64,000 nucleotides of DNA from contig CAWBPO010000001.1 of NCBI GenBank assembly GCA_963790795.1, forward strand, positions 332,073 to 396,072, read 5' to 3'. Positions 1-64,000 of the stretch are shown piece by piece. Origin of the DNA: an uncultured bacterium. Its GTDB lineage: Bacteria > Patescibacteriota > Minisyncoccia > Minisyncoccales > RBG-13-42-11. A program made the position numbers and the translations under genes. How positions within the stretch are numbered: position 1 is the first letter of the stretch; each line of letters opens with the position of its first letter. The notes beneath the pieces are model-generated. The model saw only the letters and a list, made by a program, of their open reading frames with translations. It did no database searches and had not been told where the DNA came from.

Positions 1-737
1 CAGAAAGATTAAAAGAGGAATTCGGTCTGAATCTCGTCATTTCCACACCTTCGGTTGTTTTCAAAATTATCAATCAGAGAAGCAAAGAAGTTTTTGTTTT
101 TTCTCCTTCTGATTGGCCTGATCCTTCGGAAATTAAAGAAACCCAGGAATTATGGACAAGGCTGGAAATTATTTCTCCTTCGCAGTATCTTGGCAGGATT
201 CTGGAAATTTTAAGCAGCTTGAAGGGAAAATCAATTGAGACTAAATGTTTCGGTTTAGATAAAATCCTTTTAATTTACGAAGTTCCTTTGAAAGGGATTA
301 TTTCCGGTTTTTACGACAGTTTGAAAAGCGTGAGCCAGGGATTTGCTTCCATGAACTACGAGATTTTAGGATACAAAAAAGCTGACTTGGTGAAGCTGGA
401 GATTCTGATTGCCGGAAAAAAAGAAGAAGCTTTTTCAAAAATTGTCCAAAAAGAAGACGCTTTTAAAGAAGGCAAGAAAATGACAGAAAGGTTGAAAGAA
501 GTTCTGCCTCATCAGCTTTTCTCAGTTTCCATTCAGGCTGTTGTCGGCGGCAAAATAGTTGCCAGAGAAACTATTTCAGCCAGAAGAAGGGACGTCATCG
601 CTCCTTTGTACGGCGGCGATTACACCAGAAAAAGAAAGCTCCTGGAGAAACAGAAAAAAGGCAAGCAGGATTTAAAAGAAAAAGGAAGGGTGAGAATCCC
701 TCCCAGCGTGTTTTTGGAGATGTTCAAATCGGGCTGA
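1..737 (+). CDS. lepA: Elongation factor 4 (LepA), C-terminal portion; gene starts upstream of the window
   Basis: The frame is open from base 3 to TGA at 735-737. The translation ERLKEEFGLNLVISTPSVVFKI...SIQAVVGGKIVARETISARRRDVIAPLYGGDYTRKRKLLEKQKKGK is recognisably the LepA C-terminal region. Confidence 0.85.
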   Translation, partial: ERLKEEFGLNLVISTPSVVFKIINQRSKEVFVFSPSDWPDPSEIKETQELWTRLEIISPSQYLGRILEILSSLKGKSIETKCFGLDKILLIYEVPLKGIISGFYDSLKSVSQGFASMNYEILGYKKADLVKLEILIAGKKEEAFSKIVQKEDAFKEGKKMTERLKEVLPHQLFSVSIQAVVGGKIVARETISARRRDVIAPLYGGDYTRKRKLLEKQKKGKQDLKEKGRVRIPPSVFLEMFKSG

Positions 738-766
738 TTTCATGCTAAGATTAGACAGAAATAAAG

Positions 767-862
767 CTAAAGCAGGGGCGCTATTGTAAAGGCGAGCATG
801 CTTAAAACCACCAGAGATATCAGGATAATCCAAATTGTTTTGAAAATTGTTTTGGGCTTCAT
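767..862 (-). CDS. Possible 31-aa hydrophobic peptide (MKPKTIFKTIWIILISLVVLSMLAFTIAPLL), near-leaderless
   Basis: Below the 60-aa cutoff of the ORF track. An extended -10 TGGTATAGT (minus strand, 878-870) lies 7 nt upstream of the ATG at 862. The same 11-mer AGTGGTATAGT precedes dacA. No family recognised. Confidence 0.25.
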   Translation of the reverse strand: MKPKTIFKTIWIILISLVVLSMLAFTIAPLL

Positions 863-880
863 TTTCATAACTATACCACT

Positions 881-1300
881 ATGATAGCAAAAAACAGGAA
901 GATAAAAAAGGATAAAAGATTTCAAAGTATATTTTTTTCTGTTTTAATCGGTGTTTTCCTTTCTGCTGTCATTGGTTTTTTCATTGTTTCCAATTTGAGG
1001 ATAAGTCAGAAAAGGGGAGAGTTGGTTGAAAAGACAGAAGAGCTGAAAAAAGAAGTTCAATTGCTGGAAGAGAGGAACGAACAATTGAAGTCAGGAATTA
1101 CCCAGACAGAGAGCGATGCTTACTGGGAAGCCAAACTCAGGGAGCAGGGGTATAAAAAGCCCGGGGAGGAAGCAGTAGTCGTTATTCCGCCGGAAGAAAA
1201 GAACGATTCTGCTGGTTCCGGTGAGAACAATATTTTTGAGAATTTGTTAAATTTTATCAGGAATTTCTGGGAGAGCTTATCTGAGAAAATCGGATTTTAA
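881..1300 (+). CDS. Septum-formation-initiator-like (FtsB/DivIC-type) single-pass coiled-coil protein
   Basis: 139 aa with a basic N-terminus, one TM helix (IFFSVLIGVFLSAVIGFFIV), then a coiled coil (ELVEKTEELKKEVQLLEERNEQLK) and WEAKLREQGYKKPGE, typical of this family. Confidence 0.55.
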   Translation: MIAKNRKIKKDKRFQSIFFSVLIGVFLSAVIGFFIVSNLRISQKRGELVEKTEELKKEVQLLEERNEQLKSGITQTESDAYWEAKLREQGYKKPGEEAVVVIPPEEKNDSAGSGENNIFENLLNFIRNFWESLSEKIGF

Positions 1301-1305
1301 TTATT

Positions 1306-1376
1306 GCGAGAGTGGTTCAGTGGCAGAATGGTTCCTTCCCAAGGAACAGATGGGGGTTCGATTCCCCTCTCTCGCT
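1306..1376 (+). tRNA. tRNA-Gly (anticodon CCC)
   Basis: Cloverleaf by eye: acceptor GCGAGAG/CTCTCGC, anticodon arm GTTCC-TTCCCAA-GGAAC, T arm GGGGG-TTCGATT-CCCCT. 71 nt, no encoded CCA. Confidence 0.9.
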
Positions 1377-1404
1377 TAAGTAAAAAATTTGATATTTAAA
1401 GTTT

Positions 1405-3198
1405 ATGATTTTTTCATCCAATTCGCAAAAAGGTTTTTCTCTCATGGAAGTTCTTATTGGAGTTGCTGTATTTATCATTATTGCAGCAAGCGTGTATCAA
1501 GTTTATGTGATGGTGATGGAGGCTGTTCGTGTTTCACGGTTTAAGATTACCGCAACTGCCCTTGCAAATGAACAATTTGAAATTGTGCGCAATCTTCCCT
1601 ATATTGATGTTGGTGTAGCAGGAGGAATTCCTTCAGGTAAAATTCCCCACACCCAAACGCTTACTCGAGACAACGTTTCGTTTACTGTAGAAACAGTTAT
1701 TCGTAATATTGATGATTCATTCGATGGAACTATCGGAGGTACTCCAAATGATATTTCTCCTGCTGACTATAAACTTGTTGAACTTGAAATTTCCTGTTCT
1801 TCTTCCAAAAATTTTCAACCGATTCGTTTTACTACTCAGGTAGCGTCAAAAGGACTCGAAACCGCCTCAACAAACGGCGCGCTTTTCGTTCAAGTATTTA
1901 ATGGAGTAGGGCAGCCAGTTCAGGGTGCAGATGTACATATTGAAAATAATCAAGTCATTCCCCCGATTATTATTGACGATAATACAAATAATGACGGGAT
2001 GCTCCAAATTGTTGATGTTCTCCCAGGAGTAGAAGCATACGAAATTAAAGTATCTAAATTTGAATATTCTGAAGATCGCACCTATCCAACTGGCGCCCCT
2101 GAAAATCCCAATCCAGTAAAGCCTCACGCGACAGTAGCTCTTCAACAGTTAACACAAATAAGTTTCGCAATTGATCGTACAAGTATTCTTGATGTTTCAA
2201 GTATAACTCAAACATGTGTTCCAGTTGGCGATATTGACTTTTCTCTCCAAGGATCAAAAATTATTGGAACAAACCCAGATATATTAAAGTATAATAGCAC
2301 ACACATAACTGATGAATCGGGACAAAACACGATCACAAACCTTGAATGGGATACTTATAATTTCTCTATTACCGATACTGCCTATGACCTTGCCGGCGCT
2401 ATTCCCTTAGTGCCTCTCATTCTTAATCCAAACACCAATCAAGATATTAAATTTATCGTAGAGCCTAAGAATCCGCAAGCACTTCTTGTCACCGTCAAAG
2501 ATGAGGGCACTCAACTTCCACTTTCTGATGCAAGCGTGCAACTCCGTAGTACTGGCTACGATGTAACACTTACTACGGGTCGCGGGTTTCTTCGTCAAAC
2601 CGATTGGTCGGGAGGTGCGGGCCAGGAAAATTTTGTTGATCCGGCAAAATATTTTACATCCGATGGAAATATAGAAGTAACAAATCCTGTAGGCGAATTA
2701 CGATTAAAAAAAGTATTTGACCAGTATGAATCGTCAGGATATCTTATATCTTCCACTTTTGATACAGGTTCTCCATCAAGTTTTCATCAGATTATTTGGC
2801 AGCCACAAGATCAGTCGCCAGAAACCGGTCCTGACAGCGTAAAGTTTCAGATCGCAACAAATAACGATAATGTCACTTGGAATTTCCTTGGCCCGGACGG
2901 CACGTCAAATACCTTCTACACACTCGCTAATCCCATTATTAATTCTCTTCACAATAACGATAGATATCTTCGCTATAAAGTATTCCTTCAAACTGCAGAC
3001 ACTGCCTATACTCCAAATATAGCAGAGGTTGCCATCACTTTTACTTCTTCATGCGTACCGCCAGGACAAGTATTCTTCACAGGATTAGATTTTGGAGATT
3101 ACGACTTGATAATATCAAAAAGCGGCTATCAGACGTTTAATGATACCGTTACTATTTCTGCTTCATGGCAGCAGCGTGAAGTATTGCTTGCCCCATAA
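1405..3198 (+). CDS. Large type IV pilin-like (pseudopilin) protein, 597 aa
   Basis: The N-terminus MIFSSNSQKGFSLMEVLIGVAVFIIIAASVY carries the prepilin cleavage/methylation motif (G|FSLxE plus a hydrophobic helix). The long body is beta-rich. Confidence 0.8.
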   Translation: MIFSSNSQKGFSLMEVLIGVAVFIIIAASVYQVYVMVMEAVRVSRFKITATALANEQFEIVRNLPYIDVGVAGGIPSGKIPHTQTLTRDNVSFTVETVIRNIDDSFDGTIGGTPNDISPADYKLVELEISCSSSKNFQPIRFTTQVASKGLETASTNGALFVQVFNGVGQPVQGADVHIENNQVIPPIIIDDNTNNDGMLQIVDVLPGVEAYEIKVSKFEYSEDRTYPTGAPENPNPVKPHATVALQQLTQISFAIDRTSILDVSSITQTCVPVGDIDFSLQGSKIIGTNPDILKYNSTHITDESGQNTITNLEWDTYNFSITDTAYDLAGAIPLVPLILNPNTNQDIKFIVEPKNPQALLVTVKDEGTQLPLSDASVQLRSTGYDVTLTTGRGFLRQTDWSGGAGQENFVDPAKYFTSDGNIEVTNPVGELRLKKVFDQYESSGYLISSTFDTGSPSSFHQIIWQPQDQSPETGPDSVKFQIATNNDNVTWNFLGPDGTSNTFYTLANPIINSLHNNDRYLRYKVFLQTADTAYTPNIAEVAITFTSSCVPPGQVFFTGLDFGDYDLIISKSGYQTFNDTVTISASWQQREVLLAP

Positions 3199-3202
3199 GC
3201 CC

Positions 3203-3823
3203 ATGATTTTTCAAAATCAACAAAAACTTAGATCCGGATTTTCTATTATTGAAGTGCTTGTAGCGATTTTTATTCTATCTTTAGTCGGAGCAGCGGTCGT
3301 TACGTTTCAGAAGGATGTTTTTTCTCTAAATACAATTATTTCCAACAGTTTGACAGCGCAGGACGAAGCCAGAAGAACTTTAAAGATGATGACAGCTGAG
3401 ATACGTCCCTTATCGCCTTCAAGTGTTGGCGCTTATCCAATCGCAGAAGCCGATCCAACTTCATTTATCTTCTACAGCGATATTGACAATGACCAACTTA
3501 AAGAACAGGTTCGGTATTTTCTTGACGGACCAATTCTGAAAAAAGGAGTTATTAAACCATCAGGAGCCCCGCTTGCCTATAATCCAGCAAATGAAATTAT
3601 AAGTGAAGTAATCCACGATGTTGCAAATGGCGCAACCCCAATTTTTAATTACTATGATACAAATTACGACGGCACAACACCTCCACTTGCGCAGCCGGTA
3701 GATATCCCCACGGTGAGATTAATCAAAATTACCATTGTGATTGATAAAGATTCTAACAGAGCTCCAGGTCCAATCACTTTAACCACTCAAGTTTCTATGA
3801 GGAATTTAAAGGATAACCTATGA
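3203..3823 (+). CDS. Type IV pilin-like (pseudopilin) protein
   Basis: The ATG at 3203 gives MIFQNQQKLRSGFSIIEVLVAIFILSLVGAAV (G|FSIIE prepilin motif). The 3140 start in the ORF track would overlap the upstream gene. Confidence 0.8.
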   Translation: MIFQNQQKLRSGFSIIEVLVAIFILSLVGAAVVTFQKDVFSLNTIISNSLTAQDEARRTLKMMTAEIRPLSPSSVGAYPIAEADPTSFIFYSDIDNDQLKEQVRYFLDGPILKKGVIKPSGAPLAYNPANEIISEVIHDVANGATPIFNYYDTNYDGTTPPLAQPVDIPTVRLIKITIVIDKDSNRAPGPITLTTQVSMRNLKDNL

Positions 3824-5226
3824 AAAAAATAAATCAAGGTCAAATTCTTATCCAGGCGCTTGTTTTTGGAGCAATTGCAGCTTTTTTTGTCTCAGGACTT
3901 GTCAGTTGGTTTACTATTAGTTATAAAGCTTCGCGTCAAACATTTAATCGCGAACAAGCAATACAAATTGCAGAAGCAGGAATTGATTATTACCGTTGGC
4001 ACTTAGCGCACGCGCCCCAAGATTATCAAGATGGTACTGGCGGACCGGGACCTTATATCCACGACTTCCACGACAAAGATGGAAATATCATCGGGCAATT
4101 TACTCTTAATATTACTCCGCCGCCCTTAGATTCGACCTTGGTAACCGTTGAATCAACAGGAAAGGTGAGTGCCGATACGAATATTTCACGGGGTATTACT
4201 GTAAAATTAGCCAAGCCATCATTTGCGAAATTCGCATGGGTGCTAAACAGCGAATTCGTGAACTTTGGATCAGACGCCGAAGTGTTCGGTCCGATTCACT
4301 CAAATGTGGGAATCCGTTTCGACGGCCTTGCTCACAATATTATTACTAGCGCTGTTGCTGATTATAACGACCCTGACCATACTGGAGCAAATGAGTTTGG
4401 CGTTCATACTCACGGAAACACTTTAGATCCTGGGTCAGATCCTTTGCCGCCCTCATCCGTTCCAATTCGTCCTCTAATATTTGAGGCAGGACGTCAATTT
4501 CCTGTTCCTGCGGTTGATTTTACCGGGATAACCGTGGATTTGAAAGATATGAAAACGGACGCGAAAGATAACGGAGTGTATCTTAGCAACTCCGGGGCTT
4601 TAGGATATCGCATCAATTTACTTACAAACGATACATTTGACGTCTACCGCGTCAATTCCGTTATAGCTCCTTGTGGCGGAGCGACCACCTGGAGCATTTC
4701 GGGCAAGACGTTTCTCAAAAATTATCCGAATCCTACTAATGGTATTATTTTCGTAGAAGATCACATATGGGTGGAGGGACAAATTAATACTGCGCGTCTT
4801 ACTATTGCTTCTGGCCGTTTTCCTGATAATCCTTCGACACGCACGAATATCATTGCGAACAGTGACTTGCTCTACACAAATTATGACGGGAGTGACACCA
4901 TCGGACTTATTGCGCAAGGTAACTTTTATGTGGGTCTCAAAAGCGAAGATGATCTTCGCGTTGATGCTGCAATTATCGCGCAGAACGGTTACGTACGGCG
5001 GCTAAGTTACTCAAGTTCATCATGCGGTTCTACGCGAGAGCGTTCTCTTTTTACGAGCTACGGGATACTCGGTTCGAATCTTCGGCCCGCATTTGCTTAT
5101 TCATCATCGAACGGGTATCAAAGCCGGGTTTATATATACGATGCAAATTTACTTTATGGCCCGCCGCCGAGCTTTCCTTTAACTTCTGATCAATATGTAA
5201 CGCTTTCTTGGGAAGAAGTAAAATAA
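3820..5226 (+). CDS. Pilus-associated protein, PilX-like N-terminal anchor (tentative)
   Basis: ATGA overlap with the previous gene. The N-terminus MKKINQGQILIQALVFGAIAAFFVSGLVSWF resembles PilX-type anchors. 468 aa. Context is a pseudopilin operon. Confidence 0.5.
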   Translation: MKKINQGQILIQALVFGAIAAFFVSGLVSWFTISYKASRQTFNREQAIQIAEAGIDYYRWHLAHAPQDYQDGTGGPGPYIHDFHDKDGNIIGQFTLNITPPPLDSTLVTVESTGKVSADTNISRGITVKLAKPSFAKFAWVLNSEFVNFGSDAEVFGPIHSNVGIRFDGLAHNIITSAVADYNDPDHTGANEFGVHTHGNTLDPGSDPLPPSSVPIRPLIFEAGRQFPVPAVDFTGITVDLKDMKTDAKDNGVYLSNSGALGYRINLLTNDTFDVYRVNSVIAPCGGATTWSISGKTFLKNYPNPTNGIIFVEDHIWVEGQINTARLTIASGRFPDNPSTRTNIIANSDLLYTNYDGSDTIGLIAQGNFYVGLKSEDDLRVDAAIIAQNGYVRRLSYSSSSCGSTRERSLFTSYGILGSNLRPAFAYSSSNGYQSRVYIYDANLLYGPPPSFPLTSDQYVTLSWEEVK

Positions 5227-5294
5227 TTGTTGATTTTCGCCTTTTCTAATGATAAGCTCGGTATTAGGTTCTAATGTCATTCACTATCCCGCTC

Positions 5295-5365
5295 GCCGCC
5301 TTAGCTTAGTGGCAAAGCAATGGTTTCGTAAACCATCGATGTCAGTTCGATTCTGGCAGGCGGCT
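5295..5365 (+). tRNA. tRNA-Thr (anticodon CGT)
   Basis: Acceptor GCCGCCT/AGGCGGC, anticodon arm ATGGT-TTCGTAA-ACCAT, T loop TTCGATT. 71 nt. Confidence 0.9.
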
Positions 5366-5432
5366 TATAACTTTATCTTTTAAGCAAGACTATTGAGGTT
5401 AGTCTTTAACAAGCCGTCTTTTAATTAGAAAG

Positions 5433-5460
5433 TTGCTTTTTTTATTGAATGTGGTAATAT
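5433..5460 (+). promoter_or_regulatory. Predicted sigma70-type promoter for ORF 5488
   Basis: TTGCTT (5433-5438), 16-nt spacer ending in TGG, then TAATAT (5455-5460). The SD AAGGAGGTG (5474-5482) follows. Confidence 0.5.
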
Positions 5461-5487
5461 ATAAAATCTTAGCAAGGAGGTGGTATC

Positions 5488-5724
5488 ATGCCAGACACAA
5501 CTTTGGATCAACTAGTTGCTACCGTTGGTTTTTCAAGTTGGGATGAGGCGATGCAAGCAATTTGCGAAAAGTGCAGCCTGAAGTTACAGTGCGCTGGAAA
5601 GCAGGAATGCGCCGCTAGAAAGGCTTTAGGAGTATTAGGGAGTATTGCTGCCACAGATACAGTACAGGTACATCTTTTCGCAAAGAACCTCAAAGGGGCG
5701 CTAAATAATGTTCATAACAGTTGA
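5488..5724 (+). CDS. Hypothetical small protein, 78 aa
   Basis: GGAGG core 7 nt upstream of the ATG, its own promoter, and a hairpin plus T-run at about 5739-5776. Cys-rich patch CEKCSLKLQCAGKQEC. No family recognised. Confidence 0.6.
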   Translation: MPDTTLDQLVATVGFSSWDEAMQAICEKCSLKLQCAGKQECAARKALGVLGSIAATDTVQVHLFAKNLKGALNNVHNS

Positions 5725-5799
5725 TCCGGTAGTCAAGAGAGCCTTTGACGTATATGTCGAGGCTCCCTTATTTTTATAAATAGATTAATTCGAGAGGAC

Positions 5800-5827
5800 T
5801 TGATTTTTTTATTGAATATGGTAGTAT
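5800..5827 (+). promoter_or_regulatory. Predicted sigma70-type promoter for ORF 5855 (near-copy of the 5433 promoter)
   Basis: TTGATT (5800-5805), 16 nt, then TAGTAT (5822-5827). The downstream 5' UTR and SD are about 80% identical to 5439-5487. Confidence 0.5.
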
Positions 5828-5854
5828 ATAAAATTATAAGCAAGGAGGGTTGAG

Positions 5855-6235
5855 ATGAAAACTGTAAAATGGCATTCTTGGAAAGGTATTCTCTACGGAG
5901 ATACAGGGAGGTTCAAGTTCTGGTCAGCGCAAATAACAGGAGAAGGCGATGAGAATTTGTCAAAGGATGCTCCCATGAAAGACTGGAAGAAAGTCGTTGT
6001 TCTCAGACCTTTGGGCAACCCGGAAACTGTTTTTGCCATAGGATTCAGCAACAAATTTGGCAGCACCAAAATATCTACTGCTCCCAGAAAGATAAAAGAA
6101 GGACCTTTTGGAATGAGAATGGGAGCAGAGGATTGCCAGTTCTTTATCACCAGCAACACAGAGGCAGTAAAGCTTGAGTTAGTAGGATATGTTGACGTGG
6201 ATGATAAGTCACAAGCTAACCTATCTTTATACTAA
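5855..6235 (+). CDS. Hypothetical protein, 126 aa
   Basis: SD AAGGAGGG 6 nt upstream of the ATG. No family recognised. Confidence 0.6.
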   Translation: MKTVKWHSWKGILYGDTGRFKFWSAQITGEGDENLSKDAPMKDWKKVVVLRPLGNPETVFAIGFSNKFGSTKISTAPRKIKEGPFGMRMGAEDCQFFITSNTEAVKLELVGYVDVDDKSQANLSLY

Positions 6236-6252
6236 GTGAGGAGGATATTTTG

Positions 6253-6468
6253 ATGGCTAAAATAGAAGGGCCTAAAATGCCCGACAAGGTAGATTTTTCT
6301 AGCAAGAATCCCAGAGTTAGAGAGATAAAAAGAATACTCCGAAAAGCCATAAAAGCAATTGAAGCCGGTCATAAAAAGGCCGTTCATAGTACCTTGCCGC
6401 CGTTTAAGACTTCATGTAGAGACGCTGGATTATCCGGCGCCTCTTTTAATTTTTTTTTAAAATGCTAA
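6253..6468 (+). CDS. Hypothetical basic small protein, 71 aa
   Basis: SD GAGGAGG at 6238-6244. The ORF track starts at TTG 6250, but ATG 6253 is more likely. No family recognised. Confidence 0.5.
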   Translation: MAKIEGPKMPDKVDFSSKNPRVREIKRILRKAIKAIEAGHKKAVHSTLPPFKTSCRDAGLSGASFNFFLKC

Positions 6469-6483
6469 GATATTAAAAGAAAT

Positions 6484-7571
6484 ATGATTTCGATTGCAGA
6501 GAAAATCGAACAATTACAGGAAAAGCTCCTCAAAATAGGAGACTGTCTTTGACGTAGCCAAAAAGAAAGAAATCATTGAAGAATTGGAAGGTCAAGCAGC
6601 AAAAACTGATTTTTGGCAGCAAAAAGAAAAAGCAATAGAAATCACTCAGAAGCTCAATGAGTTGAAAGAAGAGACAAAAGTGTTTGAAAGCTTAGTTAAG
6701 GAACTGGAAGATATTATAAAGTTGCAGAGCTTAGGTGAAAAAGAAGAAGAGCTGGAAAAAACAGTAAAGCAGTTTGAGATAAAGATGTCAAAAGAAGAGT
6801 TCAGGGTTTTTCTTTCCGGCAAATACGACAAAGGAGCAGCTATTTTATCAATTTATGCTGGAAGCGGAGGACAGGATGCGCAGGACTGGGCAACAATGCT
6901 TTTGAGAATGTATGAAAGACACTGCGTCTTTCAAAGGATTGCAATTCAAAATACTCAACCAGTCATTCGGTGAAGCAGGAGGCCCGGAAGGCAGAATCGG
7001 CACAAAATCTGTCAGTACAGAGATAAAGGGGAATTATGCTTTCGGCTTTTTAAAAAAGGAAACAGGAGTTCACAGATTGGTCAGAATTTCTCCTTTTTCA
7101 GCCAAATCGCTCCGTCATACTTCTTTTGCTCTGGTGGAGTTGTTGCCTGTGATTGAAAAAGAAGACGAAATTGAAATAAAGCCAGATGATTTGAAAATTG
7201 ATTTTTACCGCGCTTCAGGACCTGGCGGCCAGAATGTAAATAAAAGGGAAACTTCGGTCAGGATTACTCATTTGGTTAGTGGTGTTGTTGTTTCCTGCCA
7301 GTCAGAGAGGACGCAGGCCAGCAACAGGAAAAAAGCGATGATCATGCTTTCTTCAAAGCTTTACCAGATTCAGCAGGAAACAAAGCAAAAAGAATTATCA
7401 AAGGCAAAAGGAACAAAAATATCTGCCAGCTGGGGAAATCAGATAAGGTCATATGTTATTCATCCTTATAAACTGGTGAAAGACCTGCGTACAGGAGTTG
7501 AAACTTCCGCAGTTGAATCGGTTTTAGACGGAGATTTGGATAAATTCATTGAAAAAGAAATTAAATTATAA
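6484..7571 (+). CDS. prfB: Peptide chain release factor 2, with the programmed +1 frameshift plus one extra unexplained +1 frame break
   Basis: ATG 6484 gives MISIAEKIEQLQEKLLKIGDCL, then CTT TGA C at 6547-6553. The +1 frame continues DVAKKKEIIEELEGQAAKTDFW...AGSGGQDAQDWATMLLRMYER. A second +1 break lies within CACT at 6920-6923. After it the sequence reads ASFKGLQFKILNQSFGE...GVHRLVRISPF...SGPGGQNVNKRETSVRITH (GGQ motif). Confidence 0.9.
6538..6553 (+). promoter_or_regulatory. prfB autoregulatory +1 frameshift site
   Basis: GGAG (6538-6541), 5 nt, then CTT TGA C (6547-6553). This is the classical RF2 recoding cassette. Confidence 0.85.
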
Positions 7572-7572
7572 A

Positions 7573-8253
7573 ATGATAAAATTCAAAAACGTTAGTAAAA
7601 TTTATCCGCCCGACACTATTGCTTTAGAAGAAGTGTCTTTTGAGATTAGTCCCAAAGAGTTTGTTTGTCTTGTCGGCAAGTCAGGAGCTGGCAAGACCAC
7701 TTTGTTAAAGCTTTTGATGGCTGAAGAGCAGTCAACCAGCGGCAAGATTTTTTTTGATAATCAGGACATTCAGGAAATAAAACCTGAGAATATTCCTGAA
7801 TTAAGGAGAAAGATAGGAGCTGTTTTCCAGGATTACAAGCTCCTTCCTTCAAAAACAGCTTATGAGAACGTGGCTTATGCCATGGAAGTGATCGGCGCTT
7901 CTGACGAGGAAATTGCCAGAGATGTGACTGGGGTTCTGGACATTGTCGGTTTGACGAAAAAAGCATATAATTTCCCTGCCCAGCTTTCAGGCGGAGAAAG
8001 GCAGAAAGTGGCCATTGCCAGGGCTTTGATTCATCGTCCTGAAGTTATTCTAGCTGATGAGCCCACAGGCAACCTTGACCCTTACAACACTTTGGACATT
8101 ATACGATTGCTTTTAAAGATAAATGAGTTTGGCACGACTGTTATTTTATCCACCCACAACAGGGAAATAGTCAATTCTCTGGCTAAAAGAGCAATAACGC
8201 TTCACGAGGGCAAAATAATAAGAGACGAGAAAAAGGGACGTTTCATTTTATAG
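7573..8253 (+). CDS. ftsE: Cell-division ABC transporter ATP-binding protein FtsE
   Basis: MIKFKNVSKIYP..., Walker A GKSGAGKTT, signature LSGGERQKVAIARAL, Walker B ILADEPTGNLD. Followed by ftsX. Confidence 0.9.
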   Translation: MIKFKNVSKIYPPDTIALEEVSFEISPKEFVCLVGKSGAGKTTLLKLLMAEEQSTSGKIFFDNQDIQEIKPENIPELRRKIGAVFQDYKLLPSKTAYENVAYAMEVIGASDEEIARDVTGVLDIVGLTKKAYNFPAQLSGGERQKVAIARALIHRPEVILADEPTGNLDPYNTLDIIRLLLKINEFGTTVILSTHNREIVNSLAKRAITLHEGKIIRDEKKGRFIL

Positions 8254-8291
8254 CGAATTTTGTTCGATATATCGACTTCGTCGTTATAACT

Positions 8292-9200
8292 ATGTTTACT
8301 TTAATTAAAAGAATAATTCGTTTTGGCTGGCAGGGTTTGACAAGAGACGGCGGAATGATTTTCGCCAATATTTTCATTATGACAATGGCTATTTCCCTCG
8401 TCACTTCACTTTTTATTTTTAAGGATATCAGCCAGTTTTTGATTTCCAGCATTCAGGAGAAAGTTGACGTTTCCGTTTATTTCAAATACGAAACTTCAGA
8501 AGAAGACATATTGGGAGCTAAAGAAGAAATTGTTCAATTGCCCGAGGTCAAGGAAGTGAGTTACGTTTCAAGAGAACAAGCTCTTGAAAAATTCACTGAA
8601 ATGCATAAAGACGATGCTGTTTTAATGGAATCTCTGATAGAAGTCGGCACAAATCCTTTTTTGGCTTCTTTGGGCATCAGGGCTTCTCAAGCCAGCCAAT
8701 ATGAAGCCATAGTCAGTTTTTTGGAAAGTTCCAATTTGAATTATTTGATTGAAAAGATTGATTATTACCAGAGAAAGCCTGTGATTGACAGGATTTACGA
8801 TTTGACTTCAAGCTTCAATAAAATAGGTTTTGTTCTTTCTTTGATTTTAATAATTGCCGCGATATTGGTTGCTTTTAATTCTGTCAGATTGTCAATTTAC
8901 AATTCCAGGGAAGAGATAAAGATTCAGAAGCTGGTTGGCGCTTCAAACTGGTTTGTTAGAGGTCCTTTTCTGGCTCAGGGCGCAATCTGCGGGTTTTTTG
9001 CCGCTTTGGTTTCTCTTTTGCTTTTCTTTTTGCTCACTTTGGGGTTTAATTCGCAGGCAGAAGTGTTATTTCCGGGACTTGGTTTATTTGGTTTTTTTAT
9101 GAGTAATTTCTTTTTGATTCTTTTTATTCAATTGTTTACTGGGATACTTTTGGGTATTGTTTCCAGTTTGGTGGCGGTCAGAAGATATCTCAGAGTTTAA
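8292..9200 (+). CDS. ftsX: Cell-division permease-like protein FtsX
   Basis: 302 aa with an N-terminal TM, a periplasmic domain and three C-terminal TM helices containing the KLVGASNWFVRGPF motif. Lies directly after ftsE. Confidence 0.85.
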   Translation: MFTLIKRIIRFGWQGLTRDGGMIFANIFIMTMAISLVTSLFIFKDISQFLISSIQEKVDVSVYFKYETSEEDILGAKEEIVQLPEVKEVSYVSREQALEKFTEMHKDDAVLMESLIEVGTNPFLASLGIRASQASQYEAIVSFLESSNLNYLIEKIDYYQRKPVIDRIYDLTSSFNKIGFVLSLILIIAAILVAFNSVRLSIYNSREEIKIQKLVGASNWFVRGPFLAQGAICGFFAALVSLLLFFLLTLGFNSQAEVLFPGLGLFGFFMSNFFLILFIQLFTGILLGIVSSLVAVRRYLRV

Positions 9201-9224
9201 CTTGTGGTGAATTTATTGAACTAT

Positions 9225-9295
9225 TGCCGGGTCGTCTAACGGTAGGACACGTCCCCCTGGAGGATGGTATCTTGGTTCGAATCCAAGCCCGGCAG
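9225..9295 (+). tRNA. tRNA-Gln (anticodon CTG)
   Basis: Acceptor TGCCGGG/CCCGGCA, anticodon arm CGTCC-CCCTGGA-GGATG, T arm TTGG-TTCGAAT-CCAA. Confidence 0.85.
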
Positions 9296-9302
9296 CATTG
9301 TA

Positions 9303-9521
9303 CTATATTCTCGTTTTTCCGAGTATTTTCCACGCGGAGCGTGAAAAATATTTTATAATTTTGTCTTGCAAAAGTATGTTCGAGCCGACTTTTTTGATAA
9401 ATTGAGCCTTCTCTGCCAAGTCGGTGCCAGAAGCCACAATTTTAGCTTTATTTGAGGCCAGAATGAAGTTTTTGGCCGGTTTGAGCCAAGAATACACCCC
9501 TTTTTGCTGAAAAGCCATCAA
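9303..9521 (-). CDS. Hypothetical protein, 72 aa
   Basis: ORF only. Lies downstream of the HTH gene on the same strand and abuts the 3' end of tRNA-Gln. No motif recognised. Confidence 0.3.
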   Translation of the reverse strand: MMAFQQKGVYSWLKPAKNFILASNKAKIVASGTDLAEKAQFIKKVGSNILLQDKIIKYFSRSAWKILGKTRI

Positions 9522-9576
9522 TTTCTCTAAAATCTCAATCTTTTGGTTGAGGATTTTTTGTTTTCAATCTTTTTAC

Positions 9577-9852
9577 TTATCCCAAATGGATTTTTCCTTG
9601 CGTTTCGATTTTTCGCAAAAGAAGTTCTATATCCCCAGGCTTATAGATTCGGTAGTTATTTATTAGGTTGCGGTGAGCTTTTAATTTTCCTGATTTATCC
9701 CAGTTACGAAGGGTAAGGGGGGTAACTCCTAACAAATCAGCCACTTCTTTAACCGTGAGATAGCTTTTTTTAACCTTAGGTATTTCGATATGGTGAAGTC
9801 TTACTGGTATTTTCTTCACCCCGTTAGAAATTTCCATAAATTTTATTAACAA
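9577..9852 (-). CDS. MerR/excisionase-type helix-turn-helix DNA-binding protein
   Basis: LTVKEVADLLGVTPLTLRNWDKSGKLKAHRNLINNYRIYKPGDIELLL is a typical excisionase/MerR-family HTH. The start may be TTG 9852 or ATG 9837. Confidence 0.65.
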   Translation of the reverse strand: MLIKFMEISNGVKKIPVRLHHIEIPKVKKSYLTVKEVADLLGVTPLTLRNWDKSGKLKAHRNLINNYRIYKPGDIELLLRKIETQGKIHLG

Positions 9853-9897
9853 TTCTGCCCTATTAGAAATTACCTTAATAAAGGATTTCTAACGGGG
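9819..9897. promoter_or_regulatory. 13-bp perfect inverted repeat bracketing the HTH gene start (candidate operator)
   Basis: CCCCGTTAGAAAT (9819-9831) and ATTTCTAACGGGG (9885-9897), with a third TTAGAAAT at 9863-9870. Confidence 0.4.
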
Positions 9898-10172
9898 TTC
9901 ATATTTATAACAAGCTTTGTTCAATATATTGCCTGATAGTGGCATTATTAATGTTTATTAATCTTTTTCGTATAAAAACTTTAATAAAGCTTACTTTATA
10001 ATATAATGACCAAAAAGTATGTCAAACGAGTTTTTCCACACCTTTGAGACTTGAGTGTTTTATAAAAGATAACATTTTGTGGCATTTTAATAATCCGTTT
10101 TTGCGAAACCGACACTTTTTTATTTCTGTCAAAATTTAACGAAAAAAGCCAAAATTTCTGAGTTATCCACAG

Positions 10173-10201
10173 TTGACGGGATTTGAGGGAACTAATAAAA
10201 T
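10173..10201 (+). promoter_or_regulatory. Predicted promoter of the giant surface-protein gene
   Basis: TTGACG (10173-10178), 17 nt, then TAAAAT (10196-10201). TGAGTTATCCACAG (10159-10172) lies immediately upstream. Confidence 0.45.
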
Positions 10202-13111
10202 AAAGCAATCTCGACCCTCGAGATTACGAACAATGAAGGTAAATCAAGATAAAAAATATATTCCATTAAAAGAAGTAGGAAAAATAACTGGTTATGCTCC
10301 AGACTATATTGGTTATTTGATTAGAAAGAGAAAAATTAAGGGAAGAAAAGTTTATACCAGCGCTTCCTGGGTAATTGCTTCAGAAGAACTAATTAAATAT
10401 TGCCAGAAACAGAAAAATCTCGGGGCTCGAGATTTTTCTGTTTTTTAAGAAAAAATATTTATCTTTAAAAGAAGCAGCCGAAATTTCAGGGTATGCTTCC
10501 GATTATATTGGCTGGTTTATTAGAACTGGAAAAGTTAAAGGGAAAAGAGTTTATACTGGCATTTCATGGCAAACGACCGAAGAAGCCATAAAAAATTATC
10601 AAAAAAGAAAAACAAAAACGAAGGGAAAAATATTTTTTAATTTTCCATCATATATCAAGCTTCCGAAAGAAGTGAAGATGAAGATGAGGTTTATCTCATC
10701 GACTATAAATCGAGCACATAAGGAGTTATGTGCTCAGATAAAATTAATCCATCTTGTTCTAGAAAGCGGCAACAAGGTTTTTGGTTTCGGCTGGCGCCTA
10801 GCTTTAACAGCTCTTATCATTTTCTTTTTTGCTTCCGGACTCAGTCCTTTAAGATTTTTTCAAGCCTCAATCGTTGCTCTTACCGGACCAGAAACAAAAA
10901 CAGCTAATTTTTATGCAGCGCTTTCTGATGGCGAGTGGCAGAATCCTCAAAATGTTCAAGGTCAACCAGATGTGGGGCCTACTGGAGATATAAACTTATT
11001 TTCAGAAACAAACTCAGCTATCTATAAAACAGGTTCATTAAACTTGGTTATTCAGAATTTTATGGTGGAGGGACAAAGACCAAATGACCAACAACAAGAA
11101 ATTATTTCTACCCCCACTGAGGAAACTATCACCGTGGCAACCTTCACTGAAGAAATTATTGGAGCAACTTCAACGCCAGAAGTAATAGAAGAAACAACAT
11201 CAACAAAAGTTGAAACATCACAAGAGCAACAAGAAGAAACAACTTCAACTCCACCAATTCAAGAAATATACGAAGAAGAAATCAATACTGAAACCACCTC
11301 CACTGAATCAGAAAGCGAGCCAATTTCATTTTTCGGAAAGGTTAAAAAAATTTTTAGTGGCGAAACGGTTAAAGCTCAGCAACTTCCAACTTTTGAAGAG
11401 TTGGTTGAAGAAGATTTTCAGAGTGCAAAAATTAAACTTTCTTTTGCTATCGGAGAGAAAGAACCAGATATTACTATAATAGAACAACAAGCAACCAGCG
11501 TCGAAAGAGATTAATAATACTACTTCAGAGGAATCAACCAGCTTTTGGAACAGGGTTAGAGATTTTTTTAGTTCTTTAACTACAAAAATAAATCAATTAA
11601 CCAAAGTTTTACTAACTAAAGCAGCTTCAATCGCAAAAGCCGAGGAAGAAAACCCACCAACTGAAGTGATGGATATCGGATATCCATCAAATGGGGAAAT
11701 CGGTGGGGAAACGACGACAATTGAAAACACTACCACTACCGAAGAAATAACTGAGGAAACCCCGATATCACCCGTCGAAGGCGGAGCTACGGAGGAGGTA
11801 ACAACTGAAGCCACTGGTACGAAACTTTACCCAATCTTGATGCGAAAATTGTTATCTGGTGGTCTATTGCTTCTAGGAAGATGGTTCGATCTGCTCACCA
11901 CAAGATTGGAAAATTTTGGATACAATTACTTCCTATCCTTTATCCAACGCTTTAAATGGTGGTTACTTTGCTATGATGCCTCATTTTTAAAATCGTGGGA
12001 AGATGTTAAAAATTTAAAAATAAAATTTGAAGGAGTCATCGGAGGAGAAACAAAATTTATTGCTTATTTGATAGCGTGTGGTGAGGTGGAGTACCAGAAA
12101 AAAGAAGAGAGGAAGAATTTGAGTTAAGGGCCATTAAAAAAGGTTGGCGAACAGATGAGAACCCGAATTTGAAGTTGTGCCAAAAGGAGAAAAAGCACAA
12201 GAAAATATTATCGGAAACTTAGTCGCTGAAATTTCTCAGTTTTTGAAGAAGAACCGAAAGTTGAAGCAAATTTAATAAAACCTGACAGTAAAGAATTATT
12301 GCTTCAAGAAGGAAAAGATTTCAGCTCCGAAACGCATTCGCCGACCAGAATAAAAATTTTCAAACAAGAAGATTTTCGTCCCGGTCTTCAAAAATTAAAA
12401 ATTACTTATGAAAAGAACGGTAACGTTTACAACCTCGAAGCTGAATTTACCTGGGGAGTTTTGGCGATAAACGCCAACAAATCAATTTATCTGCCTAACG
12501 AAACCGCATATTTGCAGATGGCAGCGCTTAGAGATGACGGCCATACGATTTGCGACGCCAATTTAAAATTAGAAATTATTGCTCCTAACGGAGGACTATC
12601 CTCCGTTAATGTTCAGAGGTCAGAAGAGTGCCGGGCCAGATAATGTTACTGATAAGCCGGATTATTTTACATATTATCGGACAGAAAGAAAAGGGAATAT
12701 ACCAAATAAAGCTCACTAATTTAGATAGCGGAAATGAAATCACCGATTCTTTCGAAGTCCGCGATTCAGTGCCTTTTGAAATTGAGAGAATTGGTTCGAC
12801 TAGAATTTGGCAGAAGCGGCATACGAAATGACATTCAAAATTAAAGCAAATCAGGACTTTAGCGGCGAAGTTATTGAAATCGTACCTGTGAGTTTTGTAA
12901 TTATAGAGACAAGCGACAGCAGACAAGAAACAAGAGACGGGGGAAAGGCAATTATTTGGGATGTTGATTGGAAGATGGGCGAAACTTACGAACTAAAATA
13001 CACCTTTGACGCACCGGACGTTTCCCCTTATTTCTCTGTTCGGGCCATTACAAATTGGCGATTTTAAAGAAATCAGGCAGTGGCAGATGGCGGCTGATGC
13101 CATTACCTACC

Positions 13112-13828
13112 AATCCGCGGGCGCAATCGATTATTCCCAAGACATTGCCCCCGCCTTACCCCGCCTCAGTCGCATCGGGCGACCTGCTCGTTCTGGTTAT
13201 TCGGGCCTGAAGCCAAGCACCGCCAACAGCGGTTCGGTTACCACCCCAACCGGCTGGACGCTCATCACCTGGCTTACCGGAGCGGGCGGCTACAGCGCCG
13301 CGCTTGGCGCTGATACCGGCAACACCAACGTATTTTCGTATTATAAAGTCGCCGACGGAACAGAGTCCGGTGGTCGCTTGGAGTACAGATTGCTGAGAGC
13401 AGGCGTCTCATGGTCACAGATGTACCACTTGACAAATACTTCAAAAGTATGGAGCGTCGCCGGCACGACCGGCTCGGACGTGACAGGAAACACAACCGTT
13501 TCCATCGCCATGTCCTCTAATCCGGAGGTTACCGCTGGAGATTATATCCTCGGGGCCATGGTGATCCCGACAGACGTGACGACGCCCAGCCAGTTTTCGG
13601 CGGAGGCCTTTTCGCAGACGGGAGTGACTTTCGGCACGGTGACCGAAATCTCGGAACCCGATTACACGGTCGGAAACGACATCGGCGGCTTTATCGTTTA
13701 TTCTTCCGTCTCGTCCGGCACAGGCTCCGCCGCTCCCACCATGACGGCAACCGCCGGAGGAACGGTGACCAATGTGCGGGGGCCGGGAATTTTTATCAGG
13801 GTGCGGGCGACCGGAACTGTCGCCTGCC
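13112..13828 (+). repeat. High-GC tandem repeat, copy 1 (period about 717-720 bp)
   Basis: TACCCCGCCTCAGTCGCATCGGGCGACCTGCTCGTTCT at 13157 recurs at 13877. The unit encodes ...YPASVASGDLLVLVI..SGSVTTPTGWTL..YYKVADGTESG..GDYILGAMVIPTDVTTPSQFSAEAFSQTGVTFGTVTEISEPD..GPGIFIRVR. Confidence 0.85.
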
Positions 13829-14545
13829 GATCCGCGGGCACTGCTCACGTATAGTGATACCGCAATGTTTCCCGCCTACCCCGCCTCAGTCGCATCGGGC
13901 GACCTGCTCGTTCTCGTTATCGGCATGAAGCCCAGCTCGGCCAATAGCGGTTCGGTTACCACCCCAGACCGGCTGGACGCTCAATCACCTCGCTTACCGG
14001 AGCCGGAGGCTACGGAACCACGCTTGGAGCGGACACGGGGAACACCAATCGTTTTTACTTATTATAAAGTCGCAGACGGGACAGAATCTGGTTCTTTAAC
14101 GGTTACGATCGCTACCAACAATGTCTCTTGGGCTCAAATGTATCGTTTCAGTACTAACGCAACAATAATTTGGAGCGTAGCCGGTGCGACCGGGTCGGAC
14201 ACGACAGGCAGGCACCGCCGTTTCCATTGCGATGACCTCTGATCCTGGAGGTGACCGCCGGGGATTATATTCTCGGGGCGATGTGCATCCCGACAGACGT
14301 GACGACGCCAAGCCAGTTCTCGGCGGAAGCACTTTTCGCAGACGGGCAGTGACTTTCGGCACGGTGACCGAAATCTCGGAACCCGACAGCACGATCGGGA
14401 ATTCGACATCGGCGGCTTTATCGTTTACCAAGCGCCCGTCACGTTCAGGCACAGGCTCCGCCGCTCCGACCATTGACGGCTACCGCCGGAGGAACGGCTG
14501 ACCAATGTGCGGGGACCCGGGGATTTTTATCAGGGTAAGAGAAGT
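13829..14545 (+). repeat. High-GC tandem repeat, copy 2 (carries extra single-base indels relative to copy 1)
   Basis: Aligns to copy 1 over its whole length. It differs by substitutions and by isolated 1-nt insertions (for example CCAGACCGG vs CCAACCGG, CAATCACC vs CATCACC, AATCGT vs AACGT). Confidence 0.85.
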
Positions 14546-15613
14546 ACCCGTCCCCAGCGCCCCCACGCTCTATCCCGATGACGGCGGATGCAACCCAAAT
14601 CGCGTTCAACAACACTCAGGCAGAACGACACGACTCCCATTGTTCGAGCGTCAGCTACCCATACCTCGACTTTTAACAGATTTCAGGTAGAGTTTAATAC
14701 TGCTTCTGATTTTGGCGGAGTATGCTTATACAGAGACTTTCTCAAACACCTATTCATCGGGTACTCAATATAATCTTCAAACTACTGCGTCTTTAAATCT
14801 TCCAAGTACAGACGGGGTAACCTATTATGTTCGAGCCAGAGCCTCAGCTGACGGCGGAACGAATTATGGTTCTTGGTCATCTGGGACTTGGACCTATACC
14901 TATACCAGCTCGGCCGGAGACCCCGAATGGTTCCAAACAACCGATGAACAGTTTGATACAGGAACAACGCTTACCGATACAAAAACCACAGGCTCTGATT
15001 CCGTAGAGTTAGGAGCATCCGTACAATATGTCCGTGCCAACGCTACTGCAGCGTCTTTAACTACGACACTTGATATTGGCACTGCAGGAACGAACCGTCT
15101 TGTTGCCGTGTTTGCTTTCTCGGAAGCCGAAGGTGCTACCGCGCTCTCTGGCGTTACTGTTAACACCGCAGCTTGTAATCTCGTAGTTGCGGCTCTTAAT
15201 GATGACGCTACGAAAAACCAGACGGAACTCTGGTACTGCGATGAGAGTGATCTGGGGTCTTTAAACGGATCCCAGACAATAACGATTTCAGGAACGGGTA
15301 TAACAGCGACAAACTGGGCCGTGCATGCGCAACTTTTTACCGGTATTAGTCAGAGTGGACCTGCTGATTACGGAACTGATACAACCTCCCGTACTCCTAC
15401 CCAAACTACAACTGTTACCGGAATGGACGTGTCCTGCCGGCGGTATTGTTGTGATGGGTGTGTCAAATGGAACTCAGGCATTGACTGCCACGTTGGCCAT
15501 CGCCTCTGACAGCAAAAGTCAGACGCTGACCCTTCATCGGCCGATGCCGTGACTGCAAGTGGCATTGAGTCGTCTGCGCAGAGCAAACAAAACTTATCAG
15601 GTTACTTGGAGTA

Positions 15614-18600
15614 GTGCACCGAACCGCTCTTCCGGCGTTGCCGCCTCTTGGGCGCCAGTCACCCCTTACTTCAGGCACCATCATGTCTCCGGAAATTGAT
15701 TTTGACTGGGTGACTGGGCAGGACAGTTGGGGCGAGGTTTACTGGTTAACAACCGAACCTTCTGGTTCCGATTCTACCACCAGTATTTATTATTCTTCTT
15801 CTACTGCTTGCGATACGATTATTTCCAATACTGCTCTTTCCGGGAATGAAGCGGGTTTCGATCTATCAGCCAGCCCTAAAGATATTTCCGGCTTAAGCAC
15901 TTCAACCTATAATCGCATCTGCTTACAGACATCATTAGCTCTCGGGGGTGCTGCCAGTTCACCCACCCTAAATGACTGGACAATAACCTGGGAGCCTCCT
16001 GCTCCTGCCGGTATCACTATTTCTGGCAATATTTTCGATGATGACGTGGGTTCAAATCCGGTTGGTGATGGCACTAAAGTAAGTGTGGCTATTAATAACA
16101 CTAAAGATTCTAGTTATGCTACCACTACCTCCGGCTCCTTTAGTTTTACCATTGCCAATACCGTTAATTCCGGTGACACTTTAACTTTGTTTTTAGATAC
16201 TGACGGAGGAATAGCTGGTAGTTTGGTTACGGTTTCTGATGGTAATGATTTGACCGGTATTGAGTTTTATCAAAATCATTTGGTGGTTCGCTACGAAACT
16301 GGTTCTGATATCAGTATTGTTGATCTGACTAAATTTGATAACAATGATGATTCAGATATTAATTTCACTGCCGAAGACGCCAGCCCTGATACTTTAATTA
16401 TTGAAGACGGTTCGGAATTTTTTATTCCTTCTGGTTTTAATTTTGATGCCGATGGAAATTTAGAATCAGGAACTGATGGTGTAGATGACATTGAAATTAA
16501 AGGAACTTATAATGCCGAAGTAGGGGAGATAATTCGGGTTTCTGGCTCTTGGAAAAACTCCGGGACCTTTGAAGAAAGTACCTCGACAGTTATTTTTGAT
16601 GCTGCCACTTCAGAAGAAATTACTTCTGGCGGAACAGCCGGCGATTTTTACGATATTGTTTTCAATGGCGCTGGCGGTCAATGGACTTTAGGGGATGCAA
16701 TGATTGTTAATGGCGATTTAACCACTACGGCCGGTACCCTAACTGGAAGCCAGAATTTAACTGTCAATGGAGGAGATATTACGGGCACCAACGGTTCCGT
16801 TGATTTAAGCGCTGCCACCACCACCATTTCTGGTACCGGGAATCTCGGACCGACCGGTAGTGGAAATTACTCTTTTTATAATTTATATTTTTCTGGTACC
16901 ACTACTTTGGCAGGTCTTATTTCTACCAAAAATGATTTAACTATTAATTCGGGAAATTCATTAGATGTTTCCGGTTCCAACTACAGTATTAATTGTGGTG
17001 GTTCTTGGTTAAATTCTGGCACTTTTACTGCTCGAGCAGGTACAGTTGTTTTTAATGCCACAACAACTGGTAAGACTCTTACCGCCAGCGGTTCAAATTT
17101 TTATCAGTTAGAGTTTAATGGTTCCGGTGGTCAATGGATATTCCAAGATGCAGCTACAGTTACTGCCACTACCACCTTAACTGCTGGTACTTTAGCCCAT
17201 GGAGCTGATAATAATCTTATTTTAGCCAGTTTAACTTTGGCTATCAGTACTCAATTTACCAAAGCTACGGACTCCGGTCTCTTAATATTTGAATCAGTAA
17301 ATACCATTGAGATTACAGATAATAGTACTACCACGAGCAACAAACAAAATCTTGGTAATGTCCATATTGGTCAATCACCAGCTGTGACCAAACAAAATAG
17401 CGATATAGTAGTTGATAGTTTAACTGTTAATGATGGTGACAGTCATTACACTCGGGGTTATGAGATCGATAGTCATGGTGATATTACAGTTTATGGCACC
17501 TTAGATGCTACCGATGACAAAGAAGGTGATGGTACCATTATTACTTTGGCTGGTGATTGGTTAGTAGCAACTAGCACCGATGGTATTTTCACTTGTGTTA
17601 ATTCTGAAGTTGTCTTTAACGCTATCACCACTGGTCATACAATTTACGATGGTGGTTGGCCATTTTACAGGATCACATTTAACGGCTCAGGAGGGGAGTG
17701 GCTTTACAAAGATTCAACCTCAACCGCGCCAGCGACAACAACTGTCATTATTGGCACCCCCACTTTTTTGAATGCCAAAACAGGGGGGGTTTCAGTGACT
17801 GATGGTACTCTTAATGTTGACTGGTATTTAGGGATTCATGTCGTTGCTGGAGATTCTACCTCAACCGATATTGGTAATGCCACTGCTACTGTTTCCGAAG
17901 CGACCGGTTCTTCGACTATTTGGAAGATGTTAAGCGGCTCCTGGGGTTTACCAGTCACTTCCCAATTTATTCTCACTCAATCTGGTCCGACTGCCACTGG
18001 CACTAATCCTCAGCCAAATAATGATGGAGCAATTAGAATTAGAGAATACAAAAAAACCAGCAGCGCAACTACTACTTACAAATATAATTTACAAGTCGTC
18101 GCTCCTTCGGGATTTTCGTCATATAATTATTATGAGGTTCGCGGAGGAAAATATCTTGCCAGCACTTTAAGCGCTGACGCTGATGTAGATCTCAGTATTT
18201 CTGAAAATTGGTACAGAAGTACCATTGGTAGCTTAAACGGAGCCAAAGATTACGATGACTTAAATCAACCCCCTCAGCATGGTTCTTGGTATGCCGGCAT
18301 GACTTCTGATTTGCAATTTTCAATAAGTTCTCCCACTCTTGATTTAATTTTGGATCAGCCCAGTTGGACAGCTACCGGCACTACAATTTTGTACGCCACG
18401 ACTTCTTATTCTAGTGGCTATACGGTAAAGGCATATGCTACTAATTTAGGAAGATTAAAGCTCGGTGCGACTGAAAATTATATTAACCGATGGGACTATG
18501 AAAATACTGATCCTGTGCTTTGGGGTACCAACTGTCCTTCTGGCTCTGAGTATTGTGGTTACGGGTATACTACCAGCGACACTGCTCTTTATAACGCTTC

Positions 18601-18808
18601 AACCACTGAGTATGATAATCGTTTTACTGATTCAACCAAATACGCTGGCTTTGCTACTAGTTCTCTCTCTACCGATCCGGTAGCCGATAGCACAAGCACT
18701 GCCTATGGCGCGACAACAACTATTACTTACAAGGTTTCTGTTGACCAAGACCAGTTAGAAGGGGATTATACCGGAACAGTCTACTATATATGTACAGTAA
18801 ACTATTAG
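15614..18808 (+). CDS. Intact C-terminal 1,064-codon part of the giant surface protein (beta-helix-like repeats plus a WxL-like C-terminal module)
   Basis: Recurring units FYDIVFNGAGGQWTLGDA / FYQLEFNGSGGQWIFQDA / FYRITFNGSGGEWLYKDS. The C-terminus ...SSGYTVKAYATN...GDYTGTVYYICTVNY parallels the 212-aa protein at 20005. The GTG start in the track is probably internal. Confidence 0.7.
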   Translation: MHRTALPALPPLGRQSPLTSGTIMSPEIDFDWVTGQDSWGEVYWLTTEPSGSDSTTSIYYSSSTACDTIISNTALSGNEAGFDLSASPKDISGLSTSTYNRICLQTSLALGGAASSPTLNDWTITWEPPAPAGITISGNIFDDDVGSNPVGDGTKVSVAINNTKDSSYATTTSGSFSFTIANTVNSGDTLTLFLDTDGGIAGSLVTVSDGNDLTGIEFYQNHLVVRYETGSDISIVDLTKFDNNDDSDINFTAEDASPDTLIIEDGSEFFIPSGFNFDADGNLESGTDGVDDIEIKGTYNAEVGEIIRVSGSWKNSGTFEESTSTVIFDAATSEEITSGGTAGDFYDIVFNGAGGQWTLGDAMIVNGDLTTTAGTLTGSQNLTVNGGDITGTNGSVDLSAATTTISGTGNLGPTGSGNYSFYNLYFSGTTTLAGLISTKNDLTINSGNSLDVSGSNYSINCGGSWLNSGTFTARAGTVVFNATTTGKTLTASGSNFYQLEFNGSGGQWIFQDAATVTATTTLTAGTLAHGADNNLILASLTLAISTQFTKATDSGLLIFESVNTIEITDNSTTTSNKQNLGNVHIGQSPAVTKQNSDIVVDSLTVNDGDSHYTRGYEIDSHGDITVYGTLDATDDKEGDGTIITLAGDWLVATSTDGIFTCVNSEVVFNAITTGHTIYDGGWPFYRITFNGSGGEWLYKDSTSTAPATTTVIIGTPTFLNAKTGGVSVTDGTLNVDWYLGIHVVAGDSTSTDIGNATATVSEATGSSTIWKMLSGSWGLPVTSQFILTQSGPTATGTNPQPNNDGAIRIREYKKTSSATTTYKYNLQVVAPSGFSSYNYYEVRGGKYLASTLSADADVDLSISENWYRSTIGSLNGAKDYDDLNQPPQHGSWYAGMTSDLQFSISSPTLDLILDQPSWTATGTTILYATTSYSSGYTVKAYATNLGRLKLGATENYINRWDYENTDPVLWGTNCPSGSEYCGYGYTTSDTALYNASTTEYDNRFTDSTKYAGFATSSLSTDPVADSTSTAYGATTTITYKVSVDQDQLEGDYTGTVYYICTVNY

Positions 18809-19846
18809 TCGGAATTATTTTAATATCTTTATCGATTAGTGGAATGATTTACGCCCAGAGTTCTGATTCTCTTGGCCTATCGGTAAATCCGCAGGTTTTT
18901 GAATTGGATGTTTCCCCGGCGAAAAAATTGAGCAAAAAATTAATCTGAAAAATTTAAGCGAAGTTCCCGTTCCTATTTTAGTAAAAATCACTGATTTCAC
19001 TGCGAGGAAGATTCCGGCGAAATGGAATTTGACGAATCGGCGCAAGACCCGTCTATTACTTCCAGAAAATGGTTTAAAATCAAAAATCCGAATTTTATTT
19101 TGGAAGCGGGAGAAAAAGAAGAGATTAATTTTGAAATTGCAGTTCCGGAAAATGCGGAACCCGGCGGCCATTATTCAGTAATGCTTTTTGAACCCCAATT
19201 GCCGGCTTTTTATTTTAAACCCGGCCAACCCAGAACCATTCCGGTTATCGGAGTATTATTTTTGATTTCAGTAAAAATTTTAGCTTTGGAACCAATTCAT
19301 TGGGAAAACCTGTTGAAATAGTTGAATTTGGAATTCCTAAAGAAGAAAAAAATCAGAATTTTGAAAAAGCGTTGGCGAGTATTGTTGAAATAATTCCCGG
19401 AATCGGCAGCTGAAATAAATATTGTTACCAAAACTCCCTCTCTTTTTTTTGGATTAAAAATAATGATATTTTCCACCATAAAATTGGCGGAAAAATTTTA
19501 ATCTATAATTTTTTCGGGAAAAAGGTAGGGGAGGCAGAAATTAAAAAAACGACCATTTTGCCCCAAAAAATCCGCCAGTTTCCGGTAAATTTTTCTCCGG
19601 AATTTCAAAAATTTTCAAATGGCTGCCGGCTTCAGTTTCTGATTTCTTGGTCCAAAATACTTCTTCGGGAAATACCGGGCGGTTTTGGAAATCGGAGAAG
19701 AAAAAAACCAGATAGAACTGAATCAAACTATGACTTTTTGGGCTTTTCCCTGGAAAACAATACTGGCACTCTTTTCTTTCTCGTTTGTAATTATTATAAT
19801 AAGGAAAAGGGTGGTAATGGCTGTAAAAATTTTAATAAAAAGATGA
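18790..19846 (+). pseudogene. DUF916-like surface protein paralog, frame broken many times
   Basis: ATG 18790 gives a signal peptide MYSKLLVGIILISLSISGMIYAQS, then LGLSVNPQVFELDVSP... Fragments ...FEIAVPENAEPGGHYSVMLFEP... and ...MTFWAFPWKTILALFSFSFVIIIIRKR... align with the intact paralog at 20704-21621 in different frames. Confidence 0.6.
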
Positions 19847-20004
19847 TTTTGAGTTATCCACAGGCTTGACAGGTCATTGTGTGTTATAATATAACGAAGC
19901 TTGATATACTTTCTGCTTCATAGATAATTATAATAAGCAAAGTAAAATCCTACCTACAATGGTCGACGGGTAGTAGTTTAAATTTTAATAAAATTTTACA
20001 AGAA

Positions 20005-20643
20005 ATGGCAGAAAAAATTAAAAAACACAAAGATATAGTTTTTGTTTTGGGGATTGGATTGGTTTTAACTATAGCAGCAATAATAGGAACGTCAGGAATG
20101 ATAGCTATTCCTAATTTTGCTTCAGCTGCCACCACGGCCACAGTAGGAGTTACGGCAACGGTTGAGCCTTGGATTACTATTACGGCAGATCCAAATTCAG
20201 TAACCCTTTCTCCTTCTTTGGTTAACATAGGAGGCGGCACCAGTATTGGAAGCAGCACTCAAAACGTAGCTATAGATGTTGGAACTAACAGTGATAGCGG
20301 ATGGAGCGTCAGCATAAAAGGCGCTAATGATGGATTAGAATATAGCGCAACAGGCACTATTGCTTCAGTAGCAGCCAGCTCCACTCTTGTTGCGGGCACT
20401 GACGGCTATGGAGCCAATGCATCAACCACGCTAGCAGGCGTGACAATTGGTAGTTTGTATAGCGACTGGGGAACTGCTAAAGTCGGAGAAATAAAAACCG
20501 GAGGCCAAACCTTGGCAAGTAAAACTACTTCTCAGGCTTCGCAAACAATTGCCACTATGAAAGTTTATGCTGCCGCCACATCAACAAAGCCTTCCGGAAG
20601 CTATACTGACACCATCACCTTGACGGTTACTTCTGGTACATAA
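20005..20643 (+). CDS. WxL-like secreted/anchored surface protein, 212 aa
   Basis: N-terminal hydrophobic anchor and a Thr/Ser/Gly-rich beta body. VGTNSDSGWSVSIKG and the C-terminal SGSYTDTITLTVTSGT resemble the two signature regions of Gram-positive WxL-domain proteins. Adjacent to a DUF916-like gene. Confidence 0.55.
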   Translation: MAEKIKKHKDIVFVLGIGLVLTIAAIIGTSGMIAIPNFASAATTATVGVTATVEPWITITADPNSVTLSPSLVNIGGGTSIGSSTQNVAIDVGTNSDSGWSVSIKGANDGLEYSATGTIASVAASSTLVAGTDGYGANASTTLAGVTIGSLYSDWGTAKVGEIKTGGQTLASKTTSQASQTIATMKVYAAATSTKPSGSYTDTITLTVTSGT

Positions 20644-20703
20644 TTACTCCTCCAAAAAGCAGGTTGATTGATTGCATCACTAATTTATAAACAAATTAAT
20701 TAA

Positions 20704-21621
20704 ATGAAAAAAAGAATTTTCTTTCTATTGTTGTGTTTAATTATTGGAGGAGTAATTTTTGGTCAAAATGCTTTGGCGCAGTTTTCTATTGGGATTTCAC
20801 CTTTGATTTTTGAGATAACTGGCAATCCCGGTGATCTAATTGAAAACTATATAAAAGTTTATAATCCGAGCGGGGATTCGGTGATTCAAATTGAAATGCA
20901 GGTTGAAGACATTGCGCCAACAGGAGAGGCAGGCCAAGTGATTGTGGAACCGGCTGAAACGGAAAGTTATTCCATTACCAGATGGGTGACGATGGAACCG
21001 AGAGAATTTGAACTGCAGCCCGGAGAAGAAAAGTTTGTTAAATTTGCCATTCGAGTTCCGGAAAACGCGGAACCAGGCGGTCATTACGGAACGGTTTTGG
21101 CTGCTAGTAAGTCGGTGTCAAGCCCCGAAGGAACGGGAGTGGGAATAGTTACCAGAACGGGAAGTCTGGTTTTAATAACGGTTCCAGGGATAATGCAAGA
21201 AAAACTAGCGGTAAAGGATTTTAGCGCACCGCGTTATTCTGAACACGGGCCGATTCTTTTTGAAATAAAGTTTGAAAATCTGGGAACGATTCATGTCAGG
21301 CCAACGGGCTATGTAACCGTTACTAATTGGCTGGGTCAAAAAGTGGGCGATGCTGAAATCATTCCCCGCAATGTTCTTCCAAAGGGGGTAAGAAAATTTG
21401 AAGCTTTTCTTTCCCAAAAATGGTTTTTTGCCGGAAAATACACCGCCACTTTAACCGGTAGTTATGGAATAAGCAATACTTCCTTGACGCCAGTTGTGAT
21501 TAATTTCTGGGTTTTTCCTTGGAAATTTGGAGCAGTAATTCTGGTGGTGCTAATATTGCTCATTTTGAGCAGACGGCGATGGGCAGCCGCTTTTAGAATT
21601 TTGATTAAAGGCGAGAAATAG
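20704..21621 (+). CDS. DUF916-like cell-surface protein with a C-terminal TM anchor
   Basis: Signal peptide, then FSIGISPLIFEITGNPGDLIENYIKVYNPSGDSV...FAIRVPENAEPGGHYGTVLAAS, a C-terminal TM helix (FGAVILVVLILLIL) and a basic tail. This architecture matches the DUF916/DUF3324 partners of WxL proteins. Confidence 0.6.
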   Translation: MKKRIFFLLLCLIIGGVIFGQNALAQFSIGISPLIFEITGNPGDLIENYIKVYNPSGDSVIQIEMQVEDIAPTGEAGQVIVEPAETESYSITRWVTMEPREFELQPGEEKFVKFAIRVPENAEPGGHYGTVLAASKSVSSPEGTGVGIVTRTGSLVLITVPGIMQEKLAVKDFSAPRYSEHGPILFEIKFENLGTIHVRPTGYVTVTNWLGQKVGDAEIIPRNVLPKGVRKFEAFLSQKWFFAGKYTATLTGSYGISNTSLTPVVINFWVFPWKFGAVILVVLILLILSRRRWAAAFRILIKGEK

Positions 21622-21701
21622 AAGTTAATTAGAAGCTAGAAAATATAAAAAGAAAATCGTTCAATATTCTATTTTGAGCGGTTTTTTGGTAAAATAAACA
21701 A

Positions 21702-22565
21702 ATGAAACTTGACGGAGGAATAAAAATATTAGTTTTAGTTTTATTGATAGCTTCGATTTTTTTCCCAATTTTAGGAAATGCCCAACAAATTGACATATCG
21801 GTGAGCGCAGAAGTAGGTGGTCCGGGCGCACCACCGCTTCCGCCTCTCGGAGGGATCTATATTCCACCCGAAACCGAAGTTATTTTTGAGGGCAGAGCTT
21901 ATCCTCTGGCTAATCTTACTATTTTAAAGAATAATACAGTTATAGCCACTTTAAAAGCCGAACAATCTGGCTTGTTCGAAAAAGAAATAAAAGGAATTGC
22001 CGGTGGTACTTATAATTTTTCCATTTTTGCTGAGGATACCGAAGGAAGAAAATCAGTGACTATAGGTTTCACCGTTTCAATTTTAGAGGGTAGAATTACT
22101 ACCGTCTCTGGAATTTTTATTCCACCAACTATTGAAGTTAGTCCAATTTCCATCAGAAAAGGTGAAATGCTTAATATTTTTGGTCAGGTTTTTCCTGAAA
22201 GCAAAGTTTATATTTTTGTTTTGCCAATAGCATTAACGATGGAAACAATTGGTTCAAGAGAGGGTAATTGGTCTTTAAAATTAGATACCACTTCATTGGA
22301 GACGGGAGAGCATAAAGTAAAAGCTAAATCTTTTTTTGGAGAAGGGGAACAAAGTGAATTTTCTGGAGAAATACCTTTCGAAGTATCAATTATTTGTAAA
22401 GGAGCAGATTTAAATTTTGATGGAGCAATAAATGTCTTTGATTTTTCAATTTTACTTCATTGGTGGGAAGCGAAAAACCTTCCTCACTCCTGTGTTGACA
22501 TTAATTTCGATAAAATTGTTGATGTTATTGATTTTTCAGTAATGATGCACTATTGGACTGACTAA
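21702..22565 (+). CDS. Secreted Ig-like repeat protein with a C-terminal dockerin-like module
   Basis: Signal peptide. The C-terminus has two EF-hand-like segments, DLNFDGAINVFDFSILL and DINFDKIVDVIDFSVMM, typical of type I dockerins. Confidence 0.6.
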   Translation: MKLDGGIKILVLVLLIASIFFPILGNAQQIDISVSAEVGGPGAPPLPPLGGIYIPPETEVIFEGRAYPLANLTILKNNTVIATLKAEQSGLFEKEIKGIAGGTYNFSIFAEDTEGRKSVTIGFTVSILEGRITTVSGIFIPPTIEVSPISIRKGEMLNIFGQVFPESKVYIFVLPIALTMETIGSREGNWSLKLDTTSLETGEHKVKAKSFFGEGEQSEFSGEIPFEVSIICKGADLNFDGAINVFDFSILLHWWEAKNLPHSCVDINFDKIVDVIDFSVMMHYWTD

Positions 22566-22591
22566 ATACTATTTCCTAAGCTAAATTAAAA

Positions 22592-23728
22592 ATGCAAAAT
22601 TCAAAATTAAAATTTAAAATTAACTCCCCCTATTTTTTAGTTGTTATTTTTAGTATTTCTTTTTTAGCAATCCCTTTGGTAAGTCAATCTGCCACCCTTT
22701 ATTTTCAACCCCAAGCTCAAACTGTTTACCAAGGTGATTCTTTTATTATTGAAATAAGAATAAATACCGAAGGTGAAGAAATCAACGTCCTCGAGGCTAG
22801 TTTAACTTTCCCCCCAGATTTATCAGAAATAGTTGATTTTAATAAAGGAAATTCAATTTTAACCCTTTGGCCAAAAGAGCCGCAAACACAAAGGGGGGAA
22901 ATTAATTTTTTAGGTGGGACGTCGGAAGGTTTTAATGGCGATGGTTTAATAACTAAAATTATTTTTTTAGGAAAAGAAATTGGCCAAGCAAAAATTAATT
23001 TTAAAGAAGATTCAAAAGTTCTCTTAAATGACGGCATGGGCACGCCGGCTAAAGTTAGTTTGTCGGAAGGAAATTACGAAATTATTAAAAAAAGAGAGGG
23101 ATTGCCGGTAATTTCTTCTCAATCGCACCCTGATCAAAATAAATGGTATAAATCAAACACACTCTCCATTTATTGGGAACCTAGCCAAGGAGTTCAGTAT
23201 AATTATCTATTAAATAAAGATTTTTTGACTGAACCGGAAGAAATTTCTAATCAATTAATTGGTGACTTAGAATACAAAAATTTAGAAGACGGAATTTACT
23301 ACTTTATTTTAAAACAGAAATTACCGGGAGAAGATTGGTCAGCAAAAATCAGTTTTCGGGCAATGATTGATAAGGCGCCACCCGAACTCTTTCAGCCAAA
23401 AATCGGTAAAGACCCCTCGTTGTTTGAAGGAAAATATTTTTTAGGTTTCTTGACTACTGATAAATCTTCGGGAATAGATTATTATGAAATAAAGGAAGGA
23501 AAAAATAATTTTGAAAGAGAAGTCTCACCTTATCTTCTTTTAGACCAAAAACTGCAAAGCAAAATATTGGTGAAAGCCGTAGATAGGGCTGGCAATGAAC
23601 AAATTGCTGAGATTACTCCTCAACCAAAGCCATTTCCTTACTGGATAATTATTCTCATTTTCGGAGGAGCAGGAATAGTTTTTTGGTTGATAAGAAAATT
23701 AAAGTTCAAATATCAAAAAACGAAATGA
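22592..23728 (+). CDS. Cohesin-domain protein with a C-terminal membrane anchor
   Basis: The N-terminal domain ATLYFQPQAQTVYQGDSFIIEIRINTEGEEINVLEASLTFPPD...LITKIIFLGKEIGQAKINF looks cohesin-like. The HPDQNKWY domain follows, then a C-terminal TM helix (YWIIILIFGGAGIVFWLI). Confidence 0.6.
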   Translation: MQNSKLKFKINSPYFLVVIFSISFLAIPLVSQSATLYFQPQAQTVYQGDSFIIEIRINTEGEEINVLEASLTFPPDLSEIVDFNKGNSILTLWPKEPQTQRGEINFLGGTSEGFNGDGLITKIIFLGKEIGQAKINFKEDSKVLLNDGMGTPAKVSLSEGNYEIIKKREGLPVISSQSHPDQNKWYKSNTLSIYWEPSQGVQYNYLLNKDFLTEPEEISNQLIGDLEYKNLEDGIYYFILKQKLPGEDWSAKISFRAMIDKAPPELFQPKIGKDPSLFEGKYFLGFLTTDKSSGIDYYEIKEGKNNFEREVSPYLLLDQKLQSKILVKAVDRAGNEQIAEITPQPKPFPYWIIILIFGGAGIVFWLIRKLKFKYQKTK

Positions 23729-25030
23729 AATTTCAGAATTTAAAAATACTTTCCTATTTTATTTTGTTATTTTCTCTTTTAATTTTTACCTTTTGTATTT
23801 CAATTCAAAAAGTGAGAGCTGAAGGAGCTTCTTTATATTTTTCTCCAGCCTCGGGGGCTTTTCTTATTGGTAGTACTTTCGATGTTTCAGTTTTTGTTAA
23901 TACTAATGGAAATAATATTAATGCCGTTAAAGTTAATATTAAATTCGACCCTAAAAAAATTCAGGTAGCCAATCCAACGGCTGGTAAATCCTTTATTGAA
24001 GCCTGGGTTTCCCAGCCAACTTACTCCAACATTAAAGGAACAATGAGTTTTACCGGAGGGGTGCCCTCACCGGGAATAAACGCTTCAGCTGGTTTGGTTT
24101 CTACGGTTACTTTTCGAGCCATCTCTCCTGGTCAGACCTCAATTTTCTTTTCAGATTCTTCCGCTCATTTAGACGATGGAAAAGGAACTGACATTTTAAC
24201 CTCAACTGGAAGGGGAGTTTATACCCTTTTAATTCCTCCACGGAAGGACCAAAAGTTTTTTCTTTCACCCATCCCGATCAAAATAAATGGTATAACAATA
24301 ATAATCCCACTTTTTCCTGGGAAAAGAAGAAGGAGTGACTGATTTTAGCTACAGCCTTGACCATGACTCCTATGGAGTGCCAGATAATATTTCCGAGGGA
24401 GATAGTATCTCGGTTTCTTATACTGATTTGGAAGATGACTCTGGTTCTTCAATGTTAAAGCAAAAAAAGCAGAAAGCTCGGGAGGAACCAGCCATTATCT
24501 AGTTCAGATTGACACTACTTCTCCAGCTGATTTTCCTCTTGTTTTCGAACCGCCTCTAATGTCTCCTCGCCTTATTTCTAAAAATCCAATAATTACTTTT
24601 ATCACTACTGATGCCCTTTCTGGTATAAGCCATTACGAGTTAAAGACAGTTGATTTTTGCTAAAAGTGACGAAAAAGCAGAAGTTGGATTTTTTATAGAA
24701 ATAGCCAGTCCCTATAAACTACCTCTTCCTAATTTTGGAGAATATGAAGTAATAGTTAGAGTTTATGACCGAGCCAGCAACTGGCGGGATGTTTCAGAAA
24801 AAATTGAAGCTATTCTACCTGAAAAAGCATTTTTTGTCACCGAAAGCGGAGTAAATGTTTTTGGTATTTTTCTTTCTTGGTGGCGGGCAATGTTTATTCT
24901 TACCCTCTTAATTTCGGTTATTTTAGCGCTGGTTTTTCGATGGCGAAAAAGCCATAGACGTTTTGAGCGAAAGAAGAAGAGCTTTAAGAGAAATAAAAGA
25001 GAAGGCAGAAAAAAATGGAGCGGATGTTAA
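23725..25030 (+). pseudogene. Second cohesin-domain protein (paralog of 22592-23728), frame broken at least four times between ~24237 and ~24660
   Basis: Intact N-terminal cohesin-like domain (ASLYFSPASGAFLIGSTFDVSVFVNTNGNNINAVKVNIKFDP...). The continuation THPDQNKWYNNNNPTFSW / GVTDFSYSLDHDS / LWFFNVKAK..HYLVQIDTTSPADF / IFAKSDEKAEVGFFIEI lies in alternating frames. C-terminal TM helix. Confidence 0.55.
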
Positions 25031-25056
25031 AAGAAATTAGAAGAAACCAAACCAAT

Positions 25057-25754
25057 ATGAAAAAAATAATAATTCCTATTGTTATTGCTATACTATTTTT
25101 TTCCAATAGTTTATTTGCTCAAATAGAGCCTATTAAACCTCCTCAGATTATTATTTGGCCCGAGAGTTATGTGGCTGGGGAGGAGACGTTTTATCTTGAG
25201 GGGATAGCTCTTCCTGAAGCGGAAATTATAATTTCTTTGGAAAAGAAAAAAGAGAGCTTAAAAGATGGCAAACTTTGAGCAATGAAAAAGGAGAATGGTT
25301 TTTTTCTACCAAAGAGTTAATCGGCTCTGGCACTTATTATTTATCAGTTAAAGCTAAAGACAAAAAGGGAATGGAAGCGACATCTCAGACAGTTATCCTG
25401 TTAAATATCTTTGAGCGGTTTGTCTTTAGGGCCACTAAATTCACTTTTAAAATCTTAGTTTCGATTTTAGGTATATTTTTAGGATTAATTGTTGTTCTCG
25501 GTGGTTATTTTATTGGAAGCGCTCAGCGGACAAAAAAAATATTAAAAAAAGAAACCCGAGAGGCCAAAGAAAGTCTCCGTAATAATTTCGCCACTTTAAA
25601 AAAAGAAATAGAAAAAAGGATTGAATTGTTGGATTTCCAGCCCGGCTTTAATCCGGCAGAAAGAAAAGTTTGTGATGATTTAAAAGAGTTTCTAAAAACT
25701 GCCGAGGAATCGGTGAATAAAGAAATTAAAGATATCGAAAAAGAACTCGAATAA
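25057..25754 (+). pseudogene. Signal-peptide / TM / coiled-coil protein, one frame break in an A-rich run (~25241-25275)
   Basis: MKKIIIPIVIAILFFSNSLFAQ...EAEIIISLEKKK continues in another frame as ...WQTLSNEKGEWFFSTKELIGSGTYYLSVKAKDKKG..., followed by a TM helix and a C-terminal coiled coil. Confidence 0.5.
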
Positions 25755-25761
25755 GCCGTTT

Positions 25762-25789
25762 TTGAATTTGATACAAAACCCGCTATAAT
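25762..25789 (+). promoter_or_regulatory. Near-consensus promoter of an ORF-less transcription unit
   Basis: TTGAAT (25762-25767), 16 nt, then TATAAT (25784-25789). Confidence 0.55.
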
Positions 25790-25795
25790 TAAAGC

Positions 25796-26010
25796 AGGTT
25801 TAAATTTAATTAACGCGTTTAGATAAATAGATAAACTGAGTCTGGTTTTGTAAGAAATAGTGAGTAACAGAGTGGGGTAATGTCAATTAACTAATAGAGG
25901 GAAGTCTTATTGGTTCAACCATAGGAAATTTCTCCCAGAACCAAGTTCGAGCTAGGTCCCATCCTCGCAGGGGAGTCAACTATTTTCAAGCCGTAAGGGC
26001 TTGATTTTTT
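25796..26010 (+). ncRNA. Candidate ~215-nt non-coding RNA of unknown class
   Basis: Bounded by the promoter above and an intrinsic terminator. I saw no ORF longer than about 20 codons by eye. Possible long-range pairing GAGTCTGGTT / AACCAAGTTC. I could not match it to tmRNA, RNase P, SRP or 6S motifs from memory. Confidence 0.35.
25986..26010 (+). terminator. Intrinsic terminator
   Basis: TCAAGCC-GTAAG-GGCTTGA followed by TTTTTT. Its 3' half supplies the TTGATT -35 of the next promoter. Confidence 0.7.
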
Positions 26011-26028
26011 ACGTTCAAATAATAATAT
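26001..26028 (+). promoter_or_regulatory. Predicted promoter for small ORF 26057
   Basis: TTGATT (26001-26006), 16 nt, then TAATAT (26023-26028). Confidence 0.5.
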
Positions 26029-26056
26029 GAAATAAATTTCTCTTGAAAGGAGTAAA

Positions 26057-26212
26057 ATGGACAGAATAAAGAGTTCTTTAAAAATAATTTTAGATTCTAT
26101 CGGCGTATGGATTATAACGCCAATAATTATCGTTATTTCGGCAGTATTGTTATTGGTATTTTTCCCCGTATGGTTCCCATTACGGGATAGAATCGCAAAG
26201 TGGCTTGAGTAA
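26057..26212 (+). CDS. Small membrane protein, 51 aa (MDRIKSSLKIILDSIGVWIITPIIIVISAVLLLVFFPVWFPLRDRIAKWLE)
   Basis: Below the cutoff of the ORF track. SD AAAGGAG ends 7 nt upstream of the ATG. It has its own promoter and two predicted TM segments. Confidence 0.45.
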   Translation: MDRIKSSLKIILDSIGVWIITPIIIVISAVLLLVFFPVWFPLRDRIAKWLE

Positions 26213-26410
26213 ATTTGATGGCTCGGGCCGCTTTTTTATTTCGTAAAACAGGTTTTAACCTCATCTAACTAGGGGAGCTACAATTTTCGAGCCTGTTTTG
26301 GGTCATATAACCTATGAGTGGAGAACTGAAGAGCCGTTTTGCGTCATAATAACCAACGTAGTCGGACTTAAGTCGTGCCTCTTGTATTATCCGTCTTATC
26401 GGGCGGTTTT

Positions 26411-27298
26411 TTATTTTCTAACCTGTCTAACGATGGCAAAGGCGTCAGCCTGGCGGTTAGCGGAATATAGCAAGATGATGGCGATTTGGTTTCCATTGAC
26501 ATTGAATATAGAGGCTAGGGTTTGCTTAGCTTGGGGCAAATAGCCGGTTTTTCCGCCAATAAATTCGGAAAGAGGATAAAAATTGTTTACATTCTGGAAT
26601 TTAAGCAGCGTTCCCGTTGAATCGGGAAGCCAGAAGTTATTATCTTTGGTAATGCTTAAAATTTCCGGATGATTTTTAAGAATGTATATTAAGAGCTTGG
26701 CAAGGTTTGAGGCAGTAGAGCGGTTTGCAGGATTCAGTCCGTGCACGTCGTAAAAAACAGTGTTGGACATATTGAGCTCTTTTGCTTTTTGGTTCATCAG
26801 CTCAATAAATTTTTCTTTTCCCACAAAATACGACAAAGCTTCAGAAGCGTCATTTGTGGACTGAATAAGGCTGGCTTTGAGAAGATTTTCTGCACTGACA
26901 TTCAAGCCGAGAAAAAGAGATGGGCTTTGGCCTGAAGGCTCAAGCATTTTTTCCGTTAAGGTTATTGTTTGGTTCTCGTTAGTATTCTCAAGAGCAATAA
27001 CTGCTGTCATCAGCTTGGTAATGGAAGCCGGGACACAGGATTGGTTCGGGTTTTTCTGCAAAATAACTGAATTGTCAGAAAGGTCTACTGCCAGATATGA
27101 TTGGGCGTTAATTCCCTGTTGCAATTGGAAATTTGAAATTAGCGATTGGAAAACGGCAATCTCATACTTGATTATTTCTATCTGCTGGATTAATCTTGCC
27201 ATCGCCGTTTGATCGGCTGCTTTAGCTGCTTTTGAAGCAAGAGGCGAAAAAGCAAAGATTAGTATAAGAAATAAGAGAAAGGATATTTTGAATTTCAT
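26411..27298 (-). CDS. D-alanyl-D-alanine carboxypeptidase (PBP5/S11-type serine peptidase)
   Basis: Signal peptide, then the motifs SITK (ASITKLMTA), STN (LIQSTNDA) and KTG (GGKTGYLP). Confidence 0.8.
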   Translation of the reverse strand: MKFKISFLLFLILIFAFSPLASKAAKAADQTAMARLIQQIEIIKYEIAVFQSLISNFQLQQGINAQSYLAVDLSDNSVILQKNPNQSCVPASITKLMTAVIALENTNENQTITLTEKMLEPSGQSPSLFLGLNVSAENLLKASLIQSTNDASEALSYFVGKEKFIELMNQKAKELNMSNTVFYDVHGLNPANRSTASNLAKLLIYILKNHPEILSITKDNNFWLPDSTGTLLKFQNVNNFYPLSEFIGGKTGYLPQAKQTLASIFNVNGNQIAIILLYSANRQADAFAIVRQVRK

Positions 27299-27391
27299 AC
27301 TTTTATTCTACTATACCACTTAAATGATTAAAATCGCCGAGAGGGCGGTTTTTATTTTCTTTTTTCAGATAAAAATGATAATTTTATAATA

Positions 27392-27979
27392 ATGTACAGA
27401 AAAGACAGAAAACAGGATCCTTATACGATCTTGGCCCAAAAACAAGGATATCCTGCCAGGTCGGTTTATAAATTAAAGGAAATAAACGAAAAGTATAAGA
27501 TTATCAGGAAAGGAGATAGTGTTTTGGACTTGGGCTCTGTTCCCGGTTCCTGGCTTTTGTACATTTCTCAAAAAGTAGGAAACAAGGGCAGGGCAGTGGG
27601 CGTTGATACAGAAGATATTGAAATAACTAATAAGCCAAATATTTCATTTATTAAAAAAAACATCTTTGATTTGAAAGAATATGATTTCGAAGAAAAGTTC
27701 CAGGTAGTGGTTTCTGACTTGGCGCCCAAAACTTCTGGGTTAAAATTTCTTGATGCTAAGAAATCTTTGGAATTGGCAGAGAAATCTTTTGAAATCGCAA
27801 AATCGGTTTTAATGCCAGACGGAAATTTCGTCTGCAAAGTCTTTGAGAGCGAATCAAGCAATGAGCTTTTTAAAAAAGTGGAAGAGCATTTTGATTTTGC
27901 GAAAAGATTCAAGCCAAAAGCAGTGGTTAGAGCAAGCAAGGAATTCTACATTATTGGCAGGGGATTTAAGGGTTTTTAG
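27392..27979 (+). CDS. rlmE: 23S rRNA 2'-O-ribose methyltransferase RlmE (FtsJ)
   Basis: QGYPARSVYKLKEINEKYKIIRKGDSVLDLGSVPGSWLLY...AVGVD...VVSDLAPKTSG is the typical FtsJ/RlmE fold sequence. Confidence 0.8.
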   Translation: MYRKDRKQDPYTILAQKQGYPARSVYKLKEINEKYKIIRKGDSVLDLGSVPGSWLLYISQKVGNKGRAVGVDTEDIEITNKPNISFIKKNIFDLKEYDFEEKFQVVVSDLAPKTSGLKFLDAKKSLELAEKSFEIAKSVLMPDGNFVCKVFESESSNELFKKVEEHFDFAKRFKPKAVVRASKEFYIIGRGFKGF

Positions 27980-28064
27980 CTTGCGTACAGTTTTTTTAAA
28001 GGGTAAAATGAAAAAAGCTGTAATCGAAGGTTGAAAAAAGACGAGGAAAAGATATATTAAAACA

Positions 28065-29408
28065 ATGGCTAAAAAACATAAAAAAATATCAAAGAAAATT
28101 GCTGCCAAGCCCGCAAAGCCCGAGAAAACGGACAAAGAAGAACAGATAAAAAGAACCAAAATCAGGGTTATCGGCATCGGCGGAGGAGGAGGCAACATCG
28201 TCTCTGAAATTTCTTCAAAAATATCAAAAGCCAATTTTGTCGTTGCCAATACCGACACAAAATCTTTAAAAGGCTGCAGCAGGAAAGTGGGGAAGTTCCA
28301 ATTCGGCCAGAGCTTGACTCACGGTTTGGGAACCGGCATGAATGCCGAATTGGGAAAAGAAGCAGCTTTAAGCGAAAAGGAAAGAATCAAGAAGCTTTTG
28401 GAAGACTATGATTTGTGCATTTTGGTTGCTTCTTTGGGCGGTGGAACCGGCTCTGGAGCTGTTTCAACCTTTGCCAGGATTTCCAAGAACTTAGGCAACC
28501 TTACTTTCGGAATATTCACTTTGCCTTTCAAATTCGAGGGGGAAAAGAAAATGGAAATCGCCATAAATTCTTTGAAAGAAGTGAAGAATCATTTGAATGC
28601 CGTTGCTATCATTCCCAATGAAAAAGTTTTCCAAATCATCAACAAAGACACTCCTTTAAAAGAAGCTTTATCCGTTATCAATAAGTTTTTGTCTGAAAGT
28701 TTGGGAGGGTTGATTGAAACGATTTACGATCCGGGATTGATAAACATTGATTTTGCCGATTTCAGGACAATTATGGAGGGCAGGGGAAAGCTGGCTTATT
28801 TGAATACAGTGGAAGTCCAGAGAAAAGAAGGCGCAATCAAGGACATTGCTATCAGGGTGCTCAATTCTCCTTTGTATCCTTACACCATTCGGGGAGCCAA
28901 AGGAGTTTTATTTAACATTGCCGGCGAAAGGAATCTTTCTCTTTCCGACGTCAACCAAATATCAAGGGCGATTTCCGAACTGGTCAATCCGGAAGCCAAG
29001 ATCATTTTCGGCATCGCCCAGAACAAGAAGTATTCCAACGTCATAAAAACAATTCTTTTTGCTACGGGCTGCGGCATGAAAATAGGCTCTTCCAAAAAGA
29101 GGAAAGTCAGATCTTCAAAGCCGGTTAAGAGAAAGCCAAGAACAAAGCCGAAAGAAGAAAAGCAGAACGTTGCTCAGAAAAAGAAAAGAACTGTCCGCAA
29201 AAAGAAAATCAGAAAGAAAAGAAAGCAGGCAAAAACAGAATCATTAGAAACCCAGCAAGAAGAAGTTTCAAATACTGATAATGAAAAAGTGAGGAAAAAT
29301 GCTTTGCAGATAAGACAGGAAGCAGATGATCTTGAAAAAGAGATGGCTGAAAAGGAAAAGGTTTGGGAAGTTCCTGCCTTTTTAAGGAGGAAAACGGAAA
29401 AAGGATAA
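28065..29408 (+). CDS. ftsZ: Cell division protein FtsZ with a long basic linker
   Basis: IRVIGIGGGGGNIV, GLGTGMNAELG, SLGGGTGSGAV and the C-terminal peptide VPAFLRRK. Confidence 0.95.
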   Translation: MAKKHKKISKKIAAKPAKPEKTDKEEQIKRTKIRVIGIGGGGGNIVSEISSKISKANFVVANTDTKSLKGCSRKVGKFQFGQSLTHGLGTGMNAELGKEAALSEKERIKKLLEDYDLCILVASLGGGTGSGAVSTFARISKNLGNLTFGIFTLPFKFEGEKKMEIAINSLKEVKNHLNAVAIIPNEKVFQIINKDTPLKEALSVINKFLSESLGGLIETIYDPGLINIDFADFRTIMEGRGKLAYLNTVEVQRKEGAIKDIAIRVLNSPLYPYTIRGAKGVLFNIAGERNLSLSDVNQISRAISELVNPEAKIIFGIAQNKKYSNVIKTILFATGCGMKIGSSKKRKVRSSKPVKRKPRTKPKEEKQNVAQKKKRTVRKKKIRKKRKQAKTESLETQQEEVSNTDNEKVRKNALQIRQEADDLEKEMAEKEKVWEVPAFLRRKTEKG

Positions 29409-29423
29409 TTAACTACATATATT

Positions 29424-30374
29424 ATGCTCTACGACGTCATAATAATTGGCGGCGGACCGGCCGGCGTTGCAGCCAGCATATAGTTTTCCCGGCAGAGGTT
29501 AAGCGCGCTTTTGATAACCAAGAGCTTTGGCGGGCAGATGGCCAGGAAAGCGGTAGCTGTATATTGAGAATTATCCCGGATTCGAGGAAATATCCGGGCT
29601 TGGATCTGATTAAAAAATTTGAAAAGCATTTGAAGAAATTCACTGCCCAGCAGTCTGGCAAAGGGCTTAAGGAAAATTGAACTTGATTCGGTTGTGAAAA
29701 TTAAAAAAACAGGGAAGACTTTTTCTGTTTTAACAGGAAGGAAAAAAGAATTCAAAAGCAAGACAGTTATCATTGCTTCCGGAGCTGACCCCCGTCCTTT
29801 AGAAGTGCCCGGAGAAAAGAAATTCATCGGCAAAGGGGTTTCTTACTGTACGGCCTGCGACGCTCCTTTGTACGCCGGCAAAAGCGTGGCAGTTGCCGGA
29901 GGAGGGAATTCCGGGTTTGAGGCAGCTCTGTTTCTGGCCAGCTGGGCCAGAAAGTATATATCCTGGAGCATTCTTCCAAGGTCATGGCTGATGAAGCAAT
30001 ACAGCAAAAAGCCAAGAAAACAGGCAAGATCAAGGTAATAACTTCAGCTGTTTTGAAAAGAATCGAAGGAAATAACTTTGTCGGATCCGTTATTTACCAG
30101 GATAATGAAACAGAAAAAGACGGCTTCCCTGAAAGTAGGAGGCATTTTCGTTTGAATGCAGGTCACACCTGCCACTTCTTTTGTCAAAGGCTTGGTGGAT
30201 TTCAACAAAAGGGACGAAATAGTCACTGACCCAAAAACAATGCAGACCAAGACCCAAGGCTTGTTTGCGGCAGGCGATGTCAGCAGCGTTGTTTTCAAGC
30301 AGATTGTTGTGGCTGCCGGCGAAGGCACCAAAGCGCTTCTGGCTGTTTCAAATTATCTTCAAAAAAATGGCTGA
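29424..30374 (+). pseudogene. trxB: Thioredoxin reductase, heavily frame-disrupted as assembled
   Basis: MLYDVIIIGGGPAGVAASI then TAG (29481-29483) where the conserved Tyr is expected. Pieces SALLITKSFGGQMARKAVAV / IENYPGFEEISG / [14 protein letters not shown] / [66 protein letters not shown] / [19 protein letters not shown] / AGHT / PATSFVKGLVDFNKRDEIVTD..GLFAAGDV lie in alternating frames, giving at least six shifts. Confidence 0.75.
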
Positions 30375-31556
30375 AATTAAAGGAATTAAAGCCGGGAAAA
30401 TTCTGGATTCAAAAGGAAATCCGACAGTAACTGCACAAGTTATTACTGGCTCTGGCAGGTTTACAGCTTCAGTGCCTGAGGGCACTTCAAAAGGCAGGTT
30501 TGAAGCGAAAACCAGGGATGTAAAAACGGCTATTAAAAGCATTAACGGAGCCATATGTAGAAAAATTGTTGGAAGAGATGCAACTTCTCAAAAGCAGATA
30601 GACGGATGGCTGGCCAGGAATAAGTCTTGTTTCGGAGCCAATGCCACTTTAGCTGTTTCCATTGCTGTTTTAAGGGCTGGAGCCAAAAGCAAAAGATTGC
30701 CTCTCTGGAAATGGATTTTCTGTAATTGCCGGCGTAAGACCGAAAAGTTCCTTACCCTTCAGTTTTGCAGATTGAGGGCGGACTTCACGCCAAAAACAAG
30801 CTGAATATCCAGGAATTCATGGCTGGTTTTTCCAAAAACTCTTTTAAGGAAAGTTTTTTTAAAAGCAAAAAAGTTTATAATATTCTAAGGAAAAATTTAG
30901 TTAAAAAATACGGCAGATCGGCTGTGATTTTGGGCTTAGAAGGCGCTTTTGTCGCTTCCGTCAAAAAAACAGAAGAAGCAATTGACAGAATAATCGAATC
31001 TGGCAAAGAAGCCGGTTTTAAAAACAAAACAAAAATCATTTTGGACGCAGCTGCATCTTCATTTTTTAAAAAAGGAAAATATTTCTTTGAGGGGAAAAAA
31101 AGGAGCAAGAAAGAACTGCTTGATTTTTATACCGATCTTCTCAAAAAATATCCTGAAATAATCGGCATAGAAGATCCTTTTTCCGAAGAAGACTGGCAAG
31201 GATGGAGACTGATGCGTTTGAAATTCAAAAAGCTGTTGATTATCGGAGACGATTTGACCGTCACCAATCCTGAAAGAATTAAACTGGCCAGAAAGAGGAA
31301 TGCTTGCAATGCCGTGATTGTAAAGCCAAACCAGATAGGCACGGTTTCAGAAGCGATTAAAGCCGCCAAGCTGGCAAAATCATACGGCTGGAAAACAATC
31401 GTTTCCCACCGTTCCGGAGAAACCATGGATAATTTTATCGCTGATCTGGCTGTCGGTATCGGCGCTGATTTCATTAAATCCGGCGCTCCGAGCAAGCCGG
31501 AAAGAGCGGCAAAATACAACAGATTATTAGCAATCGAAAAAGAAATTCATGGCTAA
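30367..31556 (+). pseudogene. eno: Enolase, two frame breaks within ~30715-30765 as assembled
   Basis: MAEIKGIKAGKILDSKGNPTVTAQV...ANATLAVSIAVLRAGAKSKRLPLWKW, then ISVIAGV in a second frame, then VPYPSVLQIEGGLHAKNKLNIQEFM...SHRSGETMDNFIADLAV in a third. Confidence 0.85.
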
Positions 31557-32124
31557 ATTACTTTTATTAAGGCATCTTCAGTCCCAATGGAACAAAGAGA
31601 ACCGCTTTACCGGCTGGACCGACATTCCTTTGAGCGAGGAGGGAATTGAGAGCGCAAAAGAGGTGGCCGGGAAATTGGCCGGTTTCCAGATCGACCAAGT
31701 TTACACATCGCCCTTAACCAGAAACAGGGAAACGGTTTCTTTGATTTTGGAAAATCTCGGCAAAAAAGATTTGCCAATTATCATTGATAAAGCTTTGGAT
31801 GAAAGAAATTACGGAAGGCTGCAAGGATTAAACAAAGCTGAAGTCAAAAAGCAGTACGGCGAAGAGCAAGTCAGGTTGTGGAGGAGGGGGTGGAATGACG
31901 CGCCGCCGGAAGGAGAAAGCTTAAAAGACGTCTACAACAGGGTGGTGCCGTTTTACGAAGAACATATTGAAAAAGATTTGAAAGCAGGGAAAAACGTTTT
32001 GGTGGTGGCCAGCCATAACAGCCTGAGAGCTTTGGTAAAGCATATTGAGAATATTCCTGACGAACAGATTATCAATCTTGAGATACCGACAGGCAGTCTG
32101 AAAGAATATGATATAGTTGTTTGA
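31549..32124 (+). CDS. gpmA: Histidine-phosphatase family phosphoglycerate mutase (dPGM-like, short form)
   Basis: LLLLRHLQSQWNKENRFTGWTDIPLSEEG (RHG-type motif) and ...VVASHNSLRAL. Confidence 0.75.
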   Translation: MAKLLLLRHLQSQWNKENRFTGWTDIPLSEEGIESAKEVAGKLAGFQIDQVYTSPLTRNRETVSLILENLGKKDLPIIIDKALDERNYGRLQGLNKAEVKKQYGEEQVRLWRRGWNDAPPEGESLKDVYNRVVPFYEEHIEKDLKAGKNVLVVASHNSLRALVKHIENIPDEQIINLEIPTGSLKEYDIVV

Positions 32125-32178
32125 CACTGGTTCTGGGCAGAGATATAATAAAACCGACTAAATTTGTCGGCTTTTATA

Positions 32179-32581
32179 ATGTTAAAAATATCAACCAAAT
32201 CCCAATACGGACTGAGAGCCATGGTTTATCTGGCAAAATGCAAGAGAGCTGTTTGTCCTTTAAAGTCCATTTCAAAAGAAGAAAGGATTTCTTTCGATTA
32301 TCTGGAAAAAATACTTTCAAAATTGGAAAAAGCAGTTTTGGTAGAAGGCGAAAAAAGGCGTTCAGGGAGGATATTTTTTAGCCAAAAAACCTTCAAAGAT
32401 AAGAATCAGCGAAATAATCTGCGCTTTAGAAGGAAACAGAGGTTTGGTCAGATGCACGGCAAAAGGCAGGCGCTGCCCCATGGAGAAAAAGTGCCTGGCC
32501 AAGAGCTTCTGGCTGAAAATCCAAAAAACCTTGGATTCTGCTCTAAATTCAATAACTTTGGCTGATTTAGTAAAAAAATGA
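32179..32581 (+). pseudogene. Rrf2/IscR-family transcriptional regulator, +1 break in an A6 run (32351-32356)
   Basis: MLKISTKSQYGLRAMVYLAK...LEKAVLVEGEK, then in the next frame KGVQGGYFLAKKPSKIRISEIICALEGNRGLVRCTAKGRRCPMEKKCLAKSFW...LADLVKK. The stop at 32579-32581 overlaps the sufC ATG. Confidence 0.7.
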
Positions 32582-33227
32582 GCAGTTTGTTAAAGATTAA
32601 AAACCTATACGTTCAGGGAAACGGCAGGGAAATACTGAAAGGTTTGGATCTGGAGATTAAGAAGGGCCAGATTCAGGCGCTTTTAGGTCCCAATGCTTCC
32701 GGTAAAAGCACCTTAGCCCAGGTGATTTTGGGCAATTCAAAATACAAAGTGACCAAGGGGAGTATTTTATTTAATGGAAAAGAAATTAAGAAGCTTTCTC
32801 CGGAAAAAAGAGTTAAATTGGGTCTGGCTTTGTCCTGGCAGACGCCGCCGTGATAAAAGGAGTAAAACTTGCCCGGCTTTTAGAAAAGATTTCAACAAAT
32901 CAAAACAAGTTGCCGGAGATTGAGAATTTACTGTCCAGAGAAGTGAATCTCGATTTTTCAGGCGGAGAGAAAAAAATGGCAGAACTGGCTCAAATTTTGG
33001 CTCTTAGTCCAAAACTTGTCATTTTTGACGAGATTGATTCGGGATTGGATTTGAAAAAGACAGAAACAGTGTCAAAACTAATTAAAAAATCATTGCTGGA
33101 TAAAAAAGTATCAGTCTTACTGATTACTCATTCCGGGACGATTTTGAATTTCTTGAAGCCCGACATTACCAATGTTATGGCCAAGGCAGAATTATCTGTC
33201 GAGGAAAAGATTTCAGGAAAATTTTGA
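32578..33227 (+). pseudogene. sufC: Fe-S cluster assembly ATPase SufC, -1 break at 32848-32852
   Basis: LLKIKNLYVQGNGREILKGLDLEIKKGQIQALLGPNASGKSTLAQVI...LSWQTPP / VIKGVKL...FSGGEKKMAELAQIL..VIFDEIDSGLD. Followed by a SufB/D gene. Confidence 0.8.
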
Positions 33228-33248
33228 GAACGATTAAAAAATACGGCT

Positions 33249-34157
33249 ATGAAAAGTGCAAAAAATGTAAACTATCTACAAATTGACCATAAGGTAAAGA
33301 GTATTTTTTCATTGGAAGGAGTGACGGTTTTGCCGAGCCCCCAGGCTTGGCTGAAGTTTAAGTGGACAAGGCCTTATTTCGTTAAAAAGCCGAAAGAAGG
33401 ATATTTTGTCTGGGTTAAAAAGCAAGTGGATTCTCCCTTAACCACCTGCCTGACCATTGCTTCACCTAAAGTTTCCCAGAATTTGACCAATCTTATGGTC
33501 ATTGAAAAAAACATAAAAGCTAAAGCCAATATTCTCTGTAATGCGGCAAAAAACAATTTGTACGGCAGTCACATTGCCAGAGGCAAAGTCATTCTTAAAG
33601 ACGGAGCCAGCCTGGAATACAATCATATTCACAAGTGGGGGGAAAACGATTTTGTCAACCCTGATTACGAATTCATTCTTGGAAAAGATTGCCGGCTGAT
33701 TTATAATTACGAGAACTTGTTCCCGCCCAAAAATATTTGTTTGGCAGCGACGATTCATGCTGGCAAGAACGCTTCTGCCAATTTGAATTTCGTTTTGCAG
33801 GGAAAAGGCAGCTCCAAAATAAAGGTAAAAGACGCTTTGCTTCTTGAAGGAGAAAATTCCCAGGGGATCGTTAAATTAAGGCTGGTTGGCAAAGAAAGAA
33901 GCGAGATTACGGCTAAAAGTTCTATTCTTGCCAAAGCTGCTGTCATCGGGCATTTGGACTGCCAGGGATTGCTAGTGGACAAGGGAGCCAAGATTTCTTT
34001 GATGCCTGAACTAATCTGCCATGATAAAAAAGCCCGGCTTACTCATGAAGCTTCCATAGGCAGGATTTCAGAAGAGGAATTGAATTATTTAAGGATGAGA
34101 GGATTGAATGAAAAAGAAGCAGTGGATTTAATTGTCAGCGGATTTTTAAAACAATGA
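33249..34157 (+). CDS. SufB/SufD-family Fe-S cluster assembly protein
   Basis: 302 aa. The C-terminal region ...HLDCQGLLVDKGAKISLMPELICHDKKARLTHEASIGRISEEELNYLRMRGLNEKEAVDLIVSGFL is typical of the SufBD domain. Confidence 0.75.
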   Translation: MKSAKNVNYLQIDHKVKSIFSLEGVTVLPSPQAWLKFKWTRPYFVKKPKEGYFVWVKKQVDSPLTTCLTIASPKVSQNLTNLMVIEKNIKAKANILCNAAKNNLYGSHIARGKVILKDGASLEYNHIHKWGENDFVNPDYEFILGKDCRLIYNYENLFPPKNICLAATIHAGKNASANLNFVLQGKGSSKIKVKDALLLEGENSQGIVKLRLVGKERSEITAKSSILAKAAVIGHLDCQGLLVDKGAKISLMPELICHDKKARLTHEASIGRISEEELNYLRMRGLNEKEAVDLIVSGFLKQ

Positions 34158-35191
34158 AAAAAGCAATTATCGCGCTTTCAGGAGGAATAGATTCTTCAGT
34201 GCCGTAGCCCCTTTTAAAAAAAGACAATTTTGATGTTATTGGAGTTTTTATGAAATTAGCTGATTTGCCGAATTTTCGCGATTCAGAAAAAAGAGTCAGA
34301 AGAATTGCTAAAGTTTTAAAAATACCATTTCTGGTTTTGGACTTGAGAAAAGAGTTTAAAAAAAGAATTATTGATTGTTTTTTAAAAGAAAATAAGAAAG
34401 GATTAACTCCAAATCCCTGCATTGTCTGCAATAAAGAGATTAAATTCGGCTTATTTTTGGACAAAGCCGTAAAATTGAAAGCCGACCATATTGCTACCGG
34501 CCATTTCGCCAGAATTGTTGAGGATCGACCTCAACAATCTTATAAGCTGTGTAGGGGCAAGGATAAGGAAAAAGACCAGAGCTACTTTTTGTGGCGGTTA
34601 AACCAAAAGCAGCTGAAAAAAGTTTTGCTGCCGATTGGAAATTATACTAAGAGAGAAGTTGAGAGCTTGGCGAGAAAATTCAAATTGTCATTTTTGGTTA
34701 AGATTACAAAATCTCAGGAGATTTGCTTTATTGAGGGCAAACTTGAATCGTTTTTGAAAAAGCGATTGGGAATTAAGCCTGGCAAGATTGTTGACTTGCA
34801 GGGAAAAGTATTGGGCAGACACCAGGGATTATGGTTTTATACTGTCGGACAGAGAAAGGGGATTGGATTTTCCGGCGGCCCGTATTATGTTTTGGGAAAA
34901 GATTTGAGAAAGAATTTTTTAATTGTTGATAAAAATGAAAAAAACCTGTATAAAGAAGAATTGGCTGTCAGAAACGCAAATTGGATTTCCGGAAACAAAC
35001 CGAAATTCCCTTTGAAAGTAACGGCAAAAATACGTTACCGCCACAAAGCGGTTCTGGCAATTGTTATCAAGGGCGCGAATCCCGGAACTCTCCGCCTGAA
35101 ATTTAAGAAGCCGCAGAGGGCAGTTACCCCTGGCCAGTCAGCGGTTTTTTACAAGGGCAGGGAGCTTTTAGGAGGAGGTGTAATTTATTAA
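34154..35191 (+). pseudogene. mnmA: tRNA 2-thiouridylase MnmA, in-frame TAG at codon 18 as assembled
   Basis: MKKAIIALSGGIDSSVP*PLLKKDNFDVIGVFMKL (PP-loop SGGxDS). Later CIVCNKEIKFG and the rest of MnmA are intact. Confidence 0.85.
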
Positions 35192-35192
35192 A

Positions 35193-35945
35193 ATGGATGT
35201 TTTATCTTACATTTTAATCAGTACATTTTTAGTAAGCCTAATTGCTTTTGAAGGATTCGTATTTTTATTTTTGAAAGAAGAGTTTTTGGACAAGATTCTT
35301 TTAATTCTGGTTTCTTTCGCGGCCGGCGCTCTGATCGGCGGCGCTTTCCTGCATTTGATGCCTGAAGCAATTAGAAAAGTCGGTTTTGAAGAAGGTTCCC
35401 TTTTAAAAGTATTTTTTTATTTGATTTTCGGCTTTTGCGCTTTTTTTATTCTGGAAAACTTCATCAAATGGCATCACCACCATGCGAGAAATCATCCTGA
35501 AATCAAGTCTTTTTCATATTTGATTTTGATTTCAGACGGCGTTCATAATTTTATTGACGGTTTGGTCATAGCCGGGGCGTTCGTCGTATCTGTTCCTTTG
35601 GGTTTTACCACTTTTTTAGCGATTGTTCTCCATGAAATTCCGCAGGAGATCGGCGATTTCGGGATTTTGGTTTACAGCGGATTTAAAAGAATTAAGGCGC
35701 TTCTTTTAAACTATTTATCGGCTGTAAGCGTAATCTTTGGCGGGCTCGTCGGATTTTTATTATCGGAAAAAATGGGAGGTTCCATTATTTTTCTTTTGCC
35801 TTTTGCCGCCGGTTCTTTTATTTACATAGCCTGTTCCGATTTGATTCCCGAAATAAAGTACAAAGTCAGTCCGCGAAAATCATTTATTCATTTTTTTGTA
35901 TTTTTGTTGGGAATAGGTATAATGTTTTTAATGAAATTACTCTGA
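35193..35945 (+). CDS. ZIP-family divalent metal (zinc) transporter
   Basis: Multi-TM protein with HNFIDGLVIAGAF and LHEIPQEIGDFGILV signatures and a His-rich loop (WHHHHARNH). Confidence 0.8.
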   Translation: MDVLSYILISTFLVSLIAFEGFVFLFLKEEFLDKILLILVSFAAGALIGGAFLHLMPEAIRKVGFEEGSLLKVFFYLIFGFCAFFILENFIKWHHHHARNHPEIKSFSYLILISDGVHNFIDGLVIAGAFVVSVPLGFTTFLAIVLHEIPQEIGDFGILVYSGFKRIKALLLNYLSAVSVIFGGLVGFLLSEKMGGSIIFLLPFAAGSFIYIACSDLIPEIKYKVSPRKSFIHFFVFLLGIGIMFLMKLL

Positions 35946-36577
35946 TGATTTTAACTGATGAAAATTTTGAAAAGGAAGTTTCTGAAGCGAAAAAGCCATT
36001 TTTGGTTGATTTTTGGATGGATGGCTGCGCTCCCTGCGTTTTGATATCTCCCATTCTGGAAAAGCTGGCTGATGAGTTTAAAGAAGAAATGATTTTTGCC
36101 AAAGTTGACCTTAATGCAGTTCCCTTGGCCGTCCAGAAATACGGGGTTAACGCAGCGCCGACAGTAATTCTTTTTAAGGAAGGGAAGCCAATTGGCGGAT
36201 TTGTCGGCTTAATGCCGGAAGAAACCATAAAAACTTGGCTCAAGGAAAATTTGTTCCAGCAGGACGAAAGAAATGAATCAAAAGGCGAAGAGGATAAATC
36301 CTCTTCTTCACCCTTCGCTGCGGCTCGGGTATATGAAGAATATGCCAGAAAGAACGGTTTTTTTCTTAATCCCAATAAAAAAGCAGTTGAGGCTATTGTT
36401 AAAAGTTTACTGGAAAAAGAGAAAAATCTTGGAGCCAGATACTGTCCCTGCAGGAGAGTGACCGAAAACCCAGAAGAAAACAAGAAGATCGTTTGTCCCT
36501 GTGCTTATCATTTGGAAGAGTTGGAAAGGGATGGCAAGTGCCTTTGTGGACTATTTGTAAAAAACATAATAAAATAA
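35945..36577 (+). CDS. Fusion protein: thioredoxin domain plus ferredoxin:thioredoxin reductase catalytic-subunit-like domain
   Basis: The N-terminal half has FLVDFWMDGCAPC...APTVILFKEGKP (Trx fold, CAPC). The C-terminal half has YCPCRRV..(16)..CPCAYH..(13)..CLCGLF, the CPC/CPC/CxC pattern of FTR catalytic chains. Confidence 0.65.
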   Translation: MILTDENFEKEVSEAKKPFLVDFWMDGCAPCVLISPILEKLADEFKEEMIFAKVDLNAVPLAVQKYGVNAAPTVILFKEGKPIGGFVGLMPEETIKTWLKENLFQQDERNESKGEEDKSSSSPFAAARVYEEYARKNGFFLNPNKKAVEAIVKSLLEKEKNLGARYCPCRRVTENPEENKKIVCPCAYHLEELERDGKCLCGLFVKNIIK

Positions 36578-36617
36578 ATATATAGGGTCGAAAGATTTTT
36601 GAAATAAATAAAATTAT

Positions 36618-37379
36618 ATGTTTGATTTAAAAAATAAAGTAGCCATTGTCACCGGAGCCAGGAGGGGAATGGGAAAATCCCATGCTTTGACACTGGCAAA
36701 AGCAGGCGCCAAAGTTTTAGTTTCCGACATTTCTCAGGAAGAGTGCCAGCTGGTTGTTGATGAAATTAAAAAAGCAGGAGGCGAGGCAATGGCAGCAAAA
36801 TGCGACGTTTCAAAAAAAGAAGAAGTCGAAAAAATGGTAAAAGCAGCTGTTGGTCAATGGGGAAAGCTGGACATTCTGGTTAATAATGCCGGTATATGCC
36901 AGTTCAAGCCCTTTTTGGATATAACTGAGGAAGAATGGGACAGAACAATTGATATAAACTTAAAAGGGTATTTCCTTTGTGCCCAGACAGCAGCCAAAGA
37001 AATGGCAAAGCAAAAATCAGGAGCAATTGTTAATGTCGCTTCAATTGCCATGGGCCAGGTAGGAGTCGGCTTTTCAACCTTAGCGCATTATTCTGCTTCA
37101 AAAGGAGGAATAGTCGCTATGACAGAAACAATGGCCATAGAATTGGGACCTCTTAACATCAGAGTCAATGCTATTGCTCCTGGCGTCATTGAAACACCGA
37201 TGATTGATCCTATAAAACAGGATGAAAAAGCAATGAAGGGCATACTGGCCAGATTGCCTCTTGGACGCGTAGGCAAAGCTGAAGAAGTGTCTAATCTGGT
37301 TTTGTTTTTGGCTTCTGATGCTTCCTCATATATGACAGGTTCCACAGTGGTAATTGACGGTGGCTGGTTGTCTGTATAA
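36618..37379 (+). CDS. Short-chain dehydrogenase/reductase (FabG-like)
   Basis: TGARRGMG, NNAG and YSASK motifs. 253 aa. Confidence 0.85.
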   Translation: MFDLKNKVAIVTGARRGMGKSHALTLAKAGAKVLVSDISQEECQLVVDEIKKAGGEAMAAKCDVSKKEEVEKMVKAAVGQWGKLDILVNNAGICQFKPFLDITEEEWDRTIDINLKGYFLCAQTAAKEMAKQKSGAIVNVASIAMGQVGVGFSTLAHYSASKGGIVAMTETMAIELGPLNIRVNAIAPGVIETPMIDPIKQDEKAMKGILARLPLGRVGKAEEVSNLVLFLASDASSYMTGSTVVIDGGWLSV

Positions 37380-37588
37380 TGTCTAAAATTACCGAACAAA
37401 CAACTTTGTCTGAAGTATTCACGAACCCCAAATCCAAGGAAGTTTTGGAAAAATACAATTTTCCTTGCTTGGGTTGTCCTTTTGCCCGGTATGAGGTAAA
37501 AAGCCTGAAAATCGGCGATGTTTGCAAAATGTACAATATTGACGTTAAAAAGCTGTTAAAAGAGTTAAACGGAGTTATTAATAAATAA
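37379..37588 (+). CDS. DUF1858-type small redox-disulfide protein
   Basis: 69 aa. TLSEVFTNPKSKEVLEKYNFPCLGCPFA resembles the hybrid-cluster-associated redox disulfide domain. Confidence 0.55.
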   Translation: MSKITEQTTLSEVFTNPKSKEVLEKYNFPCLGCPFARYEVKSLKIGDVCKMYNIDVKKLLKELNGVINK

Positions 37589-37609
37589 TATTTGTGATAT
37601 ATTAAATAT

Positions 37610-38560
37610 ATGGCAAAGAAAACAATAATAATTGTTTCAGTCGTTTTTCTAGCGGCCGTATCCGCTGCTTCAGCCGGCGTTTATATGGGTTACGGGACGA
37701 TAAACCAGCTGCTGGGCAAAGAGATGCCAGCTGACATTGTCGCTGAAAACACTGTCAAATACATTAACGAAAACCTCTTAACCGAAGGCAATACTGCTTC
37801 CCTGGTTTCCGTTTCAGAAGAGAGAGGTGTTTACAAGATTGCCATGAAAATCGGAGAGCAGGAATACGAGTCTTACGTCACCAAAGACGGAGTGTTTCTT
37901 TTTCCCGAAGGATACAGGATAGAAGAGGAAGTTTCGGCAAAAAGCGACAGGCCCGACGTCAAGCTTTTCGTTATGAGCTACTGCCCTTACGGCTTGCAGG
38001 CCGAGAAAATGTTTTTACCTGTTTACGAGCTGCTTAAGGATAAAGCTGACATGGGAATTTATTTCGTCAACTACATAATGCACGACAAACAGGAAATTGA
38101 TGAAAACTTGAACCAATACTGCATTCAAAAAGAAGATAAAGAAAAATACTACGGACAATATCTTAATTGTTTTGTTCTGTCAGGAGATGCAGCTGCATGT
38201 TTGTCTGAAGCTGGAATAGATGCAGAAAAGATTGACAAATGCGTTTCAGAAACAGATGAAGCTTTCAAAGTAACTGAGCTTTACAATGATGAAAGCACAT
38301 GGCTTAGCGGCCAATACCCAAAATTTGATGTTCAGGCCGACCTTAATGAAAAATACAAGATTCAAGGTTCTCCGACAGTGGTGATAAACGATCAGGTTAT
38401 AGACATTAAAACAAGGTCGCCAGAAGCTTTTAAACTGGCTATTTGCCAGACTTTCAATTCTCAGCCCGAAGAATGTTCACAAACCCTTTCTAATGATGTT
38501 TCTTCACCTGGATTTGGCGGCGGAACAGGCGTTTCCAGCGGCGGCGGCTGTAGCGAGTAG
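37610..38560 (+). CDS. Membrane-anchored thioredoxin-fold (DsbA-like) protein
   Basis: N-terminal anchor, FVMSYCPYGLQ (a CxxG/C-type motif in a thioredoxin-fold context), ...GSPTVVIND, and a Gly-rich tail. Confidence 0.5.
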   Translation: MAKKTIIIVSVVFLAAVSAASAGVYMGYGTINQLLGKEMPADIVAENTVKYINENLLTEGNTASLVSVSEERGVYKIAMKIGEQEYESYVTKDGVFLFPEGYRIEEEVSAKSDRPDVKLFVMSYCPYGLQAEKMFLPVYELLKDKADMGIYFVNYIMHDKQEIDENLNQYCIQKEDKEKYYGQYLNCFVLSGDAAACLSEAGIDAEKIDKCVSETDEAFKVTELYNDESTWLSGQYPKFDVQADLNEKYKIQGSPTVVINDQVIDIKTRSPEAFKLAICQTFNSQPEECSQTLSNDVSSPGFGGGTGVSSGGGCSE

Positions 38561-38564
38561 GTCT

Positions 38565-38798
38565 ATGGTTAAACTATTTATAACTCCAACCTGTCCTTAC
38601 TGTTTTACTTTGAAAGAGTTTTTAAAAGAGCATAAGATAGATTTTGAGGAAATAGACGTTAGCCAGGATACAAAATCCCGCGATTACATAATTGAGAAAA
38701 CAGGGAAAATGGAAGTGCCGGTAATTGATATAAACGGCGAGGTTATTGCCGGCTTTGACAGGGAGAAAATCGTTAAATTGTTAAAAATCAAGGACTAA
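38565..38798 (+). CDS. Glutaredoxin/NrdH-like small redoxin
   Basis: MVKLFITPTCPYCFTLKEFLKEHKIDFEEIDV...VPVIDINGEVIAGF, with a CPYC active site. ATG at 38565 rather than the track start at 38493. Confidence 0.75.
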   Translation: MVKLFITPTCPYCFTLKEFLKEHKIDFEEIDVSQDTKSRDYIIEKTGKMEVPVIDINGEVIAGFDREKIVKLLKIKD

Positions 38799-38799
38799 T

Positions 38800-39813
38800 A
38801 TGCCGATAAAAATCGCCATCAACGGTTTTGGCCGGATAGGCCGGCCGACCCTCAGAAGAATTTTAGACAAGCACAGCGACCTGGAAGTGGTGGCTATTAA
38901 TGATTTGACAGACGCGGGAACTTTAGCTCATCTTTTAAAATACGACTCTTTGTACGGCATTTATGGAAAGTCGATAAAAAATACTGATAACGCTCTTGTA
39001 ATTGACGGAAAACAGATTAAAGTTCTGGCTGAAAGCGATCCTTCAAAATTGCCTTGGAAAGAATTGGGCGTTGATATTGTTTTGGAATGTTCCGGCGTTT
39101 TTATTGATTATGAAGGAGCTGCAAAGCATATTGCTGCCGGAGCGAAAAAAGTGATAATTTCCGCTCCTTCAAAAAACCAAGACAAAATTCCTTCTTACAT
39201 TTTGGGAGTTAACGAGGAGAAGTTTGATGTAAAAAAAGACAAAGTGATAGATATGGGCTCTTGCACCACCAATTGTTTGGCTCCTATTGTCAAGGTTTTG
39301 CAGGAAAACTTTAAAATCGTTAAGGGTTTTATGACTACGGTCCACAGCTACACCAACGACCAGAGGATTTTGGATTTGCCGCACAAGGATTTGAGACGAG
39401 CCAGGGCAGCTGCTTTGAACATTATTCCGACAACCACTGGAGCTGCCAAAGCGATTGGCAATGTGATGCCCGAATTGAAAGGCAAGCTGGACGGCATTGC
39501 TTTTAGGGTTCCCACGCCGATAGTTTCAGTTCTGGATTTGATTTGCCAGGTTGAGAAAAAGACAACAGCTGAAGAAGTGAATTATATTTTTAAAAAAGCT
39601 TCCAAGATCAAAGAATTGAACGGCATTTTGGGAGTGGAAGACGCAATTCTGGTTTCTTCCGATTACAAAGGAAATTGTTTTTCAGCTATTGTTGACGCTT
39701 CTCTGACAATGGTTATAGACAATCTGGTGAAAGTGGTTGCCTGGTATGATAATGAATGGGGTTATGCCTGCCGTTTGGCTGAAATGGCTGAATATGTCGG
39801 CAAAAAGATGTAG
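38800..39813 (+). CDS. gap: Glyceraldehyde-3-phosphate dehydrogenase, type I
   Basis: IKIAINGFGRIGR, SCTTNCLAP and WYDNEWGY. Confidence 0.95.
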   Translation: MPIKIAINGFGRIGRPTLRRILDKHSDLEVVAINDLTDAGTLAHLLKYDSLYGIYGKSIKNTDNALVIDGKQIKVLAESDPSKLPWKELGVDIVLECSGVFIDYEGAAKHIAAGAKKVIISAPSKNQDKIPSYILGVNEEKFDVKKDKVIDMGSCTTNCLAPIVKVLQENFKIVKGFMTTVHSYTNDQRILDLPHKDLRRARAAALNIIPTTTGAAKAIGNVMPELKGKLDGIAFRVPTPIVSVLDLICQVEKKTTAEEVNYIFKKASKIKELNGILGVEDAILVSSDYKGNCFSAIVDASLTMVIDNLVKVVAWYDNEWGYACRLAEMAEYVGKKM

Positions 39814-39868
39814 AGTTTAAGGAGTTTGAATCTTACTGCCGGAGCAAAAATTTCAAGTCCGAGAAGGC

Positions 39869-39896
39869 TTGATTTTTGTTGGGAAGTTTGTATAAG
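39869..39896 (+). promoter_or_regulatory. Predicted promoter for ORF 39942, embedded in the gap terminator
   Basis: TTGATT (39869-39874), 16 nt, then TATAAG (39891-39896). The -35 is the 3' arm of the hairpin CAAGTCC-GAGAA-GGCTTG. Confidence 0.4.
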
Positions 39897-39941
39897 ATAA
39901 CAACAGAACATTATAATAGGTTAAAGATAGGAGGTGGAATA

Positions 39942-40202
39942 ATGTCCACTGATACAAAAGAAAAAAAGAGAAAATATTATACAGTTATTTTAACAGGCAT
40001 GCTCAAGGGGACATGTTTACCCATACAAGAAGAAATGCATTTTGTTAAAGCAGTGAATGATGAAGAGGCATTAAAGGAAGTTAAAGAACTTGTTAAGGAA
40101 AAAGAAAGGCAAGATAGCAGTTATGGGTGGTGGAATATCGATGTTGTGAAAGCCCCCAATGGAAAGATTATCTATTCTCATAACAGGAAAACTTCCTCCT
40201 AA
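39942..40202 (+). CDS. Hypothetical small protein, 86 aa
   Basis: SD AGGAGGTGG at 39929-39937. The terminator at 40228-40253 follows. No family recognised. Confidence 0.55.
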   Translation: MSTDTKEKKRKYYTVILTGMLKGTCLPIQEEMHFVKAVNDEEALKEVKELVKEKERQDSSYGWWNIDVVKAPNGKIIYSHNRKTSS

Positions 40203-40227
40203 ACTAGCTGTCACTAACGTCGATTCA

Positions 40228-40253
40228 AAGAGGATAACATTTATCCTCTTTTT
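40228..40253 (+). terminator. Intrinsic terminator
   Basis: AAGAGGATA-ACATT-TATCCTCTT with a T-run. Confidence 0.7.
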
Positions 40254-40523
40254 AATTTATAAAACAGGTTCTAACGTCGTCCCATAACCCCAGGGGAGAT
40301 GTCTCTCTCGAGAATTTTTCTCTCAGCCTTGCTTTTTTAAAAGAATAGTGTTATGATGGAAATATAGGTTATGAGAGTTTTGAACTACAAATAGTTGTCA
40401 GATTTTCATTAAGTAAAACACTCAATAGTACTATTTGCGACTCACCGTTATAGCGGGTGGTACGCCGCCCGATATATTGAGCATTCAGCTCACTATTAGG
40501 AGTTGCTTTTTATTTTTTAAAAT

Positions 40524-40775
40524 ATGATTCCAAGATTCAAAAAAGTTCCAAAAGTTATAAACCAACACTTAAAAAAAGAGGAGTTTTTAGAAGAACACAA
40601 TAGATTGTCTCCCATAAATTTAAAAGCTACTATTTCTTTGCTTTCTCGTTTTAGAATAGAAAAATCCTCGCTTTTTAAGAATGATGATTGGTCTATAGAT
40701 AAGCTTAGGAGGCCGTTTATTTTGTGGCTTACTTCTTCGACATTAAGAGAAAAAGAAAATATTAAGAAGGGATAG
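40524..40775 (+). CDS. Hypothetical protein, 83 aa
   Basis: ORF only. No SD and no family recognised. Confidence 0.3.
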   Translation: MIPRFKKVPKVINQHLKKEEFLEEHNRLSPINLKATISLLSRFRIEKSSLFKNDDWSIDKLRRPFILWLTSSTLREKENIKKG

Positions 40776-41059
40776 AAAATAGAAATTGATTGAATTGTAT
40801 GAAAAACTCACACAATCCGAATAAAAACAGAAACAGACGACTTCACAGAAAGTTAGTTTTAAAGCATCGCCACAAAATCGGCTTAAAGAAAAAACACAGG
40901 AATAAAAAATAATTCCTTGACTTTTTATTGATAATAAACTATTGTAATAATGTAAGTGTCTATTGAATTTCTTTTTAGGTTTCATTAAAAGTAAGCCGTA
41001 GAATAGAAATAAAATAGTTGGTCGGCTTACTAATTAAGAAAATTATTTAAAAAATAAAT

Positions 41060-41386
41060 ATGGCTAAAAAATTATATGTAGGTGGGTTATCTTATGACAC
41101 CACCGATGCCACTTTAAAGGAGACTTTCTCCGCAGCTGGGACAGTTGAATCGGCGGCCGTCATTATAGACAGAATGAGCAACCGTTCAAAAGGATTCGGT
41201 TTTGTGGAAATGTCAACCGATGAAGAGGCACAAAAAGCTATTGAGATGTTTAACGGTAAGGATATTGACGGTAGAAATGTTACGGTGAACGAAGCCCGTC
41301 CTATGGAGGCAAGAGCTCCCAGACAAGGCGGATTCAACCGCGGTAGCAGAGGAGGATTTGGTGGAGGTAACAGAGATCGCTGGTAA
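41060..41386 (+). CDS. RRM-type RNA-binding protein with a Gly/Arg-rich tail
   Basis: KLYVGGLSY (RNP-2), KGFGFVEM (RNP-1) and a C-terminal RGGFGGGNRDRW. Confidence 0.85.
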   Translation: MAKKLYVGGLSYDTTDATLKETFSAAGTVESAAVIIDRMSNRSKGFGFVEMSTDEEAQKAIEMFNGKDIDGRNVTVNEARPMEARAPRQGGFNRGSRGGFGGGNRDRW

Positions 41387-41394
41387 GAAATTGA

Positions 41395-41416
41395 AAAACC
41401 CCTTAAGGGGGTTTTT
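41395..41416 (+). terminator. Intrinsic terminator
   Basis: AAAACCCC-TTAA-GGGGTTTT. Confidence 0.75.
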
Positions 41417-41433
41417 CGTTAGTTAATTAGACC

Positions 41434-41461
41434 ACCGCCTTATTATTGTGGCGGTTTTTTT
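41434..41461 (+). terminator. Second tandem intrinsic terminator
   Basis: ACCGCC-TTATTATTGT-GGCGGT followed by T7. Confidence 0.6.
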
Positions 41462-41530
41462 GGTAGAAGACTTGACTTTTTTATAAAAAGATGTAGTTTT
41501 AAAATAGCACAAAAATATTGGAGGTGAGAA

Positions 41531-41989
41531 ATGACAGGATTATTTTCTAGTCATTCATTTTTAAACGAGGAAGAAACAAAGGTAGCTTCAGGTTTCGATT
41601 CGGCAGCTTTCGCAATACAAAGAAAAAAGATACTGTATCTGAGAGAAGTTGCCAGGAAGAAAGGAATAACCGCTGAAAAGCTTGAGGACTTGAAATCTGA
41701 AAGTGGCAAGCCTTTTGTGGAAGAAAAACGCAAGGGGCATTGGGGCCACGATTATAGAAGGGCAGTAGTTACAGAGGATAAGTCATTCGGCCCTCACATA
41801 GCAGAAACCGCTTATCTTTGCCAAGGAATATATTCAAAAGAAGACCCTGACAGTTGCGGATGGGTAATAGGGGACCCCATCGAGGAAAAATATGATGAGA
41901 TTGAAGTTTTAAGCGGTTCAAGAGGAACAAGATATTATTGCGGGATTTGCGGAAAACAAATAGGAGAACATAAAACAGCTGTTTCTTAG
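41531..41989 (+). CDS. Hypothetical protein, 152 aa, with a C-terminal zinc-ribbon-like CxxC
   Basis: SD TGGAGGTG 5 nt upstream of the ATG. C-terminal YYCGICGKQIGEH. Two terminator hairpins lie downstream. No family recognised. Confidence 0.55.
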   Translation: MTGLFSSHSFLNEEETKVASGFDSAAFAIQRKKILYLREVARKKGITAEKLEDLKSESGKPFVEEKRKGHWGHDYRRAVVTEDKSFGPHIAETAYLCQGIYSKEDPDSCGWVIGDPIEEKYDEIEVLSGSRGTRYYCGICGKQIGEHKTAVS

Positions 41990-42184
41990 TCCTAATAACA
42001 ATACAGAAAAAGTATCAGAGACCGTCCTTGACATAAGTCATACGACGGTCTTTTCTTTTATCCCAAATAAGTTTTAACACCATTTAAAAAGAGGGGTTCG
42101 CTCAGCCCTCTTTTTCATTTAAAAGATTTAAGCTATAACAAACCACAGTTTGATATATCGAACAAAGTTCGTTATAATAAAACA

Positions 42185-44101
42185 ATGATTAAAAAAGAAA
42201 ATCTCTATTATCCAAGTGAAGATTTCAAGAAAAAAGCCTGGGTAAAAGACGAGAAGATTTACAAAGAGGCAGAGAAGGGCCCGATTAAATTCTGGGAGAA
42301 ACTGGCCGGAGAATTGAAATGGCAGAAAAAATGGGGAAAAGGCTTTGAGCACCAGGCGCCGTATTTTAAGTGGTTTTTGAACGGGAAATTAAACATTGTT
42401 GAAAACTGCTTGGACAGGCACCTTAAGGATAAAAAGGACAAAATAGCTTTGATCTGGCAGCCAGAGCCAATTAATGAAAAAGCAAAAACTTTTACTTACC
42501 AAGAACTATTTGTTGAAGTAAATAAATTCAGCAATGCTCTTTTAAAGCTTGGAGTTGTCAAAGGAGACAGGGTTGGTATATATATGCCGATGATTCCTGA
42601 AGTGATAATTTCAATGCTGGCTTGTGCCAGAATCGGAGCTGTTCATACGGTTGTTTTCTCCGCTTTTTCAGCAACCTCCCTTCAGAGCCGCTTGATTGAT
42701 TCTGAAGCAAAAATCCTGATTACTGCTGACGGATATTACAGGAATGGAAGTTTGATTAATTTGAAAAACAATGCTGAAGAATCTTTAAAAGATACTTCTG
42801 TTGAAAAGACGGTGGTGGTAAAGCGGGCTGGCAACCAGGTAAATTGGCAAGAAGGTAGGGATTTATGGTGGCATGAGTTGGTTAAAGACGAGAAAGATTC
42901 TTGCGAAGCTGAAACAATGGATTCAGAAGATCCTTTGTTCATTCTTTACACTTCAGGCTCAACAGGCAAACCCAAAGGATGTTTGCATGTTGTTGGAGGT
43001 TACGCAGTTCAGGCTCATGCTACTTCAAAACTGATATTTGATTTGCATGATGATGATATTTTTTGGTCCACAGCTGATGTTGGCTGGATAACCGGCCACA
43101 CTTACAGTTGCTACGGACCTTTATTGTGCGGAGCAACCTTTATTATTTTTGAAGGATTGATAATTTCTCCTGGGCCTGACAGATGGGCGAAAATTATTGA
43201 CGAACACAAAGTAACGATTTTCTATACCGCTCCCACAGCCATCAGAATGTTTGAGAAAAACGGGGCAGAAGTTTTCAAAGATTACAAATTAGACACTTTG
43301 CGGCTTTTGGGTTCGGTCGGCGAGCCGATAGATGAGTCAGCCTGGCTCTGGTATTTTAAAGAAATCGGCAAAGAAAAGTGCCCGCTTGTTGATACCTGGT
43401 GGCAGACAGAAACAGGCGGAATCCTGATTACTTCTTTGCCGGGGATAGGGCCATTCAAGCCAGCTTTCACCGGCCTGCCTTTTCCCGGATTAAAGTTTGA
43501 TATTTTGAACAAGGAAGGAAAATCCTGTTCTTCCAACGAAAAAGGCAATTTGGTTTTATTTTCGCCCTTTGCTCCTGGTCTACTGCGGGGAATTTACAAA
43601 AATCCTGAGAAATATCTGGAAACTTACTGGAGCCAGTACGGAAAAGAAGTTTATTTCAGTTCTGACGGCGCTTTTAAGGATGAAAACAACTTAATCAGGA
43701 TTATCGGCAGGGTTGATGATGTCATTAAAGTGGCAGGCCACAGAGTTTCTACAGGAGAACTGGAAGCGGCGATCAACCAGCATCCTGATATTACAGAGTG
43801 CGCTGTCATTGGAATACCAGACGAGATAAAAGGCGAAGTACCCTTAGCTTTTCTGGTTTACAAAGGCCATAAACCTGCTGACCAAGTCAAACAGGAAGCA
43901 ATAGGGCATATTAAGAAAGAAATAGGGCCGATTGCCATGCCAAAAGAAATTTATCTGGTTGAAGATTTGCCCAAAACAAGGTCTGGAAAAATAATGAGAA
44001 GGACTTTAAGGCAATTATTCAGCGGTGAAGAATTAGGGGATTTATCCACTTTGGCTAATCCTGAAATCGTTGAAAATATTAAAGGAATAATTCAAAAATG
44101 A
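42185..44101 (+). CDS. acs: Acetyl-CoA synthetase (AMP-forming)
   Basis: 638 aa. YTSGSTGKPKG, WWQTETGG and PKTRSGKIMRR. Confidence 0.95.
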   Translation: MIKKENLYYPSEDFKKKAWVKDEKIYKEAEKGPIKFWEKLAGELKWQKKWGKGFEHQAPYFKWFLNGKLNIVENCLDRHLKDKKDKIALIWQPEPINEKAKTFTYQELFVEVNKFSNALLKLGVVKGDRVGIYMPMIPEVIISMLACARIGAVHTVVFSAFSATSLQSRLIDSEAKILITADGYYRNGSLINLKNNAEESLKDTSVEKTVVVKRAGNQVNWQEGRDLWWHELVKDEKDSCEAETMDSEDPLFILYTSGSTGKPKGCLHVVGGYAVQAHATSKLIFDLHDDDIFWSTADVGWITGHTYSCYGPLLCGATFIIFEGLIISPGPDRWAKIIDEHKVTIFYTAPTAIRMFEKNGAEVFKDYKLDTLRLLGSVGEPIDESAWLWYFKEIGKEKCPLVDTWWQTETGGILITSLPGIGPFKPAFTGLPFPGLKFDILNKEGKSCSSNEKGNLVLFSPFAPGLLRGIYKNPEKYLETYWSQYGKEVYFSSDGAFKDENNLIRIIGRVDDVIKVAGHRVSTGELEAAINQHPDITECAVIGIPDEIKGEVPLAFLVYKGHKPADQVKQEAIGHIKKEIGPIAMPKEIYLVEDLPKTRSGKIMRRTLRQLFSGEELGDLSTLANPEIVENIKGIIQK

Positions 44102-46480
44102 GAAATTTACGCAAAAAATACATTCTTTGGTTTAAGGAAATCTCCAAAAAGGATGTTGGTTTGGTCGGCGGGAAAAACGCTTCTTTGGGAGAAATGTTTT
44201 CGCAATTAAACAAAAAGGGGATTAGGGTTCCTGACGGTTTTGCGACAACCAGCTATGCTTATTGGTCTTTTTTAGAAGTAAACAACCTTTTGCCGAAACT
44301 GAAAAAGATTTTTAAGAAACTGGATACGAGAAATATTAAGAAACTACAGGAAGCTGGCAGGGCAGCGAGGAATCTTATTTCAAAAGCTGAATTTCCAGAA
44401 GATTTGAAGGAAGAGATATTGAAAGCATACCGAATTTTATCTAAAAAATACAAAACAAAAAACCTTAGCGTGGCCGCCAGAAGTTCAGCCACTGCCGAGG
44501 ATTTGCCGACAGCCTCTTTTGCCGGCCAGCATGAAACATATTTGAATGTAAGAGGAGAAAAAGAATTATTAACAGCTGTTAAAAAATGCATTGTTTCTTT
44601 GTTTCTGGACAGGGCGATTTCTTACAGAGCAGAAAAAGGATTTTACCATTTTAAAGTTGCTTTATCGGTCGGTGTAATGAAAATGGTCAGGTCTGATGTC
44701 GGTTCAGCCGGAGTGATATTCACTTTAGATACAGAAACAGGGTTTAGAGACGTTGTTTTAATTAACGGTTCTTGGGGGCTTGGAGAAATGGTGGTTAAGG
44801 GAAGAGTGGTTCCAGATGAGTTTTTGGTGCACAAACCAACCCTGAAGAAAGGATTTGAGCCAATTATCTCAAAGATTTTAGGTACAAAACGAAGAAAGCT
44901 TGTTTATACCAATAAAGGGAACAAAACAACGGAAGAAATAGCAGTTTCCAAAAAAAGCCAAAATATGTTTGTTTTGAAAGAGCAAGAAGTTTTGCAGCTT
45001 TCCAAATGGGCTTGCGATATTGAAGACCATTACGGGTTTCCAATGGATATTGAATGGGCCAAAGACGGAAAAAGCAAAGAATTATTCATTGTTCAGGCAA
45101 GGCCGGAAACAATTCACGCCTCAAAAATTGGTCAAAGTTACAATCAATACTTTTTGAAACAAAAAGGAAAATTAATTTTAGAAGGAGAGGCGATCGGCTC
45201 TAAAATCGCTTTTGGAAAAGCAAAGGTTATTCCCAATATTGTCCGAATAAAAGATTTTAAACCTGGAGAGATTTTAGTTACGGAAATGACAGACCCTGAT
45301 TGGACAAGCATTATGAAACAGGCAAAAGCAATTATTACTGAGGAAGGCGGAAGAACCTGTCACGCAGCGATTGTCAGCAGGGAGCTGGGGATTCCCTGCA
45401 TTGTTGGCGCTGATAAAGCAACCAAGATTTTAAAAACAGGCAAGATGATTACCGTGGACTGCTCTGTTGGTCAGACAGGCAGGGTTTTTGAAGGACAGCT
45501 GAAATTTGAAATTAAAAAATACAATTTAAAGAGAATTCCGAAAACCAGGACGAAAATAATGATTAACACAAGCCATCCTGATCTTGCATTTTTGAATTCG
45601 TTTTTGCCCAATTCAGGAGTGGGATTGGCCAGGGAAGAATTCATTATTGCTTCTCAAATTAAAATTCATCCTTTGGCGCTTTACAACTTCAATAAATTAA
45701 AGAATGTAAGCTTGAAAAGGAAAATTGAGAAATTGACTGCCGGCTATTCTGACAAGAAAGAGTATTTTGTTGATAAGCTTTCTCAGGGAATCGGAAAGAT
45801 TGCTGCTGGCATGTATCCCAAGCCCGTCATCGTCAGATTTTCCGATTTTAAATCCAATGAATACGCCCAATTACTGGGAGGAGAAATTTTTGAACCGCTA
45901 GAAGCAAACCCAATGTTGGGCTTTAGGGGAGCTTCAAGATACTACGACGATAACTTTTTGCCCGCTTTCCAAATGGAATGCCAGGTAATAAAAAGAGTCA
46001 GAGAAAAATTCGGCTTGAAAAACGTCAAAGTGATGGTTCCTTTTTGCCGGACCGTTGAAGAAGGGGAAAAAGTGATAAAATTAATGAAGAGATTCGGTTT
46101 GGAAAGGAATAAAGACGGCTTGGAAGTTTATGTTATGTGCGAGATTCCTTCCAATGTCATTCTGGCTGATGAGTTTTTGGATATTTTTGACGGAATGAGC
46201 ATAGGCAGCAATGATTTAACCCAGTTGGTTTTGGGCTTGGACAGGGATTCAGCTTTGCTTGCCGGAGTTGGAGATGAAAGAAACGCAGCTGTAAAAGAAA
46301 TGTTGAAAAAAGTGATTGCAGTTTGCAAAAAAAGGAAAAAATACTGCGGGATTTGCGGCGAAGCGCCAAGTTATTTCCAGGATTTTGCCGAATTTCTGGT
46401 CGGGCAAAAGATAGAATCAATTTCATTGAATCCGGATACCGTTATTAAAACCACATTAATTGTTGCCAAAAAAGAAAAAC

Positions 46481-46488
<8 letters not shown>
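44098..46488 (+). CDS. ppsA: Phosphoenolpyruvate synthase (pyruvate, water dikinase)
   Basis: 796 aa. VGGKNASLGEM, a phosphohistidine region GGRTCHAAIVSRELGIPCIVG, and a C-terminal PEP-utilising domain with SIGSNDLTQL. Confidence 0.9.
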
Positions 46489-48225
<1,737 letters not shown>

Positions 48226-48324
48226 GGGGGAAGATGAGATTTTATCTCATCGCCCCAGTAAACAAAGTTCAATGAATCCGTTGATTCATTTCACATCTCA
48301 TAAATTTTCAATTTATTTCGATAT

Positions 48325-48999
48325 ATGATTAATCTTTCAGCCAAAGTCAGAAAAGATTTTGGCAAAAAAGTCAAAAAAATAAGGAAGAAGGGGATTATCC
48401 CTGCGATTTTATACGGCCCCAAAATAAAAAACACTCCTTTGGAGGTTGATTTGAAAGAGTTTGAAAAGGCCTTTCAATTAGTCGGTGAAAGCTCTTTGCT
48501 TCAGCTTTTGGTTGGCCAGGAAAAATTCTTGGTTATGATTAATGCTCTTGAACTTGATGCTGTTTCCCAAAAACCAATTCACATTGATTTTTACCAGCCG
48601 AGACTGGACGAGGAAATCACAGCTCATATTCCTTTGGTTTTTGAAGGAGAATCTGAAGCAATGAAGAATCTGGGAGGCACTTTGGTAAAAAACATCCACG
48701 AACTGGAAGTGAAAGCTCTGCCCCAGAATCTTCCTCACGAAATTAAAGTGGATATCAGCAAGTTAAAAACATTTGAAAACAACATTTTGGTTAAGGATTT
48801 GATTGTGCCAAAAGAAGTGAAGATTCTCAAAGACCCCGAAGAAACAGTTGCTTTTGTTTCAGAACCTGAAAAGGTGGAAGAAGAATTAGCCAAGCCTTTG
48901 GGAGAAGAGAAAGTGGAAGAAATCAAAGCTGAAGGAGAAAAAGAACCAACAGCTGCTGGAGAAGAATCTGAGGCAAAAGAAGAAGTTAAAGAAAAATGA
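48325..48999 (+). CDS. rplY: 50S ribosomal protein L25 / Ctc form with an acidic tail
   Basis: KVRKDFGKKVKKIRKKGIIPAILYG...PIHIDFYQ. The C-terminus is Glu/Lys-rich. Confidence 0.85.
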   Translation: MINLSAKVRKDFGKKVKKIRKKGIIPAILYGPKIKNTPLEVDLKEFEKAFQLVGESSLLQLLVGQEKFLVMINALELDAVSQKPIHIDFYQPRLDEEITAHIPLVFEGESEAMKNLGGTLVKNIHELEVKALPQNLPHEIKVDISKLKTFENNILVKDLIVPKEVKILKDPEETVAFVSEPEKVEEELAKPLGEEKVEEIKAEGEKEPTAAGEESEAKEEVKEK

Positions 49000-50366
49000 A
49001 AACCTCTAATTTCTTTAAATTAATTTTGTTAATTTGTGCGGTTTTATTTTTGGTTCTTCCCCATTCTTTTGTTTTTGCCCAGGAAGAATGCGGTACCAGG
49101 GAAGAATGCGAGTCTTTATTGAAACAATATGAATCAGAAATTGAAAAACTGGAAGGAGTTATCGGCAAGACCGAGCAGGAGAAAAAAAGTCTTCAGAATC
49201 AGATCAGCACCTTGAAGTCAAAAGTTAAGAAACTTGACCTTCAGATTCAGCAAAGCAGCGTAATGATAAAAGACATCAGCTACCAGATAAAAGACACAGA
49301 AGGCTCGATAGAGAACACCTCTTTTAAAATAGGAGATTTAAGAATTCAACTGGCAGGCATTTTGCAGATAATTTACGAAAAAGACCAAACTTCTCTTGTT
49401 GAAATTTTGCTTTCCGGAGAAAATATATCTGTTTTTTTTGACGATTTAATGGCCTTGGAAAGTTTGGACTCAAAGAGCCATGAATTCATGCAAGAAATCA
49501 AAGGCCTTAAAACTTCTTTGGAGGGGCAGAAGCAGTCTTTGGACGCTGAAAAAGGCGATTTGGAAAGCGCCGTTAAAATGCAAACACTTCAAAAACAGGA
49601 AAACCAAAACGTGCAAAAACAGCAGGAATATTTCTTGCAGTTAACCGAAGCTCAATACCAGCAATATCTTAAGGAAAAACAGGCGACTGAAGCAAAAGCA
49701 GCTGAAATAAGGACAAGGATTTTTGAATTGATTGGCGTGCCGACAGCTCCCACTTTCGGAGAAGCTTATACAATGGCCAAGTGGGTTGAAAGCACAACAG
49801 GCGTCAGGCCAGCCTTTTTATTGGCAGTCTTACAACAGGAATCAGCCATTGGCAAAAATGTCGGCCAGTGCTATTTATCTAATTCTACGATAGGAGCTGG
49901 AATAAACATAAATACCGGCGCTTCAATAAAAAACGTTATGAAGCCCATGGGCCTTTCCGGCAGAAAAGGAGATGTTGAAGATTTTCTGACAATAACCAGG
50001 GAATTGGGGATGGACCCTTACAAAACACCGGTTTCCTGCCCTATTCCGAGCGTAGGAGGATACGGAGGAGCAATGGGACCTGCCCAGTTTATTCCAACCA
50101 CCTGGATGATTTATAAAGATGACCTGCGAAGGCTTCTTGGCAGGCCTGCCAATCCTTGGAATATCCAGGACGCTTTCTTAGCTGCCGGGCTTTATCTTAC
50201 AAGATACGGAGCGGCGAACCAGACCAGGGACGCTGAATGGAAAGCAGCCATGTATTATTTTGCAGGTTCGCTCAACACCAGATATTCTTTTTACGCCAAC
50301 AGCGTTTTAAAGATAGCTGACGGCTTTGAAGATGACATTAAGATACTTGAGCAAGCCAATAATTAA
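48996..50366 (+). CDS. Secreted coiled-coil protein with a C-terminal lytic-transglycosylase-like domain
   Basis: Signal peptide, a ~230-aa coiled coil (EnvC/PcsB-like), then LLAVLQQESAIGKNVGQC ... GAMGPAQFIPTTW, which resembles SLT/MltB-type catalytic regions. Confidence 0.55.
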   Translation: MKTSNFFKLILLICAVLFLVLPHSFVFAQEECGTREECESLLKQYESEIEKLEGVIGKTEQEKKSLQNQISTLKSKVKKLDLQIQQSSVMIKDISYQIKDTEGSIENTSFKIGDLRIQLAGILQIIYEKDQTSLVEILLSGENISVFFDDLMALESLDSKSHEFMQEIKGLKTSLEGQKQSLDAEKGDLESAVKMQTLQKQENQNVQKQQEYFLQLTEAQYQQYLKEKQATEAKAAEIRTRIFELIGVPTAPTFGEAYTMAKWVESTTGVRPAFLLAVLQQESAIGKNVGQCYLSNSTIGAGININTGASIKNVMKPMGLSGRKGDVEDFLTITRELGMDPYKTPVSCPIPSVGGYGGAMGPAQFIPTTWMIYKDDLRRLLGRPANPWNIQDAFLAAGLYLTRYGAANQTRDAEWKAAMYYFAGSLNTRYSFYANSVLKIADGFEDDIKILEQANN

Positions 50367-51415
50367 AGATTTTCCTTGAGAGAACTGATTAAGGGATCCA
50401 GTGCCCCTTCCATTATTTTTTCAATATTATGGAAGCTTTTTTTTATTCTGTGGTCAGTCACCCTGTTTTGTGGAAAGTTATATGTTCTTATCTTTTCCGC
50501 TCTTTCTGCCTTTCCTATTTGAGTCTTTCTTTCTGCTTTTAATTTCTTTTCTTCTTCTCTGAGCGTTTTTTCCAGTATTCTCGCTTCAAGAATGGATAAG
50601 GCGTTTTCTTTGTTTTGCTGCAAATTCCTTTCGGTTTGGGAAGTGACAACGGTGTTTGTCGGCAGATGGGTAATTCTGACAGCTGTTTCTCTTTTGTTGA
50701 CGTATTGGCCGCCAGGACCTGACGCTTTATAAGTGTCGATTTTCAAGTCGCGATGATTTATTATCACTTTTCCTTTTTTTGGTTTTGGCAATACAGCTAC
50801 AGAAGCTGTTGAAGTGTGCACTCTGCCTGATTTTTCAGTGGTTGGGATTCTTTGAACCCGGTGAACGCCTGCTTCGTTTTTCATATACGGCCAGATTTCT
50901 CCGTCTTTGATTTCAAAAACTATTTCTTTGAAGCCGCCTATTTCACTGGGCCTTGAGTCCAGAACCTTTTGTTTCCATCCTTTTAGCTGAGAGTATTTTG
51001 AATACATTTTAAACAAGTCTGCGGCAAAGAGAGTTGCTTCCTCGCCTCCAGTGCCAGCCCTGATTTCAATAATTATTGCTTTAGATATGTCAGCGCTTGT
51101 TGATGTTTTTTTTTCTTCTAGCAGCATTTTTTGGATTTCCGCTTCCAAATTCTTTAATTTTTCAGTTAATTGGCCTATTTCCGTTTCTGCCAGAGAAGAA
51201 AGTTCTTGGTCTTCCTGGGATTTTAATATCCCTTTGTTTTCTTCAATTTTGTTCTTTAAATCTTCAATTTCTTCATCTTTTTCAATAATTTTTTCAAGAA
51301 AACTTTTTCTTTTAGTCAGTTCTTCAAATTTATCCCAATTTGAAATTAGCCCAGGGTCGCTGAGCTGCTGGAGGAGTTCTTGATATTCTGTTTTCACCTT
51401 TTTAAGGTCTAACAT
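50363..51415 (-). CDS. prfA: Peptide chain release factor 1
   Basis: 350 aa. VQRIPTTEKSGRVHTS (PxT region) and SGPGGQYVNKRETAVRITHLPT. Confidence 0.95.
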   Translation of the reverse strand: MLDLKKVKTEYQELLQQLSDPGLISNWDKFEELTKRKSFLEKIIEKDEEIEDLKNKIEENKGILKSQEDQELSSLAETEIGQLTEKLKNLEAEIQKMLLEEKKTSTSADISKAIIIEIRAGTGGEEATLFAADLFKMYSKYSQLKGWKQKVLDSRPSEIGGFKEIVFEIKDGEIWPYMKNEAGVHRVQRIPTTEKSGRVHTSTASVAVLPKPKKGKVIINHRDLKIDTYKASGPGGQYVNKRETAVRITHLPTNTVVTSQTERNLQQNKENALSILEARILEKTLREEEKKLKAERKTQIGKAERAEKIRTYNFPQNRVTDHRIKKSFHNIEKIMEGALDPLISSLKENL

Positions 51416-51416
51416 T

Positions 51417-51647
51417 TCACTTTTTTTTCTTTCCTTTCAGTTCTTCTTTCTTTGCCAGTCTCTTTTTGAATTTCTGAACCTGTCCCATGGTGTCCATTAT
51501 TTTTCCCTTTCCAGTGTAAAAAGGATGGCAGGATGAACAAACCTCCACTTCAATAAATTCCTTTATCGAGCCAACAGTAAAAACATTGCCGCAGGCGCAA
51601 CGGACTTGAGTATTAGAATAGTATTTAGGATGGATATCTTTTTTCAT
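51417..51647 (-). CDS. rpmE: 50S ribosomal protein L31 (Zn-ribbon form)
   Basis: [10 protein letters not shown]...CACGN...[11 protein letters not shown]. Confidence 0.9.
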
Positions 51648-51787
51648 ATATGATAATATTTAAATATCTCTAAAGATATATTAACAAAGCAAAGAATAAA
51701 AATCAACCCTTTGCCTTGATATTAATTTTCAGCCGTGCTATATTTGAAAAATTCAGCCGTGGCTATATTTAAAAACGAATATTTTCC

Positions 51788-52519
51788 ATGACAGAAACAA
51801 AAAAGAAAACAAAACAATCAGATTTCGGCATTGACATTGAGGAAATGACTCAGGCCGGAGTTCATTTTGGGCATAAAGCTTCCAAAGTTCATCCCAAGAT
51901 AAAGCCTTTTTTGTTAGGCGCGAGAAATGCCGTTCATGTCTTGGATTTGGAGAAAACAGCTGAAAAACTGAAAGAAGCTTTGAATTTCATCCAGCAACTG
52001 GTTTCAGAAGACAAGGTTTTGCTTCTTGTCGGAACAAAAGTCCAGATGAAGGAGCCGGTAAAATCAACTGCCAAAGAATGTGGATTGTCCTATGTTTCGG
52101 AAAGATGGCTGGGCGGCACTTTCACCAACTTTGAAATAATTAAAAAAAGAATTGATTATTTCAAGGACTTGGAAAACAAAAAAACTTCAGGAGAATTGGA
52201 AAAATATACCAAGAAAGAAAAAGCAATGGTAGACAAGGAATTGAAAGATCTTGAGATGAAAGTGGGAGGTATTAAAGATTTGGCAAAAATTCCTGACGCC
52301 ATTTTAGTTCTGGACATGCAAAAAGACGCGCTGGCCATAAAAGAAGCAAAGAGTAAAGGTGTTGCAGTAATTGCCATAGCTGACACCAATTCCGATCCCT
52401 CTCTGGCCGACTATCCCATACCAGCCAATGATGATGCCATCAGCTCAATAAAGTATATCTTAGGGAAAGTCAAAGAAGTGATATTGAAGCAAAAATCAAA
52501 AGCTAAAACTCAAAAATAA
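51788..52519 (+). CDS. rpsB: 30S ribosomal protein S2
   Basis: AGVHFGHKASKVHPKIKPF...ERWLGGTFTNF...IAIADTNSDP. Confidence 0.95.
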   Translation: MTETKKKTKQSDFGIDIEEMTQAGVHFGHKASKVHPKIKPFLLGARNAVHVLDLEKTAEKLKEALNFIQQLVSEDKVLLLVGTKVQMKEPVKSTAKECGLSYVSERWLGGTFTNFEIIKKRIDYFKDLENKKTSGELEKYTKKEKAMVDKELKDLEMKVGGIKDLAKIPDAILVLDMQKDALAIKEAKSKGVAVIAIADTNSDPSLADYPIPANDDAISSIKYILGKVKEVILKQKSKAKTQK

Positions 52520-52520
52520 C

Positions 52521-52964
52521 ATGGTTTCCATTGATTTAATAAAACAATTAAGGGAAGAAACAGCTGTTTCTGTTTCTGACTGCAAGAAAGCGCTTGAAGA
52601 ATCAAAAGGGGATTTGGCCAAAGCAAAAGACATTTTGAAAAAGTGGGGAAAGGACTTAGCGGTCAAAAAAGCAGGCAGGGGAACGGAACAAGGGATTGTC
52701 GCAAGCTATATCCATCCGAATAAAAAGATCGGAGTTTTGTTGGAATTGAATTGCGAGACAGATTTTGTGGCAAAAGGCCAGGATTTCCAAAATTTAGCCC
52801 ACGAACTGTGTTTGCAGATTGCCGCGACAAGGGAAGACATTCCTTTGCTGGAACAGCCCTGGGTAAAAGACCAGGCAAAAACCATAAAAGATTTGATTGG
52901 CGATTATATCGCAAAAACAGGAGAAAACATTATTGTTAAAAGCTTTACCAGATACGAGATTTAA
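52521..52964 (+). CDS. tsf: Elongation factor Ts (short 147-aa form)
   Basis: IKQLREETAVSVSDCKKALEESKGDLAKAKDILKKWG (UBA-like N-terminus) and ...LLELNCETDFVAK. Follows rpsB. Confidence 0.85.
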   Translation: MVSIDLIKQLREETAVSVSDCKKALEESKGDLAKAKDILKKWGKDLAVKKAGRGTEQGIVASYIHPNKKIGVLLELNCETDFVAKGQDFQNLAHELCLQIAATREDIPLLEQPWVKDQAKTIKDLIGDYIAKTGENIIVKSFTRYEI

Positions 52965-52970
52965 AAACCT

Positions 52971-53312
52971 ATGTTATCTGTAATTTTTTTCATTGTTTTC
53001 ATTGTCAGTTTGGTGATTTTGACAGTTATTGTTTTCAGAAAAATACCTTTGCTTTTGGAATTGCCAGAGACCGCGTCTTTTCAATTTAACTGGAAAGAAT
53101 GGCTGGTAAAGGTTAGGGATGTTTTACCTGTTGGTAATTTCTCTTTTGAAATCTTTTTGCAGAAAATATTTTCAAAGATAAGGGTTTTGGCTTTAAAAAC
53201 AGACAATAAAACTTCAAACTGGCTGCAAAGACTGAGAAAAAGATCCCAGAAAAAGAAATTTAATGAGGAGGACAATTACTGGCAGGAGATAAAGAATTAT
53301 ACAAAGAAATAA
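52971..53312 (+). CDS. Hypothetical membrane protein, 113 aa
   Basis: N-terminal TM helix (VIFFIVFIVSLVILTVIVF) and a basic C-terminus. No family recognised. Confidence 0.4.
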   Translation: MLSVIFFIVFIVSLVILTVIVFRKIPLLLELPETASFQFNWKEWLVKVRDVLPVGNFSFEIFLQKIFSKIRVLALKTDNKTSNWLQRLRKRSQKKKFNEEDNYWQEIKNYTKK

Positions 53313-53332
53313 TGTTTTACCCTGAAAATTTC

Positions 53333-53403
53333 GCCTCCTTAGCTTAGTGGTGAAGCAGCGGTTTTGTAAACCGCAGACGTCAGTTCGATTCTGACAGGAG
53401 GCT
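53333..53403 (+). tRNA. tRNA-Thr (anticodon TGT)
   Basis: Acceptor GCCTCCT/AGGAGGC, anticodon arm GCGGT-TTTGTAA-ACCGC, T loop TTCGATT. Confidence 0.9.
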
Positions 53404-53430
53404 TGACAAAAGGTTTTTAAAAAGTAAAAT
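53403..53430 (+). promoter_or_regulatory. Consensus-like promoter upstream of the 16S gene
   Basis: TTGACA (53403-53408), 16 nt, then TAAAAT (53425-53430). The -35 begins at the last base of tRNA-Thr. Confidence 0.5.
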
Positions 53431-53536
53431 ATACATAGAGATTAAAAGACAAAGATATGGCTAAAAAGAAAAAGAAGAAAAAATCAGGTTGTTGCTGCGG
53501 TTAAAAAAGCCGTAGAGAAAGAGAATTCGTTGGAAT

Positions 53537-53559
53537 CAGGAATCTCTTCCTGGTTTTTT
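53537..53559 (+). terminator. Terminator-like hairpin in the rRNA leader
   Basis: CAGGAA-TCTC-TTCCTG followed by G and T6. Confidence 0.5.
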
Positions 53560-53686
53560 ATATCTCGTATGGCTGATGGAAGAACCTTGAAAATTGAATA
53601 ACGAAAAGAGTCAGTCCTTCGGCAAACTCAGGACTAATACTGAGCCTGTCGAAGTATCAGTTATTTGAAGTTGTCCCGAATTTATT

Positions 53687-55488
<1,802 letters not shown>

Positions 55489-55682
55489 TCTAATTTTTTA
55501 AATTAGAACAAAGTGTCGGCTGGAGTTGAAGGGGAAGAATTCTCTCTTTGACTCTGAGGTGTTGGCCAACGCACCTTAAAGGTTGGCTTTCGGGACAACT
55601 TCAAGCAACTGAAATAATTAATACGCGTAAGCGTATTTTTTATTTGTTTTTTTTAATTTTTTTGATATACTGAGAATATATT

Positions 55683-55758
55683 GGGCGGCTAGTTCAGTGG
55701 TTAGAACGCTGCTCTGATAAAGCAGAGGTCGAAGGTTCGACTCCTTCGCCGCCCACCA
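55683..55758 (+). tRNA. tRNA-Ile (anticodon GAT), CCA encoded
   Basis: Acceptor GGGCGGC/GCCGCCC, anticodon arm CTGCT-CTGATAA-AGCAG, T loop TTCGACT, 3' ACCA. Confidence 0.9.
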
Positions 55759-55762
55759 AGAT

Positions 55763-55836
55763 GGGCCCGTAGTTCAGTTGGCTAGAACGCCTCATTTGCA
55801 ATGAGGAGGTCAGCGGTTCAAGTCCGCTCGGGTCCA
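55763..55836 (+). tRNA. tRNA-Ala (anticodon TGC)
   Basis: Acceptor GGGCCCG/CGGGTCC with the G3:U70 identity pair, anticodon arm CCTCA-TTTGCAA-TGAGG. Confidence 0.9.
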
Positions 55837-55877
55837 TAAAAGTTTTCCACAGGGAAGCTTTTTTGTTTTCCTTGCAA

Positions 55878-55886
55878 TGCTATAAT
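55878..55886 (+). promoter_or_regulatory. Extended -10 promoter element for the spacer-encoded gene
   Basis: TGCTATAAT. A DnaA-box-like GTTTTCCACAGG lies 27 nt upstream. Confidence 0.4.
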
Positions 55887-55969
55887 GTTTTAATATTCGC
55901 AAACCGAAGCGCATTTAAATTATGTCTTCGGTAAAGGTCGAATAATCTTTAAATTTAAGAATTAAAACT

Positions 55970-56647
55970 ATGGTTTTAGATTGGTATTCAGCAACCATTC
56001 AAGCTTTTCAGCTTCTTTGGCAGGACTTTTTGCAATTTATTCCAGTTTTGCTCGGAGCAATCATATTGTTTGTCATTGGTTGGTTCATTTCAGTCGGCAT
56101 AGGCAAACTGATCACCGAAATCTTAAAGAAACTGAGATTCAACAAGATTTTTGAAAAAGGAGATTGGAAAAACGCCTTGGATAAAGCCGAAATCAAAGTT
56201 GACCCTTCAGGTTTTGTCGGAGCGATCATCAAATGGATTTTGGTTATCGTCTTCTTGCAAATATCAGTGGGAATTTTAGGCTGGACGGATTTTTCCGTTC
56301 TTCTCGGAAAAGTGATTGCTTATTTGCCCAATGTTGTTGTGGCTGCTTTGATTTTCGTAGTAGCTGTTATCGTGGCTGACATTATCCAAAAAGTGGTGGT
56401 GGCAGCAGCAGAAGGCGCAAGGTTTACCTATACAAGAACTGCTGGAGCAATTATCAAATGGGCTATCTGGCTTTTTGCAATTTTGGCCATTCTCAGACAG
56501 CTGATTATTGTTCCTGAGCTCGTTGATGCTTTGTTTGGAGCGTTGGTTTATGGCGTCGTCGCTGTTTTCGTGATTGCTTTTGGTTTGGGCGGCAAAGATG
56601 TGGCAGCGGAATTTCTGCAGGATTTGAAGAAAAAGTTAAAAGAATAA
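55970..56647 (+). CDS. Conserved-TM-helix-repeat membrane protein (MscS-N-terminal-like), encoded between tRNA-Ala and 23S
   Basis: 225 aa with about 5-6 TM helices and repeated GxIIKWxxxxxFLxxxL-type segments (GAIIKWILVIVFL, GAIIKWAIWLFAIL). The family call is tentative. Confidence 0.65.
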   Translation: MVLDWYSATIQAFQLLWQDFLQFIPVLLGAIILFVIGWFISVGIGKLITEILKKLRFNKIFEKGDWKNALDKAEIKVDPSGFVGAIIKWILVIVFLQISVGILGWTDFSVLLGKVIAYLPNVVVAALIFVVAVIVADIIQKVVVAAAEGARFTYTRTAGAIIKWAIWLFAILAILRQLIIVPELVDALFGALVYGVVAVFVIAFGLGGKDVAAEFLQDLKKKLKE

Positions 56648-56690
56648 ATTTGGCGTTTCTTCTCTCAAGGGGCTGGCATTGGCTAGCCTC

Positions 56691-56718
56691 TTGACAGAGA
56701 TTTATATTTTGTTAAAAT
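56691..56718 (+). promoter_or_regulatory. Consensus-like promoter upstream of 23S
   Basis: TTGACA (56691-56696), 16 nt, then TAAAAT (56713-56718), the same hexamers as the 16S promoter. Confidence 0.5.
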
Positions 56719-58906
56719 TGATTTTAGGTATGAGAAACACAAGACAATTCTTAAACAAAGGAAGCAGCTAAAAATTTCTGGGCTTTTTTATGTCTCAGAA
56801 ATCGTCCTGCTTCCAACGGGGCGATTTTTAATTGATTGGAAAGTTCGTTGAAAACTGAATACGTCGTAACCGTCAAAAAAAATATACTCATTTTGTGGTT
56901 ATTAATTGCTAGCTCAGCTTAGCTGGATTTATTTCTAGTTAACTGGGCAATCAATAAATTTTAAAAGCATATGGTGGATGCCTTGGGAGATTGAGGCGAT
57001 GAAGGACGTGGCGTGTCTGCGATAAGCCTCGGGGAGGTGGCTAGCAACCTTTGATCCGGGGATTTCCGAATGGGACAACCCTGCACTGCGAAAAACAGTG
57101 TAACGCATTGTTAAACAATGCGAGCAAACCTGGGGAAGTGAAACATCTCAGTACCCAGAGGAAAAGAAAACGAAGTTAATTCCCTTAGTAGCGGCGAGCG
57201 AAATGGGAAGAAGCCCAAACCCGTTTTTTCGCAAGAGAAAATGGGGGTTGTAAGAAGATAACGTCGGGAGCCGAGTACATAATTTTTTTATGTGCTTGGT
57301 ACCTGAGGGAGAATATTTTGGTAGAGGTTGGTTAGAAGAATCTCTCTGGAAAGAGAAGCCAAAGAAGGTAAAAGCCCTGTATTCGAAAACTCCTTTACGC
57401 TCCTTGTTATTTATCTTGAGTATCTCGAGAAACGATATCCTTGAGAGAAACAGGCCGGACTAACCGGCTAAGGCTAAATACTCAATCTCACCGATAGTGA
57501 ACCAGTACCGTGAGGGAAAGGTGAAAAGTAGGGAGGTGATCCCGGTGAAATAGAACCTGAAACCATCATGCTTACAAAGAGTCGGAGTCCCGCTTGCGGG
57601 ATGACGGCGTGCTTTTTGCAGAACGAGCCAACGAGTTTGACCATACAGCTTGTCTAAACCCTTTTGGGGCGGAGACACAGTGAAAGCAAGCGTTAATAGC
57701 GCATTTTCGTTGTATGTTCAAGACCCGAAGCCAAGCGAGCTTGCCATGGCCAGGGTGAATTCCGGAGAAATCCGGGAGGAGGCCCGAACCCGTGAGCCGT
57801 TCAACACTCTGGGATGAGCTGTGGTAAGAAGTGAAAAGCTAAACGAGCTTGGTAATAGCTGGTTCTCCCCGAAATAGCTTTAGGGCTAGCGGTACCTCAA
57901 TTTTTCTAGAGGTAGAGCACTGGAAGGAACATCGTGGCTTTTGCTAGATATTCCTACCAAACTCCGAATGCTAGAAAAAATTAGTACCAGTAAGACTGTG
58001 GGGGCTAAGCTCCATGATCAAAAGGGAAACAGCCCAGATCTTCATCTAAGGTCCCTAAACTAAGCTAAGTGTTTTTAAGGAAGTGAAGCGCCTATGATAG
58101 TTAGGAGGTTAGCTCAGAAGCAGCTATCCTTTAAAAAGTGCGTAATAGCTTACTAACTAAGGAGTTTTGCACCAAAGATTTATCGGGGCTAAGCTTAGTA
58201 CCGAAGATAAGGCTTTGCATTTTTTTCGAAAAGTGCAAGGGGTAGGGGAGCATTCTTCATTCAGTGAAGCCGAATCGTAAGGTTTGGTGGAGGATGGAGA
58301 AGCGAGAATGTTGGCATGAGTAACCGCAATGCCGCTGAGATAGCGGCACACCGAAAACCCAAGGTTTCCTTGGCAATGAAAATCATCCAAGGGTTAGGCG
58401 ATCCTTAGTCCGTGACCGAAAGGTTAGGATGATGGACAGCCGGTTAATATTCCGGCCCCCAAGCGCATTTCTGAAGAGTGACGCAGTTGAAATTTCCGGG
58501 AAAATTATCGGATTTTTAGACCAGGATTTGTTCTGGTCGTCTCGGAGATCAAGCTGCCAAGAAAAACTCGTAGGGTTAAATGCGTTTGGTCCGTACCGCA
58601 AAACCAACACAGGTGGGTTGGTGTAAACGCACCAAGGTGAACGGGTGAAACCTCGTTAAGGAACTAGGCAAAAAAGTGATCGTAAGTTCGCAATAAGATC
58701 TTCCCGCTTTTAGCGGGACGCAGCGAAAGTACCCCAGGCGACTGTTTACCAAAAACACAGGTCCCTGCTAAACTCGTAAGAGGATGTATAGGGGCTGAGG
58801 CCTGACCAGTGCTGGAACGTTAATCCCGAGGGTGTTTGCCGCAAGGTGAATGCTCATTGGGTGAAGCGCCAGTGAACGTCCGCGGTAACTATAACCGTGT
58901 TAAAGT

Positions 58907-59609
58907 AGCAAATACGCACTGCTTTAGTAAAATCTGGCTATATGCTGGGAACTCTGGAGTATCCGGTACTACTCTGATATAATTAGTTAAGGTAAAGTTA
59001 TACCTTATCAATATGTCAAGTAAAAAAGTATTCGGCGCAGACAATCAGCAGGAAAGGCTTAGATTTATCGGATGGATAGTAGGATTTGTCGATGGAGAGG
59101 GATGCTTCACAGTAAGTTTTTTTAAACATCCTAAATCAAGACTGCGTTTGAAGTGGCAAGTATTTCCTGAGTTTGTTATTACTCAAGAAATAAAAACGAA
59201 AAATGCAGTTGAAAGGATCAAGAAATTATTCAATTGTGGAGCAATCTACCTTAATAAAAGACATGATAATCATCACGAGCATCTCCTGAAATACGTAGTG
59301 AGAAATCGCGAAGATCTGATGAAGAAAATTATTCCATTCTTTGAGAAATATCCATTATTATCTGCAAAGAAGAAAGATTTTCAGATTTTTGCGAGAATTG
59401 TCCGAATGATGAACAAAGGAGAACATCTTAAAGAAAAAGGACTGAAGAAGATACGCTTGATGGTCAGAAAAATGAACAATCGTAAATTCCGATAAACTTA
59501 AGAATCCTCAGAGGCCATACGCCAGACTCGCTGATATTTTAGCGAGAAGATATGGTCCGAACTTCATGGCGACATGAAGAATTCCACAAATGTGGATGTA
59601 ACACAATTG
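58907..59609 (+). mobile_element. Group I intron in 23S (about E. coli position 1931) carrying a LAGLIDADG gene
   Basis: Excision restores TTAAAGT-AGCGTAATCCCTTGCCAGGTAAGTTC (E. coli CTAAGGTAGCGAAATTCCTTGTCGGGTAAGTTC). The exon ends in U and the intron ends in G. P1 forms between exon TAAAGT and intron GCTTTA (58922-58927). S-like GAGAAGATATGGTCC is present. Confidence 0.8.
59013..59495 (+). CDS. LAGLIDADG homing endonuclease (single-motif, I-CreI-like)
   Basis: 160 aa with the WIVGFVDGEGCF motif. Located inside the 23S intron. Confidence 0.9.
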   Translation: MSSKKVFGADNQQERLRFIGWIVGFVDGEGCFTVSFFKHPKSRLRLKWQVFPEFVITQEIKTKNAVERIKKLFNCGAIYLNKRHDNHHEHLLKYVVRNREDLMKKIIPFFEKYPLLSAKKKDFQIFARIVRMMNKGEHLKEKGLKKIRLMVRKMNNRKFR

Positions 59610-60249
59610 AGCGTAATCCCTTGCCAGGTAAGTTCTGGCCCGCACGAAAGGCTTCACGACTTGGGGACTGTCTCAACGAGGCGCCCGGTGAAAACGCAAT
59701 ACCGGTGAAGATGCCGGTTACCTACGGCTAGACGGAAAGACCCCGGGAGCTTTACTGTATTTAGACATTGGATTTTGATTTTGGATGTGTAGTGTAGCGG
59801 GGAGTCCCTCTTTTTGAGGGACGCCAATGAAACACCCGCCTTTCAAGGTCTTTATTCTAATCTCGCTTTTAGCTGGAAACAGTGTTTAATGGGCAGTTTA
59901 AGTGGGGCGCTTGCCTCCTAAAAGGTAACGGAGGCGTTTATTAAGGTCGGCTAGGCACGGATGGAAATCGTGCTCGTCGTGTAAAGGCATAAGCCGGCTT
60001 GACTGCGAGAGGGATAACTCGAGCAGAGAGGAAACTCGAACTTAGTGAACCGACCGTGGTTAGTAGAACCGCGGAAGATCATCAACCAAAAGCTACCCCG
60101 GGGATAACAGGCTGGTAGAGCCCGCGAGTCCACATCAACGGCTCTGTTCGGCACCTCGATGTCGGCTCATCTCATCCTGGGGCTGGAGTAGGTCCCAAGG
60201 GTTTGGCTGTTCGCCAATTAAAGAGGTACGTGAGCTGGGTTCAAACCGT

Positions 60250-60535
60250 CGACTAGAGCTTGTTACTGTTAGCAAGCTAGGCGGCCTGTGATAGTAATAT
60301 CACAGTGAATAAATCGACTCATATCGGTGAATTCCTCACATTACAATCTGTCGTATGTTAGGATAATACCGAGGGAAGTCGTGTACGAAAAAATTAGTAA
60401 AAAGTTCGTATACTGACCCCGTAGAGACTTAACCTTAAATGGTTAGAGCCGCAAAAGAGCGGCTAAAACGTCGATTGCCCAATTTATTTTGGGTAATGGT
60501 ATAGTCCATACATTTAGTAATAAATGAGAAATATG
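60250..60535 (+). mobile_element. ORF-less group I intron in 23S (about E. coli position 2593, peptidyl-transferase region)
   Basis: Excision restores GAGCTGGGTTCAAACCGT-CGTGAGACAGGTTGGTCCCTATC. The exon ends in U and the intron ends in G. P1 forms between exon CCGT and intron GCGG (60279-60282). The core CCGAGGGAAGTCG...CCCCGTAGAGACTTAA...GGTATAGTCC is shared with the 16S intron. Confidence 0.75.
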
Positions 60536-60677
60536 CGTGAGACAGGTTGGTCCCTATCTACCGTAGGCGTCAAGTCTTGAGGAGAGTTCTCCCTAGTACG
60601 AGAGGACCGGGAGGAACTGACCTCTGGTGTACCAGCTGTTCCGCCAGGAGCATCGCTGGGTAGCTAAGTCGGGAACT

Positions 60678-60708
<31 letters not shown>

Positions 60709-60874
60709 AGGATCCAAGATTAGGACTTCTAGATTCCCCGAAGAACACGGGGTTGATAGGCTGCAGGTGTAAGTGCAGCAATGCATTCAGCCGAGCAGTA
60801 CTAATAAATCATTGATTTTTTAATTGCCCTTAAATGCTGGGCTAGTAATTAATAACCGTAAAGCAAAGGGCGTT

Positions 60875-60988
60875 GAGGTGGCGGTAATACTGGAGATGTC
60901 CCACCCGTTCCCATTTCGAACACGGAAGTGAAATTCTTCAAGGCCGATGATAGTGAGTTTTCTTGCGAAAGTAGGTAGCCGCCGCCCC
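60875..60988 (+). rRNA. rrf: 5S rRNA
   Basis: Helix I GGTGGCGG/CCGCCGCC. CCCACCCGTTCCCATTTCGAACACGGAAGTGAAA, GCCGATGATAGTG and GCGAAAGTAGGTAGCCGCC match the 5S consensus. Confidence 0.85.
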
Positions 60989-61000
60989 AACGCCCTTTGA

Positions 61001-61038
61001 AATCAAAAAATCACCTGTTTTTGGGTGATTTTTTGATT
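61001..61038. terminator. 15-bp perfect hairpin, bidirectional terminator
   Basis: AATCAAAAAATCACC-TGTTTTTG-GGTGATTTTTTGATT. U-runs are available in both orientations. It sits between 5S (+) and the acidic ORF (-). Confidence 0.7.
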
Positions 61039-61042
61039 GATT

Positions 61043-61207
61043 CTATTCGTTATCTTTATCCCAATCTCCGTATTCGTTTTCTAGTTCTGAATCGTCTTCT
61101 GAATCTTCTTCTAAGTCCGATGGTTTTTCATCGTCTTCCTCTGGTTCTTCATCATCTTCCTCGTCTTCTAGACAAATTGGGGAGACAAAAAGTTCATCTT
61201 TCATCAT
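61043..61207 (-). CDS. Possible 54-aa highly acidic protein (MMKDELFVSPICLEDEEDDEEPEEDDEKPSDLEEDSEDDSELENEYGDWDKDNE)
   Basis: Below the cutoff of the ORF track. ATG ATG start at 61207 and TAG stop (plus-strand CTA 61043-61045) immediately before the hairpin. No family recognised. Confidence 0.4.
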   Translation of the reverse strand: MMKDELFVSPICLEDEEDDEEPEEDDEKPSDLEEDSEDDSELENEYGDWDKDNE

Positions 61208-61364
61208 GAAAACTTTGAAAAATAGTTAAAACTTTTTGCGGTTGAAAACGACCTTTTTCAATTTCTAAGATTAGTATATTGATGCAAAAAGCCTTGTCAA
61301 TACCGGCTAATTAACAGGTCTTTAAATTTGGAAAATGTCCTGGATTTGTGATAAAATTAATTCA

Positions 61365-62171
61365 ATGAAAAGGCGTCAGAATATGAAACTTATCATATTG
61401 CTTGTTTTGATGGTGGCTATTTTTGTCGTTTTTAATTTGACTGGTTTTTCAAAAAACATCAAAGACTTTTTTTATTCCATATCTGCTCCCTTTCAAAAAG
61501 CATTCTGGGGATTAGGAGATAATGTTTCCGATTTCTTTGGGAGAATGACAGAAAAAGAAGTTTCTGATGAAGAATTGAATGAGCTTAATTTTAAAAATCA
61601 GGAGTTTTTGGCTGAGATAGCTGGTTTGCAAGAACTTAAAAAAGAAAATGAATTTTTAAGAAAAGCTTTGGATGTTGGTTTGGAAAAAGAATTCCAGTTA
61701 GAGCTGGCTCAGGTAATCAGTAAGGATATTTCCGAAGATTCCATTTTAATCAACCGGGGAGCAGAAGACGGAATTGCAGAAGATTTTCCGGTGATTACCG
61801 CTCAAAAATTGCTTTTGGGGAAAATCGGCAAGGTTTATCAGAATTTTTCAGAAGTAATTTTGATTTCAAACAAAGAAAGCTCTTTTGACGCAGAAATCAG
61901 AGAAAAGGAAATTTACGGCATGGTAAAGGGGAAAGGAGGTTTTGAAGTTTCTTTTGATCTGGTTCCAAAAGACAAAGAAATCTCTGAGGGCGACTTAATC
62001 GTTACTTCTGCTCTGGGAGGCGTTTTTCCCCAGGGTTTTTTAGTCGGGGAGATTAAAGGAGTAAGGAAATCGGATGTTGAGCAGTTTCAGACAGCTGAGA
62101 TAAAGCCAGGGTTCAATCTTGAAAATTTGGATTACTTGTTTGTTATAACAAACCGGAGTTTGATATATTGA
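61365..62171 (+). CDS. mreC: Rod shape-determining protein MreC
   Basis: N-terminal TM, a coiled coil (NFKNQEFLAEIAGLQELKKENEFLRKAL) and beta domains with GDLIVTSALGGVFPQGFLVGEI. Followed by mreD-like and PBP2 genes. ATG 61365 chosen over 61335. Confidence 0.8.
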   Translation: MKRRQNMKLIILLVLMVAIFVVFNLTGFSKNIKDFFYSISAPFQKAFWGLGDNVSDFFGRMTEKEVSDEELNELNFKNQEFLAEIAGLQELKKENEFLRKALDVGLEKEFQLELAQVISKDISEDSILINRGAEDGIAEDFPVITAQKLLLGKIGKVYQNFSEVILISNKESSFDAEIREKEIYGMVKGKGGFEVSFDLVPKDKEISEGDLIVTSALGGVFPQGFLVGEIKGVRKSDVEQFQTAEIKPGFNLENLDYLFVITNRSLIY

Positions 62172-62203
62172 ATCTTCGATTCGCTATAACCAATTTTTAG
62201 TTG

Positions 62204-62524
62204 ATGATTAGAAAAATTCTTTTTTTCATTTTTTTCTTCTATATTTCAATTTTAATTCAAACCAGCTTTCTGGTTCATTTTAATATATGGGGCATTGTGC
62301 TTAATCTTGTTTTAATTGTCGTAATCTTAATCAATCTTTTCAGTTCTGACCGGCGGCTGGGCATAATTTCCGCTGCTGTCGGCGGGCTTTATTTGGATAT
62401 TTTTTCTTTTGGCGGCCTATTTGGTTTTTTCGGCTCTTACACGCTCATTTTGATAGGGTTTTCTCTTCTTTTGAAAATTATTTTGAACAAATATGTTCGA
62501 ATTCCAATCTTTAAAAAATTTTAA
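62204..62524 (+). CDS. mreD: MreD-like polytopic membrane protein
   Basis: 106 aa with 4-5 TM segments. The call rests on position between mreC and mrdA. Confidence 0.5.
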   Translation: MIRKILFFIFFFYISILIQTSFLVHFNIWGIVLNLVLIVVILINLFSSDRRLGIISAAVGGLYLDIFSFGGLFGFFGSYTLILIGFSLLLKIILNKYVRIPIFKKF

Positions 62525-64000
62525 AAACAGGAGGATTCAACTTGCTTTTAAGGAAGATATTGAGCCCCATGAAATTATTTTAGATTCTCTTGCTGAAAAA
62601 CAAGAAAAAGAATTCGGTTTTTCAGGGAGAAAGCTTGAAGTCCCTCTTTTGCAAAAAATCATCAAAGCTTTTTACTTTTTTTGTTTTTTCCTTCTTTTGA
62701 TTCTTTTTTGCAAGACATTCCAACTGCAAGTAATTGAGGGGAAAGACTTGACTAAGCTTGCCGATAAGAATAAATTCATCATTCACCAGGTTCGGGCAGA
62801 AAGGGGAGTGATTTACGACAGAAATTTTGAGCAACTGGTCTTTAATAAATCAACCTTTGATTTGATTTGCGAAAAAAGCAAGCTTTCCCAGTTTGAAGCT
62901 GAAAAAGTTTTACAGGAAGTTTCCGGGATTCTCAAAAAAGACATTGGAGAGCTTGAAAAAGCGATTGAAGAATCTGAATCAGACCAGGTTTTAATAGCTG
63001 AAAATCTTTCCCACGAGGAATTGATTTTGTTTGAAACAAAGATTGATTCTTTGGTTGGTTTTCAGATAAAGAGCAATGTTATCAGGGAATACAAAGACAG
63101 CGAAGTTTTTGCCCATCTTTTGGGATATACCGGCAAGATACAAAGCGAAGAGTTTAAAAAAGCTTCAGAGTTCTATTTAATAAATGACTATGTCGGTAGA
63201 GCCGGAGTGGAAAATTACTATGAAAGCTTTTTAAGGAAGAATCCCGGGGAGTTGAGAATTAAAAGAGATGTTTCTGGAAATGTAATTTCCGAAGAAACTG
63301 TTTCTCTGCCGGAATCCGGGAACAGCTTGGTTTTATGGCTGGATGCGGATTTACAAAGAAAGATTACGACTGAACTGGAAGCAATTTTGCAGAACACAGG
63401 AACAAAGAAAGCAGTAGCCATTGCTTTGGACCCGAGGAACGGGGGAGTTTTGTCTTTGGTTTCTCTGCCCAGCTTTGACAATAATCTCTTTCAAAAAGGA
63501 GCTGATGAGAAAGCTTTGCAAGCGCTTTTAGACGATCCCCAGAAGCTTAATCCGCTTTTTGACCGGGCGATTTCCGGAAAATACCTGATAGGTTCCACTA
63601 TCAAACCGTTGATAGCTTCCGCTGTTTTGCAAGAAGAAATTATTGATCCTGATAAGAAAATCAACTGCCACGGCCAAATTGAAATTCCCAATCCTTGGGA
63701 TCCTGGCAATCCGACCATTAAGAAAGACAATGCCACGCACGGCCCGACCGATATGAGAAAAGCAATTGCTGAATCCTGCAACGTTTACTTTTACACTGTC
63801 GGCGGAGGATATGAAGACCAGGAAGGATTGGGACCTGGCAGAATGAAAAGCTATCTTGATCTGTTCGGCTGGGATTCCAAAACAGGTATTGATTTGCCAG
63901 GTGAAATTTCAGGTTTTGTTCCTGATTCTTCATGGAAAAAACAGACTTTAGGTGAAGCTTGGCAGGATGGTGATACTTACAACTTAGCTATTGGCCAGGG
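62493..64000 (+). CDS. mrdA: Penicillin-binding protein 2 (elongation transpeptidase), 3' end beyond the window
   Basis: The frame is open from ATG 62493 to the window end (absent from the ORF track because it has no stop). TM FYFFCFFLLLILF, then QLQVIEGKDL..RAERGVIYDRN, and the SxxK motif GSTIKP at about 63591. Confidence 0.85.
   Translation, partial: MFEFQSLKNFKNRRIQLAFKEDIEPHEIILDSLAEKQEKEFGFSGRKLEVPLLQKIIKAFYFFCFFLLLILFCKTFQLQVIEGKDLTKLADKNKFIIHQVRAERGVIYDRNFEQLVFNKSTFDLICEKSKLSQFEAEKVLQEVSGILKKDIGELEKAIEESESDQVLIAENLSHEELILFETKIDSLVGFQIKSNVIREYKDSEVFAHLLGYTGKIQSEEFKKASEFYLINDYVGRAGVENYYESFLRKNPGELRIKRDVSGNVISEETVSLPESGNSLVLWLDADLQRKITTELEAILQNTGTKKAVAIALDPRNGGVLSLVSLPSFDNNLFQKGADEKALQALLDDPQKLNPLFDRAISGKYLIGSTIKPLIASAVLQEEIIDPDKKINCHGQIEIPNPWDPGNPTIKKDNATHGPTDMRKAIAESCNVYFYTVGGGYEDQEGLGPGRMKSYLDLFGWDSKTGIDLPGEISGFVPDSSWKKQTLGEAWQDGDTYNLAIGQ

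Follow-up and report, generated by a model that had tools for sequence, protein, structure and literature searches.

We analyzed a 64-kb stretch of DNA (hereafter the window) from the chromosome of a member of the Patescibacteria (CPR, Parcubacteria-type) with a tiny genome, which belongs to a deep clade across which the anti-Shine-Dalgarno (anti-SD) core of 16S rRNA has decayed. Judging from their upstream sequences, the core genes of this genome initiate translation without SD pairing. Beside them there is a minority class of small accessory genes, each with its own promoter or located in an island, and each preceded by a short leader with the motif AAGGAGGUGA. The loss of the anti-SD is itself already published, and an SD-free core is expected from such loss. 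What appears to be new is a recurrent and discrete class of genes whose ribosome-binding sites perfectly complement a 16S tail that is not encoded, next to starts of leaderless appearance that seem widespread in CPR. We tentatively prefer the reading (probability roughly 0.45) that these cassettes represent a pool of accessory genes common to this genome and to Parcubacteria in which the anti-SD is kept.

Decay of the Anti-SD Core in 16S rRNA

The rRNA operon of the window has the order 16S, tRNA-Ile, tRNA-Ala, an open reading frame (ORF), 23S and 5S. The following features of the 16S gene were identified:

53687-55489, plus strand: full-length 16S rRNA gene (Rfam SSU_rRNA_bacteria, 1361 bits, model positions 1-1533)
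54475-54739, plus strand: group I intron within the 16S gene (Rfam Intron_gpI, 63 bits)
55482-55486, plus strand: CUACA at the position of the anti-SD core, normally CCUCC (sequence and ungapped Rfam alignment)

The 3' end of the gene reads GGAUCACUACAUUUCU, its gapless Rfam counterpart being GGAUCACCUCCUUU, and positions 55470-55495 of the window read gtcggtggatcactacatttct. The Rfam consensus GGAUcACCUCCUUu corresponds to GGAUCACUACAUUU here, with no gaps and with three substitutions in the core, and the flanks of the lost core, GGAUCA(C) and UUUCU, are still present. The replacement of CCTCC by CTACA between conserved flanks, which had been proposed in an earlier note on this DNA, is thus seen both in the sequence and in the Rfam alignment, and the CCUCC between GAUCA and UU(A/U) that defines a canonical tail is missing from this gene. 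The mature 16S rRNA has no CCUCC at all, and none was found in the internal transcribed spacer. The single CCUCC of the 16S gene lies in the intron (54722-54726), where it forms one strand of the P9 hairpin, and it was therefore rejected as a spare anti-SD. An intron that splits the tail was also rejected, because no CTCCTT exon lies downstream and the tail variants of relatives resemble stepwise decay.

Decayed tails were detected in 57 of 59 independent CPR contigs that share this helix-45 type, the scans being keyed to this type so that a 16S copy with a standard helix 45 would escape them. The variants include UACAU, UAAAU, UUAAU, AACAU, AUCAU and others, and the residues 3' of CAC vary between lineages. 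The loss is phylogenetically coherent, relatives having the same or further-decayed tails. Identities between 16S sequences are distorted where contigs have insertions near the 3' end, and the intron-free values (79-92%) are those that can be used. According to a previous study, CCTCCT is absent from the 16S 3' end in approximately 52% of Parcubacteria and its loss is tied to the absence of uL1 (Tsurumaki et al. 2022, RNA 28:1041, PMC9297842); by published accounts, about half of Parcubacteria thus still have CCUCC. No rplK-rplA region was recognized in the window.

An assembly or sequencing artefact in an organism with a normal anti-SD has next to no probability. There is at least one probable 1-nt homopolymer error elsewhere in the window, in prfB, but the tail differs from the consensus by three substitutions and no indel. 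Moreover, the decayed tails come from many samples in phylogenetically coherent variants, and the core genes lack SDs, as a real loss predicts. Where the earlier note had looked to close relatives for a CCTCC, the closest of them carry UACAU, UACUU or AACAU; together with the 57 decayed tails, this refutes its option of a mis-assembled rRNA tail.

Translation Starts of Core Genes

To describe the starts of the window genes, duplex energies were computed against the canonical tail, with random 18-mers from the window as background. The mean for 49 ATG genes of at least 100 amino acids was -3.3 kcal/mol, compared with a background of -3.25 kcal/mol. The conserved genes that the earlier note had listed as lacking SDs were confirmed by Pfam for ftsE, ftsX, ftsZ, acs, ppsA, prfA, rpmE and gap, the last having AAGGA alone in its upstream region. 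Within coding sequences the observed/expected ratio of GGAGG is 1.02, indicating that the motif is not avoided inside genes. A compensatory SD for the new tail was not found: the 7-mers of AGAAAUGUAGUGAUCC show no enrichment in front of start codons, and of the NNNNGGTG sites located at the distance of an SD, those of the form xGGAGGTG alone recur. The absence of enrichment, of a compensatory motif and of GGAGG avoidance agrees, for the core genes, with the earlier suggestion of a resident ribosome that does without SD pairing, and the hybridization comparison that had been asked for gave the same picture in the window (core genes at background, cassette ORFs at -12 to -18 kcal/mol and no motif complementary to the own tail). 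Genes in internal positions have A-rich junctions without an SD. The flanking genes of a relative with a canonical tail (L013) are SD-less as well (nine ORFs), which suggests that SD-independence probably preceded and permitted the decay of the tail.

Many of the first genes in a transcription unit appear leaderless, with a promoter at a characteristic distance from the start codon:

42185, plus strand: ATG of acs, a leaderless-type start by -10 geometry (TATAAT at 42173-42178, 6 nt before the ATG)
28065: ATG of ftsZ, a leaderless-type start by -10 geometry (TATATT at 28053-28058)
21702, 26411 (minus strand) and 37610: further starts with the 6-nt -10 geometry

Thus, a -10 box is located exactly 6 nt before the ATG in five window genes. 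Across the clade, 18 of 213 SD-less genes have it at 6 nt, and at most 8 at any other distance. The -10 boxes at these predicted leaderless starts are of the extended type. Such a fixed distance implies transcription start at the start codon, and in silico the promoters of the first genes of transcription units are placed as expected for leaderless mRNAs. The literature searched gave no report of leaderless genes in CPR.

A Class of Small Genes with Canonical SDs

Six ORFs of the window are preceded by strong SDs, all of them with the motifs that had been quoted for these starts:

5433-5724, plus strand: cassette 1, with an A/T-rich extended -10 promoter module (5433-5467), SD AAGGAGGTG (5474-5482) and a Cys-rich 78-aa ORF (5488-5724)
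5800-6235, plus strand: cassette 2, with a duplicate promoter module (5800-5834), SD AAGGAGGG (5842-5849) and a 126-aa ORF (5855-6235)
6238-6468, plus strand: cassette 3, with SD GAGGAGG (6238-6244) and a 71-aa ORF (6253-6468), directly 5' of prfB
26046-26212, plus strand: cassette 4, with SD AAAGGAG (26046-26052) and an ORF for a 51-aa hydrophobic peptide (26057-26212)
39929-40202, plus strand: cassette 5, with TATAAT 12 nt 5' of SD AGGAGGTGG (39929-39937) and an 86-aa ORF (39942-40202)
41519-41989, plus strand: cassette 6, with SD TGGAGGTG (41519-41526) and a 152-aa ORF (41531-41989) of a conserved four-Cys family

The distance from GGAGG to the ATG is 7 nt (ORFs 5488 and 39942), 6 nt (5855 and 41531) or 8 nt (6253), and the AAAGGAG of ORF 26057 lies 4 nt from its ATG. 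Against the canonical tail the six ORFs range from -12.2 kcal/mol (26057) to -18.4 kcal/mol (5488 and 39942), ORF 39942 having been scored apart from the other five because the gene caller had taken an upstream TTG start. The probability of -12 kcal/mol or lower among random window 18-mers is 0.008. SD strength in the window is bimodal, and half-decayed motifs are not in excess. No convincing additional SD-led mini-ORF of 12-49 amino acids was found in the window. In addition, AGGAGGAGGTG (35170-35180) forms a seventh site resembling an SD; it is located 14 nt from the start of a ZIP transporter gene and consists of the three AGG Arg codons that end mnmA.

The promoter/UTR modules of cassettes 1 and 2 are 91% identical, although they precede two different ORFs. 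Folding of 26 leaders revealed no consistent hairpin that would sequester the SD, and terminators are not consistently present at the cassettes. The GC content, GC3 and codon usage of all six ORFs are native-like. Three cassettes occupy the interval from a tRNA gene to prfB, in which relatives have other ORFs. No att-type repeat of the tRNA-Thr 3' end was detected, and a 17-nt match to the prfB shift site (5736-5752) was rejected as an integration scar, as it is at chance level.

At least two of the six ORFs belong to small conserved protein families, so that the earlier description of all six as lineage orphans does not strictly hold. The 5855 ORF has 50 representative homologues (24 at E <= 1e-10) and the 41531 ORF has 14, with Cys residues invariant in the alignment. 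In the 41531 family, GGAGG is found 5-7 nt before the start in 8/8 orthologues, which share 47-82% protein identity and whose leaders have diverged outside this motif. The AF2 model of the 41531 protein has a pLDDT of 84 and matched no PDB fold at E < 0.4.

We then compared 120 independently called genes from seven related loci. SDs were present in 25/42 genes without Pfam annotation versus 2/78 Pfam-annotated genes (P = 1.5e-12). The 32 non-redundant SD sites have a spacing of 4-9 nt with a mode of 6 nt (16/32) and the consensus AAGGAGGTGA, and TG follows GGAGG in 13 of them compared with 1.4 expected (P = 4e-10). The consensus AAGGAGGUGA is centered on a distance of about 6 nt from the ATG and complements the canonical 16S tail exactly; the cassette leaders are predicted to be 12-20 nt long. 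The spacing to the ATG is fixed and the distance from the -10 box to the SD varies from 6 to 14 nt; the motif also occurs inside operons. Taken together, these features suggest a role at the RNA level that is linked to the start codon. By its sequence, spacing and behavior in operons, the cassette motif has the character of a classical ribosome-binding site: the expected spacing and conservation among orthologues were both found, and the complementary anti-SD is missing from the resident 16S rRNA.

The same pattern recurs elsewhere. SD-led real genes were found at most 10 kb from a decayed 16S gene on four other independent contigs (L036, L076/L046, L081 and L031). In an island that is syntenic between L024 and L084, GGAGG is intact in 7/7 orthologous leaders, some of whose flanks differ by 30-40%. 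An ungapped comparison of these leaders was non-significant by Fisher's test, 1-nt indels in the spacer having misaligned three pairs, and the conclusion is therefore based on the motif being present in 7/7. The cassettes cluster as islands in variable genomic contexts, and transposases are found near one of these islands (L026).

Duplexes of the cassette motifs with the own tail (15 nt) are weak, -0.7 to -6.3 kcal/mol versus -12 to -21 kcal/mol with the canonical tail, which bears out the earlier claim that these SDs complement an anti-SD absent from the rRNA. Their GGAG core shows no adaptation to the new tail.

The prfB Recoding Site

A further SD-like motif is found in prfB:

6484-6553, plus strand: prfB ORF1 and +1 recoding site (CTT TGA C at 6547-6553)

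The shift site is kept in L088 and is present as CTT TGA A in L090. (A/G)GGAG is located 5 nt before it, and the GGAG of the window, which had been noticed before, is seen in 6538-6553. A classical prfB stimulator is an SD-like motif about 3 nt upstream of the shift site that pairs with the 16S anti-SD; here the distance is 5 nt and there is no anti-SD. The AGGAG at 6537-6541 is able to pair in cis with CTCCT at 6526-6530, and this CUCCU/AGGAG hairpin is predicted in three lineages (-6.7 to -7.0 kcal/mol).

Origin and Possible Reading of the SDs

If the cassettes are part of a shared accessory pool, this pool would circulate among Parcubacteria, and the SDs would be shaped and maintained in hosts that bear CCUCC. 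In the present genome the SD would then be a carried-over signal with which the resident 16S core could not pair. Any translation would proceed by SD-independent entry on the short A/U-rich leader, perhaps assisted by weak residual pairing with UCAC and UU, the flanks that the tail has kept. This reading is consistent with the clade-wide loss, the SD-independent core, the islands in variable contexts and the poor pairing of the resident tail. On the other hand, no member of a cassette family was seen in a genome with a demonstrated canonical tail, the composition of the six window ORFs is native, and GGAGG is intact in the seven syntenic leaders and in genes near four other decayed 16S genes. 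In addition, bimodal SD strength with no excess of half-decayed motifs fits either selection in place or a very recent arrival. Phage relatives of the cassettes were found neither by PHROGs (no significant match) nor by IMG/VR scans or INPHARED tblastn, and a phage origin was rejected. The earlier option that the ORFs are foreign, or that GGAGG has another role, is thereby narrowed: the composition is native, phage relatives are lacking and the families occur only in similar CPR contigs.

The main rival reading is that the SDs still work in cells without an anti-SD, with GGAGG(UGA) read by a partner other than the visible core of the 16S tail, which we consider possible though doubtful. Candidate partners are a trans-acting RNA with UCACCUCC, an RNA-binding protein dedicated to this task, or an endonuclease for which the motif would serve as a ruler in generating leaderless mRNAs; the accessory cassettes would thus have an initiation route of their own, apart from the leaderless and SD-free default. 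The conservation of GGAGG in the 41531 orthologues and in the syntenic pairs, the strength distribution without decaying intermediates, the native codon usage, the recurrence beside decayed 16S genes on five independent contigs (the window included) and the positional behavior of the motif all argue for such a partner. However, no candidate was found: the mature 16S rRNA offers no CCUCC, that of the intron is paired in P9, and a conserved non-coding UCACCUCC element is absent from the window and from every related locus. In addition, no regulatory hairpin consistently encloses the SD, canonical tails may be present in the relatives in which the SD is conserved, and species that lack the anti-SD were found to lack SDs too in published surveys. 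To our knowledge, an SD that functions in the absence of an anti-SD is without precedent. The broader proposal that anti-SD-less Parcubacteria have two initiation routes, a leaderless and SD-free one for the core and a canonical-SD one for accessory genes with a reader other than the resident tail, seems rather unlikely; the reader may be a protein or RNA that acts in trans, an enzyme that processes mRNA under the guidance of the SD, or ribosomes of other than resident origin (e.g., from the host). A second, canonical 16S rRNA, encoded elsewhere or present in host-derived ribosomes, could serve the SD-led genes as specialized ribosomes. The exact match of AAGGAGGUGA to a canonical tail would be accounted for, the window covers 64 kb of a 538,786-bp contig, and two anti-SD types within one genome have been reported for Alteromonas. 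Nevertheless, this is very improbable: the core genes use no SD at all, CPR genomes usually carry one rRNA operon, and each scan yielded one canonical-tail contig of this helix-45 type, whose different spacer indicates a different organism. It is likewise improbable that the resident tail itself weakly reads the sites in the canonical register, so that only extended "super-SDs" survive. In this case the UCAC and UU flanks still present, plus a single G-C and a single G-U pair, would make up a helix available to very long SDs only. Scored with a 19-nt tail, GGAGGUGA-type sites (5488, 39942 and 41531 in the window; L081; L031) reach -7.7 to -10.4 kcal/mol, and TG(A) is strongly enriched after the core. 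However, sites without UGA (5855 and 26057 in the window, all three of L036, and L076) reach -1.1 to -3.9 kcal/mol, the invariant GGAGG has its G and A opposite mismatches in this register, no site is re-tuned towards UGUAGUG, and lineages do not share the same tail sequence 3' of CAC.

Implications and Comparison with Known Systems

If the SDs are merely carried over, as we prefer, they would be a marker of gene flow between anti-SD-keeping and anti-SD-less CPR lineages, and strong SDs would be able to persist where nothing reads them. In the opposite case, with the SDs being read, this would be bacterial SD-dependent initiation without a 16S anti-SD, which would change the understanding of initiation, and a second route, if true, would be a natural orthogonal translation system and a model for such systems. 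In either case, gene callers that are trained with a single ribosome-binding-site model for each genome will place start codons wrongly in such genomes.

The predicted leaderless starts resemble those of Actinobacteria, Deinococcus and haloarchaea, which are rich in leaderless genes and have the -10 element at a fixed short distance before the ATG. These organisms keep a functional anti-SD for leadered genes, whereas here the core has decayed and the leaderless starts are predictions. With regard to gene organization, the cassettes are similar to prophage "morons" in that they are small ORFs with their own promoter and ribosome-binding site, inserted between core genes and next to a tRNA gene in a manner that differs between relatives. 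Unlike morons, they are found without phage genes, att repeats or phage homologues, and their terminators are inconsistent.

In Bacteroidia, the anti-SD is reportedly sequestered, the core genes are free of SDs and rpsU has a strong one (Baez 2019; Jha 2021; McNutt 2023). This would parallel the SD-independent core, the A-rich starts and the very few strong-SD genes seen here. In Bacteroidia, however, the anti-SD is present and reads its few SDs, whereas here the core is gone; in addition, the SD-led genes here encode small accessory proteins to which no function is assigned, and the Bacteroidia case is a ribosomal protein gene.

The closest published system is the Parcubacteria subgroup of Tsurumaki et al. 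(2022, PMC9297842), which shows the same phenomenon and is very probably the same clade as that of the window; replacement tails, upstream SD usage, leaderless starts and an SD-led subset are not described in the accessible part of that paper. Other bacteria without CCUCC include Chryseobacterium, Blattabacterium, Mycoplasma and Carsonella (Lim 2012; Amin et al. 2018, PMC6107228). As in our case, they have a coherent variant or absent anti-SD; they also have no SD enrichment and no compensatory SD, which here holds for the core genes but not for the six cassettes or the SD-led class of relatives. Surveys of CCUCC-less species reported no SD in 120 of 128, a near-match in five and an SD in three (Lim 2012; Amin et al. 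2018, PMC6107228). In these surveyed bacteria the SD is absent genome-wide, whereas in the genomes described here strong, extended and canonical SDs are kept by one discrete gene class.

The 16S rRNA Tail and Its Decay across the Clade

The window contains one rRNA operon, in the order 16S, tRNA-Ile, tRNA-Ala, a 225-aa ORF, 23S and 5S:

53687–55489, 16S gene
54475–54739, group I intron in the 16S gene
55970–56647, 225-aa ORF between tRNA-Ala and 23S, with a Pfam mechanosensitive-channel transmembrane helix match (2.6e-17)
56951–60825, 23S gene, spanning 3875 nt against a 2925-nt model and thus containing insertions
59013–59495, 160-aa ORF inside the 23S gene

The 16S gene ends in ...GGGGAACCUGUCGGUGGAUCACUACAUUUCU. 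The last 14 positions of the Rfam consensus (GGAUcACCUCCUUu) align without gaps to the window (GGAUCACUACAUUU), so that the anti-Shine–Dalgarno (anti-SD) core CCUCC has become CUACA through three substitutions at 55482–55486, as the earlier note had read it. To examine relatives, we scanned one genome per GTDB species with the unusual helix 45 of this lineage (one extra base pair), leaving five tail positions free. Seven CPR contigs matched, with tails among CACUACAUUU, CACUACUUUU, CACAUCAUUU, CACUUAAUUU and the canonical CACCUCCUUU: UACAU in three (L006, L012 and L016), UACUU in L004, AUCAU in L009, UUAAU in L023 and canonical CUCCU in L013. An identical scan of JGI metagenomes matched 52 contigs.

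Table. Tails following CAC in the JGI contigs
UACAU: 27 contigs
UAAAU: 7 contigs
UUAAU: 6 contigs
AACAU: 3 contigs
AUCAU: 3 contigs
UACUU: 2 contigs
ACAUU, UUCAU, CUCAU: 1 contig each
CUCCU (canonical): 1 contig

CCTCC in close relatives had been proposed as a refuting check; contigs with it amount to 1/7 and 1/52 in the two scans, the rest being decayed. Because decayed tails are common to relatives in both scans, the proposed mis-assembly of the tail is excluded. Insertion-free contigs share 79–92% identity with the window across the final 250 nt of 16S, indicating a deep clade. The series CUCCU > CUCAU > NUCAU > UACAU > UAAAU reads like stepwise decay once constraint was lost.

Several other features of these operons were observed. 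A 225/226-aa ORF occupies the equivalent position in L031, L075 and L043, and many relatives have ORFs of ~200 aa within the 16S gene, each with a leaderless-type promoter (gatataat + 6 nt + ATG). The highly conserved AAGTCGTAACAAGG stretch just 5' of helix 45 is AACATGAACAAGG in L006, L023, L030–L033, L036, L039, L043 and others; it is probably an insertion junction near position 1500, and standard 1492R-type primers would fail on it.

Core Genes without SDs

For 49 genes that start with ATG and encode 100 aa or more, we calculated the best pairing of positions -20 to -3 with the canonical tail. The mean duplex energy (-3.3 kcal/mol) equals that of random window 18-mers (-3.25), which bears out the claim that conserved genes lack SDs; the Pfam-identified genes that are SD-less by energy include ftsE, ftsX, ftsZ, acs, ppsA, prfA, rpmE, gap, mnmA, sufBD and a D-Ala-D-Ala carboxypeptidase. 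Upstream of window genes there is likewise no enrichment for sequences complementary to the resident tail, and GGAGG is not avoided within coding regions (61 counted vs 59.9 expected from synonymous-codon shuffles).

A TAnnnT box lies exactly 6 nt 5' of the ATG in five SD-less window genes (21702, 26411 on the minus strand, ftsZ 28065, 37610 and acs 42185). In a set of 213 SD-less genes drawn from every related locus, the box–ATG distance peaks sharply at 6 nt (18 genes, with at most 8 at any other distance), and the box is often preceded by TG, forming an extended -10. Such promoter geometry points to leaderless mRNAs. L013, the sole relative with both a canonical tail and usable flanks, has nine SD-less ORFs; SD-less core genes therefore do not prove a decayed tail, and SD-independence probably preceded tail decay.

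SD-Led ORFs as a Gene Class

The six small ORFs reported to carry strong SDs (starts 5488, 5855, 6253, 26057, 39942 and 41531) are all present with the quoted motifs. Their sites pair with the canonical tail at -12 to -18 kcal/mol (chance of reaching -12, 0.008), and the energy gap that separates them from the rest of the genes is empty. None has a Pfam or PHROGs assignment. They had been described as orphans, which does not hold for two of them: the 152-aa ORF at 41531 has 14 homologues (43–82% identity, four invariant cysteines) and the 126-aa ORF at 5855 has 50 representative homologues, indicating that SD-led ORFs are real genes. The AlphaFold model of the 41531 protein is confident (pLDDT 84) but has no fold match in PDB. 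A foreign origin had also been suggested; GC, GC3 and codon usage of all six are those of the genome, and they are not compositionally foreign.

Contigs were retrieved for seven homologues of the 41531 protein. All eight orthologues, including that of the window, have GGAGG 5–7 nt 5' of the start, while the remaining leader has diverged. On these contigs mur genes, ftsW, murG, mraY, gltX, nusA, tig, pnp, rpsO, greA and others are SD-less, and runs of small Pfam-less ORFs each follow an AAGGAGG-type site. The related pair L024 and L084 shares a syntenic island of 8–9 such ORFs between mraY and murL. Among 120 independently called genes, an SD precedes 25/42 Pfam-less vs 2/78 Pfam-annotated genes (Fisher p = 1.5e-12), a count that carries some ascertainment bias as the loci were reached via an SD-led family and L024 and L084 are related. 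SD status is not simply absence of a Pfam match, since large orphan window ORFs also lack SDs (3820, 15683, 20005, 20704, 21702, 22592 and 37610).

SD-led genes also occur on contigs that carry their own decayed 16S:

L036, tail UAAAU: three SD-led genes, two with zinc-ribbon Pfam matches
L076 and L046, tail AUCAU: SD-led HTH protein
L081, tail UACAU: SD-led gene(s)
L031, tail AACAU: SD-led 98-aa ORF (TTAGGAGGTGATAAGGA-ATG) at 3932–4243, in the spacer directly after the decayed tail CACAACAUUUCU

At that position the window lacks a counterpart of the L031 ORF.

Other observations concern further loci. The repeat-rich, G+C-richer region 13750–14510 has overlapping ORFs on both strands and a near-identical segment, accgccGGAGGaacgg(c)tgaccaATGTGC, at about 13755 and 14487. 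Type IV secretion components (TrwB/VirD4-like coupling protein, T4SS pilin) lie near compared loci in relatives (L088 1–1488, L090 575–2338 and L082 10098–10490).

Anatomy of the SD Motif

In 32 non-redundant sites, GGAGG lies 4–9 nt from the start, with a mode of 6 (16/32). The core is preceded by A in 22 sites and followed by TG in 13 (1.4 expected, p = 4e-10); the resulting consensus, AAGGAGGUGA, is exactly complementary to the canonical tail UCACCUCCUU. The distance to the ATG is held, that to the -10 box ranges from 6 to 14 nt, and the motif is also present within operons, inside the end of the upstream ORF. Judged from these sequence features, it behaves as a translation-initiation signal by every classical criterion, not as a promoter element.

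Two further arrangements upstream of an ATG were noted. Three AGG codons (Arg-Arg-Arg) at the end of mnmA (35170–35192) create AGGAGGAGGTG 14 nt before the ATG of a ZIP transporter, a spacing beyond the classical SD range, and the L026 ZIP homologue lacks a corresponding motif. L034 has three tandem 53-nt units (4640–4800, minus strand), each comprising AAGGAGGT + 12 nt + ATG.

Possible Origin and Possible Readers of the SDs

The most economical account, to which we give a probability of about 45%, is that the cassettes come from a shared Parcubacteria pool and retained their original ribosome-binding sites. Parcubacteria as a group would translate core genes without SDs, lineages that keep CCUCC would use the anti-SD for a small accessory gene set, and the window cassettes would derive from this shared, island-forming pool. 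Such an origin agrees with the islands and variable genomic context of the cassettes, a position next to a tRNA gene that is occupied by different ORFs in the relatives L088 and L090, transposases near the L026 island, and a motif shaped as the exact canonical anti-tail. It also agrees with a 55-nt promoter and leader module (TTGnTTTTTTTATTGAATnTGGTAnTATATAAAAT..GCAAGGAGG) duplicated at 5433–5487 and 5800–5854 (91% identity) before two different ORFs. However, cassette codon usage is native, half-decayed SD sites are absent, GGAGG is intact in 7/7 L024/L084 pairs although some flanks have diverged by up to 30–40%, and no cassette family member was seen in a genome proven to carry CCUCC.

It is possible, if less probable than carry-over from the pool, that the SDs are read in these cells by a partner other than the 16S core. 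The conservation among orthologues is not by itself proof of selection in anti-SD-less cells, as L024, L026, L082 and L084–L087 may carry canonical tails. No alternative pairing partner was found in the available sequence: the rRNA spacer has no CCUCC, no conserved non-coding UCACCUCC occurs in the window or related loci, and the SD leaders share no common regulatory fold. It is unlikely that the sites are read through residual pairing to the UCAC and UU flanks, which the tail still has; duplexes with an organism's own 15-nt tail are weak (-2.6 to -6.3 kcal/mol for window sites, -0.7 to -2.5 for L036 and -2.0 for L076), and no re-tuning of the SD core toward the new tail was found. About as unlikely is a second rRNA serving the SD-led genes, another option of the earlier note.

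A spare anti-SD within the 16S gene was considered and rejected, the only CCUCC there being a paired stem of the group I intron. An RRM-domain RNA-binding protein with a Gly-rich tail (41060–41386; RRM_1, 2e-21) is encoded between two SD-led cassettes; no evidence was found linking it to them.

The prfB Frameshift Site

ORF1 of prfB begins at 6484, and AGGAG stands 5 nt upstream of its shift site, CTT TGA C (6547–6553), confirming the GGAG noticed earlier. In the window (6526–6553), L088 (9748–9775) and L090 (9943–9970), (A/G)GGAG is predicted to form a cis hairpin with a CUCCU that lies 5' of it. This hairpin (-6.7 to -7.0 kcal/mol across the three lineages; RF2 identity of the two relatives 78–81%) ends 2 nt before CUU, and its upstream arm includes CTC, a rare Leu codon here (6.9%). 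It may take the place of the SD:anti-SD helix by which frameshifting is stimulated in other bacteria; as both arms are also under protein-code constraint, the hairpin is only a lead.

A second frame break lies at 6915–6930 (GTC TTT C AAA GGA), with one extra base near 6922–6925 in a T run. Relatives at 78–91% identity read uninterrupted through it (...RMYERYCV(I/F)KG(F/L)QFKILN...), and the extra base is most likely a homopolymer assembly error; less probably, prfB would be a pseudogene or use another +1 shift.

Comparison with Known Systems

In the literature searched, we found no report of an SD-led cassette class inside anti-SD-less genomes or of the leaderless signature in CPR. Anti-SD loss itself is already known. 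CCTCCT is present in just 48% of Parcubacteria 16S genes, and lineages without it overlap the group lacking uL1 (Tsurumaki et al. 2022, RNA 28:1041, PMC9297842). Organisms without CCUCCU are generally without SDs too (Amin et al. 2018, PMC6107228), and the SD-free core described here is an expected consequence of that loss.
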